From Promethearchaeia archaeon (GTDB taxonomy: Archaea; Asgardarchaeota; Lokiarchaeia; Sigyniarchaeales; SOKP01): DNA of 14,337 nt. Of this stretch, positions 1 through 14,337 are shown piece after piece (positions within the stretch are counted from its first letter, which is position 1; each line of letters begins with the position of its first letter). The notes beneath the pieces are model-generated. The model saw nothing but the letters and a program-made list of their open reading frames with translations. It was not told the DNA's origin and did no database searches. The stretch covers positions 1 through 14,337 of the forward strand of contig JAHQWH010000222.1 of the NCBI GenBank assembly GCA_029856105.1. Direction: 5' to 3'. Made by a program: the position numbers and the translations under genes.

Positions 1-80
1 TAAAGAATAGGAGAAGCTTTTCTCTTTTAAAAGACGTGTTGTCTATTGCTATCGATAAACACGAGTTTTAGATAAGACGA

Positions 81-1175
81 TTACTTTAAAAAGCCCTTAA
101 CTTTTAATAATTCGGCGTTCAAGATTGCTCCACCTGCCGCGCCTCTAATTGTATTATGACTTAACGCGACAAACTTGTAATCGAAAACATTATCTTTCCT
201 CAATCGACCAACAGTAACTGCCATACCTTTATCATTATCTCTATCCTTCCTTGGTTGTGGTCTGTCAATGTTTTCTAAGTAAATAATCGGTTGTTTTGGC
301 GCGAACGGCAAATCTAATTCTTGAGGAACTGATTTAAACTCTTTCCAGATTTTAATAATTTCTTCTTTTGTAGGTATTTTATTTTTAAACTTCAAGTTGA
401 CGCATGCCGTGTGGCCGTCTGTAACGGGAACCCGTGTACAAGTTGCACTTATTTGTATAGAATCGTTGTTAATTATTCCTTTTTCTCCAACTTTTCCTAA
501 GACTTTTAACGGCTCCTTTTCAGATTTTTCTTCCTCCCCTCCAATATAAGGTACGATGTTATCCAACATATCTAAAGAAGGGACTCCGGGGTATCCTGCC
601 CCAGAAACAGCTTGAAGCGTAGTCACGATCAATTTTTCTACTTTAAATCCATTTACTTCGAGAGCATAAATTGGTGTTATATAACTCTGAATTGAACAAT
701 TAGGTTTAACCACGACAAATCCTTTTGATATCCCTCTATTTTTTTGTTGAATAGGAATTATTTCTGTATGATTATAGTTAATTTCTGGTATTATCATGGG
801 TACATCCACAGTCCATCTGTTTGCTGAACTGTTACTGATAACGGGAATACCTTTCTCAGCGTACTTAAATTCAATTGTTTTTGTATCCTCTTTTTGAGGT
901 AAGTCCATAGCTGAAAATACGAAGCTTATATTAGATTTAAGGGAGTCAAAATCTTGAACGTCTCTGACGATTAAATCCTTAACTTCTTTTGGGATTTCTA
1001 TTGACATCTGCCACTTTTCCTTAACGGCTTCCTCGTAAGGTTTACCTGCGGATCTATGTGAAGCTGCAACATCAGTAATTTTAAACCAGGGGTGTTCTTG
1101 CAATAATTTAATATAGTTCTGTCCAACAACCCCAGTTGCTCCCAATATACTAATTTTTATTTTTTCCGAAGGCAT
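81..1175 (-). CDS. asd: Aspartate-semialdehyde dehydrogenase (archaeal/fungal type)
   Basis: N-terminal Rossmann motif ILGATGVVGQ, catalytic KPNCS, QAVSGAG, CTRVPVTDGH and C-terminal SHNTIRGAAGGAILNAEL. Confidence 0.97.
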   Translation of the reverse strand: MPSEKIKISILGATGVVGQNYIKLLQEHPWFKITDVAASHRSAGKPYEEAVKEKWQMSIEIPKEVKDLIVRDVQDFDSLKSNISFVFSAMDLPQKEDTKTIEFKYAEKGIPVISNSSANRWTVDVPMIIPEINYNHTEIIPIQQKNRGISKGFVVVKPNCSIQSYITPIYALEVNGFKVEKLIVTTLQAVSGAGYPGVPSLDMLDNIVPYIGGEEEKSEKEPLKVLGKVGEKGIINNDSIQISATCTRVPVTDGHTACVNLKFKNKIPTKEEIIKIWKEFKSVPQELDLPFAPKQPIIYLENIDRPQPRKDRDNDKGMAVTVGRLRKDNVFDYKFVALSHNTIRGAAGGAILNAELLKVKGFLK

Positions 1176-1289
1176 ATTAGTTCAAGTTGATATTAAATTT
1201 TTAAACTCTTTAATGAGTAATTATAGAATAATTTTATTAAATTAATAATTTATAAATATCATAATAATCAAAAACTTGTTGTAAAATAT

Positions 1290-2651
1290 ATGCCAAGCCA
1301 AAATGCTTATATATTGAAAAAAGCTGAACAGTTGACGTTTCAATCTAAAATTGCAATAAGAAATAAAAATTACAAATCAGCTATTTCGTCTTTATTAATA
1401 GCTAAAGATCTCTATACTAAATTAGGATTAACAGGAGAAATTGGGATTGTAATAAAAGAAATTGTTCGATTAAAGAATTTAGAAAAAGAGGAAAATATCT
1501 CTTTAACCGTATCTAAAGATAAATTTATTACTCCCAGCGATAGAGTCCCTTTTAAATCCAGTCTGAATAGAGATAAAGTAGCACAGTCTGAAGATAATCA
1601 GATATCGGAGATAAAGGGAAACGAAATTTTAGAGAGTGCTAGAGAATTAGCTCTAGAAGACAAATTTGATGAATCTGTGAAGCTTTATAACAAAGCGTAT
1701 AATATTTTCAAGCAACTTAGTTATGATTACGAATGTAAGCAAATATTGTGGCAAATAAATGAAATTAAAGAATACCAACGATGGGGCCAATTACGAAAAT
1801 CTAAAGGCATTCAAGTTCCCTTAAAAGATATCGTAGCGTTAGCTTCTGCTGAAAGAAGGCGACAGAAAATACAAAAAGGCTTAGGCGTAGGGAGAAAACC
1901 TATAGAAATTGCTGGAAGTAAATTAGAAAAACAAAAAGACCCGGTATTAACTCAACGTAAAAAATACAAATTATTTGAACAAATGAAAAAAAACGAGGAA
2001 ATGGAAAACGAGATAGCAAACCGATCAGTTTCAATGGTAACAGAACAACATGATCAAAGAAATCAAAAATGGAAAGAACATCAAAACAAATTAAAACTAC
2101 TTCGAGAAAAGAAAATGCAAGAAGAAGCTCTTACTGCAAAAGCACAGGATCTTTTAAGCAAAGGAAATCAAAGTCTTCAACATAAAGATTACAATGAGGC
2201 TAAATCTTTATATAAACAAGCGATTGAATTATTTACTCAGCTTGGTTGGCGTGATCAAATAACTCTTTTGCGAAATGAGTTATTAAATATAGATCGATAT
2301 AAAAAGGAGGAAGAATTGAAGTTAGAGCGAGCTACATTAAAAAAATTAGAAGAAGAAAGAGAATTTCAGAAAAAAGTTTCAAGTGTTTTAAGTGAGAAGC
2401 AAAGATATAAAGCAAAGCTACAGCAAAGACAACTTGCTCTTTCTCCTGAAATTAAAAACAAGTTAGAGAAAGCAGAGCTAATAAGAGCTAAAGCAGAAAG
2501 AGAAGAGAGCATGAACAAATTTTCCAGAGTTCTGGCTCGGTATCAGTATATTCTTCAATTATACGAATCAATTCCTAAAGATTCCATTGATTTATCTATC
2601 AAGGTCTCAGAAATAGAGCAAAAGATTTTAGAGTTAAAAGCGAAATTGTAA
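1290..2651 (+). CDS. Hypothetical helical-repeat (TPR/MIT-like) coiled-coil protein
   Basis: 453-aa ORF. It has four dispersed helical units (e.g. KNYKSAISSLLIAKDLYTKLG, DKFDESVKLYNKAYNIFKQLS, KDYNEAKSLYKQAIELFTQLGW) separated by E/K/Q-rich coiled-coil. Confidence 0.7.
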   Translation: MPSQNAYILKKAEQLTFQSKIAIRNKNYKSAISSLLIAKDLYTKLGLTGEIGIVIKEIVRLKNLEKEENISLTVSKDKFITPSDRVPFKSSLNRDKVAQSEDNQISEIKGNEILESARELALEDKFDESVKLYNKAYNIFKQLSYDYECKQILWQINEIKEYQRWGQLRKSKGIQVPLKDIVALASAERRRQKIQKGLGVGRKPIEIAGSKLEKQKDPVLTQRKKYKLFEQMKKNEEMENEIANRSVSMVTEQHDQRNQKWKEHQNKLKLLREKKMQEEALTAKAQDLLSKGNQSLQHKDYNEAKSLYKQAIELFTQLGWRDQITLLRNELLNIDRYKKEEELKLERATLKKLEEEREFQKKVSSVLSEKQRYKAKLQQRQLALSPEIKNKLEKAELIRAKAEREESMNKFSRVLARYQYILQLYESIPKDSIDLSIKVSEIEQKILELKAKL

Positions 2652-2703
2652 TATTTTAGGCTTCTTTTATATAACTAATTAATTAATTAAATTTTGTAAT
2701 TAC

Positions 2704-3744
2704 ATGAAGAATCCCTTTTTAGAATTTTCCCACGTCCATAATTCAAAAGAATTGTTAGACATAGCTTTTAAGAGAGCTATGAAAAGTAGCGCTCAAGTCT
2801 CAAAGAATGCGCCTATTCTTTTAAAGGCAAAAAAAAAGGAATTTACACGAATAAAAGTAGCAATTAAGGAATTAATAGAGAGAATTCTTACTATAATTAA
2901 GAAAGTGCCAATAATAGACGAGCTACCTGATTTTTACAAAGAGTTAGCGTCATTATTGGTCGATATTGACGAGTTAAAATTAACTCTTGGAAAACTTAAT
3001 GGAATTTTACCCGTTTTAAGCAAATTAGAAAGGGAACATTCAAAAAAATTAAGTCAGATTGAAACACCTAAAGACGCTGATCGAATCAGAAGAGCTGCTT
3101 TCGGAAGAGTTTCGTCGATAATTAGAAAACAAAATAAAAACCTCGAATATTTAAATAGCGTTAGAGGGAGATTAAAAGAAATCCCCTCGCTCGATTATAC
3201 TACGCATTGTATCGTAGTCGCGGGATATCCTAATGTGGGTAAAAGTAGTATTGTGAAAAATATTTCAACGAATAAAAAAGTTGAAATTCAAGAATACCCC
3301 TTCACAACAAAAAAATTATCGTTAGGCCATCTATTTATCGAGAAGAGATTTGATTCAATTAAATTACAAATTATGGATACGCCCGGAATATTGGACAGGT
3401 CAATGACAGAAAGAAACAACATTGAATTACAAGCAGTTTTAGCCCTAAAACTAATATCGGATTTAATTCTTTTCGTATTTGATCCAACTCCCGCATGTGG
3501 TTATTCTATTGATTCGCAATTGGACTTATTTTCCGAAGTTAAAAATAATTTTACAAAAGAGGGAAAAATCCAGATAGTAATTCTATTCAATAAAATGGAT
3601 TTAGCCAACTCTGATGAGATCGAATATCTTAAAGAAAAATTAAATATAAGAGACGAGGAGTACTTTTTAATTAACGCTTTAACCGGAGAAAATCTTGATG
3701 ATGTGGTAAAGTACTTAAAGGATAAATACGCTAACTCACAGTAA
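2704..3744 (+). CDS. nog1: NOG1-family (Obg-like) GTP-binding protein, ribosome biogenesis
   Basis: G1 GYPNVGKSS, G2 YPFTTK, G3 DTPGILDR, G4 NKMD, RNNIELQA motif, and an N-terminal helical domain with LPDFYKEL. Confidence 0.93.
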   Translation: MKNPFLEFSHVHNSKELLDIAFKRAMKSSAQVSKNAPILLKAKKKEFTRIKVAIKELIERILTIIKKVPIIDELPDFYKELASLLVDIDELKLTLGKLNGILPVLSKLEREHSKKLSQIETPKDADRIRRAAFGRVSSIIRKQNKNLEYLNSVRGRLKEIPSLDYTTHCIVVAGYPNVGKSSIVKNISTNKKVEIQEYPFTTKKLSLGHLFIEKRFDSIKLQIMDTPGILDRSMTERNNIELQAVLALKLISDLILFVFDPTPACGYSIDSQLDLFSEVKNNFTKEGKIQIVILFNKMDLANSDEIEYLKEKLNIRDEEYFLINALTGENLDDVVKYLKDKYANSQ

Positions 3745-3856
3745 TTATAAAATTTGACTCGAGACTAAAAATAAGATCTACCGAGGAAAATTAAAAAGAT
3801 TAAAAGGATAAATAGCATAAATATTGTTTAATAGATTTTAAAAAATTATCAAAGCG

Positions 3857-4333
3857 ATGTATATGGAAAAAATAGAAATTGATTTAAAAAATCTGAAAGT
3901 CGAACAATTAGGTTTTGTATATAAGGATGTTGAAAAACAAGCAAAAATTTTTGAAGAACTCTTCAATGTGCCAAAATTTGCAATTATACCAGAAACAACT
4001 CAAGTTCTTAAATATAGAGGAAAAGACTCGAAAGTAAACACAAAGATTGCAATAAGTCGCCAATTTAACATTCAAATTGAATTGATTCAACTTATCGAAG
4101 GTGAATCAGTCTTTAAAGAATTTATAGATCAAGGTAGGGAAGGTCTTCATCATATCAGTCTTTTTATTGAAGATATAGATTCATATATTGAATATTTCGA
4201 AAAACGCGGAATTGAAATGATATATTCAGGATCAATAGGGAAACGAGTTTATGCTTTTTTTGATACAGAAGAAACTTTAGGCATGCTTCTTGAAGTGCAA
4301 GAAACTAGAAAAAGTAGAAAGAAGAAGACCTAA
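3857..4333 (+). CDS. VOC (glyoxalase / methylmalonyl-CoA epimerase-like) family protein
   Basis: QLGFVYKDVEK, QIELIQ, EFIDQGREGLHHI and G.LLEV pattern typical of Glyoxalase_4/VOC proteins. The start could be 3857 or 3863. Confidence 0.85.
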   Translation: MYMEKIEIDLKNLKVEQLGFVYKDVEKQAKIFEELFNVPKFAIIPETTQVLKYRGKDSKVNTKIAISRQFNIQIELIQLIEGESVFKEFIDQGREGLHHISLFIEDIDSYIEYFEKRGIEMIYSGSIGKRVYAFFDTEETLGMLLEVQETRKSRKKKT

Positions 4334-4413
4334 AATACGATAATTATATTTTTCAATTCTTTATCCCCAGTTAAAATTTTATAGGAACTTCTAGATAGGC
4401 TTATACAGTAATT

Positions 4414-5493
4414 ATGGCATGTAAATACATTTTAGGACTCGATATTGGTGGAGCGAATACTAAAGCGGTTCTTGTTAAATTTGAAAACTCAGAAATTTTT
4501 GAATCGTTTTCATTTATAGAATATTTTCCTTTCTGGGAAAAAAATTTAAACGACATTCCTAATATGCTTAAGAGAATCGTAGAAAACTTAATTATCAAGA
4601 ACAAGGTATCCCTAAAAGAAGTAGACTTTATCCCTATTACTATTACTGCCGAGCTTTCAGATGCGTTTCAAACTAAACGCGAAGGCATTTCTACAATATT
4701 AGATGCTTTAGAACAAGTCTTTGATGCCAAAAAAATGTTTTTTATTAACAATAATAACAAGTTTTTCAATTTCTCTCAAATAAAAGAAGATTATGCATCA
4801 ATTGCGGCAGCTAATTGGGTGTCAACCTCGTTATTTTTAGGTAAATTCGTTTCAAAATGTATTTTAATAGATGCGGGCTCTACTACTATTGATATAATCC
4901 CTATTATAAATTCTGTACCTGTTGCTAAGGGAAAAATCGATGTTGAGAGGTTAATGAATCACGAATTGATTTACACGGGTGGTTTAAGGGCAACGATACC
5001 ATCTATAACTCATATTGTTCCCTATAAAGGGAAGATGGCTCGAATCTCTTTCGAAAAGTTTGCTCTAGTTTCGGATGTTCATAGAATATTAAATAATATT
5101 TCTGACGAAGAATATATTAACGATACTGCAGATAATCGTTCAAAATCGTTAGAAAATTGCTACGCCCGATTAGCAAGGGTGATATGTATGGACTTAGAAA
5201 CTATTTCAAAAACAGAATTAGATACAATTGCGAAATATATTTATGATGAACAACTGGAGATAATTATAACAGAAATTCAAGAATTCATGAAAGATTTAAC
5301 TCTTAGAAAGCCTGAATTTAACAATGAGCCAAAATTTGTTATTACGGGATTATCTGCGGGATTTTTAATTAAAAAAGTTCTACAAAAATTAGGGTATAGG
5401 AATATTTTAAGCTATGAAGAAATCACTAATATTCCGGATCGTATTAGCTCTTCCGCTTTTGCTGTTGCGGGAGCATTTTATTTTCAATTGTAA
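4414..5493 (+). CDS. mfnF: MfnF-like methanofuran biosynthesis enzyme (H4MPT-linked C1 transfer protein, hydantoinase/oxoprolinase family)
   Basis: LGLDIGGANTKA, ITAELSDAF.TKREG, AAANW, DAGSTTIDIIPI, ELIYTGGLR, DTADNR..S.ENCYARLARVIC. Adjacent to an mfnE-like kinase. Confidence 0.88.
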   Translation: MACKYILGLDIGGANTKAVLVKFENSEIFESFSFIEYFPFWEKNLNDIPNMLKRIVENLIIKNKVSLKEVDFIPITITAELSDAFQTKREGISTILDALEQVFDAKKMFFINNNNKFFNFSQIKEDYASIAAANWVSTSLFLGKFVSKCILIDAGSTTIDIIPIINSVPVAKGKIDVERLMNHELIYTGGLRATIPSITHIVPYKGKMARISFEKFALVSDVHRILNNISDEEYINDTADNRSKSLENCYARLARVICMDLETISKTELDTIAKYIYDEQLEIIITEIQEFMKDLTLRKPEFNNEPKFVITGLSAGFLIKKVLQKLGYRNILSYEEITNIPDRISSSAFAVAGAFYFQL

Positions 5494-5508
5494 TATCTGG
5501 GGTCAATA

Positions 5509-6234
5509 ATGCTATATAATAACGCAGTTTTTAAAATAGGTGGAAAAATTTTAGAAGATTATAAAAACTTCGAATGTACAATATCTCAGCTTAAAAAATT
5601 GTATGAGGATAACACCCTTCAGAAAATAATTATAATCCCTGGGGGCGGATCGTACGCTAATTTTATTAGAAGTATTGACAAAAATTTAGTACTTGGGGAT
5701 GACCTTGCCCATTGGATGGCCATCTTTTCTATGAATTATAACGGTAAAGATTTGAATAGGTTATTTCCAGATTTGGAATGTGTCGATGATTTCAAGAGCA
5801 TACAAAGCGCTAAAAGAATTTTTTGCATCTTTTTGCCATATAATTATCTCAGGAAAAAAGACGAATTACCACATAACTGGGATGTTACTTCTGACTCAAT
5901 AGCAATCTATATTGCTAATAGATTGAATCTTAACGAGTGTTATTTAATTAAGGATATAGAGGGAATCTATAACAAAAATAATGAAGTAATTAAAGAAATC
6001 TCCACAATCCAATATAGAGAGTTAAAAAAAAGCGGGGGTTTGGCTGAAATCGGATTAAATCAAGATAAGTTAAAAAAATCAAAACCAATTGATTCCTATT
6101 TGTTAACATTAATAGATAAATACAAAATTAGCTGTATTTTATTAAACGGCACCTTACAAAATTCACGCATATTCAATTACTTTAAAAGTATTGAATTGGA
6201 AAACCAAGTTTACACTAAAATTAACTTTTCTTAA
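5509..6234 (+). CDS. mfnE: MfnE-like 5-(aminomethyl)-3-furanmethanol phosphate kinase (amino-acid kinase family)
   Basis: KIGG, IIPGGGSYANFIR, AHWMAI..M, LPHNWDVTSDSIA and IKDIEGIY motifs. Starts 15 nt after the mfnF stop. Confidence 0.85.
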   Translation: MLYNNAVFKIGGKILEDYKNFECTISQLKKLYEDNTLQKIIIIPGGGSYANFIRSIDKNLVLGDDLAHWMAIFSMNYNGKDLNRLFPDLECVDDFKSIQSAKRIFCIFLPYNYLRKKDELPHNWDVTSDSIAIYIANRLNLNECYLIKDIEGIYNKNNEVIKEISTIQYRELKKSGGLAEIGLNQDKLKKSKPIDSYLLTLIDKYKISCILLNGTLQNSRIFNYFKSIELENQVYTKINFS

Positions 6235-6365
6235 TTATATTTTAGCCTAAAATTATATAGTTTAAGAAGAAAATTGGATATAAATTAAAGTTTTAATTAA
6301 AATGAGAATAATTAAAATATATAATTAATAATTTTAAAAGTAAAAAATAGACGAGTGATGGGATA

Positions 6366-6866
6366 TTGGAACCAGAAGAAGTTAAGAAAAATGCAGATTT
6401 CTTGGTTAAAAATCTTGCTGGAAAAGAAGTTCAAGGATCGGCAACAGTAAATGTAAGATATAAAACATTAGTCGGATTTGCTAAAGTATATGGCATCACC
6501 GATCCAAAATATGTTGGACCCGAAGAGGAAGGAATAATTGCGTGTCACGCTTTTGCTAACAATTTCACAATCAAGGCACTATATAAATTGCTTTTAGGAA
6601 TGAAAGTGATACAAGATGGCATAGAACGACCTTTTATGTTAAATGTAGGCAAACTATTACATGGGGGTCAGAAATACGACTGGGAAGGATGCGTAGATGT
6701 GAAACCAGGAGATAAGCTTAAAATCTCTGCTAAATGGGGTAAAGTTTGGGTCGTAGAGAAAAACATGGTATTATTTGCTGAATTGTTCGTCTCCGTAAAA
6801 AATCAAAACAGCGAATTAGTTTGCAAACCTATGGTTACAGTTGCAGTGCGGCCGGGAGGCTACTAA
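6366..6866 (+). CDS. MaoC-N / HadA-like hotdog-fold dehydratase subunit (probably non-catalytic)
   Basis: FAKVYGITDPKY, LLHGGQKYDW and VKPGDKL match the MaoC_dehydrat_N pattern. It lacks the D-x-N-P-x-H motif. TTG start with GAGTGA upstream at 6353-6358. Confidence 0.75.
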   Translation: MEPEEVKKNADFLVKNLAGKEVQGSATVNVRYKTLVGFAKVYGITDPKYVGPEEEGIIACHAFANNFTIKALYKLLLGMKVIQDGIERPFMLNVGKLLHGGQKYDWEGCVDVKPGDKLKISAKWGKVWVVEKNMVLFAELFVSVKNQNSELVCKPMVTVAVRPGGY

Positions 6867-6896
6867 TGCCGCAGAAAAAAAATGGAGGTAAAAAAA

Positions 6897-7445
6897 ATGG
6901 TAAAAATTTCAGATGTTAAAGTTGGAGAAGTTATTAAAAATAAATTTAATGGAATTACCCGAGATTTGTTAAAAAAATATGCGAAAGCATCAGGAGATAC
7001 CAACCCAATACACACAAACGATGTTGTAGCTGAAAAGGCGGGACTTAAAGGCATAATAGCTCATGGGCTCTTTAGTTTTGGATTCATTACAAAATTATTT
7101 GAAGATTTTATAGAGCATGGAAAATATGGAAAACTCGTTGAAACAGATGTGAGCATGAGGTCTATGGTAAGGTGTGGAGATTTACTTATTACTGAAGCTA
7201 ACATTACAAAAATTGAAGGGAAGAGCGTTTATTTCGATGTTAAGCAAAGTACAATAACAGATGTTGATATTAAAGATAAAGACGGTAATATTATAGAGCA
7301 ATTTGAAGCTGGTGAGAGAGGGTATATTTCTGAAAAAGATATTGAGAAAGGATTAGTCAAAACAAAGGATGTTCCAAAGGGTATTCTTACATATCGAGAG
7401 AGAATTGCTACTCCAGGTACTGCGATAATTGAATTATTTGAATAA
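6897..7445 (+). CDS. MaoC / HadB-like (R)-specific enoyl-CoA hydratase / hydroxyacyl dehydratase
   Basis: Hydratase-2 motif YAKASGDTNPIHTND..AEKAGLKGIIAHG. The start is moved from 6882 to ATG 6897 because SD GGAGGT (6884-6889) lies 7 nt upstream of it. Confidence 0.88.
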   Translation: MVKISDVKVGEVIKNKFNGITRDLLKKYAKASGDTNPIHTNDVVAEKAGLKGIIAHGLFSFGFITKLFEDFIEHGKYGKLVETDVSMRSMVRCGDLLITEANITKIEGKSVYFDVKQSTITDVDIKDKDGNIIEQFEAGERGYISEKDIEKGLVKTKDVPKGILTYRERIATPGTAIIELFE

Positions 7446-7458
7446 ATTTCAATTTCAA

Positions 7459-7497
7459 TATTTTTTTAGTTTTTTATACTATTTTTTTAGTTTTTTT
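7459..7497 (+). terminator. Duplicated oligo-T tract, probable archaeal terminator of the MaoC pair
   Basis: TATTTTTTTAGTTTTTT occurs at 7459-7475 and 7480-7496 (period 21), starting 14 nt after the stop at 7445. Confidence 0.6.
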
Positions 7498-7607
7498 CTG
7501 ATTAATTTTAAAATGATATAATTTTATGTTATTGTTGAAAAACATTTTTAAAGATTAACATCAAAAATGTAATTAGTTCAATATTAGAATTACAATATAC
7601 AAGGCTA

Positions 7608-10517
7608 TTGAATATTCTGACATTAGACGAAAGAAAAGTTGAAGAATTGATTTTAAGCGGAGGCTATGAAAAAGCCGCTGAAGAACTTTTTGAAATTATT
7701 GAAAATCCAGAGAACTCAAATAAAGAACTACTATACGATAGTTTAACTTTATTAAATAAAATCTGTGATAAGTCACCAGCAATTTCTTTAAGAACTGTAA
7801 AAAACTTAGCAAATACAATAAGTGATCTTAACTCGTGGATTAGATTAGTTTCTTTAGAAATTCTTTATCAAATTTCGATGTATCGTCCAAACTTACTAAT
7901 TGATCTAATAAATAATATAAGGTCACGACTTTTTGATCAGGAACCCTCTATTAGGCGATTAACTGTAAAGATTATAGGAAATTTAATTCTTTCTTTACAC
8001 CTCGATAGAGAAAAGTTACGAGACATTATTGAAGAATTTACAGAGAAATTGATCGATAATGACTGGAAGGTTAAACTTCAGGTTATCAAAACTCTTAAGA
8101 GAATTATAAATCAAGACTACACTAAGATACGAGAATTAGAGCCGTTACTTTCTATCGTAATCGTTAATTTAAGGGACGAAGACGATGATGTTGCGAGATC
8201 ATCCGCGGAACTTTTGAAAATCCTTGGTACATATTTTCTATCTAAGGAAAATATTATGTATGTTTTATTAAACCTTCTTTACAACGAAAAAGCTCGCGTA
8301 AAAGAACTTATTATTTGGCTAATCGGAGAAATAGGAAAAGAAAAATCGTCAGAAATAATTCCAATAATACCAAAATTGATTAACCTTTTAAAAGAAAATA
8401 ACTACCGTATCCAACTTAGAGTAATCGATTCTTTAGTAAACATTGCGGAGAACAATTTTGATCAAATTTGGGCGAACTTAAAAACAGCTTTATATACGGC
8501 CGACTCCGAATTTAGAAATGTAATCATTAATGCGCTGTATCACTTATGTCAAGCTAATATCATGGAAGTTTTTAATTATATCTTTGAAGAATTTGAAAAT
8601 CCCTCTGAAAATGTCAGAGACGCGGTTGCTCTCGTTTTTAAGCGCCTCTATGAAGAGTATCAAGTAGAAATTGAGAACGAAATTGCAAAAATTTTATACC
8701 AACTAGAATCTAAATATTGGCGCCAAAGAAAAAAAACCATTATTCTTTTGAGGAATATAAGCTTCATATTAGAAAGTCAAAAAGTTGCAGTCTGGATTTT
8801 TATAGAATTGGAAAAAATTTTAAAAATTGAAAGCGATCCAGATGTAAACGAAGAAATTATTTATACGATAAAAACTACCAAAGCAAAATTTAAAGAAATT
8901 GAAAAAACAATTCAAAATGTTAACGAAGATTTAGAAATATTTCTTAAAAAAATTCACGAATTCCAAAAAATTCCGGCTCAATTTAGAGAAAAAATGAATT
9001 CATACATAAAAGAATTCAAATTTTACGAGACTGAAATAGAACTAGATAAGGTATACCGCACAATTTTAAAAAAAATAAAGAAATTTAACAAGAGACTAAA
9101 TAAATTCGAGTACAAGAGATTAGCGTTTAACTTAATAGAGGATTGGGAAGAAACTAAAGTTACCATTATTGATGAACTCAGTATTATAAAAGGATTCATT
9201 TCAGAGATTTTTGAAGAAAAGAAAGCAGAATTTACTATTAGCCTTAGATCAAAAGTTAAACTTTTAGAGGACCGTATTAAAGTTTTAAAAGTTCAATTTG
9301 ACTATGTGAAGGCGTATAAACTTCCCGAAAGTTTTGACGAGTTGATATTAGAGAATTTTCAAGATGACGAAATCGAAGAGAGATTCGAACAAATTACACA
9401 ACTTAGAAATTATTTATTCAAACTTGATGACGACATTCGTGAAATTTTAGTACGGAACGTAGAGTTTAACGAAGTTTTTAAGGGTTTGTTAAAAAACTGG
9501 GTTGCTGTTAAGATTGAACTTCAAGAATATTTGAGCGATTTAGATAGAAAAATCAAATCAATAAAAGATAGAATCGTAATCGAAATTCAACGCTCTAATG
9601 GCAACATTAAAGACCAAAAACTTAACATGTTATCTTCAATATTATTCCAAGGTCATATACAATCAGTAATCACGCAAGGAATTGAAGGTCTTAAACGATT
9701 TAACGATAATTTCGTTAATTTAGAATCAAAATTAGGTATGTTGCTAAAAAGGAGTGAATTCTCGGACGCAAGAAAGCTTATAGAAATGAATACTAACCAA
9801 ATTCAAAATTTTATCGAGGATTATGAAAATCAAATAGACAATATTATAGGAAAACTAACTGAAGATAACGATGTTTTTAACCTATATGTAAGACCTTCTA
9901 TTACAAAATTTGTATCTTTTAAGGAAATGCTTATCAATAAATTAAAAATCTTTACACAAAAGAGTACTGATAAACTTTTCTTAAATCAAATAAAATATTA
10001 TCTCGATGTCATGAATCCTATTAAATTGGAGAGTCTTTCCTCTTTTATAGATTTAGATATCGATCTGTTGAAAGAAAAACTTGTAAAGTTCGTTAACAAA
10101 AATAAGCTCAATGCGAGAATTATTAAGGACAGCCTTTATTCGCCAAGGATAGAAGATATTATTGAACCGAAGGATATTCTTTTCTTCAAGAGCATAAAGA
10201 CGATCGGAAATAAGATTTATTTTAATTTTAAATTGAACAATCCAACCAATCTATTGTTTTCGGAATTACAAATTTCTCTTAAAACTCCTGTGTACTTAAC
10301 CTTTTTGAGAAAAGAAAGCTTCCCTAAATATCTATATATTAACGAGTTAAAACCTGGAAATGTGTTTAAGTTTAATTATGTCTTAAGAATCGAACGAAAT
10401 ATTGAAAAAAACTTAACAGACCCAACAGTTGACGAAGTTAACCTTAATATATATTATAAAGACCCTTTCGACATTACACGTAGAATAACTAAGAAGATAG
10501 ATCTTTTACTTCCCTAA
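7608..10517 (+). CDS. Large HEAT-repeat solenoid protein with coiled-coil, PCI/winged-helix-like segment and C-terminal Ig-like beta-sandwich
   Basis: About 9-10 HEAT repeats in aa 1-430 (DLNSWIRLVSLEIL, DQEPSIRRLTVKII, DNDWKVKLQVIKTL, DEDDDVARSSAELL, ENPSENVRDAVALV). Helical/coiled-coil middle. IKLESLSSFIDLDIDLLKEKLVKFVNKNKLNARI at about aa 805-840. Beta-rich tail (FNFKLNNPT..FSELQISL, INELKPG, LNIYYKD). TTG start uncertain. Confidence 0.8.
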   Translation: MNILTLDERKVEELILSGGYEKAAEELFEIIENPENSNKELLYDSLTLLNKICDKSPAISLRTVKNLANTISDLNSWIRLVSLEILYQISMYRPNLLIDLINNIRSRLFDQEPSIRRLTVKIIGNLILSLHLDREKLRDIIEEFTEKLIDNDWKVKLQVIKTLKRIINQDYTKIRELEPLLSIVIVNLRDEDDDVARSSAELLKILGTYFLSKENIMYVLLNLLYNEKARVKELIIWLIGEIGKEKSSEIIPIIPKLINLLKENNYRIQLRVIDSLVNIAENNFDQIWANLKTALYTADSEFRNVIINALYHLCQANIMEVFNYIFEEFENPSENVRDAVALVFKRLYEEYQVEIENEIAKILYQLESKYWRQRKKTIILLRNISFILESQKVAVWIFIELEKILKIESDPDVNEEIIYTIKTTKAKFKEIEKTIQNVNEDLEIFLKKIHEFQKIPAQFREKMNSYIKEFKFYETEIELDKVYRTILKKIKKFNKRLNKFEYKRLAFNLIEDWEETKVTIIDELSIIKGFISEIFEEKKAEFTISLRSKVKLLEDRIKVLKVQFDYVKAYKLPESFDELILENFQDDEIEERFEQITQLRNYLFKLDDDIREILVRNVEFNEVFKGLLKNWVAVKIELQEYLSDLDRKIKSIKDRIVIEIQRSNGNIKDQKLNMLSSILFQGHIQSVITQGIEGLKRFNDNFVNLESKLGMLLKRSEFSDARKLIEMNTNQIQNFIEDYENQIDNIIGKLTEDNDVFNLYVRPSITKFVSFKEMLINKLKIFTQKSTDKLFLNQIKYYLDVMNPIKLESLSSFIDLDIDLLKEKLVKFVNKNKLNARIIKDSLYSPRIEDIIEPKDILFFKSIKTIGNKIYFNFKLNNPTNLLFSELQISLKTPVYLTFLRKESFPKYLYINELKPGNVFKFNYVLRIERNIEKNLTDPTVDEVNLNIYYKDPFDITRRITKKIDLLLP

Positions 10518-10563
10518 TAATTTATTAGTTTTTTCTATAGAAACTAAAAAAATCTACTTTTTA

Positions 10564-10629
10564 TATCGAAATTGTAAATAATTTATTACGAAAATATTAA
10601 TATAATCAGATAGTCTTTTAAATTCACAA
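10564..10629 (+). promoter_or_regulatory. selD copy 1 promoter: upstream TATCGAA, BRE-like CGAAAA, TATA-like TATTAATA, putative initiator region
   Basis: TATCGAA (10564-10570), 18 nt, CGA-A-AATATTAATA (10589-10602), 18 nt, AATTCACAA (10621-10629). The same motifs recur with identical spacing before copy 2. Confidence 0.65.
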
Positions 10630-10660
10630 CCAATAAGGTTTATAACATTTTTAAAAAACC

Positions 10661-10669
10661 GTGAGGTGA
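10661..10669 (+). promoter_or_regulatory. Shine-Dalgarno of selD copy 1
   Basis: GTGAGGTGA directly abuts ATG 10670 and is complementary to the archaeal 16S 3' end. The identical 9-mer precedes copy 2. Confidence 0.75.
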
Positions 10670-11707
10670 ATGCTACAAGAAGAAGAGAGTTATCGCTTGA
10701 CACTGCAGACTAAATTATTCGGATGAAACTGTAAACTTGATTCTAAAAAATTAGACGAATTGTTGGCTGGCGCTGGCTTGAAAGGAGATATCGAGGATTC
10801 TGCTGTAATTCCCGTACCAAACACCGATTTAGTACTGGTAAAAAACATTGACATCTTCACACCGATTATCGACGAACCAGATATAATGGGTGAAATCGCT
10901 GCTGCAAACGTAACTAACGATGTTTTCGCGTTAAACGTTCTGGAAATCTCAGGAATGCTAGTATTTCTTGGCTTAAAAAAAAATATGCCTATGCACATCG
11001 CAGAAGGAATATTGAAAGGTATTAGAAATTTCATGGAAAATAAAATACACTCGAAAGTACTTGGAGGACATACAATCTATTCAGAATGGCCTTTAATTGG
11101 CGGTGAAGCTTCAGGATTCGTCAATAAAAACAAACTGATTAAAAAGAACTACGTAGAAGAGGGTGATAAATTAATACTGACTAAACCCGTGGGAAACCAA
11201 GCAATCATGGCTGCATATCGCTTACAAAAAAACAGACCAGACCTCTTAGAAACTTACTCCAAAGCCAAAATCGATAAATCAATCGATTTGGCCATAGAAT
11301 TTATGACTATGCCGCTAAAAAACATTGTAAAGACTATTCATTCTTATCAAGACGTATCTTTCGTACATTCAATGACAGATGTTTCCGGTTTTGCACTCTC
11401 GGGGCATTTAAAGGAGATGCTTCAAGGCTCTAACCTTTCTGCTAATATTAAGAAGGTCCCGATATTTAAACTAGCAAAAGAACTGTCGTACGATTTTGGA
11501 TACAAATTCGATGAATGCGAAATGCCTGAGACCGCCGGGGGTATGCTCCTTTCTGTTGATCATAATTATGCTGAAGAATTCTCCAAGAGACTTGCTAATG
11601 AACATCAAGTGTCTAATTGGATTGTAGGAACAATCGATAACATTAATGAAACTCGACAGGTTCAAATTTCAAAAAATGTTGAACATATCGAAATAACTGA
11701 AATTTAA
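10670..11707 (+). CDS. selD: Selenide, water dikinase (selenophosphate synthetase), selenoprotein, copy 1; 345 aa, Sec19 (TGA 10724-10726)
   Basis: Manual translation from ATG 10670 gives MLQEEESYRLTLQTKLFG-U-NCKLDSKKLDELLAGAG..., in frame with the 10760 ORF. The TGA aligns with the catalytic Cys/Sec of the SelD G-C-x-C-K motif. Other motifs: DIFTPIIDEP, GGHTI, GDKLILTKP.G, TDVSGFALSGH, ETAGGML. A SECIS follows the stop. Confidence 0.95.
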
Positions 11708-11778
11708 CGATGTCAATGAAATAAGCTAAAACACTGTATGTGAGCGCTTATTGAGAGTTCCATCGCAAGACGGCATCG
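11708..11778 (+). promoter_or_regulatory. Eukaryote-type 3'UTR SECIS element of selD copy 1
   Basis: Helix I CGATG(TC)/(GG)CATCG. Core ATGA 11716-11719 with GA 11753-11754. Helix II AATAAGC/GCTTATT. Apical AAAA 11728-11731. Mini-helix CAC/GTG. Side hairpin CCATC-GCAA-GACGG. Confidence 0.92.
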
Positions 11779-11790
11779 AAAAGCTTTACT

Positions 11791-11808
11791 GTTTTTATTT
11801 TCATTTTA
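11791..11808 (+). terminator. T-rich tract after SECIS1, probable terminator of selD copy 1
   Basis: GTTTTTATTTTCATTTT starts about 12 nt after the SECIS. Archaeal intrinsic terminators are oligo-U tracts. Confidence 0.45.
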
Positions 11809-11912
11809 TAATTAATTTTCTAAATCTTTATTTTCACTTAGATTTTTTCGCTTCCATTCTATTAAGTACAATCTAAAAAGACGCCTTGAAAACCCTAAAG
11901 AATTTATATTTT

Positions 11913-11944
11913 GATTGAAAAACTCTTCAATCTTTTTTTGTTTT
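11913..11944 (+). terminator. Hairpin plus U-tract between the two selD copies
   Basis: GATTGAA-AAACTC-TTCAATC is a perfect 7-bp stem (11913-11932), followed by TTTTTTTGTTTT. Confidence 0.45.
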
Positions 11945-12067
11945 AACCGGAAAATAAGCATACAATAAAATTACTTAAGCAGTTTTTAGTTACCTTGAAA
12001 ACCAACTGTTTTATTAAAGTCCTTATAACATGGGTGTAATATTGTTTTAAAATTGATAATAAAAGCT

Positions 12068-12133
12068 TATCGAAGAAATAGATAGATAGAATCGACAATA
12101 TTAATAAATAAGAATGATTTTTTCAATTAACAA
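12068..12133 (+). promoter_or_regulatory. selD copy 2 promoter (homologous to the copy 1 promoter)
   Basis: TATCGAA (12068-12074), 18 nt, CGA-C-AATATTAATA (12093-12106), 18 nt, AATTAACAA (12125-12133). Confidence 0.65.
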
Positions 12134-12190
12134 TTCTTGATTCCTTTATTACATAATAGTTAGTTAATAAAATTTAAAATAAAATAAGAT

Positions 12191-12199
12191 GTGAGGTGA
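12191..12199 (+). promoter_or_regulatory. Shine-Dalgarno of selD copy 2
   Basis: GTGAGGTGA-AAA-ATG(12203). Confidence 0.8.
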
Positions 12200-12202
12200 A
12201 AA

Positions 12203-13231
12203 ATGGAGAAAAAGGAAGTATATAGACTTACTTCACAGGTTAAGATTCACGGATGAAGTTGTAAGCTTGGTTCAAATAGCCTAGAGAACTTACTAGCAAG
12301 AGCGGGATTACAAGGCGATATTGAAGACGCTGCGATCATCCCAGTCCCAAATAGTGATTTAGTAATGGTCAAAAATATTGATGTTTTTACACCTATTGTC
12401 GATGAACCAGAAATTATGGGTCAAATTGCTGCGTCTAATGTAACCAGTGATATATTTGCGATGAATGTTCCAGATATTTCTGGAATGTTAGTATTTTTAG
12501 GGATTAATACTAATACTCCAATGGAAGTAGCTGAGGGAATATTAAAAGGAATCAAATATTTTATGGAAGAAAAAATTAATTCGCAAGTAGTTGGAGGCCA
12601 TACTATATATAGCGAATGGCCAATGATAGGAGGAGAAGCTTCGGGTTTTGCACACAAAGATTCAATAATTCTTAAACAAGGAGTTAAAAAAGGAGATAAA
12701 TTGATTCTAACTAAACCAATTGGCCTACAAGGCACTATGGCCGCTTATAGGACTCTTAAAAATATGCCTGAAATGTTAGAACAATATTCAAAAAGTGAAC
12801 TACAAAAATCGATTGATTATGCTATAGAATTAATGATAACACCAAATCAGAACGTAGTGAAAACTATTCACTCTTATCAAGATTTTTCGTTCGTTCATGC
12901 ACTTACAGATGTTACGGGTTTTGGGCTAAGTGGGCATATAAAAGAAATGCTGCAGAATTCTACCTTATCTGCAATTATTGAAACCATTCCATCAATAAGA
13001 TTTTCAAAGGAACTTTCAGAAGAATTAGGATACGCTTTTGATGATTGTAGCTGTCATGAGACCGCTGGAGGGATGTTGATCGCTATAGATCCCAAAAAGG
13101 TTGAAGAATTTTCAAATACTCTTATTAGTAATAATGTAGAGAATTGGATTGTAGGTACAATTGATAACATTGAACCTGGCTTAGTTAGAGTTGCTGATAA
13201 CGTAGAAAATGTTGAGATTGTTAAGTATTAG
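12203..13231 (+). CDS. selD: Selenide, water dikinase (selenophosphate synthetase), selenoprotein, copy 2; 342 aa, Sec18 (TGA 12254-12256)
   Basis: Manual translation from ATG 12203 gives MEKKEVYRLTSQVKIHG-U-SCKLGSNSLENLLARAGLQGDIEDAAIIPVPNSDLVMVKNID..., in frame with the 12365 ORF. Canonical SDIFAM, GGHTI, LTKPIG and TDVTGFGLSGH. A SECIS follows the stop. Confidence 0.96.
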
Positions 13232-13302
13232 AGATGTCAATGAAATAAGCTAAAACACTATATGTGAGAGTTTATTGAGTTTCCACCCGTAAGGTGGCAT
13301 CT
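13232..13302 (+). promoter_or_regulatory. Eukaryote-type 3'UTR SECIS element of selD copy 2
   Basis: Helix I AGATG(TC)/(GG)CATCT. Core ATGA 13240-13243 with GA 13277-13278. Helix II AATAAGCT/AGTTTATT. Apical AAAA 13252-13255. Mini-helix CAC/GTG. Side hairpin CCACC-CGTAA-GGTGG. 27 consecutive nt (13233-13259) are identical to SECIS1 (11709-11735). Confidence 0.92.
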
Positions 13303-13310
13303 AAAATAAT

Positions 13311-14099
13311 TTATTCCTTAATTTCACCATTCAGATTTATTATAACATCCTTTATTTCTTTCAAAGCTTTTTCAGCCATTTCTTCTCCGTTTTCAACATT
13401 AAAACAGGTTATTGATACTTCTACTTCAACTGAAAGTCCGATCCTTGGGTGTGTTTTAATCCATAACTGAGGATACTTCTCTTCAAGTTTAGTAACATAA
13501 GGAGCTATCTGAGATTCACCAATGCCCATAAATATAAAACCCTTTTCTACGAATTTTCCCCGATTTTCTTTTAATATTGGTTTAATTACGTTAAGAAAAA
13601 TCGCTTTCATTTCAGCGGGAACACCGGGTAGTACGAAAATTGCCGTTTCACCTTCTTTAATTTTCACTCCAGGGGCGGTCCCTCTTATATTTGGTAATGG
13701 TGTCGATCCTTGAGGAAGATGTGCCATTTTTTCTCTTTCTTTGGTCATGCCTTCAAGTTTCAAAATTCCTCTTTCGTAAGCGCGTTCATATGCCTTCTTT
13801 ATAGAGTTATAAGCGTGTTCGTTTAGCTTTATTTCTCGATTTAAACCCTTTGCTATCCCCGCTAAAGTCATATCGTCAAATGTAGGACCAATCCCTCCCG
13901 AAGTAATTATCATATCTGGATTGCGTTTTAAAATAGTTTGTAGAGTATTTGAAATAACCTCAATACTATCTTCTATAGCAGTTATTCTTTTTATCCTATG
14001 CCCGTATTTCGTTATTCTTTTAGCCATCCAATTTGAATTAGTATCTTGGGTCTTTCCAATAAGGATTTCGTTTCCAATTACTAAAATTTCTACTTCCAT
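13311..14099 (-). CDS. CinA N-terminal-like / molybdopterin-binding domain protein (COG1058 pyrophosphatase family), without the PncC domain
   Basis: IGNEILIGKTQDTNSNW, SGGIGPTFDDMT, GTAPG, LPGVPAEMKAIF and GIGESQIAP motifs. Confidence 0.9.
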   Translation of the reverse strand: MEVEILVIGNEILIGKTQDTNSNWMAKRITKYGHRIKRITAIEDSIEVISNTLQTILKRNPDMIITSGGIGPTFDDMTLAGIAKGLNREIKLNEHAYNSIKKAYERAYERGILKLEGMTKEREKMAHLPQGSTPLPNIRGTAPGVKIKEGETAIFVLPGVPAEMKAIFLNVIKPILKENRGKFVEKGFIFMGIGESQIAPYVTKLEEKYPQLWIKTHPRIGLSVEVEVSITCFNVENGEEMAEKALKEIKDVIINLNGEIKE

Positions 14100-14220
14100 T
14101 TTTTTTCGATTATTAGTAAGATTGATTTGATTTTATTTATTTAGACAATCCTTTATCGTTCAAAGGTATTTTAAATTATTCTTAATATCATAATATAATC
14201 AGCAATTTTTATAAAAAGTT

Positions 14221-14337
14221 TTGAACACAAGATTTAAAACAAAAAAGCCATTGACAATCGAAATAGACGATAGTGGAACTGGGGACTTAGTAGGAGACGC
14301 TTTTATTGGTTTCTTAAGGCAAGAAACGGGCGAAATG
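14221..14337 (+). CDS. 5' fragment of an uncharacterised protein with an RNase H-like first strand (runs off the window)
   Basis: Open frame after TAA 14212-14214, starting at TTG 14221 or TTG 14251: (M)TIEIDDSGTGDLVGDAFIGFLRQETGEM. This resembles the IDE.G.G...G start of RNase HII-like folds. Not in the ORF track because it is truncated. Confidence 0.6.
   Translation, partial: MNTRFKTKKPLTIEIDDSGTGDLVGDAFIGFLRQETGEM

Follow-up and report, generated by a model that had tools for sequence, protein, structure and literature searches.

The locus described here raises the question of why an Asgard archaeon keeps two genes for selenophosphate synthetase (selD) in tandem, each of them encoding a selenocysteine (Sec) of its own. 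The window, by which we mean the whole stretch of DNA that was analysed, comprises 14,337 nucleotides of contig JAHQWH010000222.1 from a Promethearchaeia archaeon (GenBank assembly GCA_029856105.1). The organism belongs to the Lokiarchaeia; Promethearchaeota is the present name of the Lokiarchaeota/Asgard phylum. Asgard selD and its SECIS element have been proposed as an archaeal-eukaryotic bridge in Sec decoding, and it is therefore useful to know how selD is organised, duplicated and controlled in these organisms.

Two Sec-containing selD genes in Lokiarchaeia are in the literature already and will not surprise specialists. Huang et al. 2024 (PMC11227280) listed 51 organisms of the Loki- and Thorarchaeia with two or more selD, a situation rare in prokaryotes, found a type II eSECIS-like element on most Asgard selD, and speculated that the extra selD could play a more active part or have acquired a new function. 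The phenomenon is identical to the pair in the window, and both multi-copy Sec-encoding selD in Loki- and Thorarchaeia and the type II selD SECIS are thus already published. Whether the tandem arrangement as such had been described was a question raised by the first-pass annotation of this DNA, and it was answered in part: multi-copy selD has been published, but the word "tandem" is absent from the main text of Huang et al. 2024, and a search of the supplement for selD and tandem came back empty. Beyond that main text we worked out the split into GUNCK and GUSCK types, the timing of the duplication, dN/dS, the repeated loss of one copy, gene conversion between the SECIS elements and a common promoter box. 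What is added is a dated and selection-tested history of the pair, in which only one of the copies proves dispensable, and an apparent example of SECIS homogenisation through gene conversion.

The genes of the locus and their ribosome-binding sequences are the following.
7608-10517, + strand: gene of a HEAT-repeat protein (Pfam HEAT), conserved as the neighbour upstream of the selD locus.
10661-10669, + strand: Shine-Dalgarno-like GTGAGGTGA of selD1, read from the sequence.
10670-11707, + strand: selD1, a derived selenophosphate synthetase of the GUNCK type, 345 aa, with Sec19 encoded by TGA at 10724-10726.
12191-12199, + strand: Shine-Dalgarno-like GTGAGGTGA of selD2, read from the sequence.
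12203-13231, + strand: selD2, a selenophosphate synthetase of the ancestral GUSCK type, 342 aa, with Sec18 encoded by TGA at 12254-12256.

Both genes lie on the same strand with an in-frame TGA at the catalytic residue, as first annotated, and the earlier manual estimate of about 60% identity came close to the BLASTP value (63% over 343 aa). The 9-mer GTGAGGTGA, correctly noted before as identical for both copies, was nearly invariant among orthologues (16 for selD1). Both proteins scored above the cut-off of 125 bits for the NCBIfam SelD model TIGR00476 (179.8 bits for selD1, 201.6 for selD2), and just under the cut-off of 291 for the archaeal SelD model NF010705 (258 and 282, respectively). 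The N-terminal glycine-rich loop reads F-G-U-N-C-K in selD1 and H-G-U-S-C-K in selD2; these motifs were kept in all orthologues, and UGA stood at the catalytic position in both window copies and in every intact orthologue. The blocks IEDSAVIP, NIDIFTPIIDEP, ANVTNDVFA and TDVSGF aligned with the matching blocks of human SPS1 (3fd5). Eleven differences were fixed between selD1 and selD2, none of them on Sec, Cys, Lys or Asp. Individual Asp and Asn residues of the aligned blocks we take, from SelD structures, to serve in ATP and metal binding. Two of the fixed changes in selD1 are S to N directly after Sec, and N to L at residue 216, where all selD2 and outgroup copies have Asn. Judged by their reading frames and motifs, both selD genes are intact and Sec-encoding.

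The source MAG is 92% complete with an estimated contamination of 6%, and metagenome assemblies can yield "apparent paralogues", as pointed out in a passage of Mariotti et al. 2016 (PMC4989117). Both points would suit an assembly that is chimeric or mixes strains, or the gain of one copy by horizontal transfer. An independent 5353-bp contig from another study spanned positions 10500-13400 with 14 differences, and with it the contiguity of the tandem pair was confirmed. The two copies are merely 63% identical and therefore no strain variants. Thirteen genomes of the genus showed the order HEAT, selD1, selD2, followed by a convergent MoCF gene, and all two-copy genomes of the sister genus sequenced here had the same gene order. 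Horizontal transfer, against which the duplication had to be weighed, fits poorly as well: a single Lokiarchaeia family clade (support 99-100) takes in both copies, and their internal topologies broadly agree. We consider an artefact or a foreign origin effectively refuted.

Contigs from RNA libraries of a close relative covered parts of both selD genes and left the spacer at 11338-12158 uncovered; those from RNA-labelled libraries started at 10638/10640 and 12159/12160. These are assembled contigs of a relative, from which strand, transcript starts and expression level cannot be read. The gap over the spacer was regarded as a weak hint of separate transcripts and was not counted as evidence. 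Contig ends as transcript starts were likewise kept as a weak hint only, because the contigs are assembled, one of the libraries was probably made from DNA, and the distances to the TATA-like elements are inconsistent.

The history of the pair was read from trees and gene order. The GUNCK type (selD1) formed one clade with 100/100 support and a stem of 0.31, and in the family-level tree (99 SH-aLRT) this clade sat inside a single Lokiarchaeia family, f1. Its stem branch was long (0.27-0.31). Two selD1 genes of the sister genus contain a 31-nt insert. Monophyly of selD2 was not rejected (p-AU 0.44). Two selD copies were present in many genomes of the genera g1 and g22, and a single GUSCK copy was found in nine other genera sampled from f1 (eight sequenced here) and in other families; the motif of selD2 is that of these single-copy genes. 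The HEAT gene adjoined selD both in the genus and in further families of the Lokiarchaeia. The order HEAT, selD1, selD2 recurred in over 20 MAGs belonging to two genera, and in single-copy genomes selD2 stood directly behind HEAT. Every genome with a selD match, save for one contig-end fragment, yielded selD2 in full or in part, and selD1 was absent, lost or replaced several times across lineages. The selD locus is variable in relatives, with DCCP reductase or yedE/yedF genes, and in one genome the slot of selD1 was held by a yedE/yedF-like cassette. We concluded that the selD1 type arose once, within one family and on an accelerated stem, and was later constrained at least as tightly as selD2. 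The duplication took place either at the base of g1 and g22, or earlier and was followed by losses. The proposal of an old tandem duplication of the whole expression cassette was thereby upheld, and synteny in related MAGs agreed with it.

Per paralogue, dN/dS was 0.04-0.16 for selD1 and 0.08-0.17 for selD2, far from 1, and the median ratio of dN in selD2 to dN in selD1 was 1.47. Both selD1 and selD2 are under purifying selection, and the earlier suggestion that selection maintains both copies was borne out.

A long stem followed by tight constraint, eleven fixed differences (among them Asn for Ser after Sec and Leu for an otherwise invariant Asn), and a copy that can be lost or give way to a yedE/yedF-like cassette next to one that is not lost could also be expected if selD1 had taken on a new function. 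In spirit this would resemble SPS1: selD1 would act in selenium salvage or trafficking, in sulfur chemistry or in regulation, and selD2 would be left with Sec synthesis. The animal pair SPS1/SPS2 (SEPHS1/SEPHS2; Mariotti et al. 2015, as cited by Huang et al. 2024) is likewise a long-retained duplicate with one copy on a faster stem branch. SPS1-type copies, however, replace Sec or Cys (by Thr, Arg, Gly or similar) and lose selenophosphate synthesis, whereas in both window copies Sec, the Cys and Lys next to it and every Asp/Asn motif are retained. The defining feature of the SPS1/SPS2 split is therefore lacking, and the independent parallel to it that had been put forward for this locus was not sustained. 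Moreover, selD1 and selD2 are alike in SECIS type and in promoter box. We regard neofunctionalisation of selD1 as unlikely, while the long stem together with the fixed S-to-N and N-to-L changes may leave room for some altered function.

A division of labour between selenophosphate sinks had been offered as another reason for keeping two copies, one serving Sec-tRNA and the other 2-selenouridine, a Se-cofactor or a selenometabolite. Sec-less sinks are known in other prokaryotes (PMC5322559), and the selD locus of relatives behaves as a variable selenium island. In the 92%-complete genome, however, SelU was not found (best match E 0.008, 16 bits), nor was YqeB, and no SenB-type protein rose above noise. 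Genes for SepSecS and for PSTK-like and EFSec-like proteins were present, and SepSecS was the only recognised selenophosphate consumer found. The proposal was not supported, and we judge such a division very improbable.

The reading that we favour, and consider likely, is that a complete selD cassette was duplicated in tandem long ago and that two co-regulated selenophosphate synthetases were retained from it, selD2 as the core and selD1 as the accessory copy. Each cassette would consist of an operator with a BRE/TATA promoter, a 5'UTR with a strong Shine-Dalgarno sequence, a Sec-encoding CDS and a 3'UTR SECIS. Both SelD proteins would be active synthetases that feed Sec-tRNA synthesis; no other selenophosphate sink was found in the genome. 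An HrsM-like LysR protein would co-regulate both genes in a selenium regulon. selD2 would code for the core enzyme, and selD1 for an accessory isoenzyme that the cell can do without and whose contribution may lie in dosage, in kinetics or in a heterodimer. A tRNA-Sec was not detected in the genome by aragorn, and the Rfam tRNA-Sec model gave sub-threshold matches only; the most plausible of these, 117 nt long, lay beside SepSecS.

The control of both genes was approached through the DNA upstream of them, where two putative promoter modules were read.
10564-10605, + strand: putative selD1 promoter module, an LTTR-type dyad ATC-N9-AAT followed by BRE-like CGAAAA and TATA-like TATTAATATAA.
12068-12109, + strand: putative selD2 promoter module, a perfect ATC-N9-GAT dyad followed by CGACAA and TATTAATAAAT.

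The pattern TATCGA-N7-RATAR-N7-CGAMAA, 31 nt long, was present at 10564-10594 and 12068-12098, and the exact pattern had only two further matches in the genome. A homologous promoter on both selD, as claimed before, agrees with this pattern upstream of each gene, and a promoter/operator role of the two boxes appears probable. Orthologues of selD1 have the box at a conserved place, 51-77 nt before the ATG. In 41 genomes 49 matches to the pattern were found, compared with 0 for the reversed control. All fetched sites (30/30) lay upstream of selD1, of selD2, of an intervening DCCP reductase or of dsrE-tusA adjoining LysR_Se; in 6 of the 30 the exact pattern stood upstream of selD2 in other genomes of the genus. 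Outside the selD locus, the box marks the divergent promoter between an HrsM-like regulator, LysR_Se, and the split yedF-like operon dsrE-tusA, and it was found at a fixed position in 25 of 29 LysR_Se loci. With an HMM built solely from these divergent promoters of relatives, the selD1 box scored 26.5 bits (E 2e-5) and was one of only three significant matches in the genome. The selD2 box of the window was not matched by this LysR-derived HMM; its spacing is the same as that of the selD1 box, and with an HMM derived from selD1 it scored weakly (E 4.7). Such scores within the genus had suggested a regulatory subfunctionalisation, with selD1 under the control of the box and selD2 free of it. We dropped this idea because the exact pattern is also matched upstream of selD2 in other genomes and the selD2 boxes of the sister genus score well, at least as high as the selD1 boxes.

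The N-terminus of the LysR protein had its best match in the NCBIfam model "selenium metabolism-associated LysR" (NF040786), and its full-length LysR-like relatives scored 204-231 bits, compared with the curated cut-off of 250. According to Lin et al. 2015 (PMC5322559), experiments in Methanococcus link the regulator HrsM/LysR_Se to selenium (Sun & Klein 2004; Hohn 2011). The likeness lies in a LysR protein, matched best by the selenium-associated subfamily, that adjoins yedF-like genes, and in a dyad of the T-N11-A or ATC-N9-GAT type in the divergent promoter. The targets of HrsM in Methanococcus are operons for Cys-isoform hydrogenases, whereas control of selD and an Asgard regulon are what we infer here. 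Co-occurrence suggests that LysR_Se binds the box, and the box overlaps what could simply be a common strong promoter. That selD1, selD2 and dsrE-tusA, in some relatives also a double-cubane reductase, form a selenium regulon controlled by an HrsM-like LysR_Se through the 31-nt module is a tentative proposal, to which we give somewhat less than an even chance. The 31-nt ATC-N9-GAT/BRE-TATA box common to both selD and the LysR_Se-yedF-like locus is itself new, and by linking both selD promoters to the locus of an HrsM-like regulator it gives an experimental handle on selenium sensing in Asgard archaea. If the regulon holds, Asgard archaea would have their first defined cis-regulatory circuit responsive to selenium, and feedback control of selenophosphate synthesis would be implied. 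The region behind HEAT would then be a "selenium island", in which selD1, a reductase or yedE/yedF are swapped in front of a constant selD2.

Downstream of both genes a SECIS element was found, beginning 1 nt past the stop codon, at 11708 and 13232.
11708-11778, + strand: SECIS of selD1; covariance model 94.5 bits, with covariation across 37 sequences; helix I 11708-12 with 11774-78, AUGA 11716-19, helix II 11720-26 with 11746-52, AAAA run 11728-31, ministem 11732-34 with 11740-42, GA 11753-54, side hairpin 11760-73.
13232-13302, + strand: SECIS of selD2; architecture of the selD1 SECIS, side hairpin 13283-13297; covariance model 84.2 bits.

Minimum free energy folding of a single 3'UTR was unconvincing for selD1 (z -0.4), and the structure was therefore taken from comparative data. 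In 37 orthologous 3'UTRs the proposed structure was 92.7% paired, compared with 29-46% for shifted controls, and 12 pairs were changed on both sides. Helix II consists of 7 bp, of which 5 were changed on both sides; next come AAAA and a ministem of CAC and GUG. Across the 37 sequences the T, G and A of the core did not vary. The covariance model of the element had only two matches in the 3.66-Mb genome, namely the two selD SECIS. The presence of a 71-nt SECIS behind each gene, as first annotated, is thus backed by covariation. An Rfam scan of the window (E up to 10) returned no family at either SECIS; its sole two matches, both at chance level, were CRISPR-DR38-like at 1337-1368 and NiCo-like at 2209-2290.

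Mariotti et al. 2016 (PMC4989117), in their passages on Lokiarchaeia, describe a type II SECIS-like "lokiSECIS" that is specific to the 3'UTR of SPS/selD; its main stem is shorter than that of the eukaryotic type II SECIS, and it has an additional apical stem. The elements of the window fit this description. A side hairpin capped by a GNRA loop between the GA core and helix I, backed here by covariation, is not mentioned in those passages. According to the same passages SPS is single-copy, with only a fragment in Loki itself, whereas the window has two. By their folding pattern the selD 3'UTR elements are eukaryote-like SECIS of type II that have a side hairpin in addition, and they are predicted to direct Sec insertion.

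The two elements, of about 71 nt each, are 84% identical. The selD2 SECIS was found to be a mosaic: its 5' 38 nt (13232-13269) were identical to the selD1-type SECIS of the sister genomes G005 and G017 (38/38), and its 3' 49 nt were identical to selD2 of G005 (49/49). The 38-nt tract suggests a recent, short gene conversion from selD1 to selD2, to which part of the likeness between the two SECIS elements in the window would be due.

Once TGA is read as Sec, two full-length + strand open reading frames for SelD, selD1 upstream and selD2 downstream, were found in the window, a complete contig of 14,337 bp whose source MAG has 3.66 Mb (completeness 92%, contamination 6%).

Features of the selD locus
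7608-10517, HEAT-repeat protein gene, 969 aa, directly upstream of selD
10670-11707, + strand, selD1, 345 aa, TGA at 10724-10726, motif F-G-U-N-C-K
11708-11778, + strand, selD1 SECIS in the 3'UTR, ~71 nt common to both copies
12203-13231, + strand, selD2, 342 aa, TGA at 12254-12256, motif H-G-U-S-C-K
13232-13302, + strand, selD2 SECIS in the 3'UTR, ~71 nt common to both copies
13311-14099, - strand, MoCF-domain gene, convergent to selD2

The two proteins were 63% identical, close to the ~60% estimated in the first-pass annotation. Both passed the cut-off of the NCBIfam SelD equivalog TIGR00476, and their Asp/Asn blocks could be aligned with human SPS1. The in-frame TGA at the catalytic loop and the common SD proposed earlier were borne out in both copies, GTGAGGTGA preceding each ATG. 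Two or more selD genes have been reported in 51 Loki-/Thorarchaeia organisms, selD mostly with a type II eSECIS-like element (Huang et al. 2024, PMC11227280), and an SPS lokiSECIS has been described (Mariotti 2016, PMC4989117); the core finding was thus already known. What is added here is the duplication history, the selection analysis, a conversion tract and a promoter box.

The selD pair is not an assembly artefact. An unrelated study yielded a contig of 5353 bp that spans 10500-13400 with 14 differences, and the order HEAT gene, selD1, selD2, convergent MoCF gene was found on single contigs in 13 genomes of the window's genus (g1). The selD1-selD2 order was present in every two-copy genome of the sister genus (g22) sequenced in this analysis. 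The independent contig and the recurrent gene order support one contiguous pair, the point for which read mapping had been suggested. The HEAT gene adjoins selD in g1 and in other Lokiarchaeia families too (24-27% identity), a conserved linkage. At 1290-3744 a protein with a weak MIT-domain match and a NOG1-type GTPase are encoded, eukaryote-signature-like neighbours consistent with an Asgard origin.

An Rfam search gave no match at either selD 3'UTR element. We evaluated one proposed structure on an alignment of 37 orthologous 3'UTRs, in the order helix I, AUGA core, 7-bp helix II, A-run, apical ministem, GA and a GNRA-capped side hairpin that returns to helix I. In this alignment 92.7% of the cells were paired and, out of 20 pairs, 12 were altered on both sides; a control in which partners were shifted by 1-3 columns gave 29-46%. 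A covariance model built from it gave exactly two matches genome-wide, one behind each selD stop. In other Lokiarchaeia families weaker matches lay 3' of selD, which marks the architecture as old and selD-specific. Covariation and the uniqueness of the model matches upheld the earlier assignment of a 71-nt SECIS to each copy. The elements are the SPS-type, type II eukaryote-like SECIS known from Mariotti 2016 and Huang 2024. The selD2 SECIS ends at 13302, only 9 nt from the stop codon of the MoCF-domain gene, so the ends of the two transcripts must all but meet head-on.

The first 38 nt past the selD2 stop (13232-13269), spanning helix I, AUGA core, helix II, A-run and ministem, were identical to the selD1 SECIS of two relatives, G005 and G017 (38/38), and the following 49 nt to the selD2 3'UTR of G005 (49/49). 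In both relatives the selD2 element differs in its 5' half, where the core is UUUGAU, one A is added and the loop is longer. The near-alike SECIS pair of the window is best explained by a short conversion tract running from selD1 into selD2.

A 50-sequence tree recovered the GUNCK type (selD1) as one clade (support 100/100) whose stem measured 0.31. Around this clade the GUSCK type (selD2) was weakly paraphyletic, and its monophyly was not rejected (lnL difference 0.30, p-AU 0.44). A class-wide search confined two selD copies to g1 and g22 of the family f1; a single copy was seen in nine other f1 genera that gave a match and in every other family searched, GUSCK in every such gene sequenced in this analysis. 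In the family-level tree the GUNCK clade (99) was nested in f1 above the earliest genus split, which is compatible with an origin in g1+g22 as well as with an earlier origin followed by losses. Eight g1 genomes had selD2 alone, with the HEAT gene <600 bp from selD2 in 6 of the 8; they occupied at least three separate tree positions, so selD1 was lost repeatedly. Every genome with a selD match yielded selD2, whole or in part, except one (G011), whose sole match was a selD1 fragment cut at a contig end. We read selD2 as the core copy and selD1 as a dispensable accessory.

Between orthologues with unsaturated dS, pairwise dN/dS was 0.04-0.16 for selD1 and 0.08-0.17 for selD2, so the check recommended earlier placed both well below 1. 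Change was slower in selD1 (median selD2/selD1 dN ratio 1.47); dS between the paralogues was saturated. Only 11 sites were fixed differently between the two types. Compared with selD2 and outgroups, selD1 has three derived states: Asn in place of Ser after Sec, Leu216 in place of Asn and Ser239 in place of Thr. The 11 sites include no catalytic residue. A changed role of selD1 appears rather unlikely to us.

SepSecS, PSTK-like and EFSec-like genes were all present in the window's genome. SelU, YqeB and SenB-type genes were not found in this 92% complete genome, which leaves Sec synthesis as the only recognised selenophosphate sink; the suggested division of labour among sinks thus found no non-Sec sink gene. 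An SPS1-type paralogue, and with it the proposed parallel to the SPS1/SPS2 split, was excluded, as Sec is kept in both copies. With Sec retained and this sole sink, both are read as probably active selenophosphate synthetases. Directly beside SepSecS, ~5 kb from the EFSec-like gene, a 117-nt sub-threshold Rfam tRNA-Sec match (28 bits) was detected (G000:C16:26707-26823, - strand); its length suggests an intron-containing tRNA-Sec, like that described for Lokiarchaeota.

TTATCGAAA-N-ATAA-N-ACGAAAATATTAATATAA is conserved upstream of the selD1 orthologues. The derived HMM ranked selD1 first genome-wide (self match), then two sites on contig C58 (locus L100), then selD2. C58 encodes the N-terminus of a LysR regulator (best NCBIfam match 'selenium metabolism-associated LysR'), a 296-aa membrane protein without family match, a DsrE-like gene and a TusA-like gene best matching YedF. 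At this locus (C58 4689-6801; C209:4-756) the LysR_Se-like gene is split over two contig ends and divergent from the membrane protein gene, with the DsrE-like and TusA/YedF-like genes next; one box precedes the membrane protein gene and another dsrE. The selD1-derived HMM located the box in 25/29 LysR_Se-like loci of g1, each time at the same position within the divergent promoter. Trained on those LysR loci alone, a reciprocal HMM detected three sites in this genome, both C58 boxes and the one at selD1. The pattern TATCGA-N7-RATAR-N7-CGAMAA had 49 matches in 41 genomes and none in the reversed control (chance expectation from base composition ~0.01 per genome, our estimate). All 30 matches fetched of the 49 point at selD1, selD2, an inserted double-cubane reductase, or dsrE-tusA by LysR_Se. 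The box holds a dyad ATC-N9-GAT, perfect upstream of the window's selD2, followed by CGAAAA and a TATA-like run; we take these to be a classical LTTR dyad, a BRE-like element and a TATA-like element. The reading that the box controls selD1 alone was dropped, as good boxes stood upstream of selD2 in many genomes. HrsM/LysR_Se has been tied to selenium-dependent regulation in Methanococcus (PMC5322559). Given this link and the box common to selD1, selD2 and LysR_Se-linked loci, the homologous promoter noted earlier is real, and the box probably marks a selenium regulon.

A gene for a double-cubane-cluster anaerobic reductase (NF040772, 466 bits) lies between selD1 and selD2 in three genomes:
L039 (genome G004), 4885-6174
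L040 (genome G008), 5439-6731
L046 (genome G003), 4991-6283
Upstream of it, the box pattern was matched exactly in G004 and by a weak HMM match only in G008 (E 0.1).

Two g22 selD1 genes carry a 31-nt insert right behind the Sec codon (UGA A^ACUGU), at 1511-1541 of L150 (G112:C16) and 1482-1512 of L151 (G110:C136), with unrelated sequences. It breaks the frame, and the downstream 328 codons are still intact and conserved. Folding of the insert region gave an exon-exon helix and no clean bulge-helix-bulge motif. The insert could be a small archaeal mRNA intron, or these could be two independent disabling insertions.

In the selD1-less genome G007 another cassette (L056, G007:C55, 1229-4447) fills the space from the HEAT gene to selD2. 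It encodes a putative selenium transporter, YedE-like and split, together with a TusA/YedF-like protein, one with a DsrE domain and a further TusA-like ORF whose terminal G-TGA may specify a C-terminal Sec. Upstream of this yedE/yedF-like cassette stands a weak box.

Follow-up and report, generated by a model that had tools for sequence, protein, structure and literature searches.

Two tandem selD genes of a Loki-type Asgard archaeon very probably encode selenoproteins and are each followed by a eukaryote-like type II SECIS element

The window (the whole stretch of DNA that was analysed, 14,337 nucleotides) carries two co-oriented tandem paralogs of selD, which encodes selenophosphate synthetase (selD-1 and selD-2; Table 1). 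A plain list of open reading frames shows only 10760–11707 (315 aa) and 12365–13231 (288 aa) at this position; when TGA is translated as U, each frame extends upstream through a single in-frame TGA to an ATG preceded by a GAGGTGA Shine–Dalgarno-like motif. The read-through products share 63% identity over 343 residues, and both contain the AIRS and AIRS_C domains (PF00586 and PF02769). Both proteins pass the selD model TIGR00476 (179.8 bits for selD-1 and 201.6 bits for selD-2; cut-off 125), and the top NCBIfam model for both is PRK14105, with scores of 258 and 282 that lie just under its cut-off of 291. Orthologs of selD-2 with 92–95% identity are present in public metagenomes. The genome contains two selD copies only; the sole further match, a distant AIRS-family gene on contig C213 (27% identity), was rejected as a third selD.

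Table 1. Positions of the features of the tandem selD locus in the window.
Feature	Position	Strand	Basis or detail
Shine–Dalgarno-like motif GAGGTGA, abutting the selD-1 ATG at 10670	10663..10669	+	sequence reading; predicted function
selD-1 (D1 paralog)	10670..11707	+	345 codons including Sec19; stop TAA; translation with TGA = U
UGA, predicted selenocysteine codon 19 of selD-1 (F-G-U-N-C-K)	10724..10726	+	counterpart of Cys17 in E. coli SelD (3u0o)
SECIS-1, type II, eukaryote-like (SPS lokiSECIS-type)	11708..11778	+	covariation in 40 3' UTRs; covariance model 96.7 bits
SECIS-1 helix I	11708–11714 with 11772–11778
SECIS-1 core	AUGA 11716–11719, GA 11753–11754
SECIS-1 helix II, then A-rich bulge	11720–11726 with 11746–11752
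SECIS-1 CAC/GUG ministem	11732–11734 with 11740–11742
SECIS-1 third hairpin	about 11760–11773
Oligo-T tract TGTTTTTATTTTC 3' of SECIS-1	11790..11806	+	sequence reading; conserved in close relatives
Shine–Dalgarno-like motif GAGGTGA, 3 nt upstream of the selD-2 ATG at 12203	12193..12199	+	sequence reading
selD-2 (D2 paralog)	12203..13231	+	342 codons including Sec18; stop TAG; translation with TGA = U
UGA, predicted selenocysteine codon 18 of selD-2 (H-G-U-S-C-K)	12254..12256	+	translation and alignment across orthologs
SECIS-2, architecture as SECIS-1	13232..13302	+	covariation alignment; covariance model 84.5 bits
SECIS-2 core	AUGA 13240–13243, GA 13277–13278
SECIS-2 third hairpin, CCACC/GGUGG	13283–13297

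The single TGA of each gene lies in the same context, GGA-TGA-AAC/AGT-TGT-AAA/AAG-CTT-G, and the frames 5' of it are open and homologous (YRLTLQTKLFG in selD-1 and YRLTSQVKIHG in selD-2). In a phmmer alignment to E. coli SelD (3u0o), U19, C21 and K22 of selD-1 correspond to C17, C19 and K20, and the segment GCSCKL of the Leishmania SPS2 structure 5l16 aligns at the UGA site of selD-2. Because both TGAs align with Cys17, followed by Cys19 and Lys20, the truncated ORF versions are devoid of the catalytic loop. Residues Asp51, Asp68, Asn87, Asp91 and Asp227 of the E. coli enzyme, which we take to be ATP-site and metal-site residues, are identical in the alignment with selD-1, and the same residues occur in selD-2. 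An initial annotation of this DNA had placed both TGAs, in the context GGA-TGA-ARY-TGT-AAR-CTT-G, at the Cys17/Sec position before the essential lysine, had traced the frames back to a Shine–Dalgarno-led ATG and had regarded the listed ORFs as lacking the active site; the alignments and translations given here bear out each of these points.

In-frame TGA codons are present in the selD genes of 57 of 61 related genomes, one per full-length copy. The TGA occupies the identical codon, within the motif G-U-x-(C/V)-K, in all 42 copies with a readable sequence at this position (41 genomes, representing five families of the class), including every D1 ortholog read there, and the approximately 17 codons upstream of it are also conserved as protein (YRLT.Q.K..G) throughout the class. 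Given the identity between the paralogs, the TIGR00476 matches, this conservation and the lack of internal TGA codons in the other ten genes of the window, the in-frame TGAs are not a product of chance. Were they true stops, the genes would be pseudogenes or would yield a SelD that starts further downstream and lacks its N-terminus, and standard ORF calling and most database entries from long contigs do give shortened products of 287–321 aa. Such products, however, would lack the Sec/Cys17–Lys20 loop, and neither the protein-level conservation of the codons upstream and the constancy of the TGA nor the dedicated, covarying SECIS after each selD gene (see below) agrees with termination, which we consider highly improbable.

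Full-length database versions carry Trp at the Sec site, and Cys-type SelD enzymes are active in other organisms; both observations would suit a UGA that is read as Trp, Cys or Gly, through code reassignment or near-cognate read-through. The Trp versions, however, all come from short contigs of 1–4 kb, for which the gene caller probably picked a genetic code with TGA as a sense codon. Moreover, TGA closes 98 of 866 long ORFs (about 11%), the other window genes have no internal TGA, and a complete Sec pathway is present together with the SECIS elements, so that a standard amino acid at this position is scarcely credible. The practical point concerns annotation: public records of these proteins either lack the active site or show Trp at the Sec position, and counts of the Asgard selenoproteome hinge on the correct reading of such loci.

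Both SECIS elements begin at the first base 3' of the stop codon, as do 37 of the 40 sequences from the genus, and SECIS-2 is accommodated within a 79-nt gap before a convergent gene ending at 13311. In an alignment of 40 homologous 3' UTRs, the 19 pairs of the model are formed in 92.9% of cells and 12 of them show compensatory changes; this pairing was matched by none of 500 shuffles, and slid controls gave 28–44%. The UGA of the AUGA core is invariant in the 40 sequences, with a preceding base that is mostly A and U or G in some, and the 3' core partner is GA in 38 and AA in two. Helix II comprises 6–7 bp with compensatory changes at five pairs, the AAA(A) bulge is nearly invariant and the 3-bp CAC/GUG ministem is 95.8% paired without covariation. 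The minimum free energy z-scores relative to shuffles are −3.0 for SECIS-2 and −0.16 for SECIS-1; since SECIS-1 is no more stable than its shuffles, its support is comparative and not thermodynamic.

A covariance model trained on the genus returned only the two selD sites in the genome at E ≤ 1 and, with filters off, detected the same architecture directly 3' of selD in six of 12 orthologs that belong to other families and had no part in the training. On five distant whole genomes it gave no match among the 150 candidates scored out of 1,700–3,200. An Rfam search of 10500–13600 found no family at the gathering threshold or at E ≤ 10, and the SECIS_1 family misses both elements; standard tools likewise fail to recognise the SPS lokiSECIS, as described in the text of Mariotti 2016 (PMC4989117). 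The initial annotation had named no SECIS element at this locus. The oligo-T tract downstream of SECIS-1 is likely to be an archaeal terminator.

The presence of SECIS elements renders recoding of the UGAs mechanistically credible, and SECIS-1 and SECIS-2 are the putative directors of Sec insertion at the codons upstream of them. The nucleotide context shared by the two paralogs could also be taken for the trace of a bacterial-type SECIS hairpin just 3' of each UGA, but the 67 nt that follow each UGA are no more stably folded than shuffled sequences (z = +0.6 and +1.0), and the context is conserved because the peptide G-U-x-C-K-L is conserved. The genome gave no match to SelA, and its Sec machinery is archaeal/eukaryotic. 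With neither SelA nor the adjacent stable hairpin of the bacterial system found, there is next to no chance that recoding proceeds in this manner.

The archaeal/eukaryotic Sec pathway is represented in the genome by SepSecS, by PSTK-like and EFSec-like genes (EFSec being the Sec-specific elongation factor) and by tRNA-Sec(UCA). The SepSecS gene scores 478.6 bits, above the cut-off. The best matches for PSTK (140 bits) and for EFSec (230 bits with the SelB model) are clear but fall under the curated cut-offs of models derived from bacterial or methanogen sequences. The tRNA-Sec gene adjoins SepSecS and contains two introns. A permissive scan with Rfam RF01852 gives the unspliced gene 28 bits, and plain ARAGORN reports no tRNA-Sec in the whole genome; after removal of the introns in silico, with borders chosen by fit, ARAGORN calls a tRNA-Sec with a 9/4 fold, a 7-bp D stem, a UCA anticodon and G73, such that recognition occurs only in the spliced form. 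The two top RF01852 matches of the genome are tRNA-Gly(UCC) and tRNA-Leu(UAG) and were discarded. Four VhuD/MvhD (FlpD/VhuD) genes contain two in-frame TGAs each and are probable further clients of Sec decoding. The initial annotation had named a genome devoid of Sec machinery as grounds to refute its reading; with the components it had listed present, that refutation does not hold. Its remark that the window offers no Cys-version backup extends to the whole assembly (92% complete with 6% contamination, which leaves room for a Cys-type selD in the absent portion).

We consider it very probable that both tandem selD genes of this Loki-type Asgard archaeon (Promethearchaeota) encode selenoproteins, with UGA read as Sec by the archaeal/eukaryotic-type pathway under the direction of type II SECIS elements. 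Ser-tRNA(Sec) would be phosphorylated by PSTK, converted by SepSecS with selenophosphate and delivered by EFSec to UGA codon 19 or 18, where decoding would be directed by the eukaryote-like SECIS that starts right after the stop codon. Sec would then take the place of the catalytic Cys17 in the N-terminal glycine-rich loop. If Sec is indeed inserted and both enzymes are active, the synthesis of SelD would depend on its own product; a selenium-dependent positive feedback would follow logically, and this autoregulation is an old published idea (Guimaraes et al. 1996, as cited in PMC1717018). The enzyme that provides the selenium donor would thus itself be a selenoprotein, twice over, without a Cys fallback in the assembly, and the locus would offer a clean example of eukaryote-like Sec decoding in the archaea most closely related to eukaryotes.

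The D1 copies form a single clade (SH-aLRT 100, from a quick tree search) on a long stem of 0.38 changes per site. About half of the genus members sampled have retained D1, and the D2 type is found in nearly all members. A single duplication within the genus very probably produced the pair, with D1 as the derived copy and D2 as the ancestral type, each of which has retained its own Shine–Dalgarno motif, Sec codon and SECIS. The long stem and the retention of D1, together with 19 clade-fixed substitutions (including U-N-C-K for U-S-C-K and Ser for Thr in the TDVTGF motif), could indicate that D1 is not a simple dosage duplicate and has changed its role in regulation, in its selenium or sulfur substrate or in its partner, a possibility also raised in the text of a 2024 study (ISME J 2024, PMC11227280). 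Against this stand the retention of all catalytic and metal-binding residues, the small number and mostly conservative nature of the fixed changes, a D1 SECIS of the same type, and the lack of any further selenium-use trait (selenouridine synthase, sought as a reason for two SelDs, was not found in the genome). We regard a changed role of D1, with both enzymes still containing Sec, as unlikely.

The selD SECIS may be described as a kink-turn within a three-way junction, where the GA strand carries a third, mostly GNRA-capped hairpin that separates the core from the closing helix. Several Lokiarchaeial families conserve this form 3' of selD, and no other site in the genome has it. That it serves as a control module for selD only, tuned for example to selenium or EFSec supply and with control divided between D1 and D2, is a speculative proposal to which we attach a small probability.

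The principle of this locus is not new, as Sec-containing SelD with a SECIS in Lokiarchaeia is already published. The text of Mariotti 2016 (MBE, PMC4989117) describes a Sec-SelD with a special SPS lokiSECIS in Lokiarchaeota, and the genes presented here resemble it in taxon group and in having a single in-frame UGA, located at the homologous Sec position. The SECIS elements match in their location in the 3' UTR near the stop, the AUGA...GA core, the short main stem, the unpaired adenines and the extra apical stem (type II-like). Both systems also share a T-loop intron of about 31 nt in tRNA-Sec and an EFSec gene that lies on the opposite strand to tRNA-Sec, at a distance of about 5–6 kb. In contrast to the single-copy SPS, a fragment in the Loki assembly, of that account, two complete tandem copies are present here, and tRNA-Sec has a second intron of 33 nt in the D arm. 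The GNRA-capped third hairpin of the three-way junction and the D-arm intron are minor new details when compared with the text of that study, its figure 5 aside.

According to the text of the 2024 survey (PMC11227280), 51 Loki/Thorarchaeia genomes have two or more selD genes, Sec-SelD is the most widespread Asgard selenoprotein (in 87.2% of Sec-utilizing genomes by one passage and in over 90% by another) and Asgard SECIS elements are mainly of type II with an AUGA_GA core. Its SECIS models extend only from the core through the upper stem to the apical loop; neither the lower helix nor the three-way junction described here appears in its text, and neither the single origin nor the D1-then-D2 tandem order, fixed in the genus, is stated there. 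More widely, SelD of Methanococcales (M. jannaschii) and eukaryotic SPS2/SEPHS2 share with these proteins the enzyme, Sec at the Cys17 equivalent, a SECIS in the 3' UTR and the idea of self-dependence. The methanogen SECIS, however, is of the archaeal type, unlike the eukaryote-like type II elements found here, and the eukaryotic SECIS has a longer helix II and needs SBP2. E. coli SelD (3u0o) has the same fold family and catalytic loop, but carries Cys17 instead of Sec and belongs to the bacterial pathway of SelA, SelB and coding-region SECIS elements in client genes.

Both selD genes lie on the forward strand of the window (complete contig C222 of an assembly of 3.66 Mb in 238 contigs, with 31.9% G+C, 92% completeness and 6% contamination), and each frame yields a complete protein once its single in-frame TGA is read as selenocysteine (U). 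Reading the window sequence confirmed the two TGAs reported in the initial annotation, in the context GGA-TGA-ARY-TGT-AAR-CTT-G, and GAGGTGA precedes the ATG of either gene. The mechanical ORF list contains only shortened products of 315 (selD-1) and 288 (selD-2) residues. The full-length products share 63% identity across 343 residues; both contain the AIRS and AIRS_C domains and pass the cut-off of the curated selD model TIGR00476, and the best model for both is the methanogen-type PRK14105, with scores slightly below its cut-off. Alignment of selD-1 to E. coli SelD (3u0o) superimposes U19, Cys21 and Lys22 on Cys17, Cys19 and Lys20, with Asp51, Asp68, Asn87, Asp91 and Asp227 of the E. coli enzyme retained, and the stretch GCSCKL of Leishmania SPS2 pairs with the Sec site of selD-2. 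The catalytic loop is thus upstream of the ORF-track versions, which therefore lack the active site, as had been proposed.

Genes for selD are present in 57 of 61 related genomes, drawn from this genus, from four other families of its order and from two of its class, with one in-frame TGA in each full-length copy. The site was read in 42 copies (41 genomes, five families) and is TGA in every case, within (H/F/Y)-G-U-x-(C/V)-K and preceded by a conserved YRLT-type stretch. TGA otherwise serves as an ordinary stop, terminating 98 of 866 long ORFs, and none of the window's ten other genes has an internal TGA. The suggestion that no Cys version serves as backup extends from the window to the 92%-complete assembly, which holds just these two selD copies, neither of Cys type. 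Public proteins from long contigs, titled 'selenide, water dikinase SelD [Promethearchaeota archaeon]', are truncated at the N-terminus; the full-length public versions (entries P0003-P0013, P0022, P0032 and P0068), each from a short contig, have Trp in the Sec position and probably result from gene calling with a code in which TGA is a sense codon. Both kinds of entry are annotation artefacts. Taken together, the Sec reading of both TGAs is supported.

The surrounding genes are ordinary and unrelated to selenium, encoding an aspartate-semialdehyde dehydrogenase, a coiled-coil/MIT-like protein, a NOG1-type GTPase, a glyoxalase-fold protein, a hydantoinase_A-like protein, an amino-acid-kinase-family protein, two MaoC-type dehydratase subunits, a convergent MoCF/CinA-like gene and a HEAT-repeat protein of 969 residues. 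The HEAT repeats of the latter are N-terminal, and the long coiled-coil-like remainder has no family match.

Coordinates of the features discussed (in the window, or in the named contig of this assembly, G000)
Feature	Position	Strand	Remark
HEAT-repeat protein	7608-10517	+	directly upstream of selD-1
selD-1	10670-11707	+	345 codons, U19
Sec codon TGA, selD-1	10724-10726	+
selD-2	12203-13231	+	342 codons, U18
Sec codon TGA, selD-2	12254-12256	+
Region with third hairpin, after selD-1	11755-11778
Region with third hairpin, after selD-2	13279-13302
tRNA-Sec(UCA)	C16: about 26707-26854 (extracted locus L013:12708-12855)	-	directly upstream of SepSecS
Two-TGA FlpD/VhuD homolog	C132:21118-21480
Two-TGA FlpD/VhuD homolog	C194:90661-91029
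Two-TGA FlpD/VhuD homolog	C11:34014-34382
Two-TGA FlpD/VhuD homolog	C175:1215-1580
tRNA-Pyl(cta) call	C163:15819-15924	+	7-nt intron

An element of some 71 nt, nearly the same in both genes and not listed in the initial annotation, begins at the first base past the stop of each selD gene; no hairpin directly after the UGA was found in either gene by a fold test. An alignment (A1) of 40 selD 3' ends from the genus supports four helices in this SECIS element: the closing helix I, helix II, which lies between a 5' AUGA and a 3' GA, a 3 bp ministem after an AAA(A) bulge, and a third hairpin between GA and the 3' strand of helix I, its loop often GCAA, GUAA or GCGA. The 19-pair structure is paired in 92.9% of cells with compensatory changes at 12 pairs, values matched by none of 500 shuffles (slid controls gave 28-44% pairing). 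A C-G to U-A change at columns 67/82, spotted by eye, argues that two inner pairs assigned to helix I by RNAalifold belong to the third hairpin. Folding energy gives good support to SECIS-2 (z = -3.0) but little to SECIS-1 (z = -0.16). When this genome was searched with a genus-derived covariance model, the sole matches were the two selD sites; run unfiltered, the model recovers the architecture directly past selD in 6 of 12 untrained orthologs from other families, with quite different helix sequences. Conservation of the third hairpin extends to other families of the order (loci L044, L045 and L052-L055); with its mostly GNRA-type loop, it makes the element a three-way junction. This topology may resemble the 'k-junction' kink-turns reportedly described by Wang et al. 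2014.

The machinery for Sec, named in the initial annotation as a point to check, was found in the genome. SepSecS exceeds its cut-off (478.6 bits), PSTK is a clear best match at 140 bits, under its cut-off, and the EFSec candidate matches the SelB model best (230.8 bits versus 142 bits for EF-Tu); a search for SelA gave no match. Standard tRNA scans missed the tRNA-Sec gene, and a permissive Rfam scan beside SepSecS returned a candidate with a UCA anticodon. It has a 9 bp acceptor stem (GGCCCCCGG / CUGGGGGCC), discriminator G, an encoded CCA and two introns, one in the D arm (about 33 nt) and one in the T loop (about 30 nt). In silico removal of both leaves a 93-nt RNA, called tRNA-SeC(tca) by ARAGORN, with the archaeal 9/4 fold, a 7 bp D stem, a 4-nt D loop and a long variable arm. 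With introns allowed, only 22 tRNA genes were found in the whole genome, 15 of which are interrupted, with several of the introns at non-canonical positions; evidently, standard tools overlook many of its tRNAs. The same ARAGORN setting gave the tRNA-Pyl call, possibly a spurious product of the permissive search.

Two selD matches were found in 19 of the 36 sampled genus members plus this genome (about half). At least 15 genomes have the two on the same contig and strand, 0.5-2.2 kb apart, with the selD-1 type (D1) upstream of the selD-2 type (D2). In a quick maximum-likelihood tree, labelled by best BLAST hit and excluding partial copies, a single clade (SH-aLRT 100) unites the nine D1 sequences; its stem is long, and it lies among the D2-type copies from the genus. 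From these sequences we infer that one duplication within the genus gave rise to the pair. The types differ at 19 clade-fixed positions, none catalytic, and both are probably active. The autoregulation idea for SelD reportedly goes back to Guimaraes et al. 1996.

FlpD/VhuD (MvhD) homologs comprise four with two in-frame TGAs each and seven copies without. The four are predicted further clients of the Sec pathway and correspond to the multi-Sec VhuD genes already described in Lokiarchaeota. A search for a selenouridine synthase gave none, and therefore Sec synthesis is the sole known use of selenophosphate here, likewise the case in the text of Mariotti et al. (2016; PMC4989117).

Sec-containing SelD with a SECIS element is already known in these archaea. 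According to the text of the same study, SPS is a selenoprotein in Lokiarchaeota, and its special SECIS is shorter in the main stem and has an extra apical stem, 'resembling a eukaryotic type II SECIS'. The text of a later survey (ISME J 2024, PMC11227280) gives Sec-SelD as the most widespread selenoprotein among Sec-utilizing Asgard archaea, with two or more selD genes in 51 Loki/Thorarchaeia genomes. The text of neither paper describes the junction-forming third hairpin. The T-loop intron of tRNA-Sec and the same tRNA-Sec/EFSec neighbourhood are described for Lokiarchaeota by Mariotti et al. (2016; PMC4989117), whose text does not mention a second intron; whereas the published tRNA-Sec, as described there, has the T-loop intron only, the tRNA-Sec here also carries one in the D arm.

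Follow-up and report, generated by a model that had tools for sequence, protein, structure and literature searches.

A conserved hairpin as a probable third arm of the selenocysteine insertion elements of Asgard archaea

Asgard archaea are the closest relatives of eukaryotes. They are believed to decode UGA as selenocysteine (Sec) by means of SECIS elements, and these elements have been proposed as the ancestors of the eukaryotic SECIS. The eukaryotic elements, of types I and II, share with them a k-turn core containing AUGA, apical adenines, and a position in the 3′ UTR; as portrayed in the text of the papers cited below, they differ in consisting of two helices split by a plain internal loop and in being bound by SBP2. 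According to the text of three studies, SBP2 is absent from Asgard archaea (PMC4989117; PMC9723677; PMC11227280). The closest described relatives of the elements reported here are the SPS lokiSECIS (Mariotti et al. 2016, PMC4989117) and the Asgard type II eSECIS-like class (Huang, Xiao and Zhang 2024, PMC11227280). In the text of the latter study, the core is underlain by an internal loop and a lower stem with no highly conserved nucleotides (PMC11227280). A side hairpin, a junction, and a conserved G-Y loop motif are absent from the text, figures aside, of Mariotti 2016 and Huang 2024, and the RNAfold drawing in Figure 5 of the former may show the hairpin without comment. The text of Sun 2021, Peiter 2025, and a 2026 review, figures and some supplements aside, likewise contains no description of such an arm, nor did we find one described in the literature on SECIS elements with three-way junctions or on structured Asgard RNAs with covariation.

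We analyzed a stretch of 14,337 nucleotides (the window; positions 1 to 14,337 of contig JAHQWH010000222.1) from an Asgard archaeon of the Loki type, whose SelD finds its nearest named relatives, at 93–95% identity, among sequences labelled Promethearchaeota. The window carries two selD genes in tandem on the forward strand, 63% identical to one another; in both, a single TGA occurs in frame at the N-terminal Sec site. Paralog 1 (10670–11707) encodes 345 amino acids with Sec at codon 19 (TGA at 10724–10726), and its relatives have a single TGA at the same place; paralog 2 (12203–13231) encodes 342 amino acids with Sec at codon 18 (TGA at 12254–12256). Tandem duplications of selD in which both copies encode Sec are frequent in two genera of the family, many of whose genomes yield two matches. 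Elsewhere in the window are a 453-amino-acid protein (1290–2651) with a weak match to the MIT domain, adjoining a NOG1 GTPase, a perfect 17-nt T-rich direct repeat with a spacing of 21 in the intergenic region after two MaoC-like genes (7459–7496), and a 969-amino-acid HEAT-repeat protein immediately upstream of selD (7608–10517).

A 69-nt type II SECIS element starts 2 nt past the stop codon of each selD gene, in the 3′ UTR; both genes have a UGA in frame at the position of Sec (U19 and U18). In copy 1 (11709–11777, forward strand), helix I is formed by 11709–12 and 11774–77 and a k-turn stub by 11713–14 and 11755–56; a bulge (11715–17) leads to the core GA dinucleotides (11718–19 and 11753–54), which enclose the upper arm (11720–11752). 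Copy 2 (13233–13301, forward strand; z −2.9) has helix I at 13233–36 and 13298–13301, the k-turn pair C13238–G13279, a bulge at 13239–41, core GA dinucleotides at 13242–43 and 13277–78, and an upper arm (13244–13276) with an AAA bulge and an apical ministem. The AUGA…GA core is present in both copies (11716–19 with 11753–54; 13240–43 with 13277–78), as are an upper stem (against a criterion of 7–15 bp), an adenine bulge, and an apical ministem. Judged by these sequence features, the two elements are members of the SPS lokiSECIS/type II eSECIS-like class, with which they share the AUGA/GA core, the short upper stem, the adenine bulge, the apical ministem, the lower stem, and the position right after selD, and from this membership they are predicted to direct Sec insertion. 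A scan of the window against Rfam gave no match to a SECIS family and only two matches, both at chance level.

The initial annotation had noted an additional hairpin on the 3′ side of both elements, and its letters and coordinates proved exact: CCATC-GCAA-GACGG at 11760–11773 and CCACC-CGTAA-GGTGG at 13283–13297. Both hairpins occupy, as noted, the segment that separates the 3′ core GA from the 3′ strand of helix I. The side arm of copy 2 has a 5-bp stem (13283–87 with 13293–97), a CGUAA loop (13288–92) containing the conserved G13289 and the pyrimidine U13290, and a link of zero nucleotides to helix I at 13297/13298. The predicted loop is this pentaloop; a GUAA tetraloop would require the C to be bulged. 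The side arm of copy 1 comprises two base pairs, an A·C mismatch (11762/11771) that the initial annotation had missed, two further base pairs, and the loop GCAA (11765–68). Taken alone, the arm of copy 2 folds at −6.7 kcal/mol (z −2.5) and that of copy 1, which is degenerate and marginal, at −1.7 kcal/mol (z 0.22); close relatives of copy 1 are variable at the mismatched position. The U-A to C-G change reported between the copies (11763/11770 versus 13286/13294) is real, and it falls in the top-covarying pair of columns in the alignment of orthologs.

How much weight the two copies can bear as independent witnesses differs along the element. Up to the 3′ core GA (11709–11754 versus 13233–13278) they differ at only three of 46 positions, and in close relatives (93–99% SelD identity) the upper arm of copy 2 is a different one, so that agreement between the upper arms of the window copies is weak evidence; their near identity suggests recent gene conversion or an assembly artefact. 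The side arms remained copy-specific, and the compensatory change between them is therefore informative. One public contig spans 13229–13500 with two differences and may derive from the source sample.

To place the hairpin in a wider comparison we gathered selD loci from genomes and metagenomes and parsed the SECIS core without using the side arm. The Loki set comprised 97 distinct type II selD elements, aligned with MAFFT and subjected to rule-based gap repair before covariation was ranked. The side stem covaried: 93% of its cells were paired, all five pairs showed two-sided changes, and these pairs ranked 1, 2, 3, 5, and 7 among all column pairs (G-test with APC). RNAalifold predicted the arm from this alignment unaided. 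Mapped on an independent tree of SelD proteins, the five pairs had about 3, 2, 5, 6, and 9 compensatory branches, equaling or exceeding the accepted pairs of the upper stem (4 to 6 on the same tree). Against an approximate tree null, which is a rough one, a single pair reached E < 0.05; two pairs had an E of 0.15, and the remaining ones lay between 0.5 and 1.

The phylum-wide set comprised 211 distinct elements, spread over four gene classes and 11 Asgard families, of which five fall outside the class to which the window belongs, with vhuD, vhuU, and prxL loci from distant genomes included; 119 of the 211 came from one family, and kin are not independent. A side stem with a G-Y loop was present in 204 of the 211, as compared with 28% of dinucleotide shuffles, a background that marks the G-Y-anchored hairpin test as loose. 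(A test based on minimum free energy only, with a background of 52%, was dropped in its favor.) Broken down by gene, the counts were 150/156 for selD, 31/31 for vhuD, 21/22 for vhuU, and 2/2 for prxL. Sequences of the side stem were unrelated across the set, the stem being free in sequence and 4–6 bp long, and the loop G lay 7–13 nt past the core GA in 204 of the 211. Eight selD loci whose core could not be parsed reliably (L090, L091, L100, L122, L126, L136, L137, and L141) were left out of the 211, and in all eight the hairpin is visible by eye; about 12 Sec-coding vhuD or prxL loci, with no confident core within 260 nt, were not scored. We conclude that the small hairpin is very probably a real and conserved third arm of the Asgard SECIS, which on this comparative evidence would be a three-armed structure, apparently an undescribed, phylum-wide addition to a known class of RNA.

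In thirteen selD genes of the family the SECIS is of type I instead of type II, and most of these elements still show the side arm (type I selD loci: L031, L034, L035, L044, L145, L147, L153–L158, L165, and L172); these elements were apparently swapped in from other selenoprotein genes. At L115–L141 (selD of family f31), and likewise at several loci of vhuD and vhuU, the UGA of the SECIS core serves as the stop codon, and the coding sequence contains the 5′ strand of the closing helix.

The proposal that the hairpin makes the element a three-way junction was supported by the covariation of the side stem together with the closing helix, which reached at least 4 bp in 97% of elements versus 42% of mismatched controls; 176 of the 211 elements folded as a multiloop when the core was held open. 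A base pair between a C and the base right after the 3′ core GA, the k-turn pair, held in 97 of the 97 Loki selD elements as C-G or U-A, with six compensatory branches, and the pair next to it held in 84 of the 97. Phylum-wide, the −1b/−1n pair was C-G, G-C, U-A, A-U, or G-U in 208 of the 211 elements, versus 104 on permutation. With a 3-nt bulge, tandem G·A/A·G pairs, and a canonical pair beyond them, the sequences display the standard features of a k-turn, from which a kinked geometry, hydrogen bonds across the strands, and binding of L7Ae are predicted.

The alternative put forward initially was a two-state switch, with the last GG pairing either within the side stem or with the UC by which helix I would be extended. 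As a means of turning Sec insertion on or off, it fared poorly. The two pairings are indeed mutually exclusive, and the ViennaRNA ensemble populates both (0.44/0.27 versus 0.54/0.72 for the competing GG pairings of copy 2), probably because its model has no energy term for the k-turn. The alternative is also formally possible in 70 of the 97 Loki type II selD elements. Its C-G pair, however, is broken in 16–17 of the 97 and shows no double change, the C in question instead pairs in 97 of 97 with the base after the core GA, and outside the Loki type II selD set only 19 of 110 elements would allow it. The comparative data thus reject a conserved switch, which we consider most improbable; breathing of the junction by at most 1 bp is possible.

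What the arm conserves in sequence is its loop. Anchored on the G, the following base is C (86%) or U (14%), the next a purine (87%), and the next A (68%), giving a consensus of N-G-Y-R-A in which R-A usually stands just before the 3′ strand; in the Loki selD loops both the G and the pyrimidine were found in 97 of 97. The initial annotation had seen a GNRA cap, and this holds in part. The loop fits GNRA in both window copies, in 71 of the 97 Loki selD elements, and in 140 of all 211 (66%), so that a GNRA-like fold is possible in two thirds of the loops; the conserved letters, by contrast, are a G followed by C or U. A four-base loop closed by an adjacent pair is found in copy 1 and not in 5-nt loops such as that of copy 2, and for the 5-nt loops about nine compensatory branches supported the pentaloop register versus one the tetraloop register. 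The constraint on G-Y exceeds that on the closing A, which is easier to reconcile with base-specific reading than with a simple GNRA cap. We also considered mimicry of the tRNA-Cys anticodon by the loop and dropped the idea, as GCGA, GUGA, and GUAA loops break the match.

The main rival to such reading is an internal tertiary clamp, in which a GNRA-like loop would reach across the k-turn to dock on the AAA bulge or on the upper stem. The kink could then fold with no need of SBP2, and the arm would be architectural rather than read by a factor. The frequency of GNRA sequences is in keeping with this, 114 loops being closable by the adjacent pair, and so is the placement of extra loop bases, mostly 5′ of the G; k-turns commonly set up tertiary contacts (PMC4005666). 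Yet a pyrimidine invariably fills the second loop position and the last A is the laxer one, the reverse of GNRA constraints, and only 7 of 22 vhuU loops fit the motif. Nor did we find a covarying partner for the loop G-Y, or receptor, within the element in the Loki selD set, although an invariant G cannot show covariation and may still make an internal contact. A further point against the clamp comes from two three-armed elements in the genome of the window (G000, contig C8, minus strand, near 60205 and 60564), each behind an ORF of 45–50 codons with an in-frame UGA. They have no AUGA/GA core and retain both the AAA-bearing upper arm and a side arm whose loop contains GC; provided that they are indeed SECIS elements, the side loop persists where the k-turn does not. 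On balance we regard the clamp as unlikely.

The arm had further been suggested to be specific to selD or to one lineage, and this is refuted by its presence behind vhuD/hdrA, vhuU, and prxL and in all 11 families sampled. An autoregulatory module bound by SelD or its product falls with it: the text of Huang et al. reports the type II form to be enriched in selD (PMC11227280), but the same arm stands behind vhuD/hdrA, vhuU, prxL, and small membrane ORFs, and we give this explanation next to no credence. The genome of the window contains nine further type I elements with a side arm, seven of them behind hdrA-vhuD, vhuU, prxL, or a small UGA-containing ORF, an eighth behind another small UGA-containing ORF, and one without an assigned gene. 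As a control, the arm was present in 11 of 11 selected SECIS elements as compared with 121 of 648 core-like decoys, a contrast that is indicative only, since the eleven were selected on core quality and upstream ORFs after their sequences had been seen. Adding the arm and the k-turn pair to the search descriptor reduced the decoys from 648 to 30, kept 11 of the 11, and recovered one more SECIS; the two features together thus provide a more specific descriptor for SECIS searches. (A loose genome scan with the core only was abandoned, its 143 matches being mostly noise.)

Several elements in this genome may point to genes not yet annotated. SECIS elements lie behind small hydrophobic ORFs of one family on contigs C48 (L176), C122 (near 1342), and C190 (L180) of G000, and these ORFs, with an in-frame UGA in a G-G/V-U-x-C context, are candidate unannotated membrane selenoproteins. 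A complete three-armed SECIS at L174:200–413 (G000, contig C19, near 120158, minus strand) has no known selenoprotein gene upstream; the nearest ORF encodes a zinc-ribbon-like peptide of 37 codons ending in TGA and then TAA, and a C-terminal Sec is possible.

A second general role, suggested initially as protection of the 3′ end, is that the arm stabilizes the mRNA or links it to surveillance independently of Sec insertion. The arm does lie in the 3′ UTR, where a convergent gene ends about 10 nt away, at 13311, and is G+C-rich in a genome of 32% G+C. But it is enclosed by the closing helix of the SECIS, which makes a 3′-end protector unlikely, at a near-fixed distance from the core; it is rare behind core-like decoys; and a stabilizer would have no need of an invariant loop G. 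We think this role improbable.

The reading we prefer, and hold to be the likelier one, is that the SECIS is a fixed structure of three arms and that the Sec-decoding machinery reads its G-Y loop instead of relying on contacts with SBP2. As the sequence comparison shows, the tandem G·A core is followed by the 3-nt bulge and a Watson-Crick pair (often two), the arrangement of a standard k-turn with a stub of 1–2 bp; on the non-bulged strand, a short linker leads into the 4–6 bp side stem and then directly into the closing helix, forming the three-way junction. The side stem would stack on helix I, for which the zero-nucleotide link at 13297/13298 is suggestive. A protein of the L7Ae family, probably L7Ae or L30e, or Mg could hold the kink, and the k-turn would place the side stem beside the upper arm. 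The G-Y loop and the apical adenines would then present two sequence-specific handles to the Sec-decoding complex, to be read by SelB, the ribosome, or another Asgard factor, with the arm supplying specificity or anchoring as SBP2 does in eukaryotes. The genome has just two matches to the L7Ae family, which we read as L7Ae and L30e; its SelB is of the archaeal type (480 amino acids), and a search of that protein gave no match to a winged-helix domain.

Conservation, on which the recognition role is based, makes this role somewhat more probable than its opposite, and docking where SBP2 is absent, as the initial annotation proposed, is a plausible function for the arm. Against recognition, a weak stem with a mismatch is tolerated in copy 1 and in the close relatives of that copy, and, according to the text of the methanogen study, a minimal fruA SECIS, whose cloning oligonucleotides leave no room for an arm, works in vivo (PMC11881835). 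A phylum-wide arm with a near-invariant loop G is nevertheless a good candidate for the contact point in archaeal 3′ UTR elements, and it identifies nucleotides to mutate and a full-length RNA to use as bait.

Bacterial SECIS elements lie in the coding region beside the UGA and are read by winged-helix domains. Their apical loop resembles the side arm in being a short hairpin with a conserved loop G, a pattern given in the text of one study (PMC13188914), and is read by SelB in bacteria; the likeness is an analogy only. No winged-helix domain was found in the SelB of this genome. The methanogen eaSECIS (Peiter et al. 2025) is likewise an archaeal 3′ UTR signal and differs, as described there, in having a GAA/A bulge in a two-stem hairpin (PMC11881835). 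A Loki vhuU element was inactive in the methanogen test, with a quoted energy of −6.9 kcal/mol in the text of that report (PMC11881835). Three Loki vhuU elements in our set gave −7.7 to −8.4 kcal/mol for the core only and −19 to −22 kcal/mol for the whole element; going by energies alone and by the text of the report, the construct seems to fit the core better than the whole, and the arm may explain the failure of the Loki element in Methanococcus.

More tentatively, and at a confidence short of even, we envisage the Asgard SECIS as a three-armed scaffold with a replaceable k-turn, in which the apical adenines and the side loop with its G-Y serve as the two defining handles. The arm would be an RNA stand-in for the anchoring provided by SBP2, lost in eukaryotes when SBP2 arose, and an incomplete element would underlie both the two-helix model in print and the single heterologous test, which failed. 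The phylum-wide presence of the arm would also imply its loss on the way to eukaryotes.

The nearest structural parallel is the k-junction (Wang et al. 2014, PMC4005666; Li et al. 2023, PMC10573300), which shares with the Asgard SECIS the k-turn features, a third helix on the non-bulged strand, and, probably here too, coaxial stacking of that helix on the closing helix. In k-junctions the third helix branches opposite the loop, loop bases pair with connector bases, and L7Ae did not fold them (PMC4005666; PMC10573300). The placement in the Asgard elements is different: a 3-nt bulge and a Watson-Crick −1b/−1n pair come first and the branch follows 1–2 bp further out, covariation putting the stub and the linker between core and arm while the alternative pairs show none. 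Because the −1b/−1n pair precedes the branch, binding of the L7Ae type may survive in the Asgard SECIS.
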